Positions 1 to 64,000 of a stretch of DNA of 64,000 nucleotides are shown here, one piece after another. The notes beneath the pieces are model-generated. The model worked only from the letters and a program-made list of their open reading frames with translations, was not told where the DNA came from and did no database searches. Both the position numbers and the translations under genes were made by a program. The DNA comes from a virus (Duplodnaviria; Caudoviricetes). The DNA lies in IMG/VR virus record IMGVR_UViG_2974799246_000001, positions 1 to 64,000 of that record. The stretch is one strand, 5' to 3'. How positions within the stretch are numbered: the first letter of the stretch is position 1; each line of letters opens with the position of its first letter.

Positions 1-1506
1 ATGGAAATGTTTTCGCTTGGCCTGGAAGTTCGGGCCATTCGAACTGTCACGAACCCAAAGATTAAGGAAGGTTACCGGACGGCCATGATGGGTCGTCTGG
101 GGCCATCCCACTTTAGTTCGGAAGTAACTCGCAAAGCATTCCGCCGCGTTACAAAGCTGGTGGAAGTGAAAAGCGAAATAATTGATTGGGAAGACTTGCT
201 GGAAGATCCGAACCTGAGCGAGGAGTTCAGGGACAGTCTGCGTGAAGCGGATGAGAAGCCAGCAAAGACCATGAAAGGTTTTGACAAGATATTCGACAGT
301 CTGGAGAAGTATCGCCAGCGCCGTGATATCATGAACCTCGGTAAGCAGATTGCTAAAGACTTTAGCGATGCAGACCCAGAGGAGTTCGACGAACAAACGT
401 ACATGCAAGAGCTGGCTGATAAGCTGGGTCAAGCGCAGCGTGGCACCCGTAAGACCGAGAAGGTTTGGTCATTCGGTGGCAAGAAGTCGAACGCATTAAA
501 GTTGGCGAAACAGGTAATCACTAACCCGAAAGAGGTGATGTACAAAACTGGCTTTAAAACATACGACGACAAGAACGGCGGCTGGCCGACTACTGGCGTT
601 GTGTTGTTAGCTGGTTCAACGTCTGGTGGTAAGTCTGTTATCTCGATGAACGTTGCGGATGCAATGGCGAAAGTGAACGGCATTCACTGTCTCAAGGTCA
701 CACTCGAAATGACCGCCGAGCAGGAAATGAAGCGTATGCTTTCGATGATCAGCGGTATTGACTTCTGGAAGATCAAGCAAGGCAAGTTGACCAAGCGTGA
801 ACAAGCCAAGCTGATGGATGCAGCCAAGAAGTACGATAAGATGGTACGCAAAGCTAAGGGACGTAACTCGTTTACCTCACCTGAGCGTGGAATGTCGATT
901 GATGATGTTCTGTGTATGTCTATTCCGTATGGCGTTCACGTAACCTTCATCGACTACGTTGGTCTGTTAGAGGGTATCGACAACGATAACCAATGGCGCG
1001 AACTGTCTACGATTGTCCGTAAAGCGAAAGTACACGCGAACGCAACAGGCCAGCTTGTTGTTATCCTGTGTCAGCTTGATGACCAGACAGGTCGTATTCG
1101 TTACTCTGGTGGTATGCGTGAACACGCCGACGTGGTGTGGGCATGGAACTACTCTGACCCAGAGATTCGTGAAGGTAAGCGCATCCCTGTTCAGGTAATG
1201 AAAGCGCGTGATGGTGAGTTGTTCGAAATGGCGTTGGAAGACGCATTCGAAACGATGACTGTACGCGATGCTGGCTCTGACGTTCCTGCCACAAGATCGA
1301 ATGCTATTGCTGCGGACGATATGGAAGGTAAGGGAGATTCCAAGAAGAAATTCGGAAAAGGTAATTTCAAGAAGAAAGATAAAATTGAGATTAAGAAGTC
1401 TCGTCGTGGCGCTGCTGCATTCCTTAACTCGGGAGCTGATAGCGATGATGACGATGGCGACCTACCGAAGAAAAAGAAAAAGCGCAAGTCGTATGACGTA
1501 GCTTAG
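1..1506 (+). CDS. Replicative DnaB-like (SF4) DNA helicase
   Basis: Walker A AGSTSGGKS, TLEM, FIDYVGLL (Walker B), LCQL and KARDG motifs; K/D-rich C-tail. The ATG lies at the window edge, so the true start could be upstream. Confidence 0.88.
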   Translation: MEMFSLGLEVRAIRTVTNPKIKEGYRTAMMGRLGPSHFSSEVTRKAFRRVTKLVEVKSEIIDWEDLLEDPNLSEEFRDSLREADEKPAKTMKGFDKIFDSLEKYRQRRDIMNLGKQIAKDFSDADPEEFDEQTYMQELADKLGQAQRGTRKTEKVWSFGGKKSNALKLAKQVITNPKEVMYKTGFKTYDDKNGGWPTTGVVLLAGSTSGGKSVISMNVADAMAKVNGIHCLKVTLEMTAEQEMKRMLSMISGIDFWKIKQGKLTKREQAKLMDAAKKYDKMVRKAKGRNSFTSPERGMSIDDVLCMSIPYGVHVTFIDYVGLLEGIDNDNQWRELSTIVRKAKVHANATGQLVVILCQLDDQTGRIRYSGGMREHADVVWAWNYSDPEIREGKRIPVQVMKARDGELFEMALEDAFETMTVRDAGSDVPATRSNAIAADDMEGKGDSKKKFGKGNFKKKDKIEIKKSRRGAAAFLNSGADSDDDDGDLPKKKKKRKSYDVA

Positions 1507-1514
1507 GAGTCTTC

Positions 1515-1757
1515 ATGGACAACATCGACTGGCTTGTGTTTGACGACGCAGCCAACCTAAACATAGACAAGGATTACGTCTATCATGTTCGCACCAAGGA
1601 GGGTGCAGAGTATTCTGGTATGTACCCTAACGGGGCAGGCTTTCATTGCCAGAATCCAGGCGAACCTCGCCGTGTATCAATGTCTGACGTAACGCACTAT
1701 GCAGTGCAGATGGCGTTTGATGATCACGCCGATAAATACGTGTTCAAACGTGAGTAA
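1515..1757 (+). CDS. Hypothetical protein (80 aa)
   Basis: ORF with AGGAG RBS, packed between neighbours. Confidence 0.7.
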   Translation: MDNIDWLVFDDAANLNIDKDYVYHVRTKEGAEYSGMYPNGAGFHCQNPGEPRRVSMSDVTHYAVQMAFDDHADKYVFKRE

Positions 1758-2553
1758 GTTCGAAGGTCCGTACGGACTCACTGAGACAGAGCACATGGTC
1801 CCACGCTGGACGTACCCTGTTAAGCATGGACAGGTTCGTCGTGTTGAAGCGTGGGAACTCGATACGATGCCGAATGCCACGCAGCAAGTGCGCATGGTAA
1901 ACGATATTCATGCAATCCACAGTACACCTGTAGAGGACTACGATGACGAACTCGACCTCGATGAAGAAGCCGCAACGATCTCAAAAACTGAGTCCAGACT
2001 TCTTATCAAGCCTCGACTCAATGAAATCCGCTCCCGTCACAACAAAGACCACATTAGTCCAGAGAACGTCTTCACCGTCAGCGACGAAGTAATTGATGGT
2101 GCGCTGGACAGCATTGACAGCTACTCGGAAACATTCCGCGAGTACCTGATGCACCATGTGTTCAGCCCGATACTTGGGTTTGACATTGCGGCAGGTGAAG
2201 TGGAAGCAATCGCCAAAGACTGTCTCAAAACAGATCTTGAGATAGACAGCGAGCTTGTGCCGTATATCGAGCGCGTAGGGCTTGCTAACGTTCTTGGCGC
2301 TATGCTTACGAAGTCCCAGTCAGTGCCCGAACAAGTACGCGCAGACGTTCTGAAAGACTGGTTAATTAAAGCGTTTGATGACGTTCGCGCAGAGCACAAA
2401 GCGAAGAACACCACCAATGGTCTTCGTGCGCAAATTCGTCGTCTAATGCACGGTAACACCGACCTTGTTGCTAAAGGCACTGGCACGGGTATCGGTACGA
2501 CAAGAGGATTTTCTGAGTACAGGAAACAGATGAACGAGAATGGCCAAGCCTAA
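1750..2553 (+). CDS. Hypothetical protein immediately upstream of the terminase large subunit
   Basis: Long ORF; probable GTG start at 1750 overlapping the upstream stop; overlaps the terL start. Confidence 0.65.
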   Translation: MSKFEGPYGLTETEHMVPRWTYPVKHGQVRRVEAWELDTMPNATQQVRMVNDIHAIHSTPVEDYDDELDLDEEAATISKTESRLLIKPRLNEIRSRHNKDHISPENVFTVSDEVIDGALDSIDSYSETFREYLMHHVFSPILGFDIAAGEVEAIAKDCLKTDLEIDSELVPYIERVGLANVLGAMLTKSQSVPEQVRADVLKDWLIKAFDDVRAEHKAKNTTNGLRAQIRRLMHGNTDLVAKGTGTGIGTTRGFSEYRKQMNENGQA

Positions 2554-5368
2554 GAAGGGTCCAGCTTTCTCCCTACGTCCAAAACGCATTGCGGCCTTTG
2601 ATGCGCTGCTTGGTGATGACGTACAGGTAGAGGCTTCCGCTGACATGGACTTCTTGTCAGATAATAGTTCAAGTGCGATTAACTTCTTGGAGAAGGGTGA
2701 GGTTAATATCGTTGACTTGGTTGAGGGCGCACTGGAACAACGCACCCTCGTACCACGCGATTTGAAGTTCGACGACAGTTCAATGCCTAAGGCGAAACAC
2801 TTCCTTGAGTGGTGCACTAGTCCCGACTTCCTTAAAGCCGAACCGTATCTTGAACAGGCCTTGATTGGTCTTCGCTTATTCGGAGAGATTTGCGTTCGCT
2901 GCTCTCCTAATCTGCAATGGATGTACACTGAAAACCACGAGCCACAAGAAACAACTGCCGCAATCGAGGAACACTTGCACCTGCTACATAATGGTGTGTG
3001 CCCTCATTGCGGCGCTCGTCGTTCTGAGATGATTCGCAAGAAAGAGATGAACTTCTACAACGAACTGGCTGTGAACGCCGGACAGCGTTGTGTGATTGCT
3101 TCAACTCCTGTTGTGACTTCTCGTGGTATCATGCCGATTGGTCATATGATGGTCGGCCACGACACTCCTGGTTTCCATAAGCCTCGTCGCAACTTCAATG
3201 CGCATAACGGGCGAGAGATCAAGAACGTCAGTCAGGTGTATGTCTCCGATGAAAGCCCAACGAAAGTCGTGACGCTTGCAAACGGCATGTGGATTGAAGC
3301 AACTCATGAGCACCCTGTGCGTACTGAGCAAGGCTTCAAGAAAGTGTCTAAGCTGAAAGTAGGCGACCGTATCGAGATCAAACTCGGTACGAACTCGTGG
3401 GGTAAGATTCAACGTCCTGTATCTATCTATGATGCTGGACTCTCCGTGCGCGAAGAAGCTCTGCGGTATATCGCTGATCGCTCGCTCGCAATCGGAGACA
3501 AGATGCAGTATGTGTCCGATGATGTTGACGCGCTACAGATGGTGTGGTCGATTCTTATCAATGCTGGCCATATGCCTCAAGTGTTACATGACACGCGAAG
3601 CTGGAGCATTGTTTATGATCTCAATGAGCCGCCTGAGTGCCGCTCTCTCCATGTCGAAGTGCAGTCAGTAGATGAAGGCACACCTCAGGTAACGTATGAC
3701 CTACAGATGGAGGGCTTGCCTCAATTCGTAGCGTCAGGCCTGCTGCATCACAATAGCGGTAAGTCGGTCGTGGTAGCGATGATCTCTACCTATCTGACAC
3801 ACAGACTGCTTATGTCGCAATCGCCTACTGGTATCTTGAGCATCGACAGCACAACCGTATTGCACGGAACGTTCGTCGCGCTGACCCAGAAGCAAGCGGC
3901 AGATACACTCTGGACACCGTACTTCAACTATATCATGGGTAGTCCTTGGTTCCAAGCCTATCACGATCTGATTCGCAAACACGAACGCCGTTACGGCATC
4001 GAGGTGATGAAGATTCGTGATACGTTCGTTCTGTACGGACACAGGAACTTCGTTATCTACCCAGCAGGTCCAGATGGTCGTATTCTTCGTGGTCGAACTC
4101 GTGTACTGGCGGTGATCGATGAGGTGGCGTATTTCGACAACGACGCCCAATCCAAAAAGATCAAAGTCAGTGCTGGTGCTGTATACGGAGCACTCGACCG
4201 TTCACTTGCAACCGTGCGAGCGAAAGAGAAACGACAAGTCGAGGCAGGCTACGACGAGGCATTCACGGGCTACTTCTGCAACATCAGTAGTCCGGTACAC
4301 GCTCGTGATAAAATCAATGAGCTGTTGCGTATGTCAGTAGGCTCGGAGAAGCTGTTAGGCATTCATGCTCCTACGTGGAAGATGAACCCTGACATGCCAC
4401 GTAACTCCGAGTTCCTTGTCGAGGCATTCCGTCGTGACCCTGTTGGTGCAGCGCGAGATTATGGCGCAGAAGCACCGTTGTCTGCTAACCCGTTCATCAC
4501 GCAGCCTACGTTTATCGCAGATGCTATCCGTGAGAAAGGTCGTTCGATGTGTACCTACACGCATCATATCATTCGACACAAAGACGGTGAACGCCAGCGC
4601 TACGGTAGTCTGGTAAAAGCGGCAACGACAACCAAAGCGTCCATCCTTGCGATAGATGCTGGCTTCTCGAATAACAGCTTCGCACTCGTAACAGGCTCGC
4701 GTGGTGATGATGGTATTATCAGTGTTGACTGTCTGGTGGAGATCGTTCCAAAGCCGGGCATACCTCTGAACTATACTCTCATCTTTGACGAACTGCTTAT
4801 ACCTCTGTGTAAAGCGCGTAACGTGCGCGTCATGCTTGCTGACCAGTGGCAGTCTCTCAAACTGCTGCAAGACGCCAAGCTGAAAGTTGATTCGATTGAG
4901 GAGTCCGATCAGTACAGCCTGAAATATCAGGACATGTGGACTGTGAAGACGATGTTTGAATCCACTCCATCGAAAATCAGCTTACCGCGCATGACTCACG
5001 CCAACACGATTATGGACACGCTGAAATACGATGGCGATGAATATCCTCAGTGCTTCGAGAACAAACCAACAGAGCACTTGATCATGCAGCTCCAGACAGT
5101 GCAGGACACTGGGCGTAGCGTAATCAAGAACACAGGTGCAACCGATGACTTGTGGCGAGCGATGGCACTCATGGTCTATGGCTTCGAGTGTGGTAACTAC
5201 GACGAGTATCTGACGAAAGCGCCAGAAGTAGCAATCAACCGTGACCCGAATCGCTTGGGTCGTGTGGCGCATAGGCTTAACTCTGGCTCTGCTTCTATTG
5301 GCCGTCCACAGCTTAGTGGTGGTCGTGTTCTTGGCTCTGCGCGTACTCGGATGATCGGCCGTAAGTAA
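2540..5368 (+). CDS. terL: Terminase large subunit, intein-containing
   Basis: After intein removal Walker A reads GQRSGKS; LRGRT..VIDEVAYF Walker B, NISSP coupling motif, AIDAG RNase-H-like nuclease motif and C-terminal DDLWRA; N-terminal CxxC pairs; lies upstream of a portal-like gene. Confidence 0.88.
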   Translation: MAKPKKGPAFSLRPKRIAAFDALLGDDVQVEASADMDFLSDNSSSAINFLEKGEVNIVDLVEGALEQRTLVPRDLKFDDSSMPKAKHFLEWCTSPDFLKAEPYLEQALIGLRLFGEICVRCSPNLQWMYTENHEPQETTAAIEEHLHLLHNGVCPHCGARRSEMIRKKEMNFYNELAVNAGQRCVIASTPVVTSRGIMPIGHMMVGHDTPGFHKPRRNFNAHNGREIKNVSQVYVSDESPTKVVTLANGMWIEATHEHPVRTEQGFKKVSKLKVGDRIEIKLGTNSWGKIQRPVSIYDAGLSVREEALRYIADRSLAIGDKMQYVSDDVDALQMVWSILINAGHMPQVLHDTRSWSIVYDLNEPPECRSLHVEVQSVDEGTPQVTYDLQMEGLPQFVASGLLHHNSGKSVVVAMISTYLTHRLLMSQSPTGILSIDSTTVLHGTFVALTQKQAADTLWTPYFNYIMGSPWFQAYHDLIRKHERRYGIEVMKIRDTFVLYGHRNFVIYPAGPDGRILRGRTRVLAVIDEVAYFDNDAQSKKIKVSAGAVYGALDRSLATVRAKEKRQVEAGYDEAFTGYFCNISSPVHARDKINELLRMSVGSEKLLGIHAPTWKMNPDMPRNSEFLVEAFRRDPVGAARDYGAEAPLSANPFITQPTFIADAIREKGRSMCTYTHHIIRHKDGERQRYGSLVKAATTTKASILAIDAGFSNNSFALVTGSRGDDGIISVDCLVEIVPKPGIPLNYTLIFDELLIPLCKARNVRVMLADQWQSLKLLQDAKLKVDSIEESDQYSLKYQDMWTVKTMFESTPSKISLPRMTHANTIMDTLKYDGDEYPQCFENKPTEHLIMQLQTVQDTGRSVIKNTGATDDLWRAMALMVYGFECGNYDEYLTKAPEVAINRDPNRLGRVAHRLNSGSASIGRPQLSGGRVLGSARTRMIGRK
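3089..3754 (+). mobile_element. Intein (222 aa) in terminase Walker A, with degenerate endonuclease remnant
   Basis: Starts C-VIASTPV, block B ATHEHPV, block F TYDLQM, ends LLHHN followed by Ser+1 of SGKS. Confidence 0.9.
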
Positions 5369-5370
5369 GC

Positions 5371-5376
5371 TAATTT
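5371..5376 (+). promoter_or_regulatory. TAATTT putative late-promoter core
   Basis: The same hexamer recurs 25-33 nt upstream of start codons at 7 gene junctions on both strands. Confidence 0.55.
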
Positions 5377-5400
5377 AACCGAGTCAGCAACTAGAGGAAT

Positions 5401-5622
5401 ATGATCATGAGTAAGCACTATAACCCACTGCTCAACAATAACTCTGTAAAGTCAGAGTCAAGCGGCAAGCAGGTGGAAAGCACCAGCGCCGCTTTCGTTG
5501 TTGAGAGCGCTAACGTGTGTCCCAAATGCAGCTCTGCGACTGTGCCTACACAACTTCTCTCAGGAGAGGGTGTGATGTTCTGTACAGGCTGCCGCGTGAG
5601 CCTCGCAATCCCATTGAAGTGA
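5401..5622 (+). CDS. Small zinc-ribbon protein
   Basis: CPKC...CTGC; GAGGA RBS. Confidence 0.7.
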   Translation: MIMSKHYNPLLNNNSVKSESSGKQVESTSAAFVVESANVCPKCSSATVPTQLLSGEGVMFCTGCRVSLAIPLK

Positions 5623-5629
5623 GGTAATT

Positions 5630-7567
5630 ATGGGCGTCCAGGTTGGTCGTCGTCAATTAGGCGGCACACACCAAGAGCCTGCAAAGAAGAAAGAAAAATC
5701 TCTCGGCGCAGCCTCTTTACCGCGCGAGATAGGCAAAGCAATCCGCAGTGAGAGTTCACGTCGTCACTCCGACTTCGTATCTCAATCTGCGGGTGGCGCA
5801 GGAATGGCTGCCGGTAATATGCAGATTGGTACCGTGCCTCTTGATATCGACTTAGAGCCGATGATGGAAGGTATGGACTATGATGCTGATGACCGACAGC
5901 TATTCAATGTCTACCGCGATATGTACCACTTTGACCCAATCTGCGGCTCCTACGTGGACCTGTTCTCAACGCTACCATTCTCCGATGTGAGTTTTAGTGG
6001 CGCTAAGGACAGTGTCCTTGAGCCGTACTACGAAGTGAACGAACGTTTGTCACTGACAACCAGTATGCCGAACATCACAACCGATATTCAGGTTACTGGC
6101 GCGTTCTGTGGCTCGATGATCTACAACAAAGACCGTAAAAAGTTTATCGACCTGATGACGCACCGTTACGACAACATCGACGTAACGCCACTGCCGTTTA
6201 TCAGTCAGGACCCGATGTTCGAACTGCGCATTCCTCAATACGTGAAGTCTGCTTTCGCTAAAGAAGGCAAACGCATTGACGCGCTGAAAAAAGAACTGGG
6301 CCCTGCGTTCGTTGATAAGCTCATGAACGACGTGACGATGGAACTCGACCCTATCGGCACAATCTACATTCCACGTAAAACGTTCAGCTTTGGCGAAGGT
6401 ATCTCGGTGTTACGCCGTGTCCTGCCGATTTGGCTGATTGAGAAGAATCTCTATCGTGGTACGCTGATTGAGTCAGGCCGTCGTCAACGTGGTATCTTAC
6501 ATGCCCAGCTGGGTGATGGTGATCAGTGGGAACCGTCGCAAGAAGAAATGGACTTTATGACCGACCTTCTTCTGTCTGCGGATAGTGACCCGATTGGATC
6601 TATCATTACAACCCGACTCGGTGTGAACATCAGTGAGTTCCGTCAAGGCGGCGACTTCTGGAAGATTACGGATATCTGGGACCAGACTGCTCAATTCAAA
6701 ATGCGAGCTATGGGTATCAGTGAAGCGTTCCTGAGTGGTGAAGCAAACTACGACTCGGGTGCGGCTGGCTTGACGATCTTCGTTGAAGCGATGCGAGCGT
6801 TCCGTGATCATCTGACGCGTAAAGTCTACTACGAGAAAGTCTTCCCACTTATCAGTATGATGAACGGCTTGGCTGTTCAGCGTAACGGTAAGATTATCAA
6901 GAAGAACAATCTCATGGAAGGCGGCCTGACCGAAGTAATGTACAAGATGAATGACGGTTCTAAGCTGTTTATTCCTAACGTGCATTGGTCTAAGCAACTG
7001 CGTCCTGATGTTGACCAGGCGATGATGGAAAACTTACGTGCGATGACTGAACTGGGTGTTCCAGTTCCGTTACGTGCTATCGCTGCGGCTGGCGGGTACA
7101 ACTTCGACCAGATTCTTATGGATCAGGATGAAGACCTCGCAATGCGTCGTAAGCTGATGGCGTACCGCAAACGTCAGGCTGAAATCGATCAGGAGTTCGC
7201 TCCGCCTGAGCCTGGTGCTGGCGGTGGTGACGGTGATAGCTTTAGTTCTGTTAGCTCAATGTCTGCTGACTTGCAGCGCCGTCGTCGTCACGTAGCTGGT
7301 ATCGGTCTGTCTTCTGCTGTACTTGGTGGTGAGCAACGCAAGCTGCTTAACCGTGACTTCGGTGAACGTTCTGAAATCTTTGAACTGTCCAAGACAGGTA
7401 AGAAGAAGCACGTCTTCCGTCAGTCCGTTGCTAACAGCAAAGCGAATGACGCTATCTGGAAAGCGGCGAAGACGTATGAGGCAAACAAAACGATGCCACT
7501 GGATAACGGCAAGGTATCATTCCAGCCGACACCTGGTGAGCTTCGTGCAATGTCGAGACTCCGTTAA
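5630..7567 (+). CDS. Probable portal protein
   Basis: 645 aa, follows terL; YRDMYHFDPIC and MGISEAFLSGEANY resemble T4-gp20-like jumbo-phage portals. Confidence 0.7.
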   Translation: MGVQVGRRQLGGTHQEPAKKKEKSLGAASLPREIGKAIRSESSRRHSDFVSQSAGGAGMAAGNMQIGTVPLDIDLEPMMEGMDYDADDRQLFNVYRDMYHFDPICGSYVDLFSTLPFSDVSFSGAKDSVLEPYYEVNERLSLTTSMPNITTDIQVTGAFCGSMIYNKDRKKFIDLMTHRYDNIDVTPLPFISQDPMFELRIPQYVKSAFAKEGKRIDALKKELGPAFVDKLMNDVTMELDPIGTIYIPRKTFSFGEGISVLRRVLPIWLIEKNLYRGTLIESGRRQRGILHAQLGDGDQWEPSQEEMDFMTDLLLSADSDPIGSIITTRLGVNISEFRQGGDFWKITDIWDQTAQFKMRAMGISEAFLSGEANYDSGAAGLTIFVEAMRAFRDHLTRKVYYEKVFPLISMMNGLAVQRNGKIIKKNNLMEGGLTEVMYKMNDGSKLFIPNVHWSKQLRPDVDQAMMENLRAMTELGVPVPLRAIAAAGGYNFDQILMDQDEDLAMRRKLMAYRKRQAEIDQEFAPPEPGAGGGDGDSFSSVSSMSADLQRRRRHVAGIGLSSAVLGGEQRKLLNRDFGERSEIFELSKTGKKKHVFRQSVANSKANDAIWKAAKTYEANKTMPLDNGKVSFQPTPGELRAMSRLR

Positions 7568-7902
7568 TGTACAACGTAGCAACGTGTCCAATTGACGGTA
7601 CTGAGAAGGTGGTTGTGTATCGCCACCCTATCTTTACTGACTACGGTTTGGGTTTGAAGATAGACCGCAATCCTGATATGCCTATTGTCGAATGCAATAT
7701 CGTGACAGGCACTATCGACGGCGAATCTAAACTCGAAACCATCAGCGACCATACGGCACCACTCGAAGTTCAGGTGTGGTGTTTTACTGGTATGCTGACT
7801 CTGCGCGAATCTGTAAATATGCAGAGCCTATCACTCGATGCTTTATTCCCGAATAACGGGGGCATCGTATACTACAGACAAAACCAGGAGAGTACATCGT
7901 GA
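7567..7902 (+). CDS. Hypothetical protein
   Basis: ORF coupled to the portal stop (TAATG). Confidence 0.65.
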   Translation: MYNVATCPIDGTEKVVVYRHPIFTDYGLGLKIDRNPDMPIVECNIVTGTIDGESKLETISDHTAPLEVQVWCFTGMLTLRESVNMQSLSLDALFPNNGGIVYYRQNQESTS

Positions 7903-8282
7903 GTGGATTATTCCCGCATCGCGTTATCGATCAGAAAGCAGGTTTCGTATTCGTTGTGCAGCCCGCCGACGAAAACGATGAAGACGCGGTTGAAGCGGCT
8001 AAGGAAGTTGAAGCCGTTCTGATCGAAGCGTGGCCGACTGCGCCGTCTGAACTGTCTGTCGAAGACGTGCGTGACCCAGAAGAAGCCGAACTGGTGTTTG
8101 CTGATATCATGCAACTGCTGGAAGAAGCAGAGCGTGAAGAAGCAAATCAGATCGTGGTTAGTGGTATTCTGATTGTCGGCGATCTGGTCATCGTCAACTG
8201 TATGTTGACTGGTGAAGACCTGTCTGACGAAGAAGACGAAGACGATGATTCCGTTGAAGCCGACGAAGAAGACTTCGCTTAA
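7899..8282 (+). CDS. Highly acidic hypothetical protein
   Basis: GTG start with AGGAG RBS; very E/D-rich. Confidence 0.75.
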   Translation: MSGLFPHRVIDQKAGFVFVVQPADENDEDAVEAAKEVEAVLIEAWPTAPSELSVEDVRDPEEAELVFADIMQLLEEAEREEANQIVVSGILIVGDLVIVNCMLTGEDLSDEEDEDDDSVEADEEDFA

Positions 8283-8291
8283 CGTCTGTCG

Positions 8292-8311
8292 TGAGGACCT
8301 TCGGGTCCTCA
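8292..8311 (+). promoter_or_regulatory. cUUCGg hairpin covering an RBS and start codon
   Basis: TGAGGACC-TTCG-GGTCCTCA; no U-tract; contains GAGGA and the A of ATG 8311. Confidence 0.65.
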
Positions 8312-8445
8312 TGAATCTAACCGAGACTAATCCGGTATACGCAGCAAAGTTCCTCACGAACAAAACTGACGACGAAGCACGGTCGTTACTTGCTGCCCTT
8401 AAAAACGATGAGGTAACATCACTGTACGATCTAATGGTGACGTGA
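8311..8445 (+). CDS. Small hypothetical protein (44 aa)
   Basis: ATG 8311, MNLTETNPVY...; stop overlaps the next start. Confidence 0.5.
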   Translation: MNLTETNPVYAAKFLTNKTDDEARSLLAALKNDEVTSLYDLMVT

Positions 8446-8942
8446 TGGAAAATAGTACCGCGGACGAAAGTCCTAATAGCGCAAGGCATCGCATATTCTT
8501 CAAGCAGCCGAAACGAGTACCTCCCTTCGATACAGCTTTCGTTCGTTCATCTAATCGTGAAGGTCTGAAAGTCCTCCTATCGGCTGCCCCTGAACATTGT
8601 CAGATCATTTTGTTTTCGGACGGCCTCGGCATCGCTTCTGCCATGAAACGCCTCTTTAAGCGCAACTTCAAACTCTGTTCGCAAGCTCTACAATTCGACC
8701 TTAGGACACTTACGTTCACAGGTCAAGTCGTCTATCAATTTACTCGCGGTGGCGGTGTGTATGACCCTCTGGCCAGATACTTCTGCGCTGGCGATAGTCA
8801 CCTGCATGAACTCGCACAGACGACGAAGATTGCCGAAACCGAAACGGACACCATTGATATGTTCTGTTGCGGCTTGGCGTTCCATCGCGTGTTGCTTGAG
8901 CGTGGTCGAGGGCGTTCTATCGTTTTCGCGGAGGAACAATGA
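8442..8942 (+). CDS. Hypothetical protein
   Basis: ORF overlapping neighbours by 4 nt. Confidence 0.65.
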   Translation: MMENSTADESPNSARHRIFFKQPKRVPPFDTAFVRSSNREGLKVLLSAAPEHCQIILFSDGLGIASAMKRLFKRNFKLCSQALQFDLRTLTFTGQVVYQFTRGGGVYDPLARYFCAGDSHLHELAQTTKIAETETDTIDMFCCGLAFHRVLLERGRGRSIVFAEEQ

Positions 8943-9967
8943 GTAGATCGTTCGCCTCTATCGGGAAGACTCCCGTTGCAGGTGCTACCCAGAAGATGAA
9001 GATCAAGTACGGCAAACAGCCGATGCTTCACATTGTTGATGCGTCAAACTGGATGTGCCGTGCTTACTTCGCTACGAATAAGAACCCGACCTATGCCAAA
9101 GACGGTACGCCTACTTATGGCTTACGCCAGTTCATGAACATGGTCAAGGACCTGATTGATATTGCCGCGAAAGACCCTAACGGTGCATATCTCGCATTCT
9201 GCTTCGACCCAGGCTCTAACGAGACTTGGCGTTATCGCGCTATCCAGCAATGGACAGCCGAGAACAAGAAGAAGTTTGTGCGTCAGGTCTTCAAAAAGAG
9301 TAGCGATTACAAAGGCAATCGTGATCGCTCTCTGACAAAAGAGCTGGGCGTCCAGATGCAGTTGGCCCGCGACATTCTGGAAATGGCTGGCTACTATGTT
9401 GGCCTGAAACGTCCGTATGAGTGTGATGATTTGGTTGGCACGTTAAGCGACCGCTTCAAGCACAAGTACCTGATCAAGCTCTATTCGCGTGACAAAGACT
9501 ACGTGCAACTTGTTGACCACAAGAACGTGGAGCTTATCATGCAAGCGCAGTCGAATGCAGCCGAGCGTCGCTTCACGCTTAAAACCGCTCAAGGATTCTT
9601 CGGTGTACCTCCAGACCGTGTTATTGATATGCTTGCCCTCTCTGGCGATAGCGTCGATAACGTACCTGGGATTCCTGGCATTGGCGAAAAGACTGCTGCC
9701 GAGTTTATCAACCGCTTCGGTGGTGCTCTCGAACTTCGAGAAGCGTTACTCAGTGGTGAACTCAAATCGAAGGCCGGTTGGGCGAAAGCTCTTATCGGGG
9801 AAATTCCTTCAATGGATATTGAATTGCAAATGGAGCTTGTAACTATCGACCGTAACGTACCGACGCTTCCACGTAAGCTCGATGCGTTCGTGCCTGGCCG
9901 CCCAGACATAAAAGCGTTGAAAGCAACTATGAAACGCCTGGGTCTGCCTCACTTATTACACGTCTAG
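8939..9967 (+). CDS. 5'-3' exonuclease / flap endonuclease (PolA N-terminal / T4 RNase H-like)
   Basis: IVDASNWMCRAYFA, YKGNR, YECDDLVGT, SRDKDYVQL, LSGDSVDNVPGIPGIGEKTA (H3TH). Confidence 0.92.
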   Translation: MSRSFASIGKTPVAGATQKMKIKYGKQPMLHIVDASNWMCRAYFATNKNPTYAKDGTPTYGLRQFMNMVKDLIDIAAKDPNGAYLAFCFDPGSNETWRYRAIQQWTAENKKKFVRQVFKKSSDYKGNRDRSLTKELGVQMQLARDILEMAGYYVGLKRPYECDDLVGTLSDRFKHKYLIKLYSRDKDYVQLVDHKNVELIMQAQSNAAERRFTLKTAQGFFGVPPDRVIDMLALSGDSVDNVPGIPGIGEKTAAEFINRFGGALELREALLSGELKSKAGWAKALIGEIPSMDIELQMELVTIDRNVPTLPRKLDAFVPGRPDIKALKATMKRLGLPHLLHV

Positions 9968-9978
9968 TAGAGGATAGC

Positions 9979-10509
9979 ATGACGGAAAAGATTGAACAGT
10001 TGGCGAAGTGGTATGACGCGGCTAAGACCGCGTTTAAGATGGGTACTCTCAATCCTAACGCCAACATGGCGTTGCTGCTGAGTATTCTGGCTCGTCTGAA
10101 TAAGTCAGTGGACGAAGCCGCTCCTGGTCCTGTGCGTGATCAGGCCGAAAAGGAACGTGCTGAGTTTCTTGACGAGCTGGCTGGTGAGGTCGATATGTAC
10201 GCTCTCATCCGCAAGCGCTTCAACAACGATCTGTACCCAGGCATTACTGTGAGTGAAGACGTGAAGGTGTATGTTGCCCTCATGTCTGATCGCCCAGGCA
10301 GTGCTGTAATGGCGATGACCTTCCTGCACCTTGCACGTTGCTATACGCTCAAGGACATGATCATTAACTTTCTCCCGAACGGCTTCCCAGCTGAGGACGC
10401 ACTTGGCCTCACTTGGAGCATACAGAAAACAGACGCCGGAAACCTGGTGGATGATATTGATTCTGTAAATAGCCTGTACAATAAGATGTATAACTCTGGA
10501 GATAAGTAA
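9979..10509 (+). CDS. Hypothetical protein
   Basis: ORF with GAGGA RBS. Confidence 0.7.
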   Translation: MTEKIEQLAKWYDAAKTAFKMGTLNPNANMALLLSILARLNKSVDEAAPGPVRDQAEKERAEFLDELAGEVDMYALIRKRFNNDLYPGITVSEDVKVYVALMSDRPGSAVMAMTFLHLARCYTLKDMIINFLPNGFPAEDALGLTWSIQKTDAGNLVDDIDSVNSLYNKMYNSGDK

Positions 10510-11102
10510 TGGATTTATCTGCATTAGGTTACGCACCGAAGCAGTTCCGAGTAATCCCCGTTGAGAAGGGCAACCTCGTGACTGACTTCATTCAAGGTAA
10601 GTTCCGCGTTATCGGCGTTGAGTGCAACGCTCGTGGTGCTTACGGAAGCCCGATTCAAAAGAGTATTGCCCGTCGTTTCCCTGAAGTCGTGAACCGCGTC
10701 AACGCCGTTGATTACGAACACGAATTAACAATCGGTAAGACGCATTTGGTTCGCGTTCGCACTCAAGCCCGCCGTGATTTGTTTGTTGCTAACATGCACA
10801 TTGCGCGCGGCTTTGGTCTGGGTCTGAATGGTTCGTCTGAGGGGCATCATAAGCCCGTTAACCGTTTCAGTGAAAAGTTCCTGACGCGAGCGTTTGAACA
10901 TCTGCTGGAGCAGTGCGATAAAGAAAACATCGCACCAGACCGACAGATTGCTATTCAGCGTTTCTATGGCGGACTCGGCGGAGTTTCTTGGGAAGAGGTT
11001 TGTGTTGTGCTCGATGCTATCTGTGAGAAGCACCAGTTCAACATGTATGCCTACTTGCCAAAGAACTACAATACTAACTACGTGCGGGGTTCCGCGCAAT
11101 AA
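10509..11102 (+). CDS. Macrodomain protein (Poa1p/DarG-like ADP-ribose processing), divergent
   Basis: KGNLV, ECNARGAYGSPIQKSIARRFP, FVANM, GGLGGVSWEEV match the macro Poa1p-like pattern. Confidence 0.72.
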   Translation: MDLSALGYAPKQFRVIPVEKGNLVTDFIQGKFRVIGVECNARGAYGSPIQKSIARRFPEVVNRVNAVDYEHELTIGKTHLVRVRTQARRDLFVANMHIARGFGLGLNGSSEGHHKPVNRFSEKFLTRAFEHLLEQCDKENIAPDRQIAIQRFYGGLGGVSWEEVCVVLDAICEKHQFNMYAYLPKNYNTNYVRGSAQ

Positions 11103-11114
11103 CTCTGGGGTGTA

Positions 11115-11450
11115 TTGATGAACACAATACGCGGATTTGATTGGCTCTTTTACGGAGATGGAACCGATAGTGGCCAACACTCAATTGTAAGTCTTGTTGT
11201 CGATCAGACAGCAAAATCAATACAGGTAGAAGTAGAGCCAGGATGCGCCGTACCTGTAATTCAAGCGATTCAGGAAAATGATGTCCTGTACGCTCAGGCC
11301 GAAGCTGGCCTCTATCGTATTCGTTACAGTTGCTCGTTCCGAACGTTGGATGCTAACGTCTTCCCGCCCACCAAGACTAACTTCCAGTTGAAGTTGATCG
11401 CGTGTGACTTCCTTGCGGGTGTTACTACTCACGATAAACTTCTGGACTAA
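11115..11450 (+). CDS. Hypothetical protein
   Basis: ORF in operon context. Confidence 0.6.
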   Translation: MMNTIRGFDWLFYGDGTDSGQHSIVSLVVDQTAKSIQVEVEPGCAVPVIQAIQENDVLYAQAEAGLYRIRYSCSFRTLDANVFPPTKTNFQLKLIACDFLAGVTTHDKLLD

Positions 11451-11455
11451 GCACT

Positions 11456-12214
11456 ATGATTACAGTAAAGAATATTGAACTGCGTTTGAAAAGAATAGAC
11501 TATACTCGGCCTTCACCGACCCGTGAACGGCTTGAGGAACTTGTGGCTGATGGACGTTCACGTATCTTGAAGTCGGCGCAGATTGATGGACTGTGTCCTG
11601 AATCTGATCGTTACTTTGAGTTCTGCCTGTCGCAAGTTGGTTCATTCTGCACTGCATCATACAACGCTGTGGAGATCGCTCTCTGCATCGGCCTGCAACC
11701 TATCCACGTTGCTGCCGCTATCAGCGTTCACGGTTTCGAATGGTCGCATAGACTCTTGGGTCTCAAGCGTTTTGCCTCCCTCGATCGTGGTGGCTTTACC
11801 GTCTGGAAATCTGCTGACTCTTGGTTCTCGTTATGCGAAGCGCAACGTCGAGCTACTGCCGTACGTGGTGATCAGGTTATCTCTACTGGTCAGTCTAAGC
11901 TGCGTCAGGCTGTACGCAACGGCGACATGGCCAAGATACTTGAGATTGCTCAATCGCATCCCCACCGCATGATGAGCATTCTCGATGTACGCAAAGAGCT
12001 TTATAGTGACCCGCGTTTGGAGAAATCTAAGCGCGAACGCGAAGCCAAGAAAAAAGAACTGGCTGCCGAAGGTAAGAAGTTAGCTGAACGCGGTTCGTAC
12101 AACGATCTTGGTACTGTATTCAACGGGCCAATTACCAAACCAGATCGCACTCGTGGTATTGATGATTCTTCTCAAACACGAAGTACGGTTAGTGGTCGTC
12201 GTTTTCGTGTCTGA
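11456..12214 (+). CDS. Hypothetical protein
   Basis: 252-aa ORF, basic C-terminus. Confidence 0.7.
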   Translation: MITVKNIELRLKRIDYTRPSPTRERLEELVADGRSRILKSAQIDGLCPESDRYFEFCLSQVGSFCTASYNAVEIALCIGLQPIHVAAAISVHGFEWSHRLLGLKRFASLDRGGFTVWKSADSWFSLCEAQRRATAVRGDQVISTGQSKLRQAVRNGDMAKILEIAQSHPHRMMSILDVRKELYSDPRLEKSKREREAKKKELAAEGKKLAERGSYNDLGTVFNGPITKPDRTRGIDDSSQTRSTVSGRRFRV

Positions 12215-12228
12215 AAAACAGATAACGG

Positions 12229-12234
12229 TAATTT
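12229..12234 (+). promoter_or_regulatory. TAATTT putative promoter core upstream of the modification cluster
   Basis: Intergenic, 33 nt before ATG 12267. Confidence 0.45.
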
Positions 12235-12266
12235 CGACAGGTCAAAACAAATAACGGAACACTATC

Positions 12267-13037
12267 ATGAGCAACGTTGATAAAACAATGCCACAAGGTC
12301 GCTGGGAATTTAATGAGCCAGTTGCTGCTGTCTTCGATAACATGTTGCAAAACTCCATTCCTTCGTATGACCGTATGCGCGACCTGACCTATCGTCTTGG
12401 TCGCCAGTTCGTAACTCCAGGTACGGCCATCGTTGATTTGGGCGCATCGCTCGGTCGCGCTATCGAACCATTCTGTGCTGAGTTCGGCGAGTACCATTAT
12501 ATTCATGCTGCTGACCGTCCCGAGCCAGATCGTGAAATCGGCAATCATTACTGCTGTTATGAAGTCGCACCGGCAATGCTTGAGCGTCTTCGTCAAAACG
12601 AAGTGCTGGTCAAGGCCAAAGCGAAAATCAGTAGTGAGTCGCTGGTTGAAGTCGATACTTTCCGCTTCGACGAGCAGGTTGAGTGCTCCCTGATTCTGAG
12701 TGTGCTGACTCTCCAGTTCACTCCTATCGAACATCGCCAACACATTCTGGAGAAAGTGTACGACTCTCTGGAGAAAGGCGGTGCTTTCATTCTGGTTGAG
12801 AAAGTGTTGGGTGACGACAACTTCCTTGACCGTTTGCTGGTAGACACCTACTACGGCATGAAGGGCGACAACGGTTATTCGCAAGAATCTATTGCGACTA
12901 AGCGCAAAGCTCTCGAAGGCGTACTGGTGCCTGTGAAAGCTGCATGGAACGAAGAACTGCTGCGTAAAGCAGGCTTCAACCGTGTGGAGTGTTTCTACCG
13001 CGACCTGAACTTTGCTGGATGGATCGCAGTCAAATAA
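12267..13037 (+). CDS. cmoA: CmoA-like carboxy-S-adenosylmethionine synthase
   Basis: WEFNEPVAAVFDNMLQNSIPSY, DLGASLG, LTLQF, GGAFILVEK, NGYSQESIATKRKALEGVL (cf. E. coli CmoA GYSELEISQKRSMLENVM, with the carboxylate-binding Arg kept), LNFAGWIAVK. Confidence 0.85.
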   Translation: MSNVDKTMPQGRWEFNEPVAAVFDNMLQNSIPSYDRMRDLTYRLGRQFVTPGTAIVDLGASLGRAIEPFCAEFGEYHYIHAADRPEPDREIGNHYCCYEVAPAMLERLRQNEVLVKAKAKISSESLVEVDTFRFDEQVECSLILSVLTLQFTPIEHRQHILEKVYDSLEKGGAFILVEKVLGDDNFLDRLLVDTYYGMKGDNGYSQESIATKRKALEGVLVPVKAAWNEELLRKAGFNRVECFYRDLNFAGWIAVK

Positions 13038-13048
13038 GGTAAAACGAA

Positions 13049-14104
13049 ATGAGCGTAAGTGGTGATATTTATAACATCCCTCAACCGTTCGCCATGTATT
13101 GTGGCAACTGTGAAACTCGTGCTCAGGCAAAAGTTGCCTCAGGCACAATTGAATGGGCGTCAGAGAAAGTCTGCTGCGTTGTCGCCGACGATAACGGCCT
13201 GTTCCCTGATGTGCCTCACATCAACATTGCAAGCGTCCATGCTACAGATGCGCGTACTCTGGTAATCGGCTGTGCACCGTTCGGCGGTAAGATTGACGAG
13301 CACATGGACCGCACTATTCGCAGTGCTATCTATCGTGGTCTGAACGTTGCTGCTGCAATGCACAATCGTCTGGCAGACAATCCTGAATACGTTGCGCTGG
13401 CTGAACAGTACAATGTCAAGCTGTACGACTTCCGTCACCGTCCTGACGCGTACCCACTCGGTACTGGTGAGAAGCGCAAAGGCATTCGTCTGCTGACTGT
13501 CGGCACAGATAGTTCCTGCGGTAAAAAGTTCACGACGCTGACGCTACACCGTGTTCTGAAAAAGATTCACGACGACACGGTGTTCTGCTCAACTGGCCAG
13601 ACTGGTTTCCTGATCAGCAATTGCGGCATCAACAACGATACGCTGGTAGCTGACTTCCTTGCTGGTGCCGCTGAGTCCTTATCGCCTGACGGCCCTGCTG
13701 ATCGTATCTATCTGATCGAAGGCCAGGGCGCAATCACTCACCCAGCGTACACTGGCGGCAGCATGAGTCTGATTGCTGGCTCGCAGCCTGACTACTTCAT
13801 CATGTGTCATGCGTGGGGACGTAAGAATCAGCTCGGTGTTAAACGCGCACCTGACCTTGCTTTCGAACTGAAGGCTAATCTGGATGCAGCAGCCATTCAC
13901 GGTCTTACTCCTAAGTATCTGGGCATCAGTATCAACTTCTCCGAGAGCGGCCTGACCATCGAAGAACAAGACGCTGAGATGTGCGCTCTGGAAGACCTGT
14001 ACGACATTCCAGTGTTCGACCCGTCGCGTGATAGTATCGTCATCAAAGAGATGGCCCATCATCTCAAGACGACTGTAATATTCAGGAGCGAGTCGAATGG
14101 CTAA
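13049..14104 (+). CDS. DUF1611-family protein (Rossmann-like + P-loop; DgcN-like)
   Basis: LLTVGTDSSCGKKFTT, STGQTG, DFLAGAAE, IEGQGAITHPAY, GSQPD..IMCH. Confidence 0.85.
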   Translation: MSVSGDIYNIPQPFAMYCGNCETRAQAKVASGTIEWASEKVCCVVADDNGLFPDVPHINIASVHATDARTLVIGCAPFGGKIDEHMDRTIRSAIYRGLNVAAAMHNRLADNPEYVALAEQYNVKLYDFRHRPDAYPLGTGEKRKGIRLLTVGTDSSCGKKFTTLTLHRVLKKIHDDTVFCSTGQTGFLISNCGINNDTLVADFLAGAAESLSPDGPADRIYLIEGQGAITHPAYTGGSMSLIAGSQPDYFIMCHAWGRKNQLGVKRAPDLAFELKANLDAAAIHGLTPKYLGISINFSESGLTIEEQDAEMCALEDLYDIPVFDPSRDSIVIKEMAHHLKTTVIFRSESNG

Positions 14105-14966
14105 ACATCCTCTTCGCAAGCTGTTTGAACAGCACGTAAAGAAAGAGGTCAAAGCCAAAGAAGTGGCCGTTCTGCTTTCGAGTGGCCTCGACGGTTTGGT
14201 TAGCGCACTCGCGGCGCATGATCTCGGCATCAAAGTTCACGCGTTCACGTTCCAGATGGGTGATGAACAGAGCTTCGATAGCAAACACGCTCGCATCGTC
14301 GCAGAGAAGATGGGATGGGAGTTCACTCTGGTTAAAGTGCCGACGTCTGACACTGCAATCGCTAAAGGGTGGAAACAACTCCATGCAAACTTCCGCTGCA
14401 TCAAAAAGCGTGATTATGAGTGTGCGTACCCTATGGTGTACTGCTACAAAGCGATCAAAGATGCTGGCCTGAAATACGTGCTTAGTGGTCTGGTGGCTGA
14501 CGGTTACTTCCTGTATAACCGTAACACGCACATCCAGAAAGTAAGCGGCCCTCACTCTATCGCTGAAAAGTATCACGCGTACCGCACCGAATACTTCCGA
14601 CCGTGGATCAAAAGCGGTAAGAAGTCGCTCGGCGTTGACGGCTATAACCCGAGCGGTATGCTGCAACACGAATTGCTGTGTGACCACTTCGGCCTTGTTC
14701 ACGTTAACCCGTGGATGCAGCCGAAAGTATTTGATTACTTCATCAAGTACACATGGCAAGAGCTAAACATGCCCAAGCAGAAAATGCCAATAACAACGGC
14801 TTGGGCAGATCACATCGCAGTTGTTGGGCATCGTCCACATCGCGGCTATCAAACAGAAGCTGGAGTGCCTGCGCACTTCGAACGCTTACTGGATAATCCT
14901 GAGATCAACTTCAACGGCCGCAAGCGCATCATGGACGTGGCCCGCGATTGGTCAACGAGGACTTAA
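14097..14966 (+). CDS. Asparagine-synthetase-like ATP-dependent amide ligase (synthetase domain only)
   Basis: PP-loop VAVLLSSGLDG, VLSGLVADGYF (cf. SGEGADELF), VNPWMQ and RPHRGYQ; no N-terminal Ntn glutaminase domain. Confidence 0.8.
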   Translation: MAKHPLRKLFEQHVKKEVKAKEVAVLLSSGLDGLVSALAAHDLGIKVHAFTFQMGDEQSFDSKHARIVAEKMGWEFTLVKVPTSDTAIAKGWKQLHANFRCIKKRDYECAYPMVYCYKAIKDAGLKYVLSGLVADGYFLYNRNTHIQKVSGPHSIAEKYHAYRTEYFRPWIKSGKKSLGVDGYNPSGMLQHELLCDHFGLVHVNPWMQPKVFDYFIKYTWQELNMPKQKMPITTAWADHIAVVGHRPHRGYQTEAGVPAHFERLLDNPEINFNGRKRIMDVARDWSTRT

Positions 14967-14967
14967 T

Positions 14968-15582
14968 ATGTTTGTACACATCATTGACGGTGGTATTGGT
15001 GGGTCTTATGTTGCTCACCAGTTAATGGAGGCTGGGTTTAAATGTCGCGTTCACTCTCCAAACAACAATCGTGTTCGGGCAGTACATGCGCCGTACCCTT
15101 CGCTTTCTATGGGTCACACTGAACAGGAAATTGAAAAGCATATCGGTAACGTGCTCGGTACGTTTCGCGGTATCTTCCTGATCAGTAGCTACGTGGGTTC
15201 GTTGATTGCAAATCAGATGATTGACCAGTGCGGCCAAAGCGGCAACATCATCACCTGTGACGATCTCAAATGTGGTTCAATACCTGTTGTTGCTTCATCC
15301 ATTTCTGTAAACGTCTATAAGAAGCAAAGACAACTGGCACGTATCTCGCATCGCCTGAAACACTTCGACATTGACCACGAGTTCATTGTCGCGGATAAGG
15401 CTGTGCGTTTTGCTGCTGGTTCGGAGTACGATGAGCACGATGCTCGAAAGGAGTTTAACAACAACGCCAAATTCCTTTCGAGTCCGTCAATGATTGTTGC
15501 TGCACACAAACTCGGTGTGAAGAACAGTATGTACCATAACTATGCGGGACTGGTGCGCGAGTTCCTTGAGAGGCGCCAGTAG
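14968..15582 (+). CDS. Hypothetical enzyme; N-terminus resembles glutamate racemase or a Rossmann dinucleotide-binding motif
   Basis: ATG 14968 with GAGGA RBS; IIDGGIGGSYVA...APY..HTEQEIEK; translationally coupled to the amide ligase. Confidence 0.5.
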   Translation: MFVHIIDGGIGGSYVAHQLMEAGFKCRVHSPNNNRVRAVHAPYPSLSMGHTEQEIEKHIGNVLGTFRGIFLISSYVGSLIANQMIDQCGQSGNIITCDDLKCGSIPVVASSISVNVYKKQRQLARISHRLKHFDIDHEFIVADKAVRFAAGSEYDEHDARKEFNNNAKFLSSPSMIVAAHKLGVKNSMYHNYAGLVREFLERRQ

Positions 15583-15600
15583 CAGTAACGCGAGGGCACG

Positions 15601-15864
15601 ATGATTAATCGCTTTCAATTGAAGAAAGTTCCGACGCTCGAAGCGTGTCAATGGAACGGGGAGAACGTTGAGGAGATGGAGAAGTTCCTCAACGGTCATG
15701 GTCATGTTGTTGGGCGTTATGTCCAGATTGGTGTGCTCGATGAATATCGCAAGCCGTCTATTGCTAACGTGTCTGTAGGCAACTACGCAGTTAAGCATGA
15801 AGACGGTCGGTTCGATGCGATGACAGCAAGCGAACTGATGGACAAATACGTTCTGGCGGATTGA
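15601..15864 (+). CDS. Conserved small phage protein (KKP..EA.QW.G.N / GDY..K..G family)
   Basis: LKKVPTLEACQWNGEN...VGNYAVKHEDGRF. Confidence 0.65.
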   Translation: MINRFQLKKVPTLEACQWNGENVEEMEKFLNGHGHVVGRYVQIGVLDEYRKPSIANVSVGNYAVKHEDGRFDAMTASELMDKYVLAD

Positions 15865-15871
15865 GGGCATA

Positions 15872-16327
15872 ATGAATCTGTTTTCTATTTTAAAGCAACA
15901 GGTAAAGAAAGCGCTGTCCACCGAAGCGAATCACGAACCAGAGATTCGTGCGTTGTTCGACTGGCGCTACTCTGTTGAGATCAAAGGCCAGATGTACATT
16001 GTTGGTAAGACTGGAGCAAACACTTGCTTCTATGTCGAGCCTGGTACTGACGAGCCGATTGCGTGTTACCCTGATGCGCTGCTGGAGAAGATTGATCAGT
16101 GGGGCGGAAGCAAGTACGTGACGTATGCCATTTACTTCAAGCGTTTCGAAAGCCCTGTCGCTGAGAATATCAAAGACCTGGAGAAAGCGCTGAAAGGCAA
16201 ACCGAAGTCGTACAAGAAAGGCTACTTCATCTGTGGCGTGACGCCGAAAGGTAAGCGTGTGAAACTCTATCGCTTGCAGCAAGGTCTGTCTGGTATGCAG
16301 TGGGTAGCTGTCGAACCTAAATCGTAA
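15872..16327 (+). CDS. Hypothetical protein
   Basis: ORF with GAGG RBS. Confidence 0.7.
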   Translation: MNLFSILKQQVKKALSTEANHEPEIRALFDWRYSVEIKGQMYIVGKTGANTCFYVEPGTDEPIACYPDALLEKIDQWGGSKYVTYAIYFKRFESPVAENIKDLEKALKGKPKSYKKGYFICGVTPKGKRVKLYRLQQGLSGMQWVAVEPKS

Positions 16328-16357
16328 CAGCACGGCCTGTCCGTGTGAGGAGCAAAT

Positions 16358-16645
16358 ATGATTGACGACATTATTATTGGTCACATCTATCAGTCATCGA
16401 ATGGTCATCCATATAAAGTGGAAGGCCGCGCCGAACACGGGCAAAACCCAGAAGACAAGTGGGTACAACTCCATAACCTGACTCAAACTCCTTTGTATGC
16501 CAAAGGCCATAAGTTCAGTATGCGAGAGTCCGTGTTCAAGGAAGTTTTCTCTGTGTATACAGAAGGAGAGTACCATGAACACAACGTTAAGGCATCATCT
16601 GAAATGCCGCCACTTCGATCCTTCATTCTACCATTGTTGGCTTAG
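16358..16645 (+). CDS. DUF1653-like small beta-barrel protein
   Basis: GHIYQSSNGHPYKV..RAEH...MRESVFKEVF. Confidence 0.5.
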   Translation: MIDDIIIGHIYQSSNGHPYKVEGRAEHGQNPEDKWVQLHNLTQTPLYAKGHKFSMRESVFKEVFSVYTEGEYHEHNVKASSEMPPLRSFILPLLA

Positions 16646-17088
16646 CGATACGCAAATGACCGTGCCGCTGTTTGGCTTTGATCGAGCAATGCGTGGTCTA
16701 CAGGTCTACACACCAGATGCACCAAAGCACGATAAGAATCCGAAAGCGTGTCGCTACTTCACGCGAGCGTTCGGTGGCAAGCAGTTGGTGTGGGGATCGG
16801 AAATTAAACCTGAACGGGTCGACCGTCTTCTTAACTGAGTCTGTCTTCAAGGCATGTGCGCTACATCGTCTTGGACTCAATGCTTGGTCCGTTCTCGGGT
16901 CTAATGTGAGTGAGCATCTGTATCACCAGCTTCGACTTCTTGGTCTACGTTTCGTCTGTCTTGGTGATAACGATAAAGCAGGACTGGAGTTTAGTCAGAC
17001 GTTCGGACTAGGCGCTGTCAGTGCGGACCTCGATGAGATGACCGATGAGCAGTTGCTTGATTTAACTTTACCCTTCGTAAGGAAATAG
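16575..17088 (+). pseudogene. Toprim/primase-like protein interrupted by a +1 frameshift near 16803
   Basis: Frame A (ATG 16575, AAGGAG RBS) MNTTLRHHL..VPLFGFD..GLQVY..RYFT..VWGSEI; frame B continues NLNGSTVFLTESVFKA..SVLG..GDNDKAG (Toprim E and DxD). Confidence 0.72.
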
Positions 17089-17090
17089 AA

Positions 17091-17519
17091 ATGTCACGCG
17101 AAGTTATCGTCCGTATCTTAGGCCCTGTTGGTGTTGGCAAGTCTGCTGTGTACGCAACTCTGGTCAAAGCGCTGACTCAAATCGGTGTTGACGTCAAACA
17201 TGCCGATGAGAAAGCGTGGAAGTCTCTGGAGAACGCAGGCGAAGTTGAGCTGTCTACCGAAACGCTGAACGAACTCACACCTGTTGTGACGTTTGAAGAA
17301 GCTGGTATTCGCACTGATGCGTCCGCAAGCCAGAACTCTATCATACAGTTCTTTGCTTATGCGCATCTTCCGCCGCACCTGCAAGCTGTGAGCAAACCGT
17401 TCGCTCTGTTGGCCCAAGAGATGGACCAGAACCTTCCACAAGGTCCTGAGAAGTCTGCTGGTCTGCGCAAGCTGCTTGAAGCGAAAGACTGCATGGTTCG
17501 CCAGCTCGTTTCCAAATGA
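17091..17519 (+). CDS. P-loop-like N-terminal module fused to a helical-hairpin domain (Acb2/Tad1-hairpin-like)
   Basis: GPVGVGKS; C-terminal FFAYAHLPPHLQAVSKPF...PEKSAGLRKLLEAKDCMVR. Confidence 0.5.
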   Translation: MSREVIVRILGPVGVGKSAVYATLVKALTQIGVDVKHADEKAWKSLENAGEVELSTETLNELTPVVTFEEAGIRTDASASQNSIIQFFAYAHLPPHLQAVSKPFALLAQEMDQNLPQGPEKSAGLRKLLEAKDCMVRQLVSK

Positions 17520-17839
17520 GTCTCGATCTCTTAGTGCCGCCTATCGGTCTGGAGCGCATTGAGTATCGTAACTACAACTACGACAATGTTAGCCTCAACA
17601 TTTTGAACATCATTAGCGTGGTGCCGAGCGCATTCAAGTCATATCCTGATAATGAAGGCACTCCGTCTATTGCATTCGAAATGCGCGGGCGAGAGAAGCC
17701 TGTCCACTGGATTATCCCTAAAGGGAAGTACGGTGCGAACGCTACGGCGTTGCGGGACAGACTGCTCCATCGTTTGCAGACAGGTGGCTATTCACATTTG
17801 GTGACTGCTGACGAACTGATCGCTGACTTACAGAAATAA
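17516..17839 (+). CDS. Hypothetical protein
   Basis: ATGA overlap with the upstream gene. Confidence 0.65.
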   Translation: MSLDLLVPPIGLERIEYRNYNYDNVSLNILNIISVVPSAFKSYPDNEGTPSIAFEMRGREKPVHWIIPKGKYGANATALRDRLLHRLQTGGYSHLVTADELIADLQK

Positions 17840-17842
17840 CCC

Positions 17843-17870
17843 AAGGGTGGCCATTAGGCTGCCCTTTTCT
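17843..17870 (+). terminator. Intrinsic terminator
   Basis: AAGGGTGGCC-ATTA-GGCTGCCCTT followed by TTCT. Confidence 0.75.
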
Positions 17871-17993
17871 GATCTTAGACAACTAAAACAAGCCCATAAG
17901 GACTGAATAGAACCGTGCGTAAAGCGTATAAAACCATGTGTAGGCAGCGTAGAAACACCACCTTTTTCTTGAGCAGTGGGAAGCGCTTAAAAA

Positions 17994-18007
17994 CTGTAAA
18001 TACTGAT
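17994..18007 (+). promoter_or_regulatory. CTGTAAATACTGAT putative phage promoter element
   Basis: Identical 14-mer at 42866; CTGTAAA core recurs about 13 times on the + strand, often near gene ends. Confidence 0.55.
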
Positions 18008-18020
18008 AAAGGAGAGAAAA

Positions 18021-18863
18021 ATGACAGTAATCAGCCCAATCCGATATCAGGGCAATAAGCGAAGCCTTATCCCGATTATTCTTGAGCACACGCCTTCTGT
18101 GCAGGACTGCCCTCGCATGGTGGACGTGTTTGGTGGTAGCGCTACTGTTTGTGCGAACATGCCGCAGAAGTTTCGCGTTTATAACGAACTGAGTCCTCAG
18201 GTGTACGATATCGTTAAGATGTTAGTCGAACAGGACCCGAAGAAAACTCTTGGTCAGGTCAAGCGACTGGTCAAACATTGGTGCCTGACTAACAGCAACG
18301 AAGCGAACTACGATGCGTTTCGTACCGTCGTCCAGAAGAAGCGCACTGCTATCTTGCATTATGTTGCACATCGCCACGCTCATTCGAACATGCTGCGATT
18401 CAACCAGCAAGGTGTGTACAATGTAGGCTTTGGTGATCGTGGTCTGATTGGTAAGTTCGATGAACTGGAACACGAACTCACTACATTCCACAAACATATG
18501 CAGGGCGTTCACCTGACGAACATGAAGTACGGCAAGCTGCTTGGTCGCTTAGGCCACCAGCTAGACTGCAACACGTTCTGCTACTTCGACCCTCCGTACC
18601 TGGCGAGTGGTGCGATGCAGTACGGTAAGTGGACAGAGCAGAATGAACGCAACCTGCTTACGACTCTGGAGCAGTTGAATCGTCGCGGTGTTCCCTGGAT
18701 GTTGAGCAACGTTATCGAGCACAGAGAGTTCTCAAACGATCTGCTAAAGCGTTGGTTAAAGAAACATGCGACAACCGTGCTCTATCCAAACAAAAGCTAT
18801 GCGATGAACAATGGCCAGAGCGGCTCGCATAGCACGATTGAAATTCTGGCAATGAACTATTGA
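18021..18863 (+). CDS. dam: DNA adenine methyltransferase (Dam/D12 class)
   Basis: SPIRYQGNK, DVFGGSA, RFNQQGVYNVGFG, YFDPPY, WMLSN. Confidence 0.9.
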   Translation: MTVISPIRYQGNKRSLIPIILEHTPSVQDCPRMVDVFGGSATVCANMPQKFRVYNELSPQVYDIVKMLVEQDPKKTLGQVKRLVKHWCLTNSNEANYDAFRTVVQKKRTAILHYVAHRHAHSNMLRFNQQGVYNVGFGDRGLIGKFDELEHELTTFHKHMQGVHLTNMKYGKLLGRLGHQLDCNTFCYFDPPYLASGAMQYGKWTEQNERNLLTTLEQLNRRGVPWMLSNVIEHREFSNDLLKRWLKKHATTVLYPNKSYAMNNGQSGSHSTIEILAMNY

Positions 18864-18870
18864 GGCTGCT

Positions 18871-19176
18871 ATGACTCTGCGTACAAACCAAAAACTTATC
18901 TTCATCTTAAAGGCTCTAACGCGCAAGTTAGAGGAGGTCAACGCTCTCGCCTGGTCAATATCGAAAGATCCCAAAGACACTTGCGGAGCTATTGATATGT
19001 CGGCTATATCTGACTACTCAGATGAAGGTCTGATCAAAGAAATTGAAATGCGCGCCAATCAAATCGAAGAACGTAAGCGATACATTGCGAGTCTTCATGG
19101 TGGCGCTGATGGCCACTGCCGTGCTGCGAATAATCAAGCCGATGCAATCTATCAACGTTATTGTGGGAAAAGATAA
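18871..19176 (+). CDS. Hypothetical protein
   Basis: ORF with GAGG RBS. Confidence 0.6.
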   Translation: MTLRTNQKLIFILKALTRKLEEVNALAWSISKDPKDTCGAIDMSAISDYSDEGLIKEIEMRANQIEERKRYIASLHGGADGHCRAANNQADAIYQRYCGKR

Positions 19177-19880
19177 TGGAACAAGAAATGAAAGACATGC
19201 CGCTGCATATCATCAACGGCTTCCAGCTTAACGAGCACACGGCGAAACTGTTTGCTTATGCGCTTGACCTTGTTCGTCTTGGTGCCAACATTGACGAGTC
19301 GTTTTGGATCGACCGCATCGTGGCCGATGACTACAAAGCAGAAATAACCGATCTGCTGTCTATTACAGGTCCGCGCATTTCTCGTCGTCACTTTGACCTG
19401 TTCGAAACTCTGGAGACGTGTCGCCGTAACGCTCACATCATTCTTGAAGCACTGATTGACGGCATGAGCACCATCTGCACCGAACTGGAAGATGCGTTCA
19501 TGGCAGAAGATGGCGGTACGCCACTGATTCGTCGTGCCAAACAGAACATGTTCCGTAACGAAACGATTCAGTACCTGTTGCGTCCTGCCGAAGAAAAGGA
19601 CATTCATAACTGTCCTACGTACCGTAAGATTGCTGCTGGTCTGTATGATGCAGAACCTGTGCTGTTAGCGATTCGCGGCAATTCGTCAGAAACCAAATAC
19701 GTGTGGAACGGTGAATGGCGAGCGCTGCTTGCCGTGTCCGAAGCCGACCGTCAGGTACACTATCGTCGTTGGTATTACAATCACGCGCTCACTATTCATC
19801 GTCTGCGTGATATGATCACCTGCCACCTGTACACTGTGTACGCTGACCATTTCAGTCGAGGTAAAAATGCCGGGCATTAA
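19176..19880 (+). CDS. Hypothetical protein
   Basis: ATG 19176 coupled to the upstream TAA. Confidence 0.65.
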   Translation: MEQEMKDMPLHIINGFQLNEHTAKLFAYALDLVRLGANIDESFWIDRIVADDYKAEITDLLSITGPRISRRHFDLFETLETCRRNAHIILEALIDGMSTICTELEDAFMAEDGGTPLIRRAKQNMFRNETIQYLLRPAEEKDIHNCPTYRKIAAGLYDAEPVLLAIRGNSSETKYVWNGEWRALLAVSEADRQVHYRRWYYNHALTIHRLRDMITCHLYTVYADHFSRGKNAGH

Positions 19881-20343
19881 TGAACTGCGTAGTCGTCTTG
19901 CGGCTGCGCTCGATCTGGAAGTGAAGACCGCAGCAACGGCTGATATCGAATACTACGTTGACTCGGATGGTCTGCCTATGGGCTTGGTGCAGGAGTGGCG
20001 TCCTGATGCTCCTGAGAAAATCATCCAGGTCATCGAACAGTATGGTCTGCGCGTTGAGCGTGTTGTCAAGCCGGGTCTACCTAAGCCTGTCGATGCAGAT
20101 AATGTTCAGTGGGTGTTCAATGTCTGGTCGCGTCATCCTGTGTATCGTACTCTGTCCTCTGATGAATTTATACATCAGGGTGGTCCTCGCATTGAGGGTG
20201 AGACTTTGACAATGGCAGTATTGACATGGGCAGTTCTTCGAGCAGAGCGCATTAAACGGCTGAAAGCTGATCACACTATGTCTAAGGCATATAACTTCAA
20301 TGTATTGCGGGAGCGTGTGTATGTATCTGCCGTTGGGGGATAA
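19867..20343 (+). CDS. Hypothetical protein, weak DUF2591/NinX-like resemblance
   Basis: W.P...IIQVIEQYGL and GETLTMAV motifs. Confidence 0.45.
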   Translation: MPGINELRSRLAAALDLEVKTAATADIEYYVDSDGLPMGLVQEWRPDAPEKIIQVIEQYGLRVERVVKPGLPKPVDADNVQWVFNVWSRHPVYRTLSSDEFIHQGGPRIEGETLTMAVLTWAVLRAERIKRLKADHTMSKAYNFNVLRERVYVSAVGG

Positions 20344-20731
20344 CGCCAGTGATGCAGAAGCGCGGGCGTACTATCAGAAACAACATGAACGCGCCGAAGC
20401 CACCATGCGAGAAATCTGGGCGTTACGTGGCTGGACGATTCGTTGGGAGTGGCACAACGGCATCTGCGATGATTGTGAGTTCCTGTTCGACGAAACAGGC
20501 AAGCAGTTGTGTCCGTACCACGATGCCATTCCGCAAGAAAGTCAGGTGGCGTACAATCTTGAGAAGCATCGCCTCAATGTGACGTACACCAAGAAATCTG
20601 TAAAATTGATTAACAAGCAAGACCCAAATCCAGTTGAAGGTAAAGCTGACACGTTACGCCAGGCTTATATCAATTGGCTGTTGGCCCTTGAGAAACAAAA
20701 AGCTGAGGAACAAAAGTGCGCCACGACTTAA
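20321..20731 (+). CDS. Hypothetical protein
   Basis: ORF in operon; start uncertain (20300 or 20321). Confidence 0.55.
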   Translation: MYLPLGDNASDAEARAYYQKQHERAEATMREIWALRGWTIRWEWHNGICDDCEFLFDETGKQLCPYHDAIPQESQVAYNLEKHRLNVTYTKKSVKLINKQDPNPVEGKADTLRQAYINWLLALEKQKAEEQKCATT

Positions 20732-21237
20732 CCGAACTCCCTATTTCCGTAGAGCAAGCAGAGCACATCATGGCCAGTGTGTTTACTCTGGCTGGTGCTT
20801 CTAAATCGAAGCGTCGTGCGACTGCTGCAATGCTCATTCACTTCCACGACGGCTTCCCTACGATTATCAGTAGCGGTGTCAACGGTACTATGCCTGGCGA
20901 AAGCAACGTCATGGAAACTCCTGACTTGACGCTCTCACTTAACACTGTTATCCATGCAGAGGTGAACTGCCTCAATCGCATGGAAGAATACAGTCTGTGG
21001 GCAAACGAACAGGACATTCTGTTCTGTACCGATTCGCCGTGTCCGAACTGTCTGGCTGATCTCGAAGCCGAAGGCGTGAAGACCGTTGTGTATGCGCGTG
21101 AGTATCGACTAACTGATCATCTGGACGCATCTTCGATTAAGATGTTCTGTCTGGATATGAAGTCCGTTGAGCACCGTATGCTTCGCGGTATCGAGCGCAT
21201 GAACGAAGTTATCGCAACAACACCAGCGTCTGAATAA
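20716..21237 (+). CDS. dCMP deaminase-like protein
   Basis: SSGVNGT, HAEVNC and SPCPNC zinc-deaminase motifs, VVYAREY. Confidence 0.88.
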   Translation: MRHDLTELPISVEQAEHIMASVFTLAGASKSKRRATAAMLIHFHDGFPTIISSGVNGTMPGESNVMETPDLTLSLNTVIHAEVNCLNRMEEYSLWANEQDILFCTDSPCPNCLADLEAEGVKTVVYAREYRLTDHLDASSIKMFCLDMKSVEHRMLRGIERMNEVIATTPASE

Positions 21238-21258
21238 GACCAATAAGAGGTACTAACC

Positions 21259-21942
21259 GTGCAAGAGAAAATCTACCATCATGGCCTGAACAACAAAGTG
21301 TTGACCAGAGCCGAGCAGGATGAAATGTTTCGTGAACTAAATCGTATGCAGCAAGATCGTATGCGTCACTTCGCGGAATTGCTTGAAAGCGAACCACGGT
21401 TAGTGTCTCAATACTCGGGCCATAACATGTTTGACCTGTCTAAGCTGGAAGAACGTGTGCATCTACCGCTGCATACGCTGTTCACCGAAAGAGGCCGTGA
21501 CCCTATTGAGCAACTCTCGCCTACGTTCCGTCATGGTGGTACTGTTCGTGGTGTTGTGCATCGCTATCCGCGGGCGTCAGACAATCTGCCAAAAGGTGAT
21601 ATCCGCATTGACGCTTCGCAGATGAAACGTTGTAGCGATAACGTGCGCCTCGATCTCAATAGCGATGACTTGTATCGTGCAATGGTGATGGGTCTGACTG
21701 GCGATCCTGTCGGAGCTAACCTCGTTACGATTGACAGCGTGGTATCTGATGATATCATCGCTGAGTTCAAAACAACGGGTGACCCAAGAGGTCCACAGGC
21801 TACTGGTCGAGCGCTGCGTGTTAAGCGTGACTCTGATTGGTCTGCTGAACGCCGTGACCGTGCTGCGACTTCTGCGCCTGTTCGCAAGAAGCTCCGTTCT
21901 AAAACACGCGCACAAAAGAAAGCGCGCCGTAAACAACGTTAA
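21259..21942 (+). CDS. Hypothetical protein with basic C-tail
   Basis: GTG start, GAGG RBS. Confidence 0.65.
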   Translation: MQEKIYHHGLNNKVLTRAEQDEMFRELNRMQQDRMRHFAELLESEPRLVSQYSGHNMFDLSKLEERVHLPLHTLFTERGRDPIEQLSPTFRHGGTVRGVVHRYPRASDNLPKGDIRIDASQMKRCSDNVRLDLNSDDLYRAMVMGLTGDPVGANLVTIDSVVSDDIIAEFKTTGDPRGPQATGRALRVKRDSDWSAERRDRAATSAPVRKKLRSKTRAQKKARRKQR

Positions 21943-21951
21943 GGAACTACT

Positions 21952-22434
21952 GTGGAACCTTTCCTGAAAGATATCAAAGACCGTTTCGCTTCTGCATTGG
22001 GAATCGACCCTAAAGTTCTCGATGCTCCTGTGGACGAAGAATCCGCTGAACGTTTTGGTGCGTTCCTGCGTGAGGACCAGCGCAAAATCAAAGTAGGTCT
22101 TGCGCTCTGCCATCTTCAAATCCCAGATGATGTTCGCTATGATCTGCTGCATAATCATCTGGACACTACTGACCGCGTACTACGTGAAACGTTCGACGGT
22201 CTCGCTGCCCGACTCGTTGCTGTTAACAGCGCAGGTGGTGGCGATGAAAAACAAGCGGCGTCTGGTGCGTTTCGTCTAGCTATGCTGATGAACATTCTGG
22301 GCTTCGATGACCAAACACTGAAAGGTGTGTTAACCGACCCAAGCCTCTCTCGTCAGGCTGGTCTTATTGCAATGACTGGCCTGAACGATATGGGTCAGAA
22401 AATCCAATCGCTTTACGACGAGAAAACAAAATGA
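21952..22434 (+). CDS. Hypothetical protein
   Basis: GTG start, AAGGA RBS. Confidence 0.65.
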   Translation: MEPFLKDIKDRFASALGIDPKVLDAPVDEESAERFGAFLREDQRKIKVGLALCHLQIPDDVRYDLLHNHLDTTDRVLRETFDGLAARLVAVNSAGGGDEKQAASGAFRLAMLMNILGFDDQTLKGVLTDPSLSRQAGLIAMTGLNDMGQKIQSLYDEKTK

Positions 22435-22595
22435 GCAACCCGACTAATCCATTGGCAGATTACTTCAACGCTGACGCAGTTATCCCAGGTGTAGACGACG
22501 CAGAAGATCGTGTCGAAGCTATGCGTGACGGTGGCGGCGAAGTTGTTGACGATAAAGATGCTGATGGCTGTGAAAGCGGCGCCTGCAAAATCTAA
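22431..22595 (+). CDS. 54-aa acidic peptide ending in an NrdA-type redox tail (DGCESGACKI)
   Basis: Translated by hand: MSNPTNPLADYFNADAVIPGVDDAEDRVEAMRDGGGEVVDDKDADGCESGACKI*; ATGA overlap upstream, terminator right after. Confidence 0.8.
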   Translation: MSNPTNPLADYFNADAVIPGVDDAEDRVEAMRDGGGEVVDDKDADGCESGACKI

Positions 22596-22598
22596 CTC

Positions 22599-22626
22599 AT
22601 GGGGCCTAGTGCCCCATTTCTGTTTT
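22599..22626 (+). terminator. Intrinsic terminator
   Basis: ATGGGGC-CTAGT-GCCCCAT-TTCTGTTTT. Confidence 0.7.
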
Positions 22627-22636
22627 GGGGAATTTT

Positions 22637-23176
22637 ATGCAAACAGCATACCGTTGTAAGCATTGCAAGTATGTCCACAATGACAAGGTAAGTAGCTGCG
22701 ATTGTCAGGGCAGTAAAAAGTTTGAGTACACGTTGGTGCAAATCATCGACGTGCCTGAGAACGAAGACGGTGTACCTCCGTTCAAAGATCTCAAACACTC
22801 TCGCGCACCGCGTTACGTCAACGTAAAGAACGGTACGTATGGCAATGGCATCTATGAGTTGCGTGAGGTGCGGAGTAATGTTGATGGTGATGAGCGCTAT
22901 TGGTGGACTAACATCGGTAACATGCAGAGTGGTCTGGATCGCTCTGACCTGGGCATGAAGATAGTTGAGGCTAACATGCGAGCTAACTGTGTGCTGGCTG
23001 CTGCCGGTCCTGTCATGCTCGAAGCGCTCTACATGGCCTATCAGTATTTCCATCGTAAGCGTCTGGTACAAGGCGATACTCCACAGACTGCTATGCGCAT
23101 CTCAATAATCGCCGAAGCAATTCGTCAAGGTACTGACCTGTCTGTCTTCAAAGAACCGCAAATACCAAAGGAGTGA
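22637..23176 (+). CDS. Hypothetical protein with N-terminal Cys cluster
   Basis: YRCKHC..CDC; ATG 22637. Confidence 0.65.
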   Translation: MQTAYRCKHCKYVHNDKVSSCDCQGSKKFEYTLVQIIDVPENEDGVPPFKDLKHSRAPRYVNVKNGTYGNGIYELREVRSNVDGDERYWWTNIGNMQSGLDRSDLGMKIVEANMRANCVLAAAGPVMLEALYMAYQYFHRKRLVQGDTPQTAMRISIIAEAIRQGTDLSVFKEPQIPKE

Positions 23177-23179
23177 TTG

Positions 23180-23779
23180 ATGTACTATCAGCAACTGAAA
23201 AATAAACTGGCTGCATATGGTCTGGCTATTCACAACAAGCGCCAGGAAAATCGTAAGCGCCTAGCTGCCCTTCGTGTAATGCAGGACGATGTGATTCATG
23301 GCGGTCAGGTGTGGACGTCGAAAGAAAACGGCGTAAACTACCAGATACTGTTTCTGACCAACCTGTATTCTGACGGTTCGATTCAGGTTATTTTCTCCAA
23401 GCACTGGGCGTACATCTCCTCAATGCCTGTCGAAGACTTCCTCGAACAGTTCACGCATAACGGTGAGATTGATAACTCGCTACCGCCTGCGTCTGACGAC
23501 CTCATGGCTATGGCCACCAACATGTTTGGGCGCAGCACTATACGCAAGCCACAAGAGGGTGAGTATTGGTCGCGTGTTGATCGTATGCCTAGCGGTTTCG
23601 ATGACGACCGTAAGCCTGTGTTCCGTGATCATAAAGTCACTATTCAGGTTCGTGGTATCGTTCACCAATCTCCGTCTCAGCCGTTTGTGCTGTACAAAGA
23701 GAACGGCGAAGATCTTGTACTGAACATGCACCAATTCTTAAATCGCTACAGTCCGGAGCCCGAAGAAAATGTTGATTGA
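23180..23779 (+). CDS. Protein with tandem DUF1653-like repeats
   Basis: GQVWTSKENGVNYQILFLTN..FLEQFT; GEYW..VLY..FLNRY. Confidence 0.55.
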   Translation: MYYQQLKNKLAAYGLAIHNKRQENRKRLAALRVMQDDVIHGGQVWTSKENGVNYQILFLTNLYSDGSIQVIFSKHWAYISSMPVEDFLEQFTHNGEIDNSLPPASDDLMAMATNMFGRSTIRKPQEGEYWSRVDRMPSGFDDDRKPVFRDHKVTIQVRGIVHQSPSQPFVLYKENGEDLVLNMHQFLNRYSPEPEENVD

Positions 23780-24416
23780 CTTCCTGAAAGCAGTGCCTGC
23801 AATAATCCTCTGCTACATCATTTGGCGCTATGTCACGAACAAAGTCGAGCGCGACCGTCATCTGCGTAAAGCGCAAGAGCATTACAATCACGGGCGTCTT
23901 GATAGCGGTAACGTCTGGATTCATTTGAAGACGGGCCGTCCATATACGGTATTGTGTTTGACTAACACGGGCGTGAATAAATCTAACTGGCGGAATGCTT
24001 GGGAGATCAACGTCGTATATACCAACGACTTCGAACAAGTCTGGAACAGGCCTTTCAGTGAGTTCTGCCATAAGTTCACGCACGTCAGCCGTGGTCCGAA
24101 TGAGGAGCACTTCACAACTACTCTGATGGGTATGCAGATGGAAGCCAACACTCGCATTCTTATTCCGCATGAAGGCGAGATGTGGTTTGAAGGCACAGTC
24201 CATGCAACACCGCCGGAGTTGGTTGCTCAAGGCCATGCGCCTCAAGTTGTGTCCCAGCGCCGCGCTCATATAGACATGGTACTTGGTGTAGGACAAGCGC
24301 ATCCTGTCGTTGTGTATACTGTAAACGATAAGCAGACAGCAATGCTGCTTTCGCAGTTCATCTTCATCTACCGCAAAGAGGCTTCTTTCGATGGGACAGT
24401 CAGCTCTAGTGTTTAA
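23769..24416 (+). CDS. Membrane-anchored protein with tandem DUF1653-like repeats
   Basis: N-terminal TM; GNVWIHLKTGRPYTVLCLTN..VVY..WNRPFSEFCHKF; GEMW..VVY..QFIFIY. Confidence 0.6.
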   Translation: MLIDFLKAVPAIILCYIIWRYVTNKVERDRHLRKAQEHYNHGRLDSGNVWIHLKTGRPYTVLCLTNTGVNKSNWRNAWEINVVYTNDFEQVWNRPFSEFCHKFTHVSRGPNEEHFTTTLMGMQMEANTRILIPHEGEMWFEGTVHATPPELVAQGHAPQVVSQRRAHIDMVLGVGQAHPVVVYTVNDKQTAMLLSQFIFIYRKEASFDGTVSSSV

Positions 24417-24735
24417 GTACGTTATGTTCGTTCGCACTCGCACCAAAGAGCGCGACGACGGTGTTCACATGCCAGTCATCTTTCCAACTCATATCATGCA
24501 CTCAGATATGGGCGAAGCTATGATTGGCTACGCGATTCAGAACGGCATGATCGAAAACAAATACTATCAGCGTATGACTGCGGTTAGTGCTGGCTTCATC
24601 GATCTGAATGACCTGCGTTGTTTCGGCGAGTCTGAATCTCTGGAACTCAAGTCCCGTGAGCAGGACAGCGAGATCATCCGTGAGTACATGAAGACTCAAG
24701 GCAAAGGCGCTCCTGTTCCTGAGGTGGAAGAATGA
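24391..24735 (+). CDS. Conserved hypothetical phage protein
   Basis: PVIFP..IMHSD, VSAGFI..CFGESESLELKSR..D. Confidence 0.65.
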   Translation: MGQSALVFKYVMFVRTRTKERDDGVHMPVIFPTHIMHSDMGEAMIGYAIQNGMIENKYYQRMTAVSAGFIDLNDLRCFGESESLELKSREQDSEIIREYMKTQGKGAPVPEVEE

Positions 24736-25220
24736 GCATAGCAGGAAAAGTCGATAGCGTTAAAAACCAACGCGAGTCTGAACGTAAGGCCAAAGAAGAA
24801 ACTTTCCGTGCGGCCTGTCAGGCGCTCATTCCCAAAATCGCATCTGATATGGACGGCTTGCTTCTGCATTTCGTTAGCGCGAACGTTAATAGTGATCGCA
24901 TTGTACTAGGGACTCCTAAGTACACTATCTGCGACTACAGGTTTAAGCTGACCATCACAGTTGACTTCCATGAAAACCGTGACACGCAGTTCACTGTCGA
25001 GCTGGCTCCTGATGGTCCGTTCACGCTGATCAAAGATCGTGTGCGCCAGCGTCCGTGGTTCCTGCGTGACATTACGTTCATGCCGTACGAAGATGCTCTC
25101 TCCGAAATGATGTATCACGCTGTGGAGAGATCATTTGCAGGCAATGAGTGGCGTGACCGTTACGGTCCTAATCTCGGCTCAAGCGATGTAATATTCTCGC
25201 ACCTGTATCTGAGGTCCTGA
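24732..25220 (+). CDS. Hypothetical protein
   Basis: ATGA overlap. Confidence 0.65.
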   Translation: MSIAGKVDSVKNQRESERKAKEETFRAACQALIPKIASDMDGLLLHFVSANVNSDRIVLGTPKYTICDYRFKLTITVDFHENRDTQFTVELAPDGPFTLIKDRVRQRPWFLRDITFMPYEDALSEMMYHAVERSFAGNEWRDRYGPNLGSSDVIFSHLYLRS

Positions 25221-25600
25221 TGAAAGAAGTTCTGTTAGCGATCTGGAACAGCCCATTCTGGGATAAACCTGTTAGCGCATTCGTTGTGCCTGCGTTTGTC
25301 ATTACCTGGTTTATATGGACAGAGTATCGTGAGCGCCGTGAATTGCGTTTGTCTCGTGAGGTGTTTGCAACGGGCTGGGCACCTGTGAAAGGGACAATGT
25401 ACCGTCACCGCTATCTGCCTTGGCGCACCTGTCGTTTGTGCTATACTGTAAATAGTCCTAACGACAAGTTCATCCCTTCTGTCTTCATCGAAATCATAGG
25501 CGGCTCATACAAAGAATTGACCGCTCATAGTTTCTGTACATCTTACAAAGAGATTGAAAATGCCAACTCCAGTGATTCTTCTCAAGCAGCAAACTCGTGA
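25220..25600 (+). CDS. Hypothetical membrane protein
   Basis: N-terminal hydrophobic helix; GTMYRHRY. Confidence 0.55.
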   Translation: MKEVLLAIWNSPFWDKPVSAFVVPAFVITWFIWTEYRERRELRLSREVFATGWAPVKGTMYRHRYLPWRTCRLCYTVNSPNDKFIPSVFIEIIGGSYKELTAHSFCTSYKEIENANSSDSSQAANS

Positions 25601-25904
25601 CCTGCTGGTAAAGATGTTCGGCCAGAACAAGCCATTCATCGTCGTGCGCCGTGACGCTATCGTGGAGAACGAAAAGCGTTTCGGTGATCGCGTTTACTTC
25701 TCTAATGGCGTTAACACCGTCACTGTGCCAAACATTCAAGGGCTTGACCTGGGTGATAAGCTCTACATTGCAGAAGACGGCGATGTGTATGAGTGGCATC
25801 CTCACTTCGAGCGTCCTTACGAAGCAGTATCGAACAACCAGACAGAAGCTCTGGCGTTTGGTCTGCATCCCATTGTCTTCCACACCGACACACGGAACAG
25901 CTAA
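25560..25904 (+). CDS. Hypothetical protein
   Basis: Stop coupled to the thyA start. Confidence 0.6.
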   Translation: MPTPVILLKQQTRDLLVKMFGQNKPFIVVRRDAIVENEKRFGDRVYFSNGVNTVTVPNIQGLDLGDKLYIAEDGDVYEWHPHFERPYEAVSNNQTEALAFGLHPIVFHTDTRNS

Positions 25905-27001
25905 TGTCACAACCACTTGATTTACGAAACCCGAACCACTACGAACTGTACTCTCTCCATAGCGTGGACGAGCAGTATATCAACCTGTGCGATGCAATCA
26001 TTGCTACTGGTACGCAAGAGTCCGATGCTGGTCGCACCGACGATACGTGGACGACTCTGATTGGCGTTGGTTTCCAGTTGCAGAACACGCACATTGCTTT
26101 CCCTGCACTGCTGTCCGCACGTAAGAACTGGAGCGCAGCCGTCGATGAGATGTGCTGGATGGCTCGCGGTGAAACGAACATCAACACTCTCGGCTCTAAG
26201 ATCTGGGACGAGTGGGCAGATGAAAGCGGTGAGTGCGGTCCAATCTACGGCGAGATGTGGCGTCGTTGGCCTGACATTAAAGCGTTCTTCGACTACACGC
26301 AGCCTATGGCGTCTTGCCCTACTGCCGATGTTATTCGTGTGCGTGACGAAATTCTGCGTATGCGTCAGGACGGCTACATCGAAACGCAACTGACTGACGG
26401 TCGCATCCTGTTTGAAGGTGAGATTGACCAGTTCGCTAACGCTCTGTATCACATCGAAAACCGTTCGCGTTCTCGCCGCATTCGTGTGCAGGGTTTCAAC
26501 CCAAGCTATGTGAACATGCAGGGTCTTCCTCCGTGTCACACTGAGTTTGAGTTCAACGTAACGAAGTCCACCAAGTACGAACAGGCGCAGGCCGATGCTC
26601 GCGGTCAGACGGTAGCGCAGGACAGTCTGCATATCACTGTCACCATGCGCAGCAACGACTGCCTGCTGGGGCGTCCTTTCAACATCATCGGCTACAGTGC
26701 AATGCACCAACTGATTGCGAAGTGGGCTGGCTTGAACGTTGGTGGCTTTACGCTGAATACGACGAACACCCACCTGTACGATCATCACCGTGAAGCATAC
26801 GCTAAACAGCGTGAGCAATGGATGACGTTGCGTGAACGTATGCAAACAACTGGCGAGCCTGTGAAATATCCTGTGCTCGAAATCTCCGATGATGTTATCG
26901 GTCTGACAGCTAAAGAACTGCTGGACAACGTTAACATCGACTGGTTCGAGCTGGTGGACTACAGCCCGATGCCAGCAGTAAAAGGACGTGTGACCAAATG
27001 A
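25904..27001 (+). CDS. thyA: Thymidylate synthase (ThyA type, with insertions)
   Basis: GRTDD, IWDEWA, GPIYGEMWR, SRRI, LPPCH, MRSND.LLG.PFNI (Asn = dUMP specificity), HLY. Confidence 0.92.
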   Translation: MSQPLDLRNPNHYELYSLHSVDEQYINLCDAIIATGTQESDAGRTDDTWTTLIGVGFQLQNTHIAFPALLSARKNWSAAVDEMCWMARGETNINTLGSKIWDEWADESGECGPIYGEMWRRWPDIKAFFDYTQPMASCPTADVIRVRDEILRMRQDGYIETQLTDGRILFEGEIDQFANALYHIENRSRSRRIRVQGFNPSYVNMQGLPPCHTEFEFNVTKSTKYEQAQADARGQTVAQDSLHITVTMRSNDCLLGRPFNIIGYSAMHQLIAKWAGLNVGGFTLNTTNTHLYDHHREAYAKQREQWMTLRERMQTTGEPVKYPVLEISDDVIGLTAKELLDNVNIDWFELVDYSPMPAVKGRVTK

Positions 27002-27651
27002 ACGTGAATAACATTTTGCTGATCGAACGTGTCAGCTCCTATATGTACGTCGGCTTTGCAGAAAACATACCTGACATTCCTCGTCGTGGTGTTGAGAAGT
27101 TCGACGTTCTGATTCCTGACGGACGTGATGGAACCAATGAACCGATTCTTCAAATGACGGCGCGTTGTATCTACCATCTGCCGCACAACTGTTTCCTGAT
27201 CAGCATTGCAGAAGGCACTGAGGGGCACGAGTACCCAGCCCAGATGAAGTCTCACTGCAAGTACAACATGGAACTGTTCAAGCGTTCCTCTCATGGCCGC
27301 GAACAGATTGCACTCAAGCAAATTCTGAATGAACTGCATGACGCCGAAGTGCAGCACCCGGACTGGCCAGAAGAATGTATTCACGCTGCATCAATCGTTA
27401 CCGAAGAAGCTGGTGAGTTGCTGCGCGACTGTGCAACCTTCGAAGAAAACGGCGACGACCGCCTGATTCTTAACATGCTGGGTGAGGCCACTCAGGTCGG
27501 TGCAATGGCCGTTCGCTTCATGAAGAACCTGCCGTTCAGCCAAAAGCGTACTATCCCCAACAAAGCGCTGCGCTCAATCCTTGACTCTGACATGACACCA
27601 GAGCAACAACTGGTTGAAGTGCGCCGACTAATGAATGACGGAGTTCGTTAA
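26998..27651 (+). CDS. Protein with C-terminal MazG-like NTP-pyrophosphatase domain
   Basis: IVTEEAGELLR...GEATQVGAMAVRF. Confidence 0.6.
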   Translation: MNVNNILLIERVSSYMYVGFAENIPDIPRRGVEKFDVLIPDGRDGTNEPILQMTARCIYHLPHNCFLISIAEGTEGHEYPAQMKSHCKYNMELFKRSSHGREQIALKQILNELHDAEVQHPDWPEECIHAASIVTEEAGELLRDCATFEENGDDRLILNMLGEATQVGAMAVRFMKNLPFSQKRTIPNKALRSILDSDMTPEQQLVEVRRLMNDGVR

Positions 27652-28541
27652 TGCGTTTACTTAGTTATGGTGCCTGTGGCGGTGAACCCTTTCGCCGTCT
27701 GATTGTAGAAGACAACGGCCTGCTTGAAATCGGTGTGCATCCAGAAATCAAAGCATTCGGTTGCGTCTTCACAAACGTTAACGTTGGTCGTCGCATTGAT
27801 GGCACTGCTGAACTCGATCTGCCTGATGCGAAAGACTGGTCTATCGAAATGGCGAACTACTTCCTGTCGCCTGAATACAAGCAGTGGGTAGGCGGTCATA
27901 CGCCACGTATCGAAACGATGCTGGATGCGCACGTCATCAAAGGCAAGCTGCCGACACTGGCTCAGGACTTCGATGCGTTCTATGCTGACCTGCAACAAAA
28001 GATCAACGCACTCAATCTGCCTGACATTGTGTTTGAACACAGCACGATTAAGCAGACGAACCTGAACCAACAGTTCGACGTGTGGATGCTGTACAAGTAC
28101 AACTTGATGCTTGACGGCAAGATCTCTGTGACGCGTTCGAATCTCGGTGAGCTGGTCTTTCAAGAAGACTTCATCTCCGCGAAAGGTACGATGTGGTGGC
28201 TGCGTGAGCACAACAAGCAACTAATGGAGCTGGCCGCGAAGCACGACATGTTGGCTGCATTCATTACGTTCGGTGAATCACATCGCAGAGAGCGTGAGTT
28301 CTTCTACTCGTTTATCACGCACGAAGGCGCCACGTCACATCGGCCTGTTGATCCAGCAGAGTTCATGCACCTGTCTGTTCATGGTCAGTTCCCAGAGCTG
28401 GTCATCATTGATGAAGGTGAAGGGTATCGTCTGACTGTTAACTATGGGCAATACTTCCCTAAAGCGTATCTCGATCTCCAGGCTGCGACCAACATCACTG
28501 TCGGCAGCAACTACGCGCTTAACCTCTTGCGCTTTATCTGA
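27651..28541 (+). CDS. Hypothetical protein
   Basis: 296-aa ORF, TAATG coupling. Confidence 0.7.
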   Translation: MRLLSYGACGGEPFRRLIVEDNGLLEIGVHPEIKAFGCVFTNVNVGRRIDGTAELDLPDAKDWSIEMANYFLSPEYKQWVGGHTPRIETMLDAHVIKGKLPTLAQDFDAFYADLQQKINALNLPDIVFEHSTIKQTNLNQQFDVWMLYKYNLMLDGKISVTRSNLGELVFQEDFISAKGTMWWLREHNKQLMELAAKHDMLAAFITFGESHRREREFFYSFITHEGATSHRPVDPAEFMHLSVHGQFPELVIIDEGEGYRLTVNYGQYFPKAYLDLQAATNITVGSNYALNLLRFI

Positions 28542-28547
28542 CGGTGC

Positions 28548-28590
28548 CGAGTCTCCCTCAGTAATTTAAGTTTCTACAAAGGGAGACTCG
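28548..28590 (+). promoter_or_regulatory. RBS-sequestering hairpin with a TAATTT promoter core in its loop
   Basis: CGAGTCTCCCT (28548-58) / AGGGAGACTCG (28580-90) perfect 11-bp stem; TAATTT at 28562; ATG 28593. Confidence 0.75.
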
Positions 28591-28592
28591 CC

Positions 28593-28928
28593 ATGCAATA
28601 CGATAAGACGAAAGACTATCAGCCGTTCAAATACCTGGGTGCGCCTAAGCTGCCTAACGTGGGCTTCATCGCCAGCACTGTAACACTCGTCGAAAATGAC
28701 GTGAACATCGGTGAAGACGAATGCGAGTTTGTATTTACGGTAGAGCAGATGAACTCGCTAGACCGAGGAACGATGACCTTCCGCGCGAAAGATGCAGGTG
28801 GAGGCATCAGTATTAAGAAATGCTCCGTCTCTGGATTGAAAATGGTAATTAAGCTGGAACGACGCGTAGTGCAGTTCGGCAAAGTTCAAGTCGAGTGGGC
28901 TACGACCAGCCGTAAGTATCTTTATTAA
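28593..28928 (+). CDS. Hypothetical protein, probably late-expressed
   Basis: GGGAG RBS; preceded by TAATTT. Confidence 0.65.
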   Translation: MQYDKTKDYQPFKYLGAPKLPNVGFIASTVTLVENDVNIGEDECEFVFTVEQMNSLDRGTMTFRAKDAGGGISIKKCSVSGLKMVIKLERRVVQFGKVQVEWATTSRKYLY

Positions 28929-28969
28929 TCTGTAAAGACAGAGAAAGAGCAACCACAAGAGAAACGATA

Positions 28970-29668
28970 ATGGCAAAAATTGCTAAAACAAAGGAAGGGA
29001 AAAAGAAAAGCGCGATGAAGTTTGACTTGAAAACGCTCAAGACTTCACAACTGAAAGGCGCTGATTACAACCCTCGTTTCATTACAGACAGCCGCCTGAA
29101 AGCACTCGAAAGTTCTTTGGGTAGCTTTGGCGATCTGTCTGGCATCGTCTTCAACAACAGTGTCAAAAGCGGCGTATTGATCTCTGGCCACCAGCGTCTG
29201 AAATCCATCGACGGCTGGAAGACTCGCATTGAGATTCAGAAAGCCTCCGACCAACACGGTACCGTAGCTCTGGGTTACATCCACGCTACGCACCCGAAGA
29301 AAGCCGAGAAGGTTATCAGTATCCCGTTGCGTATCGTTAACTGGACTGATAAGAAAGCCGAGTACGCTGCGAACATCGCGGCGAACGCGCACGGCGGTGA
29401 GTTCGATAACAAGAAACTCGCCAAGCTGGTGGAGAAGCTGGACTTGACCACCATCAAGCCTCAGTTGCTGGGTCTTGACCCACTTGAGATTCGCGGCCTT
29501 CAACAAAAGCTGAAAGGCCAGGCTGCGGTTGTAGCTCAAGAGCGTGTCGGTAAAACTACAGGCCAGATGAACGGCAGTAGCGGTGCGTTCAAAGAGTATG
29601 GTACGGACGAAGTAGGTGAGAGTCTGAACTGCACCTGCCCGCGCTGTGGATTTAAGTTCGAGGGATAA
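28970..29668 (+). CDS. ParB/Srx-like N-terminal domain protein with C-terminal Zn ribbon
   Basis: LKGADYNPR, LISGHQRL, NIAANAHGGEFD, CPRCG; directly upstream of the C5-MTase. Confidence 0.8.
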   Translation: MAKIAKTKEGKKKSAMKFDLKTLKTSQLKGADYNPRFITDSRLKALESSLGSFGDLSGIVFNNSVKSGVLISGHQRLKSIDGWKTRIEIQKASDQHGTVALGYIHATHPKKAEKVISIPLRIVNWTDKKAEYAANIAANAHGGEFDNKKLAKLVEKLDLTTIKPQLLGLDPLEIRGLQQKLKGQAAVVAQERVGKTTGQMNGSSGAFKEYGTDEVGESLNCTCPRCGFKFEG

Positions 29669-29669
29669 T

Positions 29670-31799
29670 ATGATCATCAAGCCGCCTACTATGAAGGAAA
29701 TCAACAAGCTGGATAAACCCTGGCGTGGTATGAGTTTCTTCGCAGGTTGCGGTGGATCTTCTACCGGTCACAAGATGGCCGGTATCAACATCCTGTTGAG
29801 TAACGAGTTCGTGGATAGTGCCCGCGAGTCTTACGAAGCAAACCATCCGACTACTAAAGTGCTGCCGCATGATATTCGTCGTCTGGACCCGAGCAAGCTC
29901 ATGCGTTATTGTGGCTTGGCGAAAGGCGAACTGGATTTACTTGACGGCAGTCCTCCGTGCTTTACCGAAGACACCATCATTCATACAGCAGACGGCATGA
30001 AGTTCATCTCGGACATGAATGTCGGCGATCAAGCAATGACCTCTGTTGGTCGTTACTTCCCTGTGTACGATACTATGGTTCGTCCGTATGTCGGCACGAT
30101 GCACAAAATCGAAACTCTGCTGGGCGCAAACAACGCTACACCAGAGCATCCGTTCTTTGTCAGACGCAGCATTCCTACTGGCGGCTACACTGACCCGTTC
30201 TGGTGTGATGCGAAAGACGTTCAGGAAGGTGACCTGTTAGGTAGCCCGCGCACTACGCCTGACATGGGACTCGACGTGTATCAGTCTCAACTCGATCAGC
30301 TGCCGAAGCAGATTGCAGAGTGGAGCACATTCCCTGAGTTCTGGTGGATGGTTGGACACTGGTGTGATCGCGGTTCGATTGAAACAGTGAGCGGTGTTGA
30401 AGTCGTTAGCTTTGAGTCGCACTCAAGCCTCGAAAACGCAATGATTGAGCAGGCGTTTGACGCGCTGAAAATCAGCAGCCTGAACCGTATCGACACGATG
30501 ACAGCACAACGCAAAACGTTCCGTATCGTTATGGACGCAGAGCTGGTGCAGTTCTTACGCCGATTCGTCAGTCAGGGCAACAACAAGTTCTCTCGTCGTC
30601 TGCCTGCGATTGTCTTCCACCTGACAGTCGAATTGAAGCAACAGTTCATTCTCGGTTGTGCCGGTCATGACTATGTGACTGGTATGGGAACAGGCTTGGC
30701 GATCACCTCAGATAGCCGTCGCTTCCTGATTGAGCTGAACTACCTGTGCTGTTCTGCATTCAACCGACCGCTGTTCGATGGTCTGACTTGGGGCGACGTT
30801 TACTTCGGCAGCCCGATGACTCCGCGTGATCGTAACAGTGTTAAGCCTCTCATTGGCTTCCTGTTCCTGCAGGACGAACACAACTTCTTCCACGAGTTCG
30901 ATGACGCTGACCCGCATTTGTGGGTAGAAGTGATTGAGAACCTCGCGTATCAGGCGACATGTGACGTGTACAACTTCTCCGTTGAGACGGATGAAACATA
31001 CGTTGCAAACAGCATGGTCGTTCACAACTGCAAGGGCTTCTCTACTGCAGGTGTGAAAGAAGAAGGCTGGGGCAAGGAAGTTAAATACAGCGATAACAAG
31101 TATCAGCAGGTTGATGACCTGTTCGATCAGTATTGTCGTATGCTGGAAGGCATGAAGCCGAAGGTGTTCACTGCGGAAAACGTGAGTGGCCTTGTGAAGG
31201 GCGCATCGAAAGGTTACTTCCTTGAAATCATGAAGGAGTTCGACCGAATAGGTTATTACGTTCGAGCACCTATGCTTAATGCTGCGTGGCTTGGTGTGCC
31301 TCAATCGCGTGAGCGTATCATCTTTATGGGTGTACGCAAAGACGTTGCACACGCACTGGGTCACAAGACGGCTGCGGCCGCTGTGCCGAATGTTGTTCCG
31401 TGTGACAGTATGGCATTCCTTGCCGATGCTCTGCCGCATATTCTGCGATACAAGTCCACGAAGAAAGATATCATCACCTATCTTCCTGCGATGAACGGAC
31501 CTATGCCAACGATCACTGCTGCCGACGCCATTGCGTATGAGACCGCGCGATTCTCATCGGCTGGCTTCGTCGAGGACAACAAAGGTCATCGCCGTAAACT
31601 GACCATTGACGAACTCAAAGTGATATCGGGTTTGCCCTCAGACTACAAACTGAAAGGCAAATTCGAAGAACAGTGGGAACGTCTTGGTCGTATCTGTGTG
31701 CCTGCAATGACACACGCAGCGGCTAAAGCGCTCATCGAACACGTCCTGATTCCTTACGCGAAGAAACGTAAGAAGAAGCCAGGCGATATCTTTAAGTAA
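29670..31799 (+). CDS. C5 DNA cytosine methyltransferase-family enzyme, predicted carboxymethyltransferase; intein-containing
   Basis: FAGCGG (motif I), GSPP|CKGFS (IV), ENVSGL (VI), PQSRERI (VIII), RKLTIDE..ISGLP (IX); motif X reads QWERLGRICVP instead of Q..Q.GN.V.P. Confidence 0.88.
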   Translation: MIIKPPTMKEINKLDKPWRGMSFFAGCGGSSTGHKMAGINILLSNEFVDSARESYEANHPTTKVLPHDIRRLDPSKLMRYCGLAKGELDLLDGSPPCFTEDTIIHTADGMKFISDMNVGDQAMTSVGRYFPVYDTMVRPYVGTMHKIETLLGANNATPEHPFFVRRSIPTGGYTDPFWCDAKDVQEGDLLGSPRTTPDMGLDVYQSQLDQLPKQIAEWSTFPEFWWMVGHWCDRGSIETVSGVEVVSFESHSSLENAMIEQAFDALKISSLNRIDTMTAQRKTFRIVMDAELVQFLRRFVSQGNNKFSRRLPAIVFHLTVELKQQFILGCAGHDYVTGMGTGLAITSDSRRFLIELNYLCCSAFNRPLFDGLTWGDVYFGSPMTPRDRNSVKPLIGFLFLQDEHNFFHEFDDADPHLWVEVIENLAYQATCDVYNFSVETDETYVANSMVVHNCKGFSTAGVKEEGWGKEVKYSDNKYQQVDDLFDQYCRMLEGMKPKVFTAENVSGLVKGASKGYFLEIMKEFDRIGYYVRAPMLNAAWLGVPQSRERIIFMGVRKDVAHALGHKTAAAAVPNVVPCDSMAFLADALPHILRYKSTKKDIITYLPAMNGPMPTITAADAIAYETARFSSAGFVEDNKGHRRKLTIDELKVISGLPSDYKLKGKFEEQWERLGRICVPAMTHAAAKALIEHVLIPYAKKRKKKPGDIFK
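29958..31028 (+). mobile_element. Intein (357 aa) with decayed LAGLIDADG domain, inserted just before the catalytic Cys
   Basis: C-FTEDTII, ATPEHPF, VYNFSVETDETYVANSMVVHN|C; degenerate blocks MVGHWCDRGS and FILGCAGHD. Confidence 0.9.
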
Positions 31800-31807
31800 G
31801 GGCATAT

Positions 31808-31906
31808 ATGTTCTGGCTTGGACTTGGCATTGGTGTCGTATTGGGTCTGATTATCGCAGCCCTAATTCTGATCTACTACTTCAAAGACTTTGCGGTCTTT
31901 CGTTAA
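31808..31906 (+). CDS. 32-aa single-TM peptide
   Basis: MFWLGLGIGVVLGLIIAALILIYYFKDFAVFR*; AAGGG RBS. Confidence 0.6.
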   Translation: MFWLGLGIGVVLGLIIAALILIYYFKDFAVFR

Positions 31907-31938
31907 TCAATAGGACAAGGAAGTCCAGGAGAATTGAA

Positions 31939-32505
31939 ATGTCATACACTATCAAGCGTGACCTGATGATCGCGTTCGTACAAAACGATCAACTGCAATG
32001 TGCTTCAATTAAAGTGAAAGCAAGCGGCAACGAAGACGTGTTTATCTATAACGCGTTGGGTGGATTGCAGGCGCTGCTCAACACGAAGATCTTCACGCAG
32101 AAGCCTACGGACGTTGACCTGCTTCCTACGCTGGAGTATCGTCAGGCTGCGCACTGTCTTTATTCGGACACAGGCATTCTGAAACGTCTGGAGAACATCT
32201 TCTCCAAAGACGGCGTGACAATCAAACTGGTCGATAAGCAGAAAGACAGTGTGCTGTCCGTTGCCTCCCTGTTCTGGATTGATCGCAAAGACATGGTGGC
32301 CTGTCAGGTGCTTGAGACAGACCTGGAGAAGCATGACAAGAAAACGTTAATCGTCACCGAAGACCTCGATGTTGATTACGTTAACTCCCCTGTTGTGATT
32401 CCGTACGATGCGGACGCCCAGTGCGTTCATGACACCTATCTGTGTGAGCGTGTGTATACGCTGCATGGCTGGAACGAAACCGTCACCTGCGCTGTAGGTA
32501 AATAA
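31939..32505 (+). CDS. Hypothetical protein
   Basis: AGGAG RBS. Confidence 0.7.
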   Translation: MSYTIKRDLMIAFVQNDQLQCASIKVKASGNEDVFIYNALGGLQALLNTKIFTQKPTDVDLLPTLEYRQAAHCLYSDTGILKRLENIFSKDGVTIKLVDKQKDSVLSVASLFWIDRKDMVACQVLETDLEKHDKKTLIVTEDLDVDYVNSPVVIPYDADAQCVHDTYLCERVYTLHGWNETVTCAVGK

Positions 32506-32506
32506 C

Positions 32507-32674
32507 ATGGTACGCTACCCGATAATCTTCTTCGCTACATGGATTCTGGTAGCGTACTCGTTATCGACAGTGGACGTTTCTGTGGAGTGGTGTGAAAAGG
32601 TAGGCATGGTGTGCGCTGCGTTCTTCACCCACTTTGAAATGAAATGGCAGCGCTTTATCAAGGAGCAACAATGA
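32507..32674 (+). CDS. 55-aa membrane peptide
   Basis: MVRYPIIFFATWILVAYSLS...; fills the gap and couples to the next ATG. Confidence 0.55.
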   Translation: MVRYPIIFFATWILVAYSLSTVDVSVEWCEKVGMVCAAFFTHFEMKWQRFIKEQQ

Positions 32675-33081
32675 GTAAGCGCCAAGAAGCAATTGCTGTA
32701 CTGAAAGAGTTCTTCTTTGACTTCCAACGAGGTTTCGTTCGCTTCGACTACGAAGAAGGTTTGTCTTCGTTTCAATTTCACGTTGATGAAATCCGTGAAG
32801 TCCAGATTCACACAGGCGAAGGTATCAATAAAGCCAATGGCGATATCATCCTGGTGTCTCGCGTAAACATTGATCTCATTGGTGGCGGCTCTGCGCATTC
32901 GTGTTCATTGCACCCTGAGAAAGGTCTGGAAAATTTAAAGCGTCTTGCATCGGCCTTGCTTCTGCTGCGAGACTCTGCCTGCGGTCTCTCATACGCTAAC
33001 TATGCGGTGAAGGCTGTAGAGACAAAGTTCTATCTCAATCCGCCTACAGTAAACTGGCAGGTTGAATCTCCCGCCGAGTAA
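32671..33081 (+). CDS. Hypothetical protein
   Basis: AAGGAG RBS before ATG 32671. Confidence 0.65.
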   Translation: MSKRQEAIAVLKEFFFDFQRGFVRFDYEEGLSSFQFHVDEIREVQIHTGEGINKANGDIILVSRVNIDLIGGGSAHSCSLHPEKGLENLKRLASALLLLRDSACGLSYANYAVKAVETKFYLNPPTVNWQVESPAE

Positions 33082-33139
33082 TCGGCATTCGGTGTGCGAC
33101 ACAAAAGTGATTGCACCCTCTACCTAAAAGGTATGTACT

Positions 33140-33877
33140 ATGACTAAGCAACACACTTCCTACAGCTCTGCATTCGCTATCGGTGAAATGGCTCTGCTGT
33201 CTCTCGATAACTTTGGGCAAAACAAAGTACCTTACGGTGTAGTCGAAGGCTGCATGGCTTACGGTGAACAGCGTCTGTACCGCGTATCGTTGTTTGTGAA
33301 CGATGGTCCTGAATCGAATCCGTCTGCGTTCCTGCATCAAGGTCGTCCTGTCGATGGCTTCATTGCATCGGATCTGAAAGCGGTCAAAGAGCAGTACGTT
33401 GATCATATTGGTCACGTTGGTCGCTTCGAACAGCCTCACCACAAACTCGGTGATTCGCTGTTTATATCCGGCCAGCTGGTGGAAGTTGATATCGACCTTG
33501 AACTGCCTGGTGAGTACGACAAGTTCAACATTCCTGTGCAGATCACTGGCGTCACCTATGTTGAAGGTAAAGTGCTGTACGAAGTGAGCATCCAACGTGC
33601 ATACTATAATGACGGTCGTGTTAACGGTGGTCGTCTGGTGCGTGATACGTTGAGCAATATCGACAGCATCTACATCAAGCCTATTGCTGGTTGGCCTAAG
33701 ACCTGCCTCGAACAAGAAGGCGATGCAACGTTAATCATCAAAGGCGACGGCACGGTGACTATTGATGGCGCGGCCGATGTGGTAATCACTGCGAACAGCA
33801 TCTCACTCGAACCTGTAGTATCAGGCAGAACGTCTGGTCTTGTAGAGAACCAGAGCAACGTCCCGCGTTCTAAGTAA
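33140..33877 (+). CDS. Hypothetical protein
   Basis: 245-aa ORF followed by a terminator. Confidence 0.7.
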   Translation: MTKQHTSYSSAFAIGEMALLSLDNFGQNKVPYGVVEGCMAYGEQRLYRVSLFVNDGPESNPSAFLHQGRPVDGFIASDLKAVKEQYVDHIGHVGRFEQPHHKLGDSLFISGQLVEVDIDLELPGEYDKFNIPVQITGVTYVEGKVLYEVSIQRAYYNDGRVNGGRLVRDTLSNIDSIYIKPIAGWPKTCLEQEGDATLIIKGDGTVTIDGAADVVITANSISLEPVVSGRTSGLVENQSNVPRSK

Positions 33878-33883
33878 GACCTT

Positions 33884-33910
33884 ATGGGTGGCTTCGGTCA
33901 CCCATTTTTG
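33884..33910 (+). terminator. Intrinsic terminator
   Basis: ATGGGTGGC-TTCG-GTCACCCAT-TTTTG. Confidence 0.8.
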
Positions 33911-33946
33911 TATCTGGAATCTGTAAATATATGTCAGGAGGATAGC

Positions 33947-34282
33947 ATGAAAGAGAAAGTAGAAGAATTGAGGCAGTATGTGCTCAAGCGTGTCAATGAG
34001 AACGCACAGCCTGAATTGGGTGTTGGTGAAGAGGCCATTCGTAGTCACGCCCGTGACGTGGTTGAAGGTATCATGAAGTCATTGAAGGAGACTTCTTCTG
34101 GCATTCGCGTTGTATGTGACGAATCAAACAATCCTAAGTACAACATCGACAACAATATCCTTACTCTGGACTTGTTGATCTCAGACCCACATGTAATCAA
34201 AATAATCTTTGAAGGAAACGACAATGCTAAAACGTCTGTTGGCTTTATTCAGCAAGAAGCAATCGTCCCAAAAGACGTTTGA
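33947..34282 (+). CDS. Hypothetical protein
   Basis: AGGAGG RBS; CTGTAAAT motif at 33921. Confidence 0.65.
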   Translation: MKEKVEELRQYVLKRVNENAQPELGVGEEAIRSHARDVVEGIMKSLKETSSGIRVVCDESNNPKYNIDNNILTLDLLISDPHVIKIIFEGNDNAKTSVGFIQQEAIVPKDV

Positions 34283-34706
34283 AGAAAAGCTGGAACAACT
34301 GAGTGACTACGATCGGACAGCGCGTGTTGATCGTCAAGGCAATACCCACTTCGCTAAAGATGAACGTGCTGTGCGTATGCACCGAGCGCTGCATCCTGGT
34401 CATCAACCTCGTCCTGACCGTAGGCCACCTGTGACTCAAAGCCGCCACCAGTTTGAAGCGCCTGCCCGTCGCGGCATGACTATCAACCAAGCGTCAGAAC
34501 AGCGTATGCGCAACGATGATGCGTTTCTGCATGGTATGATGGCGCAGTCTATGATTAACAACTCAACGCCATCTCGTCTGCATGATGTTGATACGTGCCA
34601 CACTCCGCACCATACCCCATATCATACGCCGAGCGGTGGGTACGACACAACTCCGTCTGATGGTGGCGGCTCCTACGACGGCGGCGGCGGAGGTTCCTGT
34701 GATTAA
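34224..34706 (+). CDS. Hypothetical protein with H/P/G/S/D low-complexity C-tail
   Basis: Ends HTPHHTPYHTPSGGYDTTPSDGGGSYDGGGGGSCD. Confidence 0.65.
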   Translation: MLKRLLALFSKKQSSQKTFEEKLEQLSDYDRTARVDRQGNTHFAKDERAVRMHRALHPGHQPRPDRRPPVTQSRHQFEAPARRGMTINQASEQRMRNDDAFLHGMMAQSMINNSTPSRLHDVDTCHTPHHTPYHTPSGGYDTTPSDGGGSYDGGGGGSCD

Positions 34707-35037
34707 ACGTTTAATGAACTGGATAGGCTTGATGCTTATCTCGGACAAAAACAAGCGTAAGCTCCGTCAACACGAAGCGATGCTGCGCGCCTGTACCGAC
34801 GTGTATGATTGGTGTGGTGCTGACTTCCCTCAAGCCGCCGAAGCTGTCGAGTATGTGCGTACTCGCGCACTTGGCTATGAAGGCCGCTTGAACTACAACA
34901 ACAATATCATGAGTCCCTACGACTGCCATTCAGGGATTAGTGATTGGCGAGAAGCGATGCGCCGTAAGTACAAGAACCTGCCTGAGCTTGACTTCGACGG
35001 CAAGGACTTCAAAGTTAAGAGCGTCATTGTTGATTAA
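34699..35037 (+). CDS. Hypothetical protein
   Basis: GTG 34699 with GGAGG RBS. Confidence 0.6.
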   Translation: MIKRLMNWIGLMLISDKNKRKLRQHEAMLRACTDVYDWCGADFPQAAEAVEYVRTRALGYEGRLNYNNNIMSPYDCHSGISDWREAMRRKYKNLPELDFDGKDFKVKSVIVD

Positions 35038-35046
35038 GGAAACAGT

Positions 35047-35232
35047 ATGAGCAAAGAGGGTGATCGCGAGAAACTCCAGGAGTTCCGCGACGAGTTAGAA
35101 CAGGATTGCGATCAGCAAGAGGAAGAAGACTTCGACTTCTCTGATAACGATCCCCTGCTGGACGCTTGCTGCGCTGCACCGCATTGGGATGAAGACGGAG
35201 TGTGTACGCACTGCGGTTCCGACCCACGTTAA
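35047..35232 (+). CDS. Small acidic Cys-cluster protein
   Basis: AAGGA RBS; CC...CTHC. Confidence 0.6.
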   Translation: MSKEGDREKLQEFRDELEQDCDQQEEEDFDFSDNDPLLDACCAAPHWDEDGVCTHCGSDPR

Positions 35233-35259
35233 TCCACAAACCATATACCGAGAATAAGC

Positions 35260-35727
35260 ATGGAAAAGAATACCGACGAGAAGATTGTTGTGCTAGACAA
35301 GGATGTGTTTGGCCGTCTGTTGAGTTATGCAGAGGTTGGGGAACGTGATTGCGGTGAGAACTTCTTCGGCCAGTCTATCAAGGATATTAAAAAGCATGTA
35401 GCTCGCTTCAATATCCACCAGCGCACGGCTATGGCATCTGACCTGCGTGACGCGAAGCTCTACAAAGCAGCGCGTCGTCGATTCGTGAAGAAGGCCGCGC
35501 GTTTAAGTTCGCAGCGTGATACCGTACGCTACATGGTTGACCATCAGCACAGGGTCATCTACCCCGTGAAGATCATCGGCAAGTCGGCCATAGGACCACA
35601 TCGTTTGAAGTACGAAAGCCTGTGTGATGGTTGGACGAGTGATGCAGTGGTAGACTACATCTTCGAGACACGCGAAGAACTGCCTGCTGATTACCGTGTT
35701 GTTGAAGTAGGAGAACGCATTGAATGA
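35260..35727 (+). CDS. Hypothetical protein
   Basis: ORF in operon. Confidence 0.65.
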   Translation: MEKNTDEKIVVLDKDVFGRLLSYAEVGERDCGENFFGQSIKDIKKHVARFNIHQRTAMASDLRDAKLYKAARRRFVKKAARLSSQRDTVRYMVDHQHRVIYPVKIIGKSAIGPHRLKYESLCDGWTSDAVVDYIFETREELPADYRVVEVGERIE

Positions 35728-35921
35728 AACCGCACGAGATTATATTCGTCACCAGCACATTCGCCTGCATTCTGACGTGGTGTTTATATCAGAACGATCT
35801 GTGGTGTGAGCGCAACATCATGTCCCACCAGCGTTCTAACAAAATACGTTGGTCATTCATTATCAGCGCCTCTGTCTTCTTTGTCAGTCTTTGCTATAAC
35901 GCCTATCTGGAGTGGTATTGA
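35724..35921 (+). CDS. Small two-TM membrane protein
   Basis: Two hydrophobic segments. Confidence 0.55.
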   Translation: MKPHEIIFVTSTFACILTWCLYQNDLWCERNIMSHQRSNKIRWSFIISASVFFVSLCYNAYLEWY

Positions 35922-36325
35922 TGAAAGCACTCTCTATCCGCCAACCGTGGGCGTGGCTGATCGTTCAAGGCCACAAGAAGATTGAGAACCGCACGTGGGA
36001 CACGAAGAAGCGCGGACGTTTTCTCGTTCACGCCTCATCTAAGCGTCCGTCTGATCACGACATGCAGGTAGCGAGAGAAATCTGCGACGGTCTGAATATC
36101 ACGCTGCCTGAAAAGCATGAGTTCGTGCTTGGCTCTATCGTAGGCTACGCTACTGTCTGCGGTACTGTCACGCAGTCCGATGATCCATTTTTCTTCGGGC
36201 CTGTAGGCATTCAGTTGAAAGATTGTCGTGCTGTCGAACCGATTCGCTTCAAAGGTGCTCTCAGTTTCTTCAACACACCGTACTGTGTCGTAGGCGGTAA
36301 GGTAGTTCAGTCACCACGATGCTAA
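35921..36325 (+). CDS. ASCH domain protein
   Basis: MKALSIRQPWAWLIVQGHKKIENRTW..RG..LVHAS. Confidence 0.9.
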   Translation: MKALSIRQPWAWLIVQGHKKIENRTWDTKKRGRFLVHASSKRPSDHDMQVAREICDGLNITLPEKHEFVLGSIVGYATVCGTVTQSDDPFFFGPVGIQLKDCRAVEPIRFKGALSFFNTPYCVVGGKVVQSPRC

Positions 36326-36534
36326 GACCCATACTCGTACCTCAGCAAGGCAAGCTCGTTCTAGCGCATCTCATCAATGAAGATCGCAACGAAGTTTATT
36401 TCGTGCGTCACCTTAAGGTGAGAGGTGTGGTTGTGTGTCAAGTCGGGATCGTGCCTGTGACAGTCGTAACATTCCTATATGGCTTCTCGCCCACTACGGA
36501 TGATTACGATGTGGTTAGGCAGATGCGCAAATAA
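36319..36534 (+). CDS. Hypothetical protein
   Basis: Short ORF before a terminator. Confidence 0.5.
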   Translation: MLRPILVPQQGKLVLAHLINEDRNEVYFVRHLKVRGVVVCQVGIVPVTVVTFLYGFSPTTDDYDVVRQMRK

Positions 36535-36538
36535 TATT

Positions 36539-36563
36539 AGGGTGGCCTCCGGCTGCCCTTTTT
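36539..36563 (+). terminator. Intrinsic terminator
   Basis: AGGGTGGCC-TCC-GGCTGCCCT-TTTT. Confidence 0.75.
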
Positions 36564-36599
36564 GCGTAATTTCTCCACATTAGCAAGAGGAGAAATACC

Positions 36600-37580
36600 A
36601 TGTTGTTTGCATTAGGTTCCTGCCAAAAACGATTTAACGATCACCAGAATAGCGCGATTAACTTCGGTGCTATCTTCGATGACAACGTAACGAAAGACCA
36701 AGCGCTCTCCGATTGGGCAGGTAACGTTGCTCGCGCTGTTGCCGTATGCAACACAAAATCAGGAAACAGTCTGACGACAGGTCAGGTGCAAGGTCTAAAG
36801 GGCAATCGCCTGTATGCAGCCACAATATTCAGTCCGTCTATCAAACGCAGCTACGGCGATGCCAACTCGGCAATGTCCTTATCTGATTTGCGTCTGATAC
36901 AGCCTGCACCTGTAGCGTTAAACAATGCCGCCCCAACAACAATGGGAGAGCTTGGTTTCATACTGGCCGAACGTAGTGTCATGTATATGTTCAGGTCAGG
37001 AGGAACACCTCAACTGTACAGCACATACAACACTGCGCAAAGCTATAGCGCTCGCGCAGGCAGCGATGTAATCTACACCGTCACTACGGTCAACTCCCTG
37101 CACTACACACGTACAGCACGTATGCCCACAACACCGACAGGTAGTGTGACAACATCTGGCTCCGACATAACAGTGACGTCAGCGATAGGCTACGCGAATG
37201 TTGGTACAGCACAGGCGTCTGGTCAGTTCTTCGGAACGATTGATGGTGGATATCGCTATCAAATAAGCGGGCGTAATGCGCAAGGTCAGTTCTACACCAA
37301 CGACCCTGTTTTCTATAACGGTAATGGGCTATACGGTAACGTTGTACAAAACACTGATCGTAACCTGCGTATATCCATGGCTGTCAGTGGAGCTAACGAA
37401 ACGCCTGTGCCTAAATGGATGGGTAACGTGATTCAGATTGGCCGAGACTACTTCATGATGCGGTATGATATCGGAAGTGGTCTTGATCTGGAGAGCACCG
37501 CAACTCTTGTGCCTGGTGATAATGCTACGTTTACGCTTAACGCAACCAACTTAACATATCCTGACAGAGTATTAATGTAA
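36600..37580 (+). CDS. Putative virion fibre protein, paralogue of the 55.4-59.6 kb genes
   Basis: G/S/T/N/Y-rich; shares MLFA, IFDD, GLKGNRLY, MRYDIG motifs; own TAATTT at 36567. Confidence 0.6.
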   Translation: MLFALGSCQKRFNDHQNSAINFGAIFDDNVTKDQALSDWAGNVARAVAVCNTKSGNSLTTGQVQGLKGNRLYAATIFSPSIKRSYGDANSAMSLSDLRLIQPAPVALNNAAPTTMGELGFILAERSVMYMFRSGGTPQLYSTYNTAQSYSARAGSDVIYTVTTVNSLHYTRTARMPTTPTGSVTTSGSDITVTSAIGYANVGTAQASGQFFGTIDGGYRYQISGRNAQGQFYTNDPVFYNGNGLYGNVVQNTDRNLRISMAVSGANETPVPKWMGNVIQIGRDYFMMRYDIGSGLDLESTATLVPGDNATFTLNATNLTYPDRVLM

Positions 37581-37588
37581 GGACGACT

Positions 37589-38011
37589 ATGCTTCCTCTA
37601 GCACCAGCAACCAGAGTAGTCAGTATGCGCAACGGCAATAAGGACTATGATGTTCGTATTGACCGTGAAACCAAATGGGGCAACAAGTTCTATATGACCC
37701 ACGAGACTGTCGCAGAACGTAATCGTGTATGCGATGAACATGAAACTGACTTGTGGGAGAAGATAGAGAACGGTGAGATATTGTTGCGCCACCTTCTCGA
37801 ACTCTACGGAAAGAAACTTGGTTGTTGGTGCAGTCCAAAGCGTTGTCACGGTGACGCGTTGGTCAGAGCCGCAGAATGGGCATATCAGCTAAACTGTAAA
37901 TACGAGCGTATAAAACGTACTTACAGGAAAAGGCGAAATGCGAAGCGTAAACAAGCAGCGCAAAGTAAAAGCGCAAACACTCGTAACAAGAAGAAAATTC
38001 CTCGGCAGTAG
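37589..38011 (+). CDS. DUF4326 domain protein
   Basis: YDVRIDRETKWGNKF...LYGKKLGCWCSPKRCHGDAL. Confidence 0.85.
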   Translation: MLPLAPATRVVSMRNGNKDYDVRIDRETKWGNKFYMTHETVAERNRVCDEHETDLWEKIENGEILLRHLLELYGKKLGCWCSPKRCHGDALVRAAEWAYQLNCKYERIKRTYRKRRNAKRKQAAQSKSANTRNKKKIPRQ

Positions 38012-38018
38012 CCCTTCA

Positions 38019-38516
38019 ATGAAAGCCCTGAGCTGGGAAGTGTTCCAGAGCACATTCAAAGATGTTGCTTACGGACAGTTTCGCCTAGCTTGGGGCGCCT
38101 CTCTGGTAACAATCCATACGCTCGATCAGACACGCCCTAATTGTGATTACGAGTACCTTGAAAAACTCGATAAGCTGATTGACGCCCTCAAGACGTTTAC
38201 TCCAATCGTAGGCACGACCAACCAAGCAGCATTCCGTGAGTGGCTTAATCCTCTGGACACGTCTGCTACTGGAAGCGTTGCATACCACTACGATGTTGAG
38301 TCAACCGAATCCATCATCTACTTTGAACTGGCCAGTTGCGACGATAAGATTCGAATCTACCCTCATCACTTCCCTGCACCTCAGTTGAAAAACATGGTCC
38401 GTTGTTTGGATAACATCCGTGTGGAACTCGTCAACCATAGGGCGACTTACGTGCGTTTGATGAAGCAAATAGAATCTGTAAAGATCGGCTATACAGAACA
38501 AAAACAGGTGGCTTAA
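38019..38516 (+). CDS. Hypothetical protein
   Basis: ORF; start uncertain. Confidence 0.6.
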   Translation: MKALSWEVFQSTFKDVAYGQFRLAWGASLVTIHTLDQTRPNCDYEYLEKLDKLIDALKTFTPIVGTTNQAAFREWLNPLDTSATGSVAYHYDVESTESIIYFELASCDDKIRIYPHHFPAPQLKNMVRCLDNIRVELVNHRATYVRLMKQIESVKIGYTEQKQVA

Positions 38517-38519
38517 AAC

Positions 38520-38855
38520 ATGGCTCTAAATCATTTGCAGTATGCCCTTGGTCTGTTGGCCAAGGCAAGCGCACAGGTATCTCAGGCAGCACTTGACTGC
38601 CAGCAGCACGGCTTCGATCACGTAGACCCTAAGAGTCTCGTGGCACTGACAGCGCGTGAGCATTTGATCAGCGGTCTGGACGATGTTGCTGCGGCTGTGC
38701 TGTTCGTCGAGCGTGAAGCTGGACCACACTTCGAGTTCGTGCCTGATACTCGTCGTGCGCTTAACAAGATGGACCAGTTGCGTTCTCAGTTAGGCTTCGC
38801 TATTGAATCAGGTCATGCAGAGGGTTACGAGGACGAGGAGGACGAGGAAGAATGA
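38520..38855 (+). CDS. Degenerate MazG-like helical protein
   Basis: LLAKASAQVSQAALDCQQHG..REHLISGLDDV resembles LAEE.AEV.QA..K..RFG..RE.L..E..D without the acidic residues. Confidence 0.45.
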   Translation: MALNHLQYALGLLAKASAQVSQAALDCQQHGFDHVDPKSLVALTAREHLISGLDDVAAAVLFVEREAGPHFEFVPDTRRALNKMDQLRSQLGFAIESGHAEGYEDEEDEEE

Positions 38856-39361
38856 GCTACACGATGATCGTTCAGCACAACATCAAGCTGAAAACAAATA
38901 CGCCTAAGAAAGTGATCAATAAGATTCGTGCTTGGCATCGTGAACCGTGGGCGTTCGACTATCTTAATCGTCATTTCAAAATCGACGTGTATCGTGCTCT
39001 AGGCCCAGGTTGCGGCCGCTGCTTCAATCTTCGTGCGAAGCAGATCTTCAACGTCGGTAGCGGTGTTGTGCCGCATATCCGCACTACTGCGTTGTTCAGT
39101 CGCGGTAAAGATGGCGTTGAAGCGCTTCAACAATTCTTCGACTGTCTGGCCGAGTACATTGCTAACACCGACGAGGTGATTGCAGTCATTCGCGGTGAAG
39201 ACGGCCTGTTTGACCAAAACGAAGGCATGACCAATATGTTTGAGGACGTGCCTAAAGCCTATGGCTATTATGCAGTGCGCATCGTTAACGATCACGCCAA
39301 AATCGAATGGACGGTTGACGATATCTATGAACAATTACCTTGGGTAACCTATGCTTACTAA
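38852..39361 (+). CDS. Hypothetical protein
   Basis: ATGA overlap. Confidence 0.65.
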   Translation: MSYTMIVQHNIKLKTNTPKKVINKIRAWHREPWAFDYLNRHFKIDVYRALGPGCGRCFNLRAKQIFNVGSGVVPHIRTTALFSRGKDGVEALQQFFDCLAEYIANTDEVIAVIRGEDGLFDQNEGMTNMFEDVPKAYGYYAVRIVNDHAKIEWTVDDIYEQLPWVTYAY

Positions 39362-40025
39362 CATTGCTCGACTTGTCGCTACACAAGCACACGCTGGTCA
39401 GGTACGCAAGTACACTAACGAGCCGTATGTCAATCACCCTGAACGTGTATCTGCCTGGCTTTCCCAGTTTCACGTAGGCGAAGTGATTGAGGCTGCTGCC
39501 CTCTGCCATGATGTGCTGGAAGACTGCGACGTTAGTTACTCTGCGCTCGAAATGACTGTCGGTACTCAGGTTGCAGATCTGGTGCAGGAAGTCACTAACG
39601 GCGTTTATCCTGAAGGTACGCCCCGCATCGAGAAGTATTGGGGAAACATCCTCAAGTTACTGCAAGCCAGTCATCAGGCGCAAACTCTCAAGTGCGGTGA
39701 TATCTACGACAACTGCAAAGACGTGTACGACCGTGACCCGTCTTATGCTGCGCGTTACATCGCAGAGAAGTTCTTCCTCGTGCGTTCGTTCACTCGCGCT
39801 CAGGGTGACGTGCGCGATGCAACGCTAAATCTGCTGTCTGAGATCTATAACGGCATGTCTGACGGCCATAAGATTTACTGTCTGGAGTACATTCAGCACA
39901 TTGGCCGCGAGTGTCCAGACGACATGGTTGTTCGTTTCCACAACATTATGGTTGAAGCCAACACCTACAATGGCTGCACCCTTCGTATCGGGGATAACTA
40001 TGGAACTGCGCCTGCCTCCGTTTAA
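39351..40025 (+). CDS. HD-domain (Mesh1/SpoT-like) (p)ppNpp hydrolase
   Basis: AHAGQVRKYTNEPYVNHP, ALCHDVLED, VADLVQEVT, LKCGDIYDN. Confidence 0.85.
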   Translation: MLTNIARLVATQAHAGQVRKYTNEPYVNHPERVSAWLSQFHVGEVIEAAALCHDVLEDCDVSYSALEMTVGTQVADLVQEVTNGVYPEGTPRIEKYWGNILKLLQASHQAQTLKCGDIYDNCKDVYDRDPSYAARYIAEKFFLVRSFTRAQGDVRDATLNLLSEIYNGMSDGHKIYCLEYIQHIGRECPDDMVVRFHNIMVEANTYNGCTLRIGDNYGTAPASV

Positions 40026-40374
40026 AACTCGGTCTGTGCTGGTTGAGCACATGGACGTTAAGCAAAAGCAAGCTGTAGCTATTCTGACAGTCAGTGAGAC
40101 TAGCTGGTGGGGATATAAGAAACGGCATTTGCGTATAGCTATGCAATGCCGTAAGACCACACGCAAAGAACCAGAGTGGTCTGCATTAGTTCGCTGGGAT
40201 GATGGCTACATGGTCACGCCAATCTGCAAGGACAGTGACGTCCTGACAGTAGCAACCAATACACTACGCGATATGCGCAACATGAACATGACACATTATG
40301 ATCAGTTGCTTGCGCACCGCCTATCCATTCATATGAGAAAGCATCATGGCAAAACTCTCGCTGCATCTGTTTGA
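40000..40374 (+). CDS. Hypothetical protein
   Basis: ATG 40000 with GGGGA RBS. Confidence 0.55.
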   Translation: MELRLPPFKTRSVLVEHMDVKQKQAVAILTVSETSWWGYKKRHLRIAMQCRKTTRKEPEWSALVRWDDGYMVTPICKDSDVLTVATNTLRDMRNMNMTHYDQLLAHRLSIHMRKHHGKTLAASV

Positions 40375-40729
40375 AAACGTGGTGAACGAACAGGAGTTCG
40401 CTGAACGTCGCTTCCACAAAAGCATTATGTTCATGCACGGTGTATCGTCCAATAGTCCTTACGCCAAAGACAGTCTTCCTGTGACGTTCGCTGTGTACGA
40501 AGTCGGTGATACCCGCACGTATGCTGCAACTGTTGGACAGAAGCTGTCTGAACGGCTACAGGAAGCGATGAACCTTGAGCCTGTGCGTGTTTGGCAGTTG
40601 GTTCGTCGCGGTAATGATGTGTTCTTTGTTGGCGAAAGCTCCGAAGCAATCGTCGCAGACAACGTGGTACCGTTAGAGATTCGTGTGGAGGGAGGGCAAG
40701 ATGCTGAACGCTGCTGGTCCCGCGCTTGA
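40346..40729 (+). CDS. Hypothetical protein
   Basis: ORF in operon. Confidence 0.6.
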   Translation: MAKLSLHLFENVVNEQEFAERRFHKSIMFMHGVSSNSPYAKDSLPVTFAVYEVGDTRTYAATVGQKLSERLQEAMNLEPVRVWQLVRRGNDVFFVGESSEAIVADNVVPLEIRVEGGQDAERCWSRA

Positions 40730-41351
40730 GTTAACAACGAAAGACGTTGAAGCGTACTGGCGTGGTCGTGCGTACATTGAAGCCGCTCGTTTGGCTCATG
40801 ATGCGCACGATGACAAGACAGCCAACACCATGACGTATCAGGCGATTGAGCCTTATCTCGAACAAGGCCGTGCTGCTATTGCTGATGAACGAGCGGCGCA
40901 TACAGGTGATGACTTACCTGACGCCGTGTTTGAAGAAGGGCAGACGCTCGAAGCGCGTTTCGTTGTGCTGCTGGCTTTGATGTTGGACAGTGATCGACAG
41001 GAAGTTGGCGGGAAGACGATTCTTTCCATGGCGCATCTGTCTGCGGCGGCGCGTGATAAGAAAATCGTGTTAGTGCTTAACGGCCACAACACCGATCTCG
41101 CTCGCTCTTTGGCCCTTGAGTCTGGTTATGAGGTACGTGACTCAGGCCTGATCGCGGCTATTAGCGAAAAGATGGCCAGATGTTCACAGAGCACAGGTTT
41201 CTTTGAACTTGATACGCCTCGTATCGCCAAAGAGCCTGATGTTAATCTCAAGGCCGTTAGGCAGAAGCATAATCGTGTTGGACGCCATGCAGGTAATCAG
41301 CGCTTCAACGCGAAGCCTCAGCGTCAGAACTTCAAAGGCCGTGGCCGATGA
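40701..41351 (+). CDS. Hypothetical protein
   Basis: GGAGG RBS before ATG 40701. Confidence 0.65.
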   Translation: MLNAAGPALELTTKDVEAYWRGRAYIEAARLAHDAHDDKTANTMTYQAIEPYLEQGRAAIADERAAHTGDDLPDAVFEEGQTLEARFVVLLALMLDSDRQEVGGKTILSMAHLSAAARDKKIVLVLNGHNTDLARSLALESGYEVRDSGLIAAISEKMARCSQSTGFFELDTPRIAKEPDVNLKAVRQKHNRVGRHAGNQRFNAKPQRQNFKGRGR

Positions 41352-41716
41352 TTCACGAAATGTATGCGATTGAGTACGCGAATAATGTTCCCACGCGTAT
41401 TCACGTATTTCGTCCAGAGAAAGACACGCAGCAATCTGATTACCGTGCGCTCGTCAGCATGGGCGCTTTCGATAAGCATATGGGTTTGATATGTGCTCGT
41501 GATCTTGCAGCGAAACGCTTCTGGTTGAAACGCAAGTTCGAATGGGAACAACTGGTGGAGAGCGACAGGCGTATGATGCGCCTACGTCATTCTCCTATTT
41601 GGATTAATCTTCCAAAGCAGATACACGATGACCTGTGGTCGTTCTATCGTGCAGTCGGCTGGGACTACAAGAGCAAGCGATTCGTTGACCAAAAATCCAC
41701 TATCTCTGCCGTGTGA
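41348..41716 (+). CDS. Hypothetical protein
   Basis: ATGA overlap. Confidence 0.6.
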   Translation: MIHEMYAIEYANNVPTRIHVFRPEKDTQQSDYRALVSMGAFDKHMGLICARDLAAKRFWLKRKFEWEQLVESDRRMMRLRHSPIWINLPKQIHDDLWSFYRAVGWDYKSKRFVDQKSTISAV

Positions 41717-41847
41717 AGTAACTAGCTTACTCGCGGTATCAACGCGCAGCGGGAAATTTCTCGAAGTGCTGAATAGCAACATCATTATACCAGCCGGGCA
41801 AAGTATCAGTCATGTTGTCGATGCCGCCCTTGTTGAGGGGAACATTC

Positions 41848-42195
41848 ATGAGCCTGAAAGACTGGTTGATAACGACGGAGACAGTCATCCATAAGATGGT
41901 TGTCGATCCAAAAGAAGGTACGGCAGCAGGTCTGGTCGAGACTGTCTACTACGGACCTAAACGCACTGGCGGGCAGCGTCTGCACAGCGCAACTCTGTCC
42001 TGCGTCTGCCATGATATCTATCGTCGCCATTTGACGTGGACTGATATTAATGGCATGGCAGACTTGCTGCCTAAGTATAACACCGCGAAGTCATTGAGCC
42101 GTAGACTGCGCACCGAAATAAACAAACTCGTAGCTGAGGGTAAAATCAATGGCGAGTCCATTATCAGAGATGCGTATCGGCAGCCCACTGCCTGA
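41848..42195 (+). CDS. Hypothetical protein
   Basis: GAGGGG RBS before ATG 41848. Confidence 0.6.
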   Translation: MSLKDWLITTETVIHKMVVDPKEGTAAGLVETVYYGPKRTGGQRLHSATLSCVCHDIYRRHLTWTDINGMADLLPKYNTAKSLSRRLRTEINKLVAEGKINGESIIRDAYRQPTA

Positions 42196-42871
42196 TTCAA
42201 AAGAACTTATCGCCAAGCAGTTGCGCGACGGTACGATTGAATTCCTGTCGGGCGTGGATGCTCTGGACGCATTAAGCACCGTGACGCTGCGCTCTGCTTC
42301 TGAAATCGGTCTGGATGTATTGAACGGTACTTGGTGCTTCTCGCCTAAGTATATGTACGAAACGCGTCATCCAGTTTCGTACACGTTCGGACACACGCAA
42401 GCGAAAGAGATCGGCGGGTACAGTGACCTGCTGCACACGATGGTGCAGAAAGCCGCGCAAGAGTTCTACTACGGACCTCTTGGTCTTATCCGCAAGTTCC
42501 TCATTCAGCATGAAGCACAGACAGGGAAGACTGACCTGTTGCTGCCTCAGGAGTGGTCTGTTGTTATCGACGACAACCTGAAAATGCAGGACTTCCTGGG
42601 CGTCATCGAAGGCTATGTCCGTGGTAACGCACGACAAGCTGTTGCTGCGGCCGTGTATGAACAGTTCTACTCTGACACGCAGAACCCAACTCGGCCTGTC
42701 CGTCTGGTGTACAAGCGTTCGGGTGTTTGGATTTACCCTGCCGATGATACCAAGATTCGTGGTCGTGGTCAGTTTGATATGACGCCTATTATCCGCTTCA
42801 TTTCGAACCCGAGAGGACACGGCCTCAATCAGGAGATTTTCAAAGCGTATCGTGCGCTCGTAAATCTGTAA
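42170..42871 (+). CDS. Hypothetical protein
   Basis: Long ORF; start uncertain (42149 or 42170). Confidence 0.65.
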   Translation: MRIGSPLPDSKELIAKQLRDGTIEFLSGVDALDALSTVTLRSASEIGLDVLNGTWCFSPKYMYETRHPVSYTFGHTQAKEIGGYSDLLHTMVQKAAQEFYYGPLGLIRKFLIQHEAQTGKTDLLLPQEWSVVIDDNLKMQDFLGVIEGYVRGNARQAVAAAVYEQFYSDTQNPTRPVRLVYKRSGVWIYPADDTKIRGRGQFDMTPIIRFISNPRGHGLNQEIFKAYRALVNL

Positions 42872-42931
42872 ATACTGATTGCTAAAGTTATCCGTTTAAT
42901 CTGACTATCAAATCTCTATAAGGAAAGAATC

Positions 42932-43633
42932 ATGCCTTCTGTTAATGAAGCTCGCTCTCGTTCTGGTGTAGTTGACAACAGCGCCAAGTCGGTCAAAGGT
43001 GCAAACAAAGCAGGTCCTATTAAAGGTGGCGAACGTCCTATGGCGGCCGCTGGTGCTGCTCCTGCGTACCATCAGGTTCAACCGAACGTTCAGCCGGGTA
43101 GTGTTGCCGCTTCTCTGTCAGGCCGCGCTTCAAATATCAGCGTTGCCACTGCTGATCTTGCGACTGTACTGGCCCGTCTGGGCATATATGATGCAGAGCC
43201 TCGTCTGGACCAAACCTCCTGCTCTACCGAAAACGTACTGGCCGTTCTGGACAATCACGTTAACCTCGAAGTGCGTTCTCTCGAAACCTTCCTGACTGCT
43301 GCTATCTACGGCGCCGAAGACAAAGAAGTGTGTGACGAGTGCGATCAGGAAGAAGTGAAGGGCGGCGTTGCTGAAACTAACTACGGCAGCAAGTTCTTCT
43401 ATCACGCCGATGTTATTCACAGCCGTCTGCGCGACATTGATCGCAAGCTGGAGCGTATTCGTGTTTCTCTGCTGGGCGAACGTCCTGCTGTGGCCGAAGC
43501 GAAAACTGCAAACAACGACAGCACCGCCAGCCTGCATCAGTGCGTGTCAGTTCTGATCTCCCGTATTGATACTACGGTTGAGCGTGTGACTGAGCTGACC
43601 TCCGATATCCGTAACGGCCTGCTGGGCGAGTAA
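42932..43633 (+). CDS. Helical hypothetical protein, paralogue of the next gene
   Basis: AAGGA RBS; shares motifs with 43639..44598. Confidence 0.7.
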   Translation: MPSVNEARSRSGVVDNSAKSVKGANKAGPIKGGERPMAAAGAAPAYHQVQPNVQPGSVAASLSGRASNISVATADLATVLARLGIYDAEPRLDQTSCSTENVLAVLDNHVNLEVRSLETFLTAAIYGAEDKEVCDECDQEEVKGGVAETNYGSKFFYHADVIHSRLRDIDRKLERIRVSLLGERPAVAEAKTANNDSTASLHQCVSVLISRIDTTVERVTELTSDIRNGLLGE

Positions 43634-43638
43634 TCGTC

Positions 43639-44598
43639 GTGCCTCGTCTTACACCTTCTTTTGGAGAAATAATCGTGATCGATTTTGACAATACTGTTAT
43701 TCGTTTCGACGAAGAACGGCGCCCGTACTACACCGCTCGCGGCGCTAAAGGTAAGTTCGAACGTGTCTATCTGAGCGATGCAGAACAGCAGTCCTACAAA
43801 GAGCACGAAGTAGAAAAACGCGATCGTCTGAACAGCCAGGCTGTAGCGCCTGCGCGTAGTTTCCATGAAAGCGGTCCTACAGGTCCCGTTGGTCCAGGTC
43901 CATGCCCTGTAGGCGAAATCGCAGAACAAGAGCCAGATGAAGTTGATATGCCTATGCCGTTAGAGCTGACCGAAGTTCCTCAGTCTCCTGCTCGTACTCT
44001 GGCCTGTCGCTCCGTTACGCTGATCAACTCCATGGCTGACTTGTCTGGCGCACTGTACGCGTTCGGTGTTATCGACACCAATCACGTCGGTAATCTGACG
44101 CACTTCATCCACCAGCAGATGAACAACGAAGAATGCGGTGAAGACTCTGACGGCGGCCTGGTATCGGCGTATGCTTTCACCAATCGCATCGCTGCAAACC
44201 TGTACCACACGTATAACGACGAGCGCTCCTACAGTCCTATGTTCGTTGTAGCGGAGCACGTAACGCCTGTTGTTACGCTGCTGCAATATCTGATGGGTAT
44301 TGCATTCCCTAACGGTGACATGGCAGTTCGCGCACAGCAACAGGGTCTGATGTATCGTAAGAACGATGACCTGCGTAGCTTGATCGAAGATCTGCAAACC
44401 GTGTACAACAACATTCAGGCTGATCTCGGCTATGCTGGCGAAACGTTTGTTGGTGAAGTCCCTGCTGAAATCGGCGGTGACTTGGTTCTGACAGAAGGCT
44501 TGTCTAAAATCGGTCTGGTTCGTGCTGCCGACGAAATGGTGCAGTACCTGATCAACCGTGTAGACACTCTGGTAAGTATGCTGAACGCAGAAATGTAA
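43639..44598 (+). CDS. Helical hypothetical protein
   Basis: 319-aa ORF ending at the convergent terminator. Confidence 0.7.
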   Translation: MPRLTPSFGEIIVIDFDNTVIRFDEERRPYYTARGAKGKFERVYLSDAEQQSYKEHEVEKRDRLNSQAVAPARSFHESGPTGPVGPGPCPVGEIAEQEPDEVDMPMPLELTEVPQSPARTLACRSVTLINSMADLSGALYAFGVIDTNHVGNLTHFIHQQMNNEECGEDSDGGLVSAYAFTNRIAANLYHTYNDERSYSPMFVVAEHVTPVVTLLQYLMGIAFPNGDMAVRAQQQGLMYRKNDDLRSLIEDLQTVYNNIQADLGYAGETFVGEVPAEIGGDLVLTEGLSKIGLVRAADEMVQYLINRVDTLVSMLNAEM

Positions 44599-44616
44599 TT
44601 AGGCGCTGTGGAAATA

Positions 44617-44654
44617 GAAAAGGGCGGCCCTCGTGATGAGAGTCGCCCTTTTTC
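44617..44654. terminator. Bidirectional intrinsic terminator at the strand switch
   Basis: GAAAAGGGCGGC..CTC-GTGAT-GAG..GTCGCCCTTTTTC; A-tract before and T-tract after the stem, between convergent stops. Confidence 0.8.
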
Positions 44655-44655
44655 G

Positions 44656-45120
44656 TTATAACGCCAAACCAATACCAATGGCTGCTGCGATACGTGTCAT
44701 CCACAGCTGGAAGTTCGCTGCCTTTTGGTCTTCAATGCGAGCCTTACGCTCCGCCACCAAATCCTCAGACAAACCGTTAGCCCTCACTTCTTCTGCTTGG
44801 GCTAAACGCAGTAACTTGTTGCGCTCATCAATCGTAAGGTTGAGAACGTCAATCAACTTGTTGCGCTCTTCGGTACGATCTTGTCCCGCCTTGTACAGGT
44901 TGATCAAATCAACCATGCCCTTATTGTCCAGAACTGCTACCTTCCGCTCATCAATCACTTTGATTTTGACGGCAGGCTTGGCAGGAACCTTCTCTGGCGT
45001 CCACTCAACACGATTAATCTGCTGAATGTCCTGCATGGTCGTTTTCTTCTGCTCGCTAATCCCAGACAGTGAACTGCATCCAGAAACGAGCAACAACAGG
45101 AGTAACGTGATTATTCTCAT
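44656..45120 (-). CDS. Lipoprotein, spanin-like (o-spanin or u-spanin topology)
   Basis: MRIITLLLLLLVSG-C lipobox with Ser at +2; coiled coil; C-terminal hydrophobic RIAAAIGIGLAL. Confidence 0.6.
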   Translation of the reverse strand: MRIITLLLLLLVSGCSSLSGISEQKKTTMQDIQQINRVEWTPEKVPAKPAVKIKVIDERKVAVLDNKGMVDLINLYKAGQDRTEERNKLIDVLNLTIDERNKLLRLAQAEEVRANGLSEDLVAERKARIEDQKAANFQLWMTRIAAAIGIGLAL

Positions 45121-45413
45121 AGCTTATTGTACCTGTCTACCAGCTCATCCATGCTGTCATCTTCTGACGGAGGCTTAACATCAGTCTCAGGCTTCCGCTC
45201 GTTCAGGTCCTTCACCGCATCGTTGACAGTCTGGCTGTCTTGGACTTGGTTCTTGATTGCCTGTTCGCGCGTATTCTCATCGGCTTTCTGCTCACCTGTC
45301 GTAGTCGAAGCGCTTGTCGCAGGACGGCGAAGTAGCAACGCCGACACGATAAGCACCGCAACAGATGCGAAAACCTTCCAGTATTTTCTCAACAACTCAA
45401 TAGCCTTAGACAT
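45117..45413 (-). CDS. Inner-membrane spanin-like protein
   Basis: Single N-terminal TM followed by a polar helical domain; overlaps the lipoprotein gene. Confidence 0.55.
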   Translation of the reverse strand: MSKAIELLRKYWKVFASVAVLIVSALLLRRPATSASTTTGEQKADENTREQAIKNQVQDSQTVNDAVKDLNERKPETDVKPPSEDDSMDELVDRYNKL

Positions 45414-45429
45414 AATCAGCACTCCTGCA

Positions 45430-45732
45430 TTATTCTGCGTCTTCTTTCTTTGCTGCCTTAGAAGTCTGCGTGTTAATCAGGTTCTCAACGGTGAATGCCA
45501 AGCTAAAGTAAGTCAGATGGTCAGTCTGTCCTGCTGTCAGCATACCGATGAACATGCCCGTAGACACAAACACTGCGGCGATAGACGAGATTGGATTTGA
45601 CGTCCAATACTCTTTCCAGTTGAGGCCTTCTCGCTTGGTCTTGACCACATAGTTCATCAAGACTCCGCCGACATATGAAAGCAAGAAGGCTACGATTTGA
45701 ATCGGCGCGAGATTCGTTACTACATCACCCAT
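45430..45732 (-). CDS. Putative holin
   Basis: 100 aa, 2-3 TM segments, charged C-tail KAAKKEDAE; upstream of the spanin-like pair. Confidence 0.55.
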   Translation of the reverse strand: MGDVVTNLAPIQIVAFLLSYVGGVLMNYVVKTKREGLNWKEYWTSNPISSIAAVFVSTGMFIGMLTAGQTDHLTYFSLAFTVENLINTQTSKAAKKEDAE

Positions 45733-45751
45733 TTTCAATACTCCGTATCGA

Positions 45752-45781
45752 CAAAAGAAAGGGAGAGCCGAAGCCCTCCCT
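45752..45781 (-). terminator. Intrinsic terminator
   Basis: Minus strand AGGGAGGGC-TTCG-GCTCTCCCT-TTCTTTT. Confidence 0.75.
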
Positions 45782-45785
45782 ATGG

Positions 45786-46025
45786 TTAAAGCTGATCAGA
45801 GGTAATCTGACCTGCCTTATACAGTTCGCGCTTACGCTCTTTCCATGTGGACGTAAGTTCGGAGAAGAACTCTTTCATGCTGTCATCATCCAGCTCGAAA
45901 GGTTGATTCACTTCGTACTTACTGCACAGGTCGTTGAACGTAGTCGCATATTCCTGCTGTAGGAATGATTTTTCCGCGCTAACACTTAGATACTGCTGCG
46001 CCGAGAGTGCTACAGATACTTGCAT
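45786..46025 (-). CDS. Small hypothetical late protein
   Basis: GAGGA RBS; TAATTT at 46054-46059. Confidence 0.65.
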   Translation of the reverse strand: MQVSVALSAQQYLSVSAEKSFLQQEYATTFNDLCSKYEVNQPFELDDDSMKEFFSELTSTWKERKRELYKAGQITSDQL

Positions 46026-46059
46026 GATACCATCCTCTTTGTTTGACTCGCTTAAATTA

Positions 46060-46659
46060 TCAAGCGAATTTCAAAACAAGGTCATTGACGATAACAGCTT
46101 TCGACTGGTCTGTAGGCGTTGTGTTGTTAGCGTACACTTTGCCTCCAACCAATCTCAAGTCTGCGTTGGAGTTTTCGTTACCCACAGAGCACACAGCAAC
46201 GAACGATGCAGGCACAACGGTAACACCAGTCTGAACGTTGATTGTGGCGCTTGCTCCACCAATGACGATGCACCAAGTAGGCGTAGCGTCTTTCGTGAAG
46301 TAAGATGCACGGTAGTCAGAGTAGCTGGCACTGATACGCATGTTAAACGCTGAGGCCAACAGCACTGGAACGTTGTTAGCGTTCGTGGTCATTGCTGCTT
46401 TATTGCCCACTACGCCGCCGACATAATCAGCAAGACGAGAAGCAGTTAACAGGCCTGGGTTTATGTACGCTGCGTTCGTGCCGGTGAGCTGAGTACCGTC
46501 ACCAATCAGACTGTTAAGTTCTGCTTTGGTTGGCATGGCCCCTGTATAAAACAGAATGGCGTTCGCAACGGCAGTGAAGTTCGAAGGCGCAGCAGAGTTC
46601 ACCAGAGAACTGTACGCGTTACGCTGCATTGCGTTTGCAGTTGCAGGAAGCATTTTCAT
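46060..46659 (-). CDS. Virion fibre/structural protein, short paralogue type
   Basis: LFYTG.MP, TPTW, SVGNENSNADLRLVGG. Confidence 0.65.
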   Translation of the reverse strand: MKMLPATANAMQRNAYSSLVNSAAPSNFTAVANAILFYTGAMPTKAELNSLIGDGTQLTGTNAAYINPGLLTASRLADYVGGVVGNKAAMTTNANNVPVLLASAFNMRISASYSDYRASYFTKDATPTWCIVIGGASATINVQTGVTVVPASFVAVCSVGNENSNADLRLVGGKVYANNTTPTDQSKAVIVNDLVLKFA

Positions 46660-47570
46660 TACACGCCCTCCAGGAAGTTATCTGCAATACGAATCGTCAG
46701 ATCTGGGATAGCCATCTGACCGTACTGACCGATCGAAGGTGTGCCTACAGTAACGTCAGTGCCAATATCCAGTACAAGACCGTAATAGTCGTCTTGTACC
46801 TGAGCGAGATATGCTTGAGTGGTTGATGGGTTTGGTAGAGTCAGCGGCACCAGTACAACATGCGTCAAGGCAGCAACAACGAAGTCACTGCCTTTCTCTG
46901 CATACGGAGTGAAGTACATATCGTTGGTGGTTGCTGTTCCATTCAGGGTGATACGCAGCTTACGCGCAACAATGTCCAGACCATCATTGATGCCAGCAAC
47001 AACGTTGATGCGAGTCCACACAAGCGTCGTAGGATCTTGATACTCCAGACGAACGTTGCCTGCGTTAATGCCAGATACAGACGGCACGAAGAACGAACGG
47101 AAACGGAGAGTACGCCCGTAGTCATACTCAACAGCATCGTTCGCACTCCAGCCGCTGCCAATATCGCTTGTGATATCAAAAGCCGCACCCACCATAGACA
47201 TAATCTGCTGTGGTGTTTTGTTTATGCCAGGAGTAAGCGTGAAGCGACTGTACTCTGGATAAACTGCGTAGGTCTGAATGCTCTGGCCGGATGCAGGGTC
47301 GAAGACCTTACGACCTTGACCATAACCGCCGATTGGTTGCAGACTACGGCCGCGAGAGTACACACGACATAAAGTGTTGTTTGCATCAGTGGTTTGTTGC
47401 TGATAGCGATACTCTACGGCACAACGACTCGTAGCTACGAGATCGAGAAATGCTTTAGGCACGCTATTGCTGTTACCGTTGCGAAAGAAGGCCATGAAGC
47501 CGTTCGTGTTCACACCAGTGCCTGCGGTTTGAGTGAGCTGATATAGCGCCACTTTTTCAGAGACTAACAT
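46659..47570 (-). CDS. Virion fibre/structural protein, long paralogue type
   Basis: VEYDYG, RKLRI, discoidin-like insert. Confidence 0.6.
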   Translation of the reverse strand: MLVSEKVALYQLTQTAGTGVNTNGFMAFFRNGNSNSVPKAFLDLVATSRCAVEYRYQQQTTDANNTLCRVYSRGRSLQPIGGYGQGRKVFDPASGQSIQTYAVYPEYSRFTLTPGINKTPQQIMSMVGAAFDITSDIGSGWSANDAVEYDYGRTLRFRSFFVPSVSGINAGNVRLEYQDPTTLVWTRINVVAGINDGLDIVARKLRITLNGTATTNDMYFTPYAEKGSDFVVAALTHVVLVPLTLPNPSTTQAYLAQVQDDYYGLVLDIGTDVTVGTPSIGQYGQMAIPDLTIRIADNFLEGV

Positions 47571-47579
47571 AATGCCTCC

Positions 47580-48113
47580 TTAGTATTTGATACGCAAGTC
47601 AGCGATGCGCAGAGGCTGGTTCAGAGCAACAGTACCACCAACAATTTTCAGGTCAGCGTTAGAGTTTTCATCGCCCACAGTACCAGTGATGATGACGTAG
47701 GCATTCGAACCAGTAGTGAAGCCTGCAAACGTATCAGCCGCAGAGGCAGTCTGAGCAAGACGCATCATGAACCACGTAGGAGTACCGGCCGCCGCAATAG
47801 TCGCTAAGTTAGCCTGAGCGCTAAGTGGAATCTGAATGAGGTTGTTGTCCATGTCCATAGCGATAGGCACCACGCCACACATTACATCGCCAAGGAAATT
47901 CGCAGCTGTGGCAAACGCACTGATAGCTGCGGCAGACCATGGCACAGTCGTAGAAGCAGCGGTGATCATCGCACTCAACTGAGCGTCTGTCGGAGGTGTG
48001 CCTGAGAACAAACCGACGTGAATCGTGTTGACCGCAGTGTTGCTGTTTGGAGGCATACGTTGGTTTAATGCAGCCATAGCCATGAATGAGTTGTATGCTT
48101 TAGATACGCGCAT
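47580..48113 (-). CDS. Virion fibre/structural protein, short paralogue type
   Basis: Start MRVSK at 48113; LFSGTPP, GTPTWF, GTVGDENSNADLKIVGG. Confidence 0.65.
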   Translation of the reverse strand: MRVSKAYNSFMAMAALNQRMPPNSNTAVNTIHVGLFSGTPPTDAQLSAMITAASTTVPWSAAAISAFATAANFLGDVMCGVVPIAMDMDNNLIQIPLSAQANLATIAAAGTPTWFMMRLAQTASAADTFAGFTTGSNAYVIITGTVGDENSNADLKIVGGTVALNQPLRIADLRIKY

Positions 48114-48114
48114 A

Positions 48115-49179
48115 TTAGTATGTCTCCAGTGAAATAGGCGTATAGGACACGGTGAACGAACCGACAGCTTGTTCCTGCCCTGGGTACGCTGTAGCATCCG
48201 CGATCAGCAGGTCATAGCTTGAAGCCTGTTTCACATCGTCCGTAACGGTCAGACCGTAGTGAGGGAACCAACGACCATAGCTGTTCACGTTCATCGCTTG
48301 CGACATGGCGGGCACACCATAGGCAGTACCGAAACCATGTGGGAACATGACAACGTGCTGCACTTTGCCTAAGGTGCGAGGAGCCGAGCCTGCCGCATAG
48401 TCACCATAGAAGTGCAGAGCAAACGTGCCAACACCGATGAAGAACGGGTTGGTTGCTGCCGCAGACTTAGACACAATGCGGAAGCGACGACCTTGAACAG
48501 TGGCTGGGAGCTGGTAATACTTCTCAACGTTACCCGCTGTCTGGGACAGGTTAGTTACTAGGTTAGTCACATCAACCCATGAACTACCTTGCTGTACCTG
48601 CAAGAATACCATGTTAGCAGGTACGTTAGCGAACAGGTTGTTGTTCGCTGTAGTCTGTGTGATACTGGTCAGAGCGTTAATGACCACATCGGCGCCGAAG
48701 TCATACTCAGCCAAAGTCCACGAACCATCAGCGTTCTTGTTCTTAACGGTAGGAACGGAGGCACCTGACGTTGGTGCAGTACATGGCATCTGAATTGCGG
48801 AGGTTGTTGATGCACAACGATGCCACAAAATAGTAGCGAACAGCATGTCCAGTTGATACTGCGCACTTGCGATCCCGGTATCAACAAGATCTTGATACAC
48901 GGTGCTATACGAGGCGAACGTTACTTTCGGCAGAACACGTTTCCCGCGATAGCCCTGAACAGTTGTCCAAGCAGGAGCAGGAGAAGATTGCAGGCTAGTG
49001 GTGTTAGGAACCAGAGAGTGCTGCCCACCACCAATCTGAGTTTGAATAAACGCACGACCACTGAGCATGTTGTTCAGAACGGTCTGCATGTCGTAGTTCA
49101 AAGGGTTAGGAAGATTCCCTTCCATGAAAGCACCGTACATTACGGTAGGTGTATTTTGATAAATCGGTAGAATTTTCAT
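48115..49179 (-). CDS. Virion fibre/structural protein, long paralogue type
   Basis: AEYDFGADV, RRFRIV, PRTLGK; TAATTT at 49207-49212. Confidence 0.6.
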   Translation of the reverse strand: MKILPIYQNTPTVMYGAFMEGNLPNPLNYDMQTVLNNMLSGRAFIQTQIGGGQHSLVPNTTSLQSSPAPAWTTVQGYRGKRVLPKVTFASYSTVYQDLVDTGIASAQYQLDMLFATILWHRCASTTSAIQMPCTAPTSGASVPTVKNKNADGSWTLAEYDFGADVVINALTSITQTTANNNLFANVPANMVFLQVQQGSSWVDVTNLVTNLSQTAGNVEKYYQLPATVQGRRFRIVSKSAAATNPFFIGVGTFALHFYGDYAAGSAPRTLGKVQHVVMFPHGFGTAYGVPAMSQAMNVNSYGRWFPHYGLTVTDDVKQASSYDLLIADATAYPGQEQAVGSFTVSYTPISLETY

Positions 49180-49248
49180 ATCATGCCCTTGGTTTAAAGA
49201 CAGTTCAAATTAATGAAGTGACGCCCACGCTAGGACGTCACTCAAGAA

Positions 49249-49776
49249 CTACAGTTGTAGCGTCAGGTCGAGGAAGCGGTATGCTTGCCCGCTCTTAATC
49301 TGTCCACCAATGAACTGGAGTTCTGCATCAGAGCCTTGATCGCCTACAGTACCCATCCACGCAGGACCTGCAAGCAACGTACCTGTAGAGGATGACAGTA
49401 CGAAGTTAGCCCACGACGCAGCAGCCGCTCCAGCAGTAGCTACGATACGCGCCACATAGTAAGTAGGCGTACCGTCAGCAACACCGGTCAGCGTAGCAGC
49501 ATTTCCGGCAAATGGCAGAGTTACTGTGCGTGGTCCAACGTTAACAACAGGAGTCATTGCAGCGAATGCAATTGAACCTAAGAAGTTAGCTTGTGTCAGA
49601 CCTAATGCAGTCACTGCCTTGAGGTTCCAGCCTGAACCGGGTACTTGCGAGAAGATCTGATTGAAATCAGGCTTGGGTCCTTTGAACAACGCGATGTGAA
49701 GCGTGTTCGCCGCAATCGCTGTAGCAGGGAACCCACCATTGATAGCGGCGAGTGATGCACCTTTGTTGCTAATCAT
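49249..49776 (-). CDS. Virion fibre/structural protein, short paralogue type
   Basis: LFKGPKP, GTPTYY, GTVGDQGSDAELQFIGG. Confidence 0.65.
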   Translation of the reverse strand: MISNKGASLAAINGGFPATAIAANTLHIALFKGPKPDFNQIFSQVPGSGWNLKAVTALGLTQANFLGSIAFAAMTPVVNVGPRTVTLPFAGNAATLTGVADGTPTYYVARIVATAGAAAASWANFVLSSSTGTLLAGPAWMGTVGDQGSDAELQFIGGQIKSGQAYRFLDLTLQL

Positions 49777-50852
49777 ACGCCCCTCCCAATAATAGACGCG
49801 AGTTGCACACGGAACGAAGGTACAGGCACTGCACCGAATGACGTATTGTACGTCGTGTCCAGCATGTTGATATCGAAGTTCGCCGCCTGTTTGATATCGT
49901 CAGTGATAGTCAAGTGCATCATCGCACAGTAACGACTCTGTACGGTAGTGACTGCCGCCGGCCAGTTGAAATACCAAGTCGCTGTTGGAGAGTAAGCAGC
50001 AGCGGCCTGCAGGTGCAACACTGTCATGTGCTTGTACTTGCCTAACGTGCGGGGCTTCTGATCTGTGTACGTTGCATAGAACTGCAAGCCGAACGGATAG
50101 TGCCCTGTAGTCGACCAAGGCCACGCAACAGCTTTGTTCACCAGTCTAAACTTCTGCGCTTTGACTTTCGTCGGCAGTTCGTAAGTAACAGCCGTGTTGT
50201 TGGTGGTGGTACGCAGGTTGTCATAGGTGTGTATAACATCAGTCCACGCACCGTTAACGAACGCTTGCACATAGGTCTGTTGAGTACCCATAACCATCTG
50301 ACCCGCAACGGCCGCACCCATCGAGTAGCCAACCAGAGCACCCAGCTCAATCTCCGCGCCGAAGTCATACTCCGCACACAGATACCAGCCTTCATCAGTC
50401 AAGTTATACTGAGGACTCAGGTTGTTCGCTACGTTCGACAGGAAGAAGTCTGTAGATGTAGTCATGCGATGCGCAAGCAGACACGCAGCAACCGCTTCCA
50501 GATACTGGTTAAGCGTAGCGACGAATCGAGGTTCGACGGCAGGCAGCTTAATCTTAGGAATAATGCGACGCTTAATAGTGAACGCACCGCCATATCCATT
50601 CGCAACACCATCCATTTCAATCCACGCAGGAAGAAAACGGCTCGTGTTGAACGAACTGATATCATAAGGCTGATACGACCAACGTGCCGGGTTAGTGCTC
50701 ATAGTAGTTCTTGCGAACAGGCGCATTGCGATAGCGTCATTGATTGCGCTATGCAGAGACTTCTCACCATTCGCTGGAGCGTCTGTATCGTACAGAAGGC
50801 CCAGACAGATGTTTGCAGAAGCACTCAGGGACTGCGTAGGATAGAGTTCCAT
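49773..50852 (-). CDS. Virion fibre/structural protein, long paralogue type
   Basis: Start MELYP at 50852; AEYDFGAEI, QKFRLV, PRTLGK. Confidence 0.6.
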   Translation of the reverse strand: MELYPTQSLSASANICLGLLYDTDAPANGEKSLHSAINDAIAMRLFARTTMSTNPARWSYQPYDISSFNTSRFLPAWIEMDGVANGYGGAFTIKRRIIPKIKLPAVEPRFVATLNQYLEAVAACLLAHRMTTSTDFFLSNVANNLSPQYNLTDEGWYLCAEYDFGAEIELGALVGYSMGAAVAGQMVMGTQQTYVQAFVNGAWTDVIHTYDNLRTTTNNTAVTYELPTKVKAQKFRLVNKAVAWPWSTTGHYPFGLQFYATYTDQKPRTLGKYKHMTVLHLQAAAAYSPTATWYFNWPAAVTTVQSRYCAMMHLTITDDIKQAANFDINMLDTTYNTSFGAVPVPSFRVQLASIIGRGV

Positions 50853-50853
50853 A

Positions 50854-51432
50854 TTAGCTCCATGCAATGTTGTTGAGGCTGATGGTTCCGTTGAGAGTAA
50901 ACGTACCATCACCATTGTCCGTCAGCGGAGCGCCCATAGCAATCAGGTCCTGAGGCGTTAGCTCAATCACCGACGCAATAGTGACAGTAGCCGCAGCAAT
51001 GGCCGTCGCTGTAGTGCCAAGCAGAATATACATGCGGTTGAATGCTTTTGCATAGCTGAAACGACCGAGCAGATTCAGCGTATCAAACATACGCTTGCCA
51101 TTACCCAGATTGACGATACGAATATTACCTGTAGAGATTGGAGCAGCGTCCATCACACAACCAGGCAGGTTCGCAGTCAAATATGTGCGTAGCGTGTTCA
51201 GACTGAAAACAGCCAGTAGCTGGTTGTTCCAGATCGTGTCCGTGATGATATCGCCAGTGGAGAATACAACAGCAGCGGGGCGTTCGGTACTGATAGTTGT
51301 GCCCGCACCTTGAAGATTGCCAGCAGTAGCGGAAGCCATTGTGCTGGCCATCCACGGAAGCTCAACGCCCGGGTTAGTCGTAGAGCCAAGCGATTCACCA
51401 CGCATGTTGAGCATAGCTTTTGAGATATACAT
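50854..51432 (-). CDS. Putative virion structural protein
   Basis: T/A/G/N-rich; coupled in the late operon. Confidence 0.55.
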   Translation of the reverse strand: MYISKAMLNMRGESLGSTTNPGVELPWMASTMASATAGNLQGAGTTISTERPAAVVFSTGDIITDTIWNNQLLAVFSLNTLRTYLTANLPGCVMDAAPISTGNIRIVNLGNGKRMFDTLNLLGRFSYAKAFNRMYILLGTTATAIAAATVTIASVIELTPQDLIAMGAPLTDNGDGTFTLNGTISLNNIAWS

Positions 51433-52337
51433 CAGTTGCTCCTCTGAGTGAAACGCAACTTAGGACAGTACATGATCGTCTTCTGTAGCGGGATGATATC
51501 GCCTACGATCTTGAATGGTCCCTGAGAACCCACAGCGTCCGCACAGTACATGATCTCATCAGAGTAATCAGTATCACCGTGAGTCAGCGTGTTGCAGTGA
51601 GCAAGTGCCGCCCATGTAGGAACAGTTGCCGGGCTGGACGAGGGCACATCGACAGAGGACAGCAAGATACGCATCATACTACCAACAGTAGTGCTGGTGG
51701 ACTTGAAACGATACTTCTTGGACGCTCTCGGCGAAGACAGAGCCAACACAGTTGCATCACCAGTAATAGCGGTTGCAGTGCCTAACGTAGTTTCAGTCAG
51801 GCCGTCATCAGACAACGCGACTAACTGGAATCCATCAGACACGGTGCCATTGAACTTCAAGTGTGTTACTGTCACTGGGTTGTCGAACTCAACGTCAATG
51901 CTCTGGCCGCCAAATCGTGCGGCAGGAACCAGCATACTACCAGAGCCTACAACTAACCCGATGCTACGATCAGTGAAGCCTGAACGAGTAATACGATGAG
52001 GCAGAAGCTGATAAACCACAGTATTAGCGCTGCCAACGGTCCCATAGTATGATGCCCCTTTAGGAATATACTGAGACTGTAGGGCAAGAGTGAGGACGTT
52101 CCCTGATTCAACTCCAGTGACTGGGTTGCGGATCATACCAATAGAGGTATTATACATGTCCGCGAGTGACTTGTTATTGAAGGCGGCATCAAAGCCTTCT
52201 TTCGACGTAGGCAGTTTGCCACTGAATGCGAAGATGTTCCAGCCGGCACCGACATTCGGGTCGTTTACCAGTGCTGCGGTATTCGCGTTAGTGCCCATCA
52301 TTGCCTGCGCCATGATGCGGTTATTAATAATCTTCAT
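51432..52337 (-). CDS. Virion fibre/structural protein, long paralogue type
   Basis: FSGKLP, DVEFDNPV, KKYRF, VPTWA. Confidence 0.55.
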   Translation of the reverse strand: MKIINNRIMAQAMMGTNANTAALVNDPNVGAGWNIFAFSGKLPTSKEGFDAAFNNKSLADMYNTSIGMIRNPVTGVESGNVLTLALQSQYIPKGASYYGTVGSANTVVYQLLPHRITRSGFTDRSIGLVVGSGSMLVPAARFGGQSIDVEFDNPVTVTHLKFNGTVSDGFQLVALSDDGLTETTLGTATAITGDATVLALSSPRASKKYRFKSTSTTVGSMMRILLSSVDVPSSSPATVPTWAALAHCNTLTHGDTDYSDEIMYCADAVGSQGPFKIVGDIIPLQKTIMYCPKLRFTQRSN

Positions 52338-52792
52338 TAGCTCACCACCGGCACAGCAGATTTGTTGTTCGCTTTAGTGTCAGACAGGTCAAGCGCTCCA
52401 ACAGTTACACGGAAGACGATGTTATCAAACAGCGGGTCAATCGACTGCGTTGTAGTGAACTGACCGCTAACGAGAGGCACGTCGGTACGAGGTGCAGCCA
52501 GGCTAGACGTGAAGCTACGCGCCATAAACTTACTGACTACCTGACCAACAACGAGGCCCACCAGCGCGATTTGATCGATGCTTGAAATTTGAGTGCGTTG
52601 AATCCAGGACAAGCGGCCTTGCGAGTATGCGACTTGCGCAACGTCTGCAATCTGCTTGGCATTGATAGCCGAGACAGATTCGTTTGTCACACGCTTCTGG
52701 GGCTGCGAGTCAGAACTAACTTCAATCTGAGACATAACGAACACGAAGTCCGCAAACATGTCCGGGTCATACGTTACGACTGGTACGAACAT
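52337..52792 (-). CDS. Putative virion structural protein
   Basis: Coupled ORF in the late operon. Confidence 0.55.
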   Translation of the reverse strand: MFVPVVTYDPDMFADFVFVMSQIEVSSDSQPQKRVTNESVSAINAKQIADVAQVAYSQGRLSWIQRTQISSIDQIALVGLVVGQVVSKFMARSFTSSLAAPRTDVPLVSGQFTTTQSIDPLFDNIVFRVTVGALDLSDTKANNKSAVPVVS

Positions 52793-52794
52793 GG

Positions 52795-53886
52795 TTAGGC
52801 TCCTTGGCGGATCGCGTAGTTGTTGATGATAGGAGTGTAAGCAGCATTCGCACCAGCACCGTAACCACCAGCTACCTGAGCAGATACAGCAACAGGTTTG
52901 AGAACAGCATACGTGAATGTATCTACAACGGTACCGTCAATAGACACCTTGTGCGTAGACGTCGAGGCATCGTACTCATATTTAATGTGTACGGTATTGC
53001 CTGACCACAGTGCTGCGTAAGGCGAGATAGGTCGCGTTATTTTTGCTGCGGCAGTACCGCCACCAACGTTGTTCCAGATGAGTAGACCTTTCTCGTTAGA
53101 ACGGTCAAACGCTATGGTGAAACGGTCAGTCAGAGATGCGCCAGTACGGAACAAACACCATTCCGCATAGTCCGCATTACCTGACTGGTGATAGTCACAC
53201 TCAATAGTGAATGACTTGCTAGGGTCAAACGTAGGTACAGACGCCATACTGATTAAGCCAGTAGTGCCTAAGTCAACTCCAGAACCATCCGCAGCAAACT
53301 TCAAGTTACCGCTGGTGGTAGCCGCATTTCCTACGAGGTCTGTGAATGCGCCGGTATTGAAAACACCGATACCGTATGCGATCTTCTCATTGCCTGTAAG
53401 CCACGTAGCAACTGAGTTCTCTGTCCACATTTGAGTCAGGCCGATAGTGAATGCGTTGATCGTTACCTGAGTCTTATATCCATTCGGATCATAGCGGACA
53501 ACAAGGTCAGGGTAGAGCAGCGTAACGTCTGGCCCAACTTGTAAGCACACAGGCAAGATGCCGCCGAGAATAAGGTGAGTAGGAACACCTTCGGCAGTAG
53601 CAGTCAACTGGCAATCAGAGATAGACAGCTTGGTACGATCAATAGTACGGACGCAGTTAGTGCCTTTCGCCAGCACGGTGCAGATACCGCTAGACGCAGC
53701 AAGAGCGGCATCGAACATGTAACCCGCACCAGTCTGAGGCTGATAATTAAGGCACTTGTTCAGATCAGCCTCAACGAATCCGCTATTCAGTTTCACCAGA
53801 TAGCAGGACTTATCGTCTGCCGTTGCCTGAGCGAATAGACGCGTCAACTGAGGCACGACAGAGTTTGCAAATAACTTGTAGTTCAT
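52795..53886 (-). CDS. Virion fibre protein with C-terminal LamG/concanavalin-like domain
   Basis: Start MNYKL at 53886; SFTIECDY..HIKYEYD..VSIDG. Confidence 0.55.
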   Translation of the reverse strand: MNYKLFANSVVPQLTRLFAQATADDKSCYLVKLNSGFVEADLNKCLNYQPQTGAGYMFDAALAASSGICTVLAKGTNCVRTIDRTKLSISDCQLTATAEGVPTHLILGGILPVCLQVGPDVTLLYPDLVVRYDPNGYKTQVTINAFTIGLTQMWTENSVATWLTGNEKIAYGIGVFNTGAFTDLVGNAATTSGNLKFAADGSGVDLGTTGLISMASVPTFDPSKSFTIECDYHQSGNADYAEWCLFRTGASLTDRFTIAFDRSNEKGLLIWNNVGGGTAAAKITRPISPYAALWSGNTVHIKYEYDASTSTHKVSIDGTVVDTFTYAVLKPVAVSAQVAGGYGAGANAAYTPIINNYAIRQGA

Positions 53887-53887
53887 G

Positions 53888-54844
53888 TTATACCTCGGTG
53901 GACAGACGAAGCTGGGCGACAGAAGCGAACTCACCAGGACCGAGAGCCGTAGCTAACAGTTCGATTGGCTTGCCGCTACCGATAGCCCCTACTTCACAGG
54001 CGAAGTAAGTTGGCACATAGTTGCCGTTTGCCAGAGCACCGTAGTTGGTGTCCTGAATGACAACGATTGCACTGCGCATTGTTTTGTATGCTGCGTTTCT
54101 GCCTACGTCGGATGCAGTTACAGGAAGCACTCGGCGCGTACCAGAAGTTTGAATGAAACGGAAGCGCTTAGACGACTCGGTAGGAGTGGCCAGCACGTTA
54201 CCTTCTTGGTTAGCAGCAAGAGTCCATGCGCGAGCAGTACCCACGACACCAGCACCGTCAATAGGAGCAACAGTACCTGCCGCAGCAGAAGTCATATCAC
54301 CAACGTCAGACAGCACAGCGTCGATGGTGACTTCGTAGTCAAATGTCAGGTCAGTAGTTGACAGATGAATACCCGGCATGAGCGCATCGTGAGGAATGCC
54401 TGCATAGTCCCACGGTCTGTAACCAGCAGCACCGATACCCCACAGCGCTTTGTTGCCTGCGTCATTACTGGTGTTATACGCTGTCTGAATCTGAACCGAA
54501 GCAGCACCGTTATAACCAACAGGAGTTGCCTTAGACGGATAGTGAACAGTCGCGCCGTTCTTAATCTCATACACATGACCAGAACGTGCTTTCCACCCTT
54601 CTTGACGATCCATAAGAGGCAGCAGACCTTCGGTGGTTGGCCACAAAGTCAAACGAGTAACCGCAACAGCATTGTCGAACAGTTTTCTCATGTCCAGCAG
54701 ATGCTGGGAGAAGTCGCCTTGATCAGCAATCGCTGTGTCAAAGAAGAACACGTTAACAGTCTGACCGTTTGCTACGTTCGATGCCCAACCAGAGCCTTGG
54801 CTGAGTACACTGAACGGCAGTAAGTTGTGTCCTAAGATACGCAT
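53888..54844 (-). CDS. Virion fibre/structural protein, long paralogue type
   Basis: FFFDT, SKRFRF, EVGAIGSGKPIEL. Confidence 0.55.
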   Translation of the reverse strand: MRILGHNLLPFSVLSQGSGWASNVANGQTVNVFFFDTAIADQGDFSQHLLDMRKLFDNAVAVTRLTLWPTTEGLLPLMDRQEGWKARSGHVYEIKNGATVHYPSKATPVGYNGAASVQIQTAYNTSNDAGNKALWGIGAAGYRPWDYAGIPHDALMPGIHLSTTDLTFDYEVTIDAVLSDVGDMTSAAAGTVAPIDGAGVVGTARAWTLAANQEGNVLATPTESSKRFRFIQTSGTRRVLPVTASDVGRNAAYKTMRSAIVVIQDTNYGALANGNYVPTYFACEVGAIGSGKPIELLATALGPGEFASVAQLRLSTEV

Positions 54845-55341
54845 TAGAACTCCTTAGAATCTTTGACAACGGTAGCGAGGAACTTACCGTTACGCAGGTT
54901 AGCTGAGGTCAGAATCAAATCTGCACCAGAGCCAGCAGCGCCGATAGTTAGAATCAGGAAGCCGCCGTACGGAGTGCTTGCGATATCTTTGTTGAAGACA
55001 ATCACGTTGTACGTGCTCAACAGAGTTGTTATATCACCTGCAAAAGTACCCTGCAGCGTAGCAGACAGACGGAACTTGTACTTGTTATCTTGACCATGAA
55101 TCCAACGCACAGGGTTTGTGCTAACTGAGGTCAAGTCGAGGACAGCAGTTGCACCAATAGCAGTCTGAACTGTAGTACCGTCAGCAACGACGATGTTTGC
55201 AGGGTCAGGTACTTTGGCCAAACAGATTGTCTTCTGCATGTTAGACAGGCCGTACTTCAATGGCGGATCAGAAGCAGGACGTTTTCCCGCATCTGGAATC
55301 GTAATGCCATTGGCAACCAACGGGAAAGAAACTATTTCCAT
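54844..55341 (-). CDS. Virion structural protein, short paralogue type
   Basis: TIGAAGSGADLIL; TAATTT at 55370-55375. Confidence 0.55.
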   Translation of the reverse strand: MEIVSFPLVANGITIPDAGKRPASDPPLKYGLSNMQKTICLAKVPDPANIVVADGTTVQTAIGATAVLDLTSVSTNPVRWIHGQDNKYKFRLSATLQGTFAGDITTLLSTYNVIVFNKDIASTPYGGFLILTIGAAGSGADLILTSANLRNGKFLATVVKDSKEF

Positions 55342-55400
55342 TATGATATCTCCAGGTTGTTTCGAGAATAAATTACTGACAACAAAGGTTCACGTAGGAC

Positions 55401-56450
55401 TCAACAGCGAACGGTGCGACCTATTGTCAGAGGTGTGTAGTCTCGCAGCGTAGCGACAGGCTTCTCGTTTGGCAGGATGGCTGATGCTACATCGAAGTCA
55501 ATACCAGCTCGCGCAGTCAACACATAGACAGGTGCACCGTAAGCAAACGCTATTGGCATTGCACCCCACGTGATTGAATACGCAGGCGTATCGGCATGAG
55601 TGCCTTGACCATAATAGAAAAGACTTGAAGCAGCAACACTGGCCTGAGCACCGGCATAATACGAAGTGCTATAAGTCCATCCGCCACCAGAGAAATAGTT
55701 CGTGCCATTGACGACAGACCTATATGGCTGGAACAATCGCGGACCACGAGCGAAGTTATACGCAGTGTGATCGTACGGTTGATTGGCTGTTATGTACGGC
55801 ATACTCTGCGAAGACGAAACTAAAAGAGCAGTGTCCGCTTCTCTGTTCACGCCATTGAAACCGATGTGCTGCAAATACGAAGTGGTATTACGCGACCAGT
55901 AGCCTATGCCACTACCGCCTCCTCCGTATATGGTACCAGACTCGGATAGCGCTGGGTTTGCGCTAGATGCAGGCGTTGAGTAGAGTGAGACACTGTATGA
56001 GGTGTTGTCGAAAGAAGGCAACACCATGTCGGAGTATGCAGGGACAGTTGGCGTGCCATTACCGTAAGTGTCAAGCAAACTACCAGAACCATTAAGTGCA
56101 CCGCCACCCGTGTCATCTTTGCCTATAGCGTAGTATCGACAAAAGGCATTGAATGCAGTCAGGTTGCGCTGCTGGTTGGTGTAGTTGAAATCAGATTCCT
56201 TACGAACACCAGGCACATAGTTATAGAACAACTTGTTTCCTGACCAACCGGCGCCACGTACACACTGCATGTTGTTGTCTACATCGACGGCAGCACAAAA
56301 AGAAAGTGACGTGTTTATCTTATCCCACATATCAATGAAGGATGATTTGTCAGTGGGCCGAGAAGTATCGTCCGAAAATAAAAACATACGCTTACGTGCA
56401 AATTCTATCTTCTTCTCCAGCAGTTGTGCTCCGTTCGAAACGAATAGCAT
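55401..56450 (-). CDS. Putative virion fibre protein (S/G/Y/T-rich family)
   Basis: MLFV..FLFSD..GNKLFY..AGIDFD. Confidence 0.55.
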   Translation of the reverse strand: MLFVSNGAQLLEKKIEFARKRMFLFSDDTSRPTDKSSFIDMWDKINTSLSFCAAVDVDNNMQCVRGAGWSGNKLFYNYVPGVRKESDFNYTNQQRNLTAFNAFCRYYAIGKDDTGGGALNGSGSLLDTYGNGTPTVPAYSDMVLPSFDNTSYSVSLYSTPASSANPALSESGTIYGGGGSGIGYWSRNTTSYLQHIGFNGVNREADTALLVSSSQSMPYITANQPYDHTAYNFARGPRLFQPYRSVVNGTNYFSGGGWTYSTSYYAGAQASVAASSLFYYGQGTHADTPAYSITWGAMPIAFAYGAPVYVLTARAGIDFDVASAILPNEKPVATLRDYTPLTIGRTVRC

Positions 56451-56458
56451 AATCGCCT

Positions 56459-57409
56459 CTATAGCTTGATACTGTCTGTCTTATACAGAACGGGTAATTC
56501 AGGTAACGTAACAGAGAACGTATTCCCTACGTTTGTGTTACGCGAGGTGAAGTCTTCTGGGCCATACTTAACAACACGGACGCGAGTTCCTTCGTTGATG
56601 AATACGGCGAATTTGTCTAACGTGATTGTACCTTCTGCAAGCGCACTCGAACCATATGCCTGGGAACAAGGGGTATACCGTCCGCTATCATAGGCATTAC
56701 GACGAGCAGGAACCGTAGCGCGCCAGTAACCACCATCAGACACTTGAGCAGTGTACGCTCCCATAGAGAAAGCCATAGCGCCAGTCACGCTGGAATTCCA
56801 GTTGGAGTAGTTAGTGCCCGTGAATGTATACGACCAACTATGCGGATATATGCGAATCTCTTGCATACCAGAGGCAGTATATACTCGACGACGATGACTG
56901 TATGAGTCACCTGTCTGCCTAGCTGCTGTCGATACAGTTACTTGCGTGTCAGGGAACGATACCTGATTGGCGGTTGGACCTGCCTGCTGTCCTATCTTAG
57001 TAGGAATCAAACAGAAAGGCGTAGCCCACCACGTATCAGTATTTCCCGGAAAAGGCGTACTGCCCGAGAAGTTATCGTTCATTGTCATTTGACTGCTCTT
57101 GCGGCCAGACCCATCTTTCAGTCCGGTCACAAGTAACGTTCGGAAGATGCCGTCATCGGATGTAAAGTCCGGCGCCTCCGATATCATGGTCAATTTGGAG
57201 TAATAGACTCTTGCCTGAGTGCCATAAGCAGCGATGCCCATAACAGGATGGGCACCAAAGCTGTTACCGCTCTGAGAGGCAATTGAGCATCGACTATTTC
57301 GTATCAGATCTCGTAGCTCACTCACTGAACTGAAATCTATAGTCTGACCTGAGTCGAAAAAGAATCCGTACTTGCGCACATCATCCTGTTTAGGAAGTAC
57401 GAGTTGCAT
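56459..57409 (-). CDS. Putative virion fibre protein
   Basis: FFFDSG; S/T/G-rich. Confidence 0.55.
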   Translation of the reverse strand: MQLVLPKQDDVRKYGFFFDSGQTIDFSSVSELRDLIRNSRCSIASQSGNSFGAHPVMGIAAYGTQARVYYSKLTMISEAPDFTSDDGIFRTLLVTGLKDGSGRKSSQMTMNDNFSGSTPFPGNTDTWWATPFCLIPTKIGQQAGPTANQVSFPDTQVTVSTAARQTGDSYSHRRRVYTASGMQEIRIYPHSWSYTFTGTNYSNWNSSVTGAMAFSMGAYTAQVSDGGYWRATVPARRNAYDSGRYTPCSQAYGSSALAEGTITLDKFAVFINEGTRVRVVKYGPEDFTSRNTNVGNTFSVTLPELPVLYKTDSIKL

Positions 57410-57418
57410 AGCCTTTCC

Positions 57419-58471
57419 TTACATCTGGGTGAGAGATTTGTCGGGGAAGAATTGCGTGTTAACCAAAGACAAAGTGGCTGTTGCAGCTACAGGTATTGCA
57501 GCACTTTGCGACATATCTTTGTCTTGGCCGATAGCACAACGCATTAGGTATTTCAGGCCGTTGACTTGAAACGCCATCATACAGGCAGTCAGAACCGCAT
57601 CTGCTGTGTTCGCTTTGCCTGAGATAGGAACTCTCGGCGGGAACGCGTCAGGACTTGTGCGATCATATCCTGATACACCATTGCCGTTTTGCGGGGTACT
57701 GGTGCTACTAAACTGATTTAATCCGTTGGCCGAATATGTCATGCCCACTGTACGCACAAATGCAATGTGGTCTATTGCTGCATACGAGTTATGTAGCGGC
57801 GCAGTCTGCATAGGCGTGGTCGTCTGGCTTATGTATGAATATCCGTAAGGACCTGATTCATTCCACGAGACAAGACTTAGCGTGGCGGTGTTGAAGCCTG
57901 CATCGTACCCGCTATACGTTCCCCAGAAAGGGTCAGTGTTACGCGCATACTGGTTACCTACTTTAGAGCTATAAGTTTGCAGATGCGTATTAACGTTACG
58001 CATACCCTCAGGGAAGATGAGCATACAGTTAGACGGCCAGTAATACGATTCAGAACTATCAGCAGACCTACCAAAACGCCCATCGAACACAGGCATGCCC
58101 GCAGACCATTGATATCCAGGAGTGTCTGCATCGTACACAGTAAAGTAACGAGCAAGAATAGCATCGGGAGTTTGTGCGGCACTGTAGGCAGCATACCCTC
58201 CAGACACAGCACTATTGTTTACGAGGCGAGCACTTCGCGCAGGATAGAAGAAGTTGTCTTTGATGCCACTCATAGGGCTTAACGTGACTTCGCTTCCTAC
58301 ACCAGACGCCGAGTTGCCCCAAGCGCGAGCACCTTTAATCTTCGACAGATAACTGGACACGCTGACATGGGCATCAGAGATATCTGTCTGACTATCGAAA
58401 TAGAGCGCTCGGTGTGCAGCCAACAGCGCAACCTTGTTGGCCTTTATTGGATGAGATGTTGCAAATAACAT
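57419..58471 (-). CDS. Putative virion fibre protein
   Basis: MLFA..YFDS..SGIKDNFFY..MRCAIGQD. Confidence 0.55.
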   Translation of the reverse strand: MLFATSHPIKANKVALLAAHRALYFDSQTDISDAHVSVSSYLSKIKGARAWGNSASGVGSEVTLSPMSGIKDNFFYPARSARLVNNSAVSGGYAAYSAAQTPDAILARYFTVYDADTPGYQWSAGMPVFDGRFGRSADSSESYYWPSNCMLIFPEGMRNVNTHLQTYSSKVGNQYARNTDPFWGTYSGYDAGFNTATLSLVSWNESGPYGYSYISQTTTPMQTAPLHNSYAAIDHIAFVRTVGMTYSANGLNQFSSTSTPQNGNGVSGYDRTSPDAFPPRVPISGKANTADAVLTACMMAFQVNGLKYLMRCAIGQDKDMSQSAAIPVAATATLSLVNTQFFPDKSLTQM

Positions 58472-58482
58472 AGGGCCTCTCC

Positions 58483-59577
58483 CTATAATAAATATGTGGC
58501 CGCAGCATTTGCGTAGGCAACAACGTCAACAGAGAAATTCAAAGAGGCCATCTCTGCTATGTTGGTTCCTGTCTGTCTTGCATCGTCCGCTTCACCATCC
58601 CCAATAGAAAGAACAATCAGTCCTTTGTCTAACGGGTATTCATACGCAATCGCACCAAACGACAATACACAAGGAGGGCTATCGTTTGCTGCAACGTTTA
58701 ACGGTACATACAAGGGTTCAGCCAGACCGCAGTTTGGGAAGTCTGTCAGTGTAGGCGAGTAAGAGAAGCGGGTGTAGCCTCCACCTATAGGCCAGCTTTG
58801 CGTTTCTTCCTCAATCGCAATGAACATGATGCAAGGGGCATTCGCCGCATACATAGATGGACTCACTACAGGCAGTGTGTTGCCTTGACCGTATTGCTTC
58901 GACGTATCGGTAGTGGTCAGGTTTGTTTGCGTCTGCAACGTGTTAGTCTGCGTAAGATATGCAGCACTTGACCAATACAATGTATACTGATAGTTCCATC
59001 CTAGCCACGAGTTTGACTCGGACTTGGTGATGCTTATCGTCTGGCCTTTGAATGTCAAGTTGGCTCGAATGCCGCCGGTGGCTGCCACGCGCATCGAAGC
59101 AACTATAGTCTCAGGAACAAAGTACATTCGGTTGCTGATCAGACCTGACGCAGGATCATACGTTTTGCCTGCACCAGCACCCAAGAAGTTAGTCTTCAAG
59201 TCACTCATGCTTCCTTTGGCTGTAACGGGAGTCACAGTCACATAGCGATAGGCCTGTGTATCAACTGTCTGACCGTCAGACGTAGCTCCATAGTAGTACC
59301 AGTCCTTGTTGCCTCCATTCGAATTGAATCCCAACATGTCCGCCGTGTGTGCGACATAGTGCTTGTTGTTCTTAACGCCAGACAGTGCGGTTGTCTTTCC
59401 ATTAGAGCCTGAGATCCCCCATGAAGCACCACGGCAGTATGGAATACTCTTTAGCAGGTTAGCACGAGATTGCTTTACGGTTGCTTTGTCTACTGACGAA
59501 TCAAAGAGAAACAGTGCAGACAACGCGTCCTTGCGTATCTTATTAACCTTAACAGCTCCGACAGAATGAAACTGCAT
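58483..59577 (-). CDS. Putative virion fibre protein
   Basis: FLFDS..SGVKNNKHY..LSIGDG. Confidence 0.55.
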   Translation of the reverse strand: MQFHSVGAVKVNKIRKDALSALFLFDSSVDKATVKQSRANLLKSIPYCRGASWGISGSNGKTTALSGVKNNKHYVAHTADMLGFNSNGGNKDWYYYGATSDGQTVDTQAYRYVTVTPVTAKGSMSDLKTNFLGAGAGKTYDPASGLISNRMYFVPETIVASMRVAATGGIRANLTFKGQTISITKSESNSWLGWNYQYTLYWSSAAYLTQTNTLQTQTNLTTTDTSKQYGQGNTLPVVSPSMYAANAPCIMFIAIEEETQSWPIGGGYTRFSYSPTLTDFPNCGLAEPLYVPLNVAANDSPPCVLSFGAIAYEYPLDKGLIVLSIGDGEADDARQTGTNIAEMASLNFSVDVVAYANAAATYLL

Positions 59578-59613
59578 ACACGTACCTTTATGTCAAAATT
59601 TTCGATATAAGGT

Positions 59614-59646
59614 AAAAAGGGCCCGTACCATTACGATACAGGCCAT
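59614..59646 (-). terminator. Intrinsic terminator
   Basis: Minus strand GGCCTGTATC-GTAAT-GGTACGGGCC-CTTTTT. Confidence 0.65.
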
Positions 59647-59651
59647 TTCTG

Positions 59652-60233
59652 TTACACCAGCAGACGACCTGCGATGGTAATAGCAACGCCGTTGAGCGTA
59701 GTGTCGGCAGTGTCTGGTGCAATGACACGCAACTGGTCACCAGATACAAGAATGATCTCTTGATCTTGATACGCAACCAGAGGAGCAAACACGCCTGTCT
59801 TCGACCCAGCAGCGAACGACACTGTACCAAGCTGAATAACAGTCTGGGTAGCAGAATCATACGCACTGATTTTGAAAACAGATGCAGCAGTGGCCGCAAT
59901 GTCCGCAGCAGCCATAGAGCCAGCAAAGTTTTTAACGATTGCAGTTGTGCGAACAGACAGGTAACGTGCAATCTCCTGACCACCAGCATAACGCTTGAGG
60001 ACAGACAGACCTACGTCATATGGATTTACAGACTGTAACTGATTAACCCACTTGTTACGTACCTGACTGAACACGTACAGGCCAGGCTGGTTCTGACCCG
60101 ATACAGCAGTCAGGTTCCACACACGCCCGTTAGTAGGAGATGAGGGGAAGGTAGGTCCGGAGGAATTTGGATCGCCTGGTGCACGAACGATTTGAGCCTG
60201 CTCACCTGCGAGCTGTAGACCATAAGTTAACAT
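59652..60233 (-). CDS. Virion structural protein
   Basis: FPSSPTNG.VW, GDQLRVIAP..ADTTL motifs typical of fibre/decoration proteins. Confidence 0.6.
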   Translation of the reverse strand: MLTYGLQLAGEQAQIVRAPGDPNSSGPTFPSSPTNGRVWNLTAVSGQNQPGLYVFSQVRNKWVNQLQSVNPYDVGLSVLKRYAGGQEIARYLSVRTTAIVKNFAGSMAAADIAATAASVFKISAYDSATQTVIQLGTVSFAAGSKTGVFAPLVAYQDQEIILVSGDQLRVIAPDTADTTLNGVAITIAGRLLV

Positions 60234-60244
60234 TGTTTCTCTCC

Positions 60245-60463
60245 TTAGGCGATTCGCACTTCACCCGTAACTGGGTACGGGAAAGTCACTTTGACTGTAT
60301 TGTTATCCACAATGATAACGTCGAGCGGCAGTACCTGATGGAGTTTACCATCGGGCTGCATCGTACACGTAGTCACTGCGACCATACGACCGAAGTTGTG
60401 CGTAATCGTCCATTCAGCAGCAGGCGTTTCTTGTTTGAAAGAGCGCCCCATCGAATAGTTCAT
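60245..60463 (-). CDS. Small protein with a W.I.HN.G module
   Basis: Start 60463 (GAGGA RBS); WTITHNFG..DNNTVKVTF..PVTG. Confidence 0.6.
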   Translation of the reverse strand: MNYSMGRSFKQETPAAEWTITHNFGRMVAVTTCTMQPDGKLHQVLPLDVIIVDNNTVKVTFPYPVTGEVRIA

Positions 60464-60470
60464 AAGTTCC

Positions 60471-61373
60471 TCACAATTCATATGTGTATTGTGGTGTAGG
60501 CAAGTTGATTTGTACCGTACCGTTTCCATTCATCACAGGAACAGCTTGCACAATTTCTGACTCGGCAAGCAGGGCAATATGCAGCGTCTTCTTCTCGTCA
60601 ACGATTGCAGCCATTCCCCATGTAGGAACAGAGACACCCGGTGTTCCACCTGTTATAGCGTGATAAAGATTTGGCACACCCCAGTACAAGGAAAAGTAGT
60701 TCCCTCCAGAGTTGTTGTAATTCACAACCCTTGCGACCGCAGAATAAGACATTGCAGCAGCAGAGATCGCGTTACCGACAACAACTTGATATCCGTTACT
60801 GTTCCATGAAAAGCCATTACCGGCAATCGTAGGAACTGCATCCAGAGTAGGAGGGTACGTGTACAGCATCATACTTGTGCCGTACATCGTATTACCCTGT
60901 TGTGCGTTCAGCAGATCCGTTGACATGATAGGCAAGGTCTTATTTATACCATGCGCGGCCAAAGCCATAGGCCCGGACGACGGACTACCACTCAACATCA
61001 TACCCAAATCATCAATCAGATTGAGAGCGAACTGACGCTCCATATATCGGTAGCTTGGGGTGGTGGGTGCATTCACAGGTGCAAGTGATCCTGTGACAAC
61101 ACCTCGGTTACTCATCCATGTATGATAGATATACCGCGTATGCAGCCACTGTTTCGTACCATCAGCGCTAATACCAGCCGCAGGGTTTAGAGATATCGTA
61201 CCGTTAACGGCGAAATCCTTTGCGCTCGTAACGGACTTCTCGGCACACAATTTTACGAAGTCTGTCCAAGTAAGAATGCTCAGGTCCGGTTTTGGCGTAG
61301 ACGCACCAAACAGGAACAGACCTCGCTCTATCATATGCTTTTTAACACTACGGTAGTTTTGTGCGAAAAGCAT
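60471..61373 (-). CDS. Putative virion fibre protein
   Basis: MLFA..LFLFG..VPTWG. Confidence 0.55.
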   Translation of the reverse strand: MLFAQNYRSVKKHMIERGLFLFGASTPKPDLSILTWTDFVKLCAEKSVTSAKDFAVNGTISLNPAAGISADGTKQWLHTRYIYHTWMSNRGVVTGSLAPVNAPTTPSYRYMERQFALNLIDDLGMMLSGSPSSGPMALAAHGINKTLPIMSTDLLNAQQGNTMYGTSMMLYTYPPTLDAVPTIAGNGFSWNSNGYQVVVGNAISAAAMSYSAVARVVNYNNSGGNYFSLYWGVPNLYHAITGGTPGVSVPTWGMAAIVDEKKTLHIALLAESEIVQAVPVMNGNGTVQINLPTPQYTYEL

Positions 61374-61384
61374 ATGATTACCCC

Positions 61385-61981
61385 TTAGTACAGAACGACT
61401 GTACCAGTTTCAGGGTTTTCGAAGGTAATCGTAAGCTGACTGGTGCTGTCATGAACGATAGACTTCGGTTGGACTTCTTTAGCGCCCTGATAGATACGCA
61501 CTGCTGGGTTATACCCCAGGTTATGAGTAACTACCCACACAGTTTCGTCAGTGAATGAGGCAGTGAACGCTACGGTAGGAGCAGGCAGACCGCTCTCAAT
61601 ACCAGACAGCAGCACAGCCGTACCAGCGACAGGCTCAGGGAACATAACGATAGTCGTGTTTGCATCCTGAGTGTGGATTGAGGAAGGCATAACAACGTCA
61701 CCGTTTGAATCGTAGCACTGAACGATAGGCGTACCCGTGTTCATGTTGTGCGCGATCTCCCAGCGGCTTGAAGCAGACGCCTGAGAATAACGGTACATCG
61801 TCATCTGTTGAGTTAACGGTACCCAGATAGGCAGGTCAGCGATCTCAACACAGAACATCAGTCGCTTATCCATGAAAATTGCCATGCCCGGCTGAGGGTT
61901 GTCTGGCCAGTCTTGCACTTCTTCGAATTTGAAGTTCTTGATCGAGCCAAACTCTAAGTCTAAAGTCCCAACGACTTTCAT
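61385..61981 (-). CDS. Structural protein with two W...HN modules
   Basis: WEIAHNMN..F.EPVAG and WVVTHNLG..FENPETG. Confidence 0.6.
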   Translation of the reverse strand: MKVVGTLDLEFGSIKNFKFEEVQDWPDNPQPGMAIFMDKRLMFCVEIADLPIWVPLTQQMTMYRYSQASASSRWEIAHNMNTGTPIVQCYDSNGDVVMPSSIHTQDANTTIVMFPEPVAGTAVLLSGIESGLPAPTVAFTASFTDETVWVVTHNLGYNPAVRIYQGAKEVQPKSIVHDSTSQLTITFENPETGTVVLY

Positions 61982-62000
61982 AAATCATCTCCTGAAAGGT

Positions 62001-62029
62001 AAAAAGGGTAGGCAGATGCCCACCCCTTT
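62001..62029 (-). terminator. Intrinsic terminator
   Basis: Minus strand AAGGGGTGGGCA-TC-TGCCTACCCTTTTT. Confidence 0.7.
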
Positions 62030-62054
62030 ATTATGTTACGGCTGTCGTTGTCGC

Positions 62055-63680
62055 TTAGGCTTCTGGTTCAACGTAGGTGTTGGTACCAGTTACGAATGCG
62101 ATTGCAACTTTCTTCGCGGTGGTCAGCTCTACACGCAGGCTGTTCGCGTCGATGAACACAACTTCGTCAGGGATGATCTGGTAGCCAGTATCATCAACAA
62201 CGGTGACGGTACCGAACTTGTGGCCAGCGTTGTGGGTGAAGGTGTGTGCAGTAGCTGCAACGTCACCGCTCGCAGTTTTGTCGTACTGATAAACTTTAGC
62301 AGCAGAACCGCTAGAGCCAGCAGCGATTGCATCAGTAACGAACTTCTTGCTCACCGCAGAGTTGTCGGTGTAGTCAGCGCTGTCACCAGACAGGGTGATC
62401 TGAGTAACTTCACCACCAGCAGCGTCGATGAAACCACCAGCAGTTTTAACAGCAGCAACATCGACAATGATTTTGCTGTTATCAACGTCCTGTTTCAGGC
62501 CGGTACCCAGTGCAGCAGCAGCGATCTGGCCGTAGCCAACACCGCCGTCAGCGATTGCGATACCGTCAACAGAGCGAGACAGAGTAGCGCCGTCCAGTTT
62601 AACGCGAGTGCTGCCTGCGTTATCTTCCAGACCGCCGTTGGCGTCCAGTTTAGCAGTCACGGCATTGCTGGTGATCTGAATACCAGCGCCGACTTTAACG
62701 TTGACAACGTTACCAGCTTTTTCCAGACCGTCACCAGCGTTGAACTCGGAAGCGCCGCCGAATGTAGTCCACTCAGTACCATCGAAACGACGATACTCTT
62801 TGATATCTTTAACCCAGGTAACCGCACCACCAGCTTCGCTGTCAGTTGGGTCGAACACGATAACGAACGCAGTGCCGTTATAGCGAACGATCATGTTGTC
62901 AGCCAGACCAGTGATAGAACCGAAGTTCGGGTTGATGGTGTCAGCAGACAGGATGATGTACTGCTTACCGTTCTCCAGAACAGGGTCCAGAGTGCCGTCA
63001 GCCTGAATACCGTCAGAGTCTTTCAGCCAGTCGATGCCAGCGATAGCGTTGTCGATATCGATCTTACGAGCAGCGTCGTTCGGGTTAGCAGGAGCGGCCA
63101 GGTTAGCAACGGTATTACCGTTAGCATCCAGGTCGCCAGTCAGTTGGCCGTTAGCCGCATCAACTTTACCCGCCAGCGCAGTTTCGTTCGCGTTAGCTTT
63201 GTTGCTAACAGCAGTGATCTGAGACTGGATGTTAGAGCTTGCGCCAGACAGATAGCCCAGCTCGGCAGCAGTGATGGAGGAGCTTTGCAGTTCAGAGTCG
63301 GCGCCAGCGATAACAACCGCGTTCTCGGTCAGGCCGCTGATTTTGTCTTGCTTGGTAGCAACAACGGTTTCAACGTGTTTCTTAGAAACAGCCGCGTTGT
63401 CAGCAGAAGCAGACTGGTCAGGACCAGACAGTTCGAGGTCAGCAGTCATTGCCACAGAACCGTCAGCCAGGATAGCGCCTTCTACAGAACCACCACCAGT
63501 GCCCAGCTCTTTGATTGCAGTACCGTCGAAGTATTTGTACTTCTTATCGGTGCTGTTGTACCACATGCGGGCTTCTTGTGCCGCGACCAGATCACCAACT
63601 ACAGGGTCGGCTGCAAGAACTTCTGGGCGGAAGTTCTTAATAGAAGCGCCGAGCATTAAATCAAGATTACCAGTACGCAT
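62055..63680 (-). CDS. Major fibre/whisker-like virion protein
   Basis: 541 aa, A/G/D/T-rich; AVSKK.V repeats, NLAAPANPNDAA, AGDGL/GAGI repeats, C-terminal HNAG module; strong codon bias. Confidence 0.65.
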   Translation of the reverse strand: MRTGNLDLMLGASIKNFRPEVLAADPVVGDLVAAQEARMWYNSTDKKYKYFDGTAIKELGTGGGSVEGAILADGSVAMTADLELSGPDQSASADNAAVSKKHVETVVATKQDKISGLTENAVVIAGADSELQSSSITAAELGYLSGASSNIQSQITAVSNKANANETALAGKVDAANGQLTGDLDANGNTVANLAAPANPNDAARKIDIDNAIAGIDWLKDSDGIQADGTLDPVLENGKQYIILSADTINPNFGSITGLADNMIVRYNGTAFVIVFDPTDSEAGGAVTWVKDIKEYRRFDGTEWTTFGGASEFNAGDGLEKAGNVVNVKVGAGIQITSNAVTAKLDANGGLEDNAGSTRVKLDGATLSRSVDGIAIADGGVGYGQIAAAALGTGLKQDVDNSKIIVDVAAVKTAGGFIDAAGGEVTQITLSGDSADYTDNSAVSKKFVTDAIAAGSSGSAAKVYQYDKTASGDVAATAHTFTHNAGHKFGTVTVVDDTGYQIIPDEVVFIDANSLRVELTTAKKVAIAFVTGTNTYVEPEA

Positions 63681-63703
63681 TGTAAATCTCCTGTTGCGTG
63701 GGA

Positions 63704-63997
63704 TTAGAAGAACTGACTGTCACAACCATCAAGGCTACAGCGTAACGCTTGATATGCAGTGGCACGTTCTTCCGTTAGATTGATATACTTATCGTCAATA
63801 TTGTACTTCACTCTAACAGGCACGTCGTACCCATCGAGCAGGCCGTGTCGCTTATAAGCATTCAGGCGTAGCACAGGTGAACTGACCTTAGCATGTTCCA
63901 TGATGTTCAGGTCAATCTTGTCGGCGTAAATGAATGGACGCTCTCGCTTACACATGATGTAATCAATCTCATGCAAATTAAAGAGTGTGAAATTCAT
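63704..63997 (-). CDS. Hypothetical protein
   Basis: 97-aa ORF at the window edge. Confidence 0.5.
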   Translation of the reverse strand: MNFTLFNLHEIDYIMCKRERPFIYADKIDLNIMEHAKVSSPVLRLNAYKRHGLLDGYDVPVRVKYNIDDKYINLTEERATAYQALRCSLDGCDSQFF

Positions 63998-64000
63998 ATA

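Follow-up and report, generated by a model that had tools for sequence, protein, structure and literature searches.

The closest described system is that of Synechococcus phage S-B43, in which CmoA, CmoX and CmoY form 5cxmC and 5-glycylcarboxymethylcytosine (Yang et al., Nat Commun 2025, PMC12783734). The natural use of 5cxmC as a hypermodification handle was first shown in December 2025; so far, no appended group other than glycine has been identified (PMC12783734). DUF1611, MurI-fold proteins, PLP racemases, GT4, DAHP synthase and chorismate mutase are not mentioned in the main text of that paper (PMC12783734). In this system, a carboxyl handle is made and then converted to an amide. DgcN and DgcA reportedly form a D-glutamate catabolic pathway of marine bacteria, said to be described by Yu et al. 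in ISME J in 2023. Pseudomonas phage PaMx11 is said, after Lee et al., to contain 5-acetylaminomethyl-dU, an N-acetylated amine in a thymidine hypermodification.

The window, which is the whole stretch of 64,000 nucleotides analysed here, comes from an Alexandravirus-like jumbo phage, a giant Erwinia phage with a 265-kb genome. The ORF list and family searches gave four tightly packed genes on the + strand at 12267-15582, in agreement with the tight coupling claimed in a preliminary description made from the letters of the window. These genes and the related features further downstream are as follows.

12267..13037, + strand: CmoA-like carboxy-S-adenosylmethionine (Cx-SAM) synthase, 256 aa, predicted from TIGR00740, PDB 4gek and SpCmoA homology
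13049..14104, + strand: DUF1611 / DgcN-like two-domain protein, 351 aa, from PF17396, PF07755 and PDB 7xrj
14097..14966, + strand: predicted CmoY-type ATP-dependent amide ligase, 289 aa, from PF00733 and SpCmoY homology
14968..15582, + strand: ORF4, a predicted Asp/Glu-racemase-fold protein, 204 aa, from the AF2 model, Foldseek and VIA-align
28970..29668, + strand: ParB-like protein coupled to CmoX, 232 aa, from homology to genes upstream of CmoX elsewhere
29670..31799, + strand: predicted CmoX-like DNA cytosine-C5 carboxymethyltransferase precursor, from PF00145 and SpCmoX homology
29958..31028, + strand: intein within CmoX, 357 aa, from Intein_splicing, Hint_2 and TIGR01443 matches

The DUF1611 and ligase ORFs overlap by 8 nt (ATGGCTAA), the start codon of the ligase overlapping the stop of DUF1611. 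ORF4 most likely starts at ATG 14968, 1 nt past the ligase stop; the alternative ORF4 from TTG 14821 is longer and overlaps the ligase. A scan of positions 11000-17000 for promoters and terminators gave counts at chance level. As in S-B43, CmoA, CmoX and CmoY are all represented in the phage: identity is 30% to SpCmoA and 33% to SpCmoY, and the N-extein and the C-extein of the phage CmoX are 53% and 31% identical to SpCmoX. Unlike S-B43, it adds a DgcN-like DUF1611 protein, translationally coupled to the ligase, and then a MurI-fold protein. The literature searched agrees with the earlier statement that no described pathway has such an extension. We consider it probable that the four genes form the cofactor-and-tailoring arm of a CmoA/CmoX/CmoY-type cytosine hypermodification, in which DUF1611 would perform DgcN-type N-acyl chemistry on the side chain; the chemistry of the whole pathway is deduced here from sequence.

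The CmoA-like protein matched TIGR00740 with an E value of 9.6e-43 and 146.6 bits, under the equivalog cut-off of 193.3, and NF011995 with 112.5 bits, under its cut-off of 285. It also matched phrog_4752 (E 3.5e-82), and by these comparisons the protein is a diverged phage lineage. SpCmoA aligned with 30% identity over 238 aa (E 7e-29). In the alignment with the structure of E. coli CmoA (PDB 4gek, E 5.5e-31), KRKALE paired with KRSMLE and the Arg residues were aligned. This Arg of E. coli CmoA, R199 in the KR..LE segment, reportedly binds the carboxylate of Cx-SAM, according to Kim et al. in 2013. Both the CmoA-like identity and the retained KR..LE segment of the preliminary description were confirmed by the TIGR00740 match and by the conserved K-R...L-E in the 4gek alignment. 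In relatives, DAHP synthase and chorismate mutase genes are located beside CmoA, and this prephenate-supply theme indirectly supports the predicted synthesis of Cx-SAM from SAM and prephenate by the CmoA-like protein. A search for CmoB across the phage genome found none.

The gene at 29670..31799 matched PF00145 with an E value of 1.8e-38. It is the single PF00145 locus of the 265-kb genome and its only gene of the C5-methyltransferase family. The SPPC motif is present, and is split as GSPP|C by an intein inserted just ahead of the catalytic Cys, which doubles as the +1 residue of the C-extein. In motif X, ERLGRICVP aligned with ERVGRMVPP of SpCmoX; the Arg of LGRICVP is the equivalent of R350, so that the CmoX-type Arg replaces the motif-X Asn in the phage enzyme. 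The intein retains the splicing motifs Cys1, TxxH (TPEH) and the terminal HN followed by Cys. Predicted splicing gives GSPPCKGFSTAG in CmoX, identical to the intein-less L024, and the metagenomic L019 CmoX has an intein at the same insertion site. The putative intein-bearing CmoX would need splicing for its activity. In L019, L024, L027 and phage PaBG, the gene directly upstream of CmoX encodes a homologue of the ParB-like protein (44-47% identity, E 1e-52 to 1e-58). Two of these genes have weak ParB_N matches, under the Pfam cut-off, and PaBG_176 carries the annotation of a ParB-like domain nuclease. The SPPC motif, the R350 equivalent and the ParB-like neighbour are all as in S-B43; unlike in S-B43, CmoX contains an intein and is 14 kb away from the cluster.

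The preliminary description had taken the third gene for a PP-loop, asparagine-synthetase-like ligase with no glutaminase domain, and this assignment held. PF00733 matched residues 6-138 (E 5.5e-14), in the synthetase part only, and TIGR01536 (AsnB) matched at profile positions 235-388 of 517, again in the C-terminal synthetase part only. The PP-loop is SSGLDG, and the enzyme is of the AMP-forming type. The glutaminase-less PP-loop architecture is shared with SpCmoY, to which the ligase showed 33% identity over 276 aa (E 3e-49); unlike the S-B43 enzyme, it belongs to a clade with no more than this 33% identity to SpCmoY.

The DUF1611 assignment was likewise correct: the protein matched both DUF1611_N (PF17396, E 4.3e-18) and DUF1611_C (PF07755, E 4.1e-45). 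It has a Rossmann-like N domain and a P-loop C domain with the invariant sequence GTDxxxGKKxT, a P-loop that resembles the dethiobiotin-synthetase motif. PDB 7xrj, which we take to be the structure of DgcN, matched residues 10-328 with an E value of 5.4e-51. When this alignment was read against the list of invariant residues of the phage DUF1611 clade, most of them were also found in 7xrj, and the two-domain architecture is that of DgcN. The DgcN model NF041892 gave 279.9 bits, under its equivalog cut-off of 480. DgcA, the enolase-type racemase that is the canonical partner of DgcN, is absent here. Unlike in DgcN-DgcA, the partner of the phage DUF1611 protein is an AMP-forming ligase, to which a PLP racemase may be added, while the bacterial relative P0073 has the canonical DUF1611 / MR_MLE pair. 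Because its context is phage DNA modification, the role of the phage DUF1611 protein would be biosynthetic and not catabolic as in DgcN-DgcA. DgcN-family enzymes act on free D-amino acids (PMC12363236; NCBIfam name).

Counting RefSeq duplicates, 11 phage-database records of type A keep the four-gene arrangement. DUF1611 is present in type A and is joined in type B by a racemase and a GT4-like enzyme; the GT4-like enzyme also occurs in type C, and type D has a different ligase and lacks DUF1611. The cultured Erwinia and Dickeya phages constitute a natural allelic series with nearly identical flanks. In 13 distinct phage contexts with 42-98% identity (types A, B and C, L011, L014, L015, L019, L021/L023, L022, L024, L025, L027 and L039), DUF1611 adjoins a ligase of the CmoY type, and all 32 DUF1611 matches among 50,697 phage records are in such a locus type. 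Since the adjacency recurs in 13 distinct contexts, the partnership of DUF1611 with the ligase is real and not an accident of neighbourhood. The gene order in L019, L027 and L039 is ParB-like, CmoX, DUF1611, ligase, CmoA, and in some phages DUF1611 stands directly between CmoX and the ligase. In L019, L024, L027 and L039, the genes for CmoX, DUF1611, the ligase and CmoA are contiguous. For the cluster genes themselves, the expected co-occurrence was found for DUF1611 and the ligase in the 13 contexts, and failed for ORF4, which is missing from type C and the metagenomic systems.

The comparison with pEa_SNUABM_39 showed that DNA similarity ends at 13037 and restarts at 14977. In that phage, a different ligase alone takes the place of DUF1611 and the ligase, and CmoA is 97.7% identical. 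From this sequence comparison, DUF1611 and the ligase are exchanged as one cassette between close relatives. Optional partners in relatives are an alanine-racemase-like PLP enzyme, a GT4-like glycosyltransferase, DAHP synthase and chorismate mutase, all of them further differences from S-B43; the alanine-racemase-like genes, with their PLP-lysine motif, sit between DUF1611 and the ligase. Searches elsewhere in the phage genome for an alanine racemase and a GT4-like protein found none. The DUF1611-ligase pairing, its joint cassette swap, the CmoX-DUF1611-ligase order and the optional partners are beyond what was reported by Yang et al. 2025 (PMC12783734). The assumption of one ligase clade for all DUF1611 proteins was rejected, as the ligases of L019, L027 and L039 are nearer to type-2 (36-38% vs 26-29% identity).

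In the proposed pathway, by homology to the characterised enzymes, CmoA would convert SAM and prephenate to carboxy-SAM, the spliced CmoX with its ParB-like partner would transfer carboxymethyl to C5 of DNA cytosine to give 5cxmC, and the PP-loop ligase would adenylate the 5cxmC carboxylate and form an amide with an amine. Comparative genomics suggests that the DgcN-like DUF1611 protein is the obligate partner of such a ligase step, and the final base would therefore differ from the published glycine amide. The side chain may contain a D-configured amino-acid unit whose alpha-amino group is subject to DgcN-type N-acyl chemistry by DUF1611, and this could occur in two ways. In version (a), slightly favoured, DUF1611 would N-acetylate the leftover free amine of the ligated amino acid, e.g. 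a diamino acid; a second amine is needed here, because a ligase using the alpha-amine of a simple amino acid leaves nothing to acetylate. In version (b), the activated group, cytosin-5-yl-acetyl, would be transferred by DUF1611 to a free D-amino acid. The product, an N-(substituted acetyl)-D-amino acid, would share its chemotype with the DgcN product N-acetyl-D-glutamate; the ligase would then have to pass on an activated intermediate. Both versions are without precedent. PaMx11 offers a precedent for the tailoring of a phage DNA base by N-acetylation. The present phage would use a different base; the PaMx11 handle is a 5hmU pyrophosphate, not a carboxyl, and its acetyltransferase family is unrelated. 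The D-amino acid would come from host pools, since no proven type of racemase is encoded by this phage; relatives bring their own PLP racemase and a glycosyltransferase.

The homology to SpCmoA, SpCmoX and SpCmoY over their full length with the diagnostic residues, the lack of CmoB and the single C5-methyltransferase favour cytosine hypermodification. These same findings bear on a reading without DNA tailoring, in which tRNA or a small molecule would be modified by CmoA, the ligase and DUF1611, or the draining of host D-glutamate by DUF1611 would be part of host takeover, with the C5-methyltransferase an ordinary methylase. The classical role of CmoA in tRNA cmo5U, the 14 kb between CmoX and the cluster in the window and the CmoA scores under the equivalog cut-off would suit it. 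We regard it as very unlikely, as the genome has no CmoB, the methyltransferase has the CmoX-type Arg for the motif-X Asn, CmoX, DUF1611, ligase and CmoA are joined in one block in four other loci, and SpCmoY acts on DNA (PMC12783734). Several points count against the hypermodification pathway that we prefer: DUF1611 is under the DgcN cut-off (280 vs 480 bits) and DgcA is absent, the BioD-like P-loop motif also suits an ATP-dependent enzyme, and CmoX is distant and must splice to be active. In addition, SpCmoY alone does both adenylation and amide formation (PMC12783734).

The order of the steps may also be different. DUF1611 might act ahead of the ligase on a small molecule and ready the amine. 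If, for instance, it acetylated a diamino acid (meso-diaminopimelate, D-ornithine or D-lysine) at the D-centre amine, the ligase could use only the remaining one. By analogy this agrees with the action of the DgcN family on free D-amino acids (NCBIfam name; PMC12363236), with the racemase-like genes adjoining DUF1611 in relatives and with the joint swap of DUF1611 and ligase; yet the type-A cassette has no enzyme making a special amine, and we judge this order unlikely. The final adduct could equal that of version (a), only the step order being different. The invariant GTDxxxGKKxT P-loop, which is dethiobiotin-synthetase-like, points to another possibility, that DUF1611 is a second ATP-dependent amide former, BioD/CobQ-like and working through an acyl-phosphate, which would lengthen the chain by one further residue and so build a dipeptide-like side chain on 5cxmC. 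The amino acid added by a CmoY-type enzyme exposes a new free carboxylate, and the optional racemase could supply D-Ala. However, the one relative that has been characterised bears the name of an acetyltransferase and not of a ligase, and this function appears quite unlikely.

Under the preferred pathway of cytosine hypermodification with a DgcN-type step, the phage DNA probably carries an undescribed base. With a conserved fourth enzyme from a family of D-amino-acid acyltransferases, a DNA base that is new and probably chiral or N-acylated is to be expected, and phage DUF1611 proteins would gain a first function; the optional partners, racemase and glycosyltransferase, agree with this prediction. 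A more specific form, based on analogy with DgcN, is speculative and somewhat doubtful: the 5-carboxymethyl group of cytosine in virion DNA would be amide-linked to a D-amino acid, DUF1611 would act directly on DNA as the acyl-transfer step, corresponding to acetyl transfer in DgcN, and relatives would diversify the adduct by cassette swap of racemase and glycosyltransferase. The earlier idea of a D-amino acid gained from the PLP alanine-racemase-like genes of relatives and from the glutamate-racemase fold of ORF4. If true, the more specific form would give the first nucleobase bearing a D-amino acid and a natural combinatorial series of DNA bases. The interest of such bases lies in the evasion of restriction and of other defences that target DNA, and in their use as enzymatic tools to functionalise DNA at chosen sites.

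ORF4 had been described as racemase-like or Rossmann-like. Neither a profile search of PDB sequences nor Pfam scanning of every family member gave a match, and hhalign against E. coli MurI aligned the first 18 residues only, with a probability of 3%. With 11 close homologues, AF2 gave no usable model (pLDDT 49); after addition of four distant members from the profile search, a good model was obtained (pLDDT 89, pTM 0.86). The top Foldseek matches of this model were all MurI or Asp racemase (E 1.6e-6, TM 0.63-0.66). VIA-align gave Z values of 14.4, 13.8 and 13.1, the top 10 matches all being of the Asp/Glu racemase superfamily, with MurI at Z 14.4 and an rmsd of 3.1 over 176 aa. As judged from the model, ORF4 has the two-domain Asp/Glu (glutamate) racemase fold. 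An alpha/beta hydrolase lead (ESM Atlas, 0.88-0.91) was dropped, because both structure searches gave racemases.

Like MurI, the ORF4 model superposes over the whole length (Z 13.8-14.4) and has the conserved Asp after strand 1. Unlike MurI, ORF4 lacks a Pfam match and is about 60 residues shorter. The invariant Ser74 (LISSYVGS) and Ser172 (FLSSPS) lie at two strand-to-helix turns and appear to occupy the positions of C92 and C204 of E. coli MurI (ACNTAS and GCTH motifs), a correspondence read from the ORF4 model, not from a residue-level superposition. The racemase-like reading therefore stood for the fold, but not for the catalytic residues, the inferred Cys pair being Ser/Ser. The Rossmann reading was abandoned, because the GxGxxG glycines vary in the family: the DGGIGG string of ORF4 is replaced by DFQGTAEA and DLGAVAEH in distant members.

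Neither DUF1611 nor the type of ligase co-varies with the occurrence of ORF4, which is outside the swapped cassette. ORF4 is absent from type-C phages and every metagenomic DUF1611 system, and the 203-aa gene after the ligase of PaBG is not a detectable homologue. Because of the Ser/Ser pair, the lack of co-variation and these absences, a tailoring role of ORF4 is doubtful; it is at most a lineage-specific accessory, e.g. an amino-acid-binding factor. The ORF4 family consists of five clusters among 1.84 billion representatives, and all of them are in Erwinia/Dickeya-type jumbo phages.

The window covers the left end of a jumbo phage genome of 265 kb. Its identity was 95% with Erwinia phages pEa_SNUABM_16, 18 and 28, and about 86% with vB_EamM_Alexandra and Dickeya phage AD1, which belong to the genus Alexandravirus. 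The four-gene cluster noticed in the preliminary description was confirmed, and the tight packing claimed for its + strand genes was borne out by the ORF coordinates, which are as follows.

12267-13037, + strand: gene 1, CmoA-like
13049-14104, + strand: gene 2, DUF1611, after an 11-nt spacer from the CmoA-like gene
14097-14966, + strand: gene 3, ligase, with an 8-nt overlap with DUF1611 (ATGGCTAA)
14968-15582, + strand: gene 4, ORF4, whose most likely start (ATG 14968) is one base past the ligase stop

Scans for promoters and terminators gave counts no better than chance, and the operon structure was therefore deduced from gene packing alone. The interpretation proposed earlier, a hypermodification cluster built on 5-carboxymethylcytosine (5cxmC), was partly supported.

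Gene 1 matched TIGR00740 with an E-value of 1e-42, yet scored below the equivalog cut-off. It aligned with E. coli CmoA (4gek; E 5.5e-31), including the KR..LE segment, and showed 30% identity to SpCmoA, a phage enzyme that has been characterised, and is predicted to be a diverged CmoA. Gene 3 lacks the glutaminase domain of asparagine synthetase and corresponds to that enzyme's C-terminal part, the PP-loop synthetase, and was 33% identical to SpCmoY over the full length (E 3e-49). The sole gene of the C5-methyltransferase family in the 265-kb genome is located at 29670-31799. The two exteins of this CmoX-like protein were 53% and 31% identical to SpCmoX, the SPPC motif is present, and motif X reads LGRICVP, with its Arg aligned with R350 of SpCmoX, which is the carboxylate-binding residue (PMC12783734). 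CmoB was not found in the phage genome. It is already known that CmoA, CmoX and CmoY of Synechococcus phage S-B43 produce 5cxmC and its glycine amide (PMC12783734). Published nucleoside ions lie at m/z 286.1 for 5cxmdC and at 343.1 for the glycine amide. Because homologues of all three S-B43 enzymes are present, this phage has a CmoA/CmoX/CmoY system at the level of homology, but it differs from S-B43 by an added DgcN-like enzyme.

The CmoX-like gene is interrupted by a 357-aa intein (29958-31028) directly before the catalytic Cys, between SPP and C. Cys1 and TxxH are present in the intein, which ends in HN with Cys as the next residue, and no endonuclease domain was detected in it by Pfam. 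The same site is occupied in a metagenomic CmoX (L019:2688-4988; L numbers denote the loci of relatives, many on metagenomic phage contigs), and the intein-free CmoX at L024:1860-3044 reads GSPPCKGFSTAG, which is the spliced product predicted for the window CmoX. A 232-aa gene (28970-29668) ends 1 nt before the CmoX ATG. Its product was 44-47% identical to those of the ParB-like genes preceding CmoX in L019, L024, L027 and Pseudomonas phage PaBG, and therefore, the ParB-like/CmoX pair is conserved across genera. This agrees with the ParBc association of CmoX reported by Yang et al. (PMC12783734), whose data include 5,615 CmoX contigs.

Gene 2 contains both DUF1611 domains. It matched PDB 7xrj, which we take to be the DgcN structure, with an E-value of 5e-51, and scored 280 bits against the NCBIfam DgcN model, for which the cut-off is 480. 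A DUF1611 match was obtained in 32 of 50,697 phage records, all 32 being Erwinia or Dickeya jumbo phages with the match at this cluster locus. The CmoA of pEa_SNUABM_39 is 97.7% identical to that of the window. The DNA similarity between the two breaks off with the CmoA stop codon at 13037 and returns at 14977 (the start of ORF4), and one ligase of another clade (24% identical) replaces DUF1611 and the ligase, which indicates that DUF1611 and its ligase move as one unit. DUF1611 homologues with identities as low as 42% were located on metagenomic contigs, where each adjoins a CmoY-type ligase.

Gene orders at the loci of metagenomic DUF1611 homologues
L011-13: DUF1611, Ala-racemase-like, ligase
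L014: DUF1611, ligase
L015-17: CmoA, GT4-like, DUF1611, racemase-like, ligase, DAHP synthase
L021 and L023: DUF1611 beside CmoY-type ligase
L022: DUF1611 beside CmoY-type ligase, then a GNAT
L024: ParB-like, CmoX, CmoA, GT4-like, DUF1611, racemase-like, ligase
L019/20, L027, L039: ParB-like, CmoX, DUF1611, ligase, CmoA
One further contig: C5-MTase, chorismate mutase, CmoA-like, DUF1611, 271-aa gene of no known family

Of the relatives examined, one (35% identity) is clearly bacterial, and there DUF1611 is followed by an enolase-superfamily racemase, which is the canonical DgcN-DgcA arrangement, whereas the phage DUF1611 adjoins the CmoY-type ligase instead. Most of the residues invariant in the phage DUF1611 clade are also found in 7xrj, by our reading of the alignment against the invariant list, which argues for a conserved chemistry. 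From the gene content of these genomes, DUF1611 is considered to be a real fourth component tied to the ligase step, and this assignment is well supported by comparative genomics. The partnership of DUF1611 with the ligase was thus upheld by the adjacency and the cassette swap. The DgcN-like enzyme, with its putative chemistry, is what is new in this system. Yang et al. (PMC12783734) make no mention of DUF1611, Erwinia or inteins in their main text, and our literature search turned up nothing further on CmoX systems or phage DUF1611, in agreement with the earlier statement that no pathway with this extension had been described. In Day et al. 2018, AD1_017 is merely listed, as a DUF1611 protein that phage Y3 lacks.

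At L025:6193-6771, a protein of 192 aa is encoded that has the C-terminal P-loop domain of DUF1611 alone. It lies upstream of a 38%-identical ligase and close to a ThiF-like gene, and could be a split or reduced version of the DUF1611-ligase module.

Four types of cassette were distinguished among the window phage and its close relatives. Type A is that of the window phage, Alexandra and AD1, type B that of pEa_SNUABM_1, 17 and 23, type C that of pEa_SNUABM_7 and 21, and type D that of pEa_SNUABM_39, 2 and Y3. Their gene orders are as follows.

Type A (window): CmoA, DUF1611, ligase, ORF4
Type B: CmoA, GT4-like (420 aa), DUF1611, PLP racemase-like, ligase, ORF4
Type C: CmoA, GT4-like, DUF1611, ligase, 84-aa gene
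Type D: CmoA, type-2 ligase, ORF4-like

The GT4-like genes are inserted before DUF1611 in close relatives and metagenomic phages (L001:2282-3544, L024:3802-5019), and the PLP alanine-racemase-like genes lie between DUF1611 and the ligase (L001:4572-5507, L024:6055-7032). The former encode proteins of 400-420 aa, of which four of six matched Glycos_transf_1 (best E 1.8e-5; none reached the Pfam cut-off), and the spacing of the invariant E248 and E256 fits the EX7E motif, making them candidate GT-B/GT4-type glycosyltransferases. In the racemase-like proteins, the PLP-lysine motif PVVK..YG.G is retained, and the N-terminal part matched alanine or serine racemase models. These inserts suggest that the adduct has variants that are glycosylated, contain a D-amino acid, or both. 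An AroFGH-type DAHP synthase above the NCBIfam cut-off (L015:9943-10806) and a phage-encoded chorismate mutase (CM_2, on the contig of the DUF1611 homologue P0053) each lie beside CmoA-type genes, and probably boost the prephenate supply for carboxy-SAM (Cx-SAM) synthesis by CmoA. No such accessory gene was found elsewhere in the genome of the window phage, in searches for an alanine racemase and a GT4-like protein. A 302-aa GNAT acetyltransferase (L022:8192-9100) is located two genes past the ligase in a 224-kb metagenomic phage with a GT4-like gene and DUF1611.

Among 1.84 billion representatives, the profile search for the ORF4 family returned five clusters, all from this Erwinia/Dickeya phage group. 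The AF2 model, built from 15 sequences, had a pLDDT of 89 and a pTM of 0.86. Every one of the best Foldseek matches (E 1.6e-6) was a glutamate or aspartate racemase. With an independent aligner, the ten best matches were all from the Asp/Glu/hydantoin racemase superfamily, MurI giving a Z of 14.4 (rmsd 3.1 over 176 aa) against a background of 7-8; the comparison with MurI at the sequence level was not significant. Of the racemase/Rossmann-like character ascribed to ORF4 earlier, the racemase fold thus stood in the model, and the Rossmann reading was ruled out because the glycines of GGIGG are not conserved. The invariant Ser74 and Ser172 would occupy the strand-to-helix turns that hold Cys92 (ACNTAS) and Cys204 (GCTH) in E. 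coli MurI. In types A, B and D, ORF4 comes after the ligase regardless of the ligase type. It lies outside the swapped DUF1611-ligase cassette, and neither type C nor any other DUF1611 system examined has it. It is predicted not to be needed for DUF1611 function; it may serve as an accessory specific to this lineage, such as an amino-acid-binding factor, or be only syntenic.

By homology with steps shown elsewhere, CmoA would synthesize Cx-SAM, CmoX would carboxymethylate cytosine at C5, and the ligase would adenylate the carboxylate and amidate it. The gene association would place DUF1611 at or just past the ligation step, altering the product. Its only characterised relative, DgcN, N-acetylates D-glutamate. 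This activity, the PLP racemases that relatives carry between DUF1611 and the ligase, and the MurI-fold protein after the ligase point to a D-amino-acid unit in the DUF1611 chemistry. An amino-acid amide of 5cxmC is an N-(substituted acetyl) amino acid, the same chemotype as the DgcN product.

In our rough division among the possible roles, the largest share, well below half, goes to DUF1611 capping a leftover amine on the tethered amino acid with an acetyl group, and, with somewhat less probability, it would transfer the activated cytosinyl-acetyl group onto a free D-amino acid. Preparation of the amine by DUF1611 would come ahead of ligation, and we regard it as unlikely; an ATP-dependent second ligation is given a smaller share still. 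The smallest share is left to a function of DUF1611 that is not related to DNA.

Downstream of the cluster, a 151-aa gene (15872-16327) has a 46%-identical homologue in the corresponding place on L015 (10772-11215), a distant phage contig, and showed a very weak radical-SAM match (E 0.009). The window also encodes a Dam-like D12-class N6-adenine DNA methyltransferase (18021-18863, E 5e-25), by which adenine in the phage DNA is probably methylated too. A thymidylate-synthase homologue of 402 aa (25793-27001) is about 140 aa longer than ThyA, being extended at its N terminus and carrying an insertion between profile positions of about 103 and 107.

Follow-up and report, generated by a model that had tools for sequence, protein, structure and literature searches.

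The 54-residue peptide encoded at positions 22,431 to 22,595 of the window (the whole stretch of 64,000 nucleotides analysed here) is, on sequence evidence, a member of a real, selected and widely distributed family of phage proteins in which the redox tail of the host ribonucleotide reductase (RNR) is copied, and by means of which the phage probably taps the host supply of DNA building blocks. As judged by alignment and structure prediction, it is a small, very acidic, mostly disordered protein, copying the dithiol 'swinging arm' of the class Ia RNR alpha subunit.

All DNA precursors pass through RNR, an enzyme that many large phages encode themselves. In the host NrdA, thioredoxin (Trx) or glutaredoxin (Grx) reduces the arm, which in turn re-reduces the active-site disulfide after each turnover. 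The C-terminal cysteine pair of RNR alpha has been described as reducing the active-site pair and being itself reduced by thioredoxins (PMC11903788; PMC4078304).

The peptide gene and its boundaries

The window is part of the complete 265-kb genome of an Erwinia jumbo phage of the genus Alexandravirus, and this stretch is 94.6% identical at the DNA level to pEa_SNUABM_28/16/18. The features of the window on which the argument rests are the following.

20716-21237 (+): dCMP deaminase (PF00383, E 2.9e-10)
21952-22434 (+): upstream ORF of 160 aa, ATGA-joined to the peptide gene
22431-22595 (+): acidic-peptide gene, 54 aa, stop included (ORF list and sequence)
22431-22529 (+): N-terminal acidic segment, residues 1-33 (family alignments A1 and A3, AF2)
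22530-22541 (+): G34-G35-G36-E37 motif (alignment A3, 26 family members)
22563-22592 (+): C-terminal DGCESGACKI, equal to NrdA residues 752-761
22599-22627 (+): intrinsic-terminator-like hairpin (ATGGGGCC-TAG-TGCCCCAT) and T-run (sequence)
25793-27001 (+): thymidylate synthase homologue (PF00303, E 1.5e-56), given as the longest ORF, whose true start may lie further in

A preliminary description of this DNA had reported an ATGA overlap at the start of the peptide gene and a terminator right after its stop, and both are present: the ATG and the TGA that ends the 160-aa ORF have bases in common, and a 7-bp GC-rich hairpin at 22599-22617 has a T-run beyond it. Its statement that the gene is unannotated does not hold for the GenBank relatives, in which the orthologue is annotated as 'hypothetical protein' (e.g. 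pEaSNUABM28_00035, Alexandra_34).

The translation of 22431-22595 ends ...MRDGGGEVVDDKDADGCESGACKI* and gives a product of 5.6 kDa with a computed net charge of about -10.5 and two cysteines in all. AF2 places a helix at residues 21-34 and disorder elsewhere, with no strands and a mean pLDDT of 57; over the C47-x4-C52-K-I stretch the mean pLDDT is about 47-50, without stable structure. No Pfam family is found in the peptide at E <= 0.01, and the earlier remark that no RNR catalytic domain is attached stands, neither the ten-stranded alpha/beta barrel (PF02867) nor any other Pfam match being present.

Against seven Alexandravirus orthologues the peptide ORF shows 3-11 synonymous and 0-3 non-synonymous differences, with dN/dS of 0.00-0.15; it is a real gene under purifying selection and no gene remnant. 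The opposite view, that it is what is left of a captured nrdA 3' end in decay, or an ORF arisen by chance, can draw on the fact that the peptide is very short, on a word-index protein search that gave two relatives only, and on the near-silence of the homologue in phage phiR1-37 (see below). It is already contradicted by the data and can be given next to no weight: besides the low dN/dS, the gene is sharply bounded by a coupled start on one side and a terminator on the other, there is no collinear NrdA-like sequence upstream, and the check for conservation in related phages showed the ORF intact in 18 genomes, which represent at least 13 lineages; it recurs, moreover, in 20 representative clusters. 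Decayed nrdA upstream, named at the outset as a finding that would speak for a remnant, was looked for in window positions 17000-26000 with E. coli NrdA and NrdB as tblastn queries; the tail is the only match (E 0.002), the remaining ones all have E > 1.5 and are not collinear, so that there is no other NrdA-like sequence within 9 kb.

Likeness to the host NrdA tail

The exact copy of the NrdA tail reported in the preliminary description is borne out, the last 10 residues, DGCESGACKI, being those of the E. coli NrdA C-terminus (PDB SEQRES), of which residues 737-761 read GAEDAQDDLVPSIQDDGCESGACKI. Cys47 and Cys52 of the peptide correspond to Cys754 and Cys759 of NrdA, and C47-x4-C52-K-I-COOH is identical to NrdA 754-761. 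Among the NrdA tails extracted from 80 Enterobacterales genomes, 58 end in QDDGCESGACKI, those of Erwinia and Pantoea species among them, and all 80 end in C-[EA]-[SG]-G-A-C-K-I. That both proteins should end in the same ten residues is, from these comparisons, far beyond chance; tblastn of NrdA 735-761 against window positions 22524-22592 gives E 0.002.

Beyond the last 8-11 residues, the likeness to E. coli-type tails is weak, as is a likeness running through 'RDG' (p about 0.03, RDG-bearing members only). The linker EVVE(A/S)(S/A)D, which is common in the family, resembles the NrdA tails of Photorhabdus and Providencia (…EEVVESADSDCE[SG]GACKI) and also the NrdA tail of a T4-like phage (…ELEVVEETDDGCESGACKI). 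Because this linker likeness beats shuffles (p <= 0.05 in 15-16 of 22 members), about 17 C-terminal residues probably descend from the 3' end of nrdA, the rest of the peptide being apparently unrelated to NrdA. The last 30 nt of the gene are identical to Erwiniaceae nrdA at 24-29 positions, with no match further upstream, a degree of identity that codon bias could explain.

Host NrdA tails carry TRDGAED and no GGG-E; nor does NrdA have a counterpart of the N-terminal acidic segment. A likeness of the N-terminal half to the C-terminal tail of NrdB (SSYL...DDLSNFQL), attractive by eye in a few members, was set aside as unsupported: in the shuffle test the window peptide scored z = -0.9 and just 3 of 25 members reached p < 0.05, and the family profile failed to find NrdB among PDB sequences.

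A small-protein family of jumbo phages

From the sequence searches, the window peptide is one member of a family of small proteins of jumbo phages that spans at least 13 lineages. By tblastn, homologues are retrieved in Alexandravirus and the SNUABM_25 group, as well as in Y3 and Yoloswag; further homologues are found in Dickeya phages JA11/13/29/33, Serratia phage PCH45, Klebsiella phages Miami, FBKp24 and KpLz-2_45, Yersinia phages phiR1-37 and fHe-Yen9-02, and Salmonella phages SPAsTU and SPLA10. The tblastn links from the window peptide itself reach the Miami, PCH45 and Y3 members, and a profile search of whole genomes added Ea35-70, SPN3US and phiEaH2. With a profile built from the window peptide and its close relatives, a search of 1.84 billion representative proteins retrieved the wider family at E 1e-9 to 6e-4, in the form of 20 clusters, none of which is NrdA; 13 are small (44-84 aa) and 7 longer (164-296 aa), with the module at the extreme C-terminus throughout.

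Two features typical of the family are both present in the window peptide, namely C-x(2-4)-C-[KEMS]-[IL] at the very C-terminal end, and GGG-E, which stands 9-12 residues ahead of the first cysteine and after a short helix. Upstream of GGG-E, alignments A1 and A3 show an acidic/hydrophobic consensus, D-x-F-D-x-x-x-L-x-x-x-D-L-D, followed by the short helix R-V-E-x-M. Across the 26 members of alignment A3 both cysteines and G35 are invariant, and G34, G36, E37 and the final Ile are kept in at least 90%. In these alignments GGG-E and the N-terminal acidic segment are as conserved as the cysteines, yet without a counterpart in NrdA, which suggests that part of the function lies outside tail mimicry.

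The spacing of the cysteines is less uniform: CX4C is usual, one cluster has CX3C, and Y3, Yoloswag, Ea35-70 and P0031 have CX2C. Phages of E. amylovora carry CESGAC, CEGGAC, CEGGGC, CDGC or CEGC. Since phages of the same host differ in their tails, exact identity with the host tail is a trait of the Alexandra subgroup and not of the family; likewise, relatives with CX2C on a host whose NrdA has CX4C indicate that exact identity is not required. The spacing varies but the pair is always kept, which is more in keeping with a redox pair than with a structural motif of rigid geometry. It is quite improbable that the task of the cysteines is a non-redox one, be it to bind metal on dimerisation or otherwise structural, with a likeness to NrdA that would be convergent or left over. 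For such a role one may cite that there are two cysteines only, in a very acidic and disordered peptide, and that the profile searches did not bring NrdA above threshold; the exact or close copy of the NrdA tail, which extends to the final K-I and to the alternation of S and G that host tails show, argues against it, and variable spacing is hard to reconcile with a fixed metal site.

PHROGs splits the family into phrog_24014, phrog_10239, phrog_38753 and phrog_14561, all of 'unknown function', and the link to the NrdA tail is recorded in none of the four entries. Family members match PHROG profiles with best E-values of 1e-11 to 1e-16; the match of the window peptide to phrog_24014 is weak (E 0.038). 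The tail sequences had no match in the full text of 8.4 million papers, among which no paper describing the peptide was found, and a search of IMG/VR with the DNA pattern for DGGGEVVE gave known phages and noise, and nothing else.

The homologue in phiR1-37, g117 (L012:2959-3114), lacks GGG-E and stands alone between a predicted promoter and a terminator of its own. In RNA-seq it is almost untranscribed, with values of 3.9/1.5/1.2 as against 10^2 to 3x10^4 for the listed expressed genes around it (PMC4848604 supplement). Decay of the gene, or expression under particular conditions, may account for this.

In some phages the tail module ends longer proteins (146-296 aa), and at least two unrelated types of N-terminal domain precede it, one in P0014, P0017, P0020 and SPLA10_103, the other in P0022, P0025 and P0026. 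The fused forms are as follows.

L009:2710-3150: Yoloswag gp34
L016:2293-3141: SPLA10_103
Representative clusters: P0014, P0017, P0020, P0022, P0025, P0026

Neither Pfam nor the protein atlas gave any assignment for the fused N-terminal domains. A Rosetta-stone reading of the fusions was abandoned, these domains being homologous neither to each other nor to the upstream ORF or anything else in this genome.

Fusion to unrelated domains means that the module could serve other proteins, and raises the idea of a portable tag for recruiting redoxins. The NrdA-like tail would then be a generic Trx/Grx substrate motif and host RNR not its target. Through the tag, carried as a cis fusion or contacted via the N-terminal acidic helix, a phage protein would receive electrons from host Trx/Grx or keep the redoxin bound, in the manner of T7 DNA polymerase with its recruited thioredoxin. 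The module does sit always at the C-terminus in the longer proteins, with two or more unrelated N-terminal types and Yoloswag gp34 besides; the ATGA overlap in the window joins the peptide gene to that of a conserved 160-aa protein; and GGG-E and the N-terminal motifs are unrelated to NrdA. The idea is nevertheless improbable, for the lack of homology among the fused domains, or with anything in this phage, points to no common client, and the complementary distribution of peptide and RNR described below would be left unexplained.

Gene neighbourhood

The dCMP deaminase and thyA that the preliminary description placed next to the peptide gene are indeed its neighbours (PF00383 and PF00303). At its longest, the ORF of the thymidylate synthase homologue starts at GTG and has 402 aa, about 37 of them an N-terminal extension, and the relatives annotate the enzyme as a 1098-nt gene for a 365-aa protein. 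Both genes lie near the peptide gene here and in Y3, Yoloswag and JA11, while in SPAsTU and SPN3US it is thyA and MazG that do so.

The 160-aa protein encoded just upstream is kept only in the Alexandra/Y3 group. AF2 predicts it to be all-alpha, with nine helices (pLDDT 70); it has no Pfam or PHROG match and no fold match in the PDB, and in BFVD it finds its own orthologue only.

Two other ORFs of the region deserve mention in their own right. Downstream, a 183-aa ORF (22625-23176, +) has a Cys-rich start (YRCKHCKY...SSCDCQG) resembling a small zinc ribbon; its profile match is phrog_1273, of unknown function (E 7.7e-10), and in the Alexandra/Y3 group it is kept as a neighbour of the peptide gene. 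Further upstream, a 280-aa ORF (18021-18863, +), hypothetical in the relatives, carries the FDPPY motif typical of N6-adenine DNA methyltransferases.

RNR, redoxins and hosts

The complete 265-kb genome encodes no RNR large subunit (PF02867), small subunit (PF00268) or NrdD (PF13597), nor a thioredoxin (PF00085) or glutaredoxin (PF00462). Since the phage encodes none of them, any Trx, Grx or RNR partner of the peptide must be the host's. A candidate for a hidden RNR outside the window, at genome positions 153470-153712, where tblastn matched NrdA residues 601-688 (E 0.039), runs antisense inside a 1503-aa ORF and was judged a chance match.

Whether related phages encode an nrdA of their own had been put forward as a check, and the outcome is that PF02867 is found in 0 of 18 peptide-bearing genomes; NrdD, Trx and Grx above curated cut-offs are absent from the 16 further peptide-bearing genomes tested. 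Conversely, five of seven jumbo phages lacking the peptide encode an RNR (phiKZ, 201phi2-1, RaK2, 121Q and GAP32), and the remaining two, the Pseudomonas phages EL and OBP, have neither RNR nor peptide. The contrast of 0/18 with 5/7 gives a Fisher p of 4e-4, uncorrected for shared ancestry, the 18 genomes spanning at least 13 genus-level lineages. For comparison, the RNR beta subunit is reported to be conserved in more than half of jumbo phages (review, PMC13282480).

The named hosts are all Enterobacterales except for one 'Stenotrophomonas' label. The phage that bears it, BUCTxx100 (L005), has the same gene order over 8 kb as Klebsiella phage Miami (L004), and their peptides are identical at 45 of 46 positions; the label looks doubtful, because a host in another order would be surprising for phages so similar.

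A different setting is that of the metagenomic member P0016 (46 aa; contigs L148 and L149, about 105 kb), which lies directly after a family-A DNA polymerase and within 7 kb of a class III RNR (NrdD with ATP cone, and NrdG), ThyX and RtcB; the phage is not jumbo-sized. Class III RNR does not use a thiol tail.

A proposed redox arm acting in trans

The most likely function of the peptide, at a little less than an even chance, is that of a trans-acting arm which would sustain or raise the turnover of host RNR through the thiol relay from Trx/Grx to NrdA. The preliminary description had already put forward a boost to host RNR in trans, a decoy for Trx/Grx or an inhibitor; its account of the sequence holds, and its reading is supported in part. 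A free acidic peptide with the terminal sequence of NrdA should be accepted by the same partners. Host Trx1 and Grx1 would reduce it as they do the NrdA tail, and its dithiol would then exchange with the active-site cysteines of NrdA in trans. The result would be an additional electron shuttle under phage control, able to sustain or raise host RNR output during the replication of a 265-kb genome that carries no RNR. GGG-E and the N-terminal acidic helix would probably supply docking or hinge functions, for which a covalently attached host tail has no need.

Among the genomes examined, those with the peptide all lack a phage RNR, which favours such an arm. In the same direction may point the recurrence of the gene beside dCMP deaminase, thyA or MazG, and the fact that the named hosts, all but one, belong to an order whose NrdA, by the tails extracted, ends in C-x4-C-K-I. 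On the other side, the tethered host tail enjoys a high local concentration, to which a free peptide may add little; seven representative clusters, together with Yoloswag and SPLA10, carry the module in fused form; the metagenomic member stands beside a class III RNR; and the scant transcription of phiR1-37 g117 speaks against redox-relay readings in general.

The complementary distribution would be explained equally well by an inhibitor harmful to a phage-encoded RNR. The peptide would then act as a decoy, competing for Trx/Grx, or would occupy the NrdA active site or form mixed disulfides there; host dNDP synthesis would be lowered, or the redoxins drained, and the phage would recycle the nucleotides of host DNA by means of dCMP deaminase and ThyA. 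The structural evidence, an exact tail in a conserved module, is the same as for the trans-acting arm; absence from RNR-encoding phages is to be expected of a peptide that poisons any class Ia RNR, the phage's included; and the peptide-bearing phages retain enzymes of salvage and interconversion. There is also a precedent in yeast, where small disordered proteins reportedly block the function of the R1 tail, as Zhang et al. are said to have found in 2007. An inhibitor is unlikely all the same, in that an RNR-less phage with a 265-kb genome has no obvious gain from less dNTP synthesis and strong purifying selection calls for a benefit, while dependence on the recycling of host DNA is an assumption of that explanation.

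Comparison with known systems

The closest likeness of the peptide is to the tail of class Ia RNR alpha itself (about residues 737-761 of E. coli NrdA), with which it shares the identical last 10 residues, an acidic disordered context, a dithiol two residues from the C-terminus and, in many family members, the EVVE..D linker. Unlike that tail, it stands alone, without catalytic barrel or ATP cone, and has the N-terminal acidic helix and GGG-E.

Yeast Sml1, and with it Spd1, Hug1 and Dif1, are small disordered regulators of RNR that work through the interplay of R1 tail and N-domain. By analogy, the phage peptide is likewise small, disordered and free-standing, and plausibly acts on the re-reduction half-cycle of RNR; there is no sequence relationship, and Sml1 has no redox cysteine pair and is a cellular, not a viral, regulator. 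Synthetic peptides of the R2 (beta) C-terminus are also free copies of a flexible RNR tail, but they are laboratory reagents, which copy the beta tail and block subunit association. The redoxins of phages, such as T4 NrdC thioredoxin and the NrdH-type glutaredoxins, would be comparable as a phage-supplied part of the electron-delivery chain of RNR; unlike the peptide, they are folded proteins of the Trx fold serving a phage RNR, and here there is neither a Trx/Grx fold nor a phage RNR. The Trx fold with its active-site CxxC is not what the model of the peptide shows, which has one helix and no strands.

Significance for RNR-less jumbo phages

The peptide bears on how jumbo phages without an RNR meet their demand for dNTPs, and a free-standing copy of the NrdA redox tail points to a direct handle on the re-reduction step of host RNR. 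Whether activator or inhibitor, it would offer a naturally occurring tool for probing the half of the RNR cycle that is least understood, and would form a new class of small phage effector acting through short-motif mimicry, possibly a lead for peptides that modulate RNR. It is possible, if less probable than its opposite by a clear measure, that a detached, virus-encoded arm works in trans on the host class Ia RNR, and that RNR-less jumbo phages could thereby drive or control host dNTP synthesis. If so, the peptide would be the first RNR tail to occur free in nature, and would represent a new viral way to take over the electron supply of a host enzyme.

Follow-up and report, generated by a model that had tools for sequence, protein, structure and literature searches.

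The window, a stretch of 64,000 nucleotides from the 265-kb genome of an Erwinia jumbo phage, carries a gene (here cmoX) whose product is predicted to be a DNA cytosine C5-carboxymethyltransferase of the CmoX type, and this prediction is supported by the evidence set out below. We consider it very probable that this intein-split CmoX splices, uses the Cx-SAM made by CmoA and writes 5-carboxymethylcytosine (5cxmC), with a probable amidation by a CmoY-like ligase and a shielding of the DNA. The reading draws on the anatomy of the gene, on residue equivalences, on membership of the CmoX family by sequence and fold, and on co-occurrence with the partner genes. The CmoA/CmoX/CmoY DNA-camouflage system, and with it the enzyme class, was published by Yang et al. 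(Nat Commun, December 2025; PMC12783734), who counted 5,615 Arg-type candidates; for 4,257 of them the contig also encoded CmoA, and many had a neighbouring gene with a ParB domain. Since the earlier note on this DNA itself cited CmoX and Yang et al. had already counted Arg-type candidates with CmoA and ParB neighbours, the gene is not a discovery. It adds one more member to the published system and is not a new kind of enzyme; the prediction is a sound one.

The reading frame is open from a GTG at 29646 to 31799 on the + strand. The ATG at 29670 is preceded by a GAGGG Shine-Dalgarno sequence, and an identical 709-aa product starting at this position is contained in NCBI and UniRef. In the precursor, Pfam recognized PF00145 (1.8e-38) together with Hint and intein-splicing matches. 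The C5-MTase motifs I (FAGCGG), IV (PPC), VI (ENV), VIII (QSRER) and X were all located; motif X reads ERLGR, and the string EEQWERLGRICVP was found in the translation. The observation of the earlier note, namely a C5-MTase with all motifs present and Gly-Arg in motif X, was therefore confirmed by the Pfam match, the motif locations and the reading of the sequence. When the 357-aa intein was taken out, a protein of 352 aa was obtained, the same length as had been claimed, with motif IV restored as GSPP-CKGFS. The SPPC motif, whose catalytic Cys was part of the search criterion of Yang et al. (PMC12783734), is complete only after splicing. The 709-codon frame is uninterrupted in more than 40 phage genomes, and the dN/dS of the exteins was 0.04-0.06 against phages Alexandra and AD1, indicating strong purifying selection. 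The features are collected in Table 1.

Table 1. Positions of cmoX, its parts and the linked genes in the window.
Feature	Position	Strand	Characteristics
cmoA homologue (carboxy-SAM synthase)	12267..13037	+	Presumed cofactor supplier; PDB 4gek (E. coli CmoA) 5.5e-31; YecO
DUF1611/DgcN-like gene	13049..14104	+	Between cmoA and the ligase gene; Pfam DUF1611 4e-45; NF041892 DgcN 2e-83, below cut-off
CmoY-like ATP-dependent amide ligase	14097..14966	+	Asparagine-synthetase PP-loop, without glutaminase domain; PF00733 5.5e-14
204-aa ORF	14968..15582	+	Start MFVHIIDGGIGG (GxGxxG dinucleotide-binding motif), from sequence reading
151-aa protein (p151)	15872..16327	+	Beside the ligase gene in four lineages; phrog_23597
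ParB-like gene	28970..29668	+	Cys-rich C-terminal tail; phrog_620 1e-32; ParB-type N-terminus of phrog_498 methyltransferases; stop 1 nt before the cmoX ATG
cmoX precursor gene	29670..31799	+	C5-cytosine transferase with intein inside; 709 aa; open frame, PF00145, AF2/Foldseek
N-extein, 96 aa	29670..29957	+	Motif I FAGCGG, NEF and HDI cofactor contacts, GSPP end; best PDB match 8yf3
Intein, 357 aa	29958..31028	+	Cys1, block B TPEH, central LAGLIDADG-type domain, terminal VVHN; Pfam Hint_2/Intein_splicing, TIGR01443
C-extein, 256 aa + stop	31029..31799	+	First residue is the motif IV catalytic Cys; ENV, QSRER, target-recognition region, motif X; best PDB match 8yf3
Catalytic Cys codon	31029..31031	+	C454 precursor, C97 spliced; doubles as intein +1 nucleophile; invariant alignment column
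Motif X Arg codon (CGT)	31689..31691	+	R674 precursor, R317 spliced; equivalent to SpCmoX R350 and HhaI N304

In phmmer and MAFFT alignments, which also covered SpCmoX (Synechococcus phage S-B43, PDB 8YF3), M.HhaI and PaBG gp309, R317 fell on SpCmoX R350 and M.HhaI N304, so that ERLGR is paired with ERVGR350 of the former and FGN304 of the latter. In 8YF3, R350 contacts the carboxylate of the carboxymethyl group of Cx-SAM; the wild-type SpCmoX takes Cx-SAM only, and R350N is dead (PMC12783734). The other cofactor contacts of SpCmoX (F25, E47, F48 and D69) are all conserved in the N-extein in the alignment to 8yf3, and so is S95-P97. In the PDB sequence search, SpCmoX ranked first for both exteins, at 1.4e-20 (N) and 1e-31 (C), whereas the ordinary methyltransferase M.HaeIII was far weaker against the same exteins, at 1.9e-5 (N) and 4e-12 (C). 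The AF2 model of the precursor (mean pLDDT 83.9) gave 8yf3 as its top Foldseek PDB match (E 4.6e-16, TM 0.74 on the target) and also matched the HhaI fold. When the window protein was taken together with the 120 homologues closest to it, Arg occupied the motif X position in 117 of 121 and Asn in 4; the Arg is retained by all the Erwinia, Dickeya, Yersinia and PaBG relatives that were examined. It is therefore not a chance substitution. Thus fold, SPPC, the R350-equivalent Arg, the other Cx-SAM contacts and a phage-encoded CmoA, each of them a mark of CmoX membership, were all found.

The intein lies between GSPP and the catalytic Cys of motif IV, and it has the features of a class 1 intein: Cys1, a block B TxxH, a C-terminal His-Asn followed by Cys+1, and a Hint fold. 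The splicing residues (Cys1, TPEH, HN and Cys+1) are preserved both in this intein and in the orthologues of Yoloswag and a Yersinia phage. Splicing of the precursor is assumed from these motifs and is regarded as putative. By fold, the intein matched the TliVMA, PhoVMA and PI-SceI inteins (Foldseek E 5e-11 to 5e-10, TM 0.49-0.68 on the target); by sequence, the PDB returned only a marginal match to a bacterial intein-like domain (E 0.21). Like these three, the cmoX intein combines a Hint splicing domain with an inserted endonuclease-like domain. However, they reside in other host proteins and at other insertion sites, and the cmoX intein differs from them in its first LAGLIDADG-like motif, which is the non-canonical GHWCDRGS. 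Both acidic residues are replaced in the Yoloswag and Yersinia orthologues, showing that the element is old. Pfam LAGLIDADG gave no match in the intein. The central domain has a dN/dS of approximately 0.10, and a dead endonuclease is thus not asserted. The idea of a unique intein site was rejected, since at least 60 of the best 150 intein relatives precede the catalytic Cys of other C5-MTases. These same-site relatives, which are C5-MTase cluster representatives, include 10 of the ERLGR type; inteins at the motif IV Cys are common in C5-MTases.

The earlier note had proposed that this gene is the writer enzyme for the cmoA cluster lying about 15 kb upstream. The genome contains one cmoA, and cmoX is its sole C5-MTase; no CmoB was found in the 265 kb. 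The phage cmoA homologue keeps the Arg equivalent to the carboxylate-binding R199 of E. coli CmoA. Its match to TIGR00740 (9.6e-43, 146.6 bits) is below the curated equivalog cut-off of 193.3 and is split by an insertion of approximately 35 residues. It is 30% identical to SpCmoA, which is experimentally active (PMC12783734), and 42-47% identical to the CmoX-adjacent CmoA of PaBG, L010 and L016. The CmoY-like ligase has the AsnS-type PP-loop and is 33% identical to SpCmoY over the full length (E 3e-49). The DUF1611/DgcN-like gene is confined to 32 Erwinia/Dickeya phage records. The 204-aa ORF had no Pfam, NCBIfam or PHROG match; it shares 28% identity with a gene that a Yersinia phage carries in the same cluster. 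The p151 protein is 34-37% identical to genes beside CmoY/CmoA in L010, L016 and PaBG; its AF2 model (pLDDT 88.9) had nothing below E 0.19 in a Foldseek search of the PDB, the best Z in a wide VIA-align search was 7.1 (YkuJ, N-terminal half only), which is background level, and Atlas gave no usable match. A chorismate mutase gene occurs in the accessory set of a relative, and none (PF01817) was found in this genome.

In relatives, the genes are found side by side. PaBG has a contiguous block of ParB-like, CmoX, CmoA, p151 and AsnS genes, the metagenomic jumbo phages L010 and L016 have ParB-like, CmoX, CmoA and CmoY-like genes next to each other, and a CmoA-like gene is located 0.9 kb from the Arg-type enzyme of an Azospirillum prophage. 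All four Asn-type members group together in a single nested clade (SH-like support 99). In the natural control, a small sample of six neighbourhoods (four Arg-type and two Asn-type), both Asn-type members with genomic context had a ParB neighbour and no CmoA or ligase within their short flanks. The contiguous PaBG, L010 and L016 loci, the single C5-MTase and the lack of CmoB support the link of cmoX to the cmoA cluster despite the distance. The further remark of the earlier note, that neighbourhood-based mining would miss the connection, is only partly fair because Yang et al. searched whole contigs. The pairing of a ParB-like gene with CmoX also occurs in L009, L010, L014, L015 and L016, and the ParB-like product of the window is 45% identical to PaBG gp310, which likewise precedes the CmoX of PaBG. 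The ParB label derives from PHROG 620/498 and from homologues that carry a ParB-like annotation; Pfam ParB_N had no match on this gene or anywhere in the whole genome.

Compared with the S-B43 system (PMC12783734), the window enzyme has the same C5-MTase fold, SPPC, ENV and QxRER, the same GWGK..YSD insertion after motif IV and the ER(L/V)GR motif X with its Cx-SAM-binding Arg, and both phages encode CmoA and a CmoY-type ligase. However, SpCmoX has no intein, whereas the window enzyme is interrupted before its catalytic Cys. The exteins have diverged from SpCmoX, with approximately 55% identity in the N-extein and a target-recognition region that could not be aligned. SpCmoX targets GC, and this specificity is not transferable to the window enzyme because of that unalignable region. 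In S-B43, cmoX, cmoA and cmoY adjoin one another, whereas in the window phage cmoX is about 15 kb away from the other two; the window phage also differs in having the ParB-like gene directly upstream of cmoX and the extra DUF1611 and GxGxxG genes in the cluster. The hosts are a cyanobacterium and Erwinia, respectively.

Leaving aside the phages of Erwinia, Dickeya and Yersinia, the closest orthologues among cultured phage genomes are those of the Pseudomonas phage PaBG, with identities of 47-48% for CmoX (with ERLGR), 42% for CmoA, 34% for p151 and 26% for the ligase. PaBG gp310-gp306 are annotated as ParB-like, C5-MTase, 'tRNA methyltransferase', hypothetical protein and asparagine synthase. 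The PaBG CmoX lacks an intein, its genes form one block, and no DUF1611 gene is present. The PaBG paper does not annotate or discuss the locus as DNA modification, and the only intein that it mentions is in the terminase. The acceptance of Cx-SAM by M.MpeI N374K, given as background in the earlier note, is confirmed in the literature. There, as is predicted for the Arg here, a basic residue in place of the motif X Asn pairs with the Cx-SAM carboxylate; however, M.MpeI N374K has an engineered Lys in a CpG MTase of a distant branch, whereas the Arg of the window enzyme is natural and the rule in its family. The M.MpeI structure 4dkj matched the first 114 C-extein residues only (E 7e-4).

In the proposed mechanism, the precursor would be inactive; in it, the class 1 intein separates the two prolines of motif IV from the catalytic cysteine. 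Splicing would use this cysteine as the +1 nucleophile and join the exteins into the 352-aa enzyme. Carboxy-SAM would be supplied by the phage CmoA in addition to the host's own CmoA, Arg317 (spliced) would pair with the carboxylate of the bound cofactor, and the carboxymethyl group would be moved to C5 of cytosines in the phage DNA. The resulting 5cxmC would probably be made into an amide by the CmoY-like ligase, the amide may be processed further by the DUF1611 and GxGxxG proteins, and the modification would protect the DNA against nucleases of the host.

Other explanations were weighed against this mechanism. The enzyme could have a relaxed cofactor choice, using both SAM and Cx-SAM and leaving mixed 5mC and 5cxmC, in the manner of engineered M.MpeI N374K; the Asn-to-Lys variant accepts Cx-SAM, and a basic residue alone is no proof of exclusivity. 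We regard this as unlikely, since the natural Arg enzyme SpCmoX took Cx-SAM only, all of its listed cofactor contacts are common to the window enzyme, and the phage-encoded CmoA argues for Cx-SAM as the intended cofactor. An ordinary SAM-dependent 5mC methyltransferase whose Arg is a quirk that the family tolerates, with CmoA serving, for example, tRNA modification or SAM depletion, would agree with the UniProt and NCBI names (DNA (cytosine-5-)-methyltransferase or hypothetical protein) and with the distance of approximately 16.6 kb between cmoX and cmoA. Moreover, Yang et al. (PMC12783734) raise in their discussion the possibility that CmoA depletes SAM as a side effect. Nevertheless, the closest relative of solved structure has the same Arg and is a proven carboxymethyltransferase, no CmoB that could spend Cx-SAM on tRNA is encoded in the genome, the orthologous genes are adjacent in PaBG, L010 and L016, and the two Asn-type relatives examined have no CmoA nearby, all of which makes this explanation very improbable.

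It is equally improbable that the gene is a non-functional remnant in which the intein has lost splicing and no active transferase is made. The non-canonical motif 1 and the replaced acidic residues in the Yoloswag and Yersinia orthologues could be taken as signs of such decay; however, splicing is unaffected by endonuclease decay, and the splicing residues are intact in every lineage compared. In addition, the frame has stayed open across the phage genomes, and the low dN/dS of the exteins indicates selection on the spliced product. The carboxymethyltransferase reading is therefore preferred. A wider extension of it is rather doubtful and is offered tentatively: the Alexandra-type Erwinia/Dickeya jumbo phages may have an undescribed hypermodification in which 5cxmC is amidated and then tailored by the DUF1611/DgcN-like and GxGxxG proteins, the intein may act as a post-translational and possibly redox-sensitive gate (Cys1 beside Cys+1) on activation of the writer, and the ParB-like neighbour may load the enzyme on DNA.

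Enzyme class, Arg signature and ParB association are all in the literature already, and the finding is no conceptual advance. What it adds is range: beyond a marine cyanophage, the carboxymethylcytosine system now takes in a large group of jumbo phages that infect plant pathogens, are in culture and grow easily. This group counts over 45 genomes of Erwinia, Dickeya and Yersinia phages and the Pseudomonas phage PaBG, where the genes still bear the annotations hypothetical or 'tRNA methyltransferase'. No report of modified bases was found in the literature on Alexandra-, AD1- or PaBG-type phages, and these phages would allow a direct measurement of the modified base. The accessory genes that vary (DUF1611, GxGxxG, p151 and the chorismate mutase of a relative) point to further reactions at the carboxyl handle and to a prephenate supply controlled by the phage. 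A hypermodified genome would also be relevant to the phage biocontrol of fire blight, where it may bear on host range and on sequencing or restriction analysis.

The virus record (265,146 bp, rated complete by CheckV), whose first 64 kb form the window, grouped by megablast with the Alexandra-type jumbo phages of Erwinia amylovora. Identity of the target gene was 96-98% to pEa_SNUABM_18/16/28, 88% to vB_EamM_Alexandra, and 83% to Dickeya phage AD1. An identical 709-aa precursor was already recorded in NCBI/UniRef, where its entries call it either a hypothetical protein or a DNA (cytosine-5-)-methyltransferase. The Pfam DNA_methylase profile matched the precursor in two pieces (1.8e-38), with Hint/intein-splicing matches between them. 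When the intein was taken out, motif IV was reformed as GSPP-CKGFS and a product of 352 aa was left, in exact agreement with the spliced protein described in the earlier note. The motif X Arg, on which that note had based its prediction of a natural DNA carboxymethyltransferase, was also found, the motif reading EEQWERLGRICVP.

Features of the target gene, its neighbour, and the upstream cmoA-ligase cluster (window coordinates)
Feature	Position	Strand	Remarks
CmoA homologue	12267-13037	+	best PDB matches E. coli CmoA (5.5e-31) and YecO; Arg equivalent to E. coli R199 kept
DUF1611/DgcN-like gene	13049-14104	+	directly after CmoA homologue
PP-loop asparagine-synthetase-like ligase	14097-14966	+	33% identical to SpCmoY over full length
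204-aa ORF	14968-15582	+	GxGxxG motif
p151, 151-aa ORF	15872-16327	+	after 204-aa ORF
ParB-like gene	28970-29668	+	PHROG 620, 1e-32
Target ORF	29646-31799 (open frame); start ATG 29670	+	GAGGG Shine-Dalgarno before ATG; 1 nt past upstream gene's stop
Intein, 357 aa	29958-31028	+	Cys first, TPEH block B, VVHN end, then Cys
Motif X Arg codon CGT	31689-31691	+	R674 in precursor, R317 in spliced protein

When the C-extein was searched against all PDB sequences (phmmer), the top match was 8yf3 (1e-31), the structure of the carboxymethyltransferase SpCmoX from Synechococcus phage S-B43, with ERLGR lying over ERVGR and the Arg over residue 350. A weaker phmmer alignment of the C-extein with HhaI placed this Arg over N304 of FGN, and the Arg column was shared by the spliced protein, SpCmoX (sequence from the S-B43 genome), and gp309 of Pseudomonas phage PaBG in a MAFFT alignment. 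Alignment of the spliced protein to CmoX, part of a check named in the earlier note, was thereby carried out, and the motif X Arg is, as judged from sequence, the equivalent of SpCmoX R350 and HhaI N304. In the SpCmoX crystal structure, R350 touches the carboxymethyl group of carboxy-SAM (Cx-SAM), which is the sole cofactor accepted by the wild-type enzyme, and the R350N mutant is inactive (PMC12783734). The N-extein also had 8yf3 as its best PDB match (1.4e-20), and the further cofactor contacts reported for SpCmoX, F25, E47, F48, D69, and S95-C98 (PMC12783734), were all kept in that alignment. The AlphaFold2 model of the whole precursor, built on a 91-sequence alignment (mean pLDDT 83.9; mostly >90 in the exteins), matched 8yf3 first among PDB entries (Foldseek, E 4.6e-16, TM 0.74 on target), followed by HhaI, HaeIII, and MpeI. 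The recognition region failed to align with SpCmoX and therefore gives no basis for predicting the target motif.

The motif X Arg is characteristic of the family. Among the window protein and its best 120 C-extein homologues, 117 carried Arg and 4 carried Asn, and the context was mostly QQWERLGR. The four Asn proteins formed a single clade nested among the Arg proteins, with an SH-like support of 99 in a FastTree tree rooted at midpoint only. The members of this clade (P0053, P0064, P0088, and P0095) read QQWERLGNSVP. At two Asn-type loci (L014 and L015), the ParB-like neighbour was kept, and no CmoA or ligase was found within the available flanks. The Asn clade may represent a natural return to SAM use; however, the inactivity of R350N in SpCmoX speaks against this (PMC12783734).

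The earlier note had linked the enzyme to the cluster lying some 15 kb upstream, and comparative gene order provided the strongest support for this link. In PaBG, one block held the ParB-like gene, the C5-MTase (ERLGR, no intein), CmoA, a p151-like gene, and asparagine synthase. The 278-kb metagenomic phage contig L010 carried ParB-like, CmoX, chorismate mutase, CmoA, ligase, and p151-like genes, and the 225-kb marine contig L016 carried ParB-like, CmoX, a 105-aa ORF, CmoA, ligase, and p151-like genes. The Arg-type enzyme of an Azospirillum Mu-like prophage had, 0.9 kb away, a methyltransferase with weak resemblance to CmoA (23% identity to that of the window, E 1.8e-11). In this small sample, CmoA was present in the four Arg-type neighbourhoods and missing from the available flanks of the two Asn-type ones, which agrees with its occurrence with 4,257 of 5,615 Arg-type candidates (Yang et al., PMC12783734). 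The split layout was common to the window phage and Yersinia phage fHe-Yen9-02. Furthermore, CmoB, which uses Cx-SAM on tRNA, and a second C5-MTase were looked for in the whole 265,146-bp genome and neither was found; therefore, the Arg-type enzyme is the sole evident consumer of phage-made Cx-SAM.

The ParB-like gene preceded the transferase in all lineages examined. Its product also resembled the N-terminal module found in methyltransferases that are fused to ParB (PHROG 498), and the source contigs of many homologues matched in length those bearing CmoX homologues. The ParB-CmoX association was noted by Yang et al., who left its function open (PMC12783734). The chorismate mutase that separates CmoX from CmoA in L010 (L010:11022-11375) is of type II (PF01817, 8.8e-12). 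Its presence hints that certain phages raise the supply of prephenate, the CmoA co-substrate, as well, a point left unsettled by Yang et al. (PMC12783734); no chorismate mutase was found in the genome of the window phage.

The CmoA homologue matched TIGR00740 at 9.6e-43, under the curated cut-off, and the match was split by an insertion. Compared with bacterial CmoA, this insertion comprises about 35 residues (window 12461-12567) between profile positions 67 and 88. The DUF1611 gene was found in only 32 phage records, all of Erwinia and Dickeya and at varying positions; neither the Yersinia phage cluster nor PaBG had it. The Yersinia relative instead had a different, 331-aa ligase-like gene, and the cassette content differed even among close phages. 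The accessory chemistry probably differs from phage to phage. p151 and its homologues (L010:13007-13525, L016:13043-13495, and L004 (PaBG):7572-8024) adjoin CmoY/CmoA genes in four diverged lineages and share an invariant GK(T/G)GANT motif. The confident AlphaFold2 model of p151 (pLDDT 88.9) consisted of two alpha/beta halves, and no PDB entry matched it clearly; the system may thus have p151 as a fifth component. A second DNA modification enzyme of the same early region, a Dam-type N6-adenine DNA methyltransferase (18021-18863, +; PF02086, 4.9e-25), is encoded between the cmoA cluster and cmoX. An unusually long thymidylate-synthase-family protein (25793-27001, +; 402 aa) matched the 266-position Pfam profile over residues 60-400, and may be either ThyA or an enzyme of the pyrimidine hydroxymethylase type.

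Because motif IV is restored by excision, the splicing +1 residue of the intein is the catalytic cysteine of the transferase. The intein was present in all Erwinia, Dickeya, and Yersinia relatives examined, including Yoloswag gp43 (702 aa), and absent from PaBG and from the closest homologues in metagenomes (345-353 aa, 70-71% identity). Across genera, the exteins were 72-83% identical, whereas identity in the intein fell to 27-53%, with indels. Inside Alexandravirus, the exteins had a dN/dS of 0.04-0.06 and the parts of the intein values of about 0.05-0.16; with about 0.10, the central domain is therefore still constrained. In the model, this domain resembled the LAGLIDADG-type inteins TliVMA, PhoVMA, and PI-SceI (Foldseek). 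Endonuclease activity is uncertain, since the first of the LAGLIDADG-like motifs departs from the canonical form and the acidic residues are missing from the Yoloswag and Yersinia orthologues. An unusual insertion site was ruled out: when 1.84 billion representative proteins were searched with the intein, at least 60 of its 150 best relatives sat immediately ahead of the catalytic Cys in other C5-MTases, mostly ordinary Asn-type enzymes (P|C...HN|CQD(I/L)S) and 10 of the ERLGR type. A second intein-splicing match, at about 3215-3754, lay inside the terminase large subunit (2540-5368, +; phrog_17415, 942 aa), and the genome therefore has at least two inteins; terminase inteins are mentioned for this phage group in the PaBG paper.

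We propose that the precursor would splice to the 352-aa enzyme, which would carboxymethylate cytosine C5 using Cx-SAM from the phage CmoA and from that of the host, as Enterobacterales carry CmoA of their own. The CmoY-like ligase would then turn the carboxyl group into an amide, with possible further tailoring by the DUF1611 and GxGxxG proteins. The carboxymethyltransferase call on the target gene is a sound prediction; the anatomy, the residue equivalences, the family membership, and the genomic association are what was observed. Yang et al. had already described this class of enzyme in December 2025, together with its Arg signature, its CmoA and ligase partners, and the ParB association (PMC12783734). 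What is added here is the system in a split, intein-bearing, unannotated form across a large set of cultured jumbo phages, the contiguous arrangements in PaBG and metagenomic phages that join the two loci, and the nested Asn clade as a natural control.
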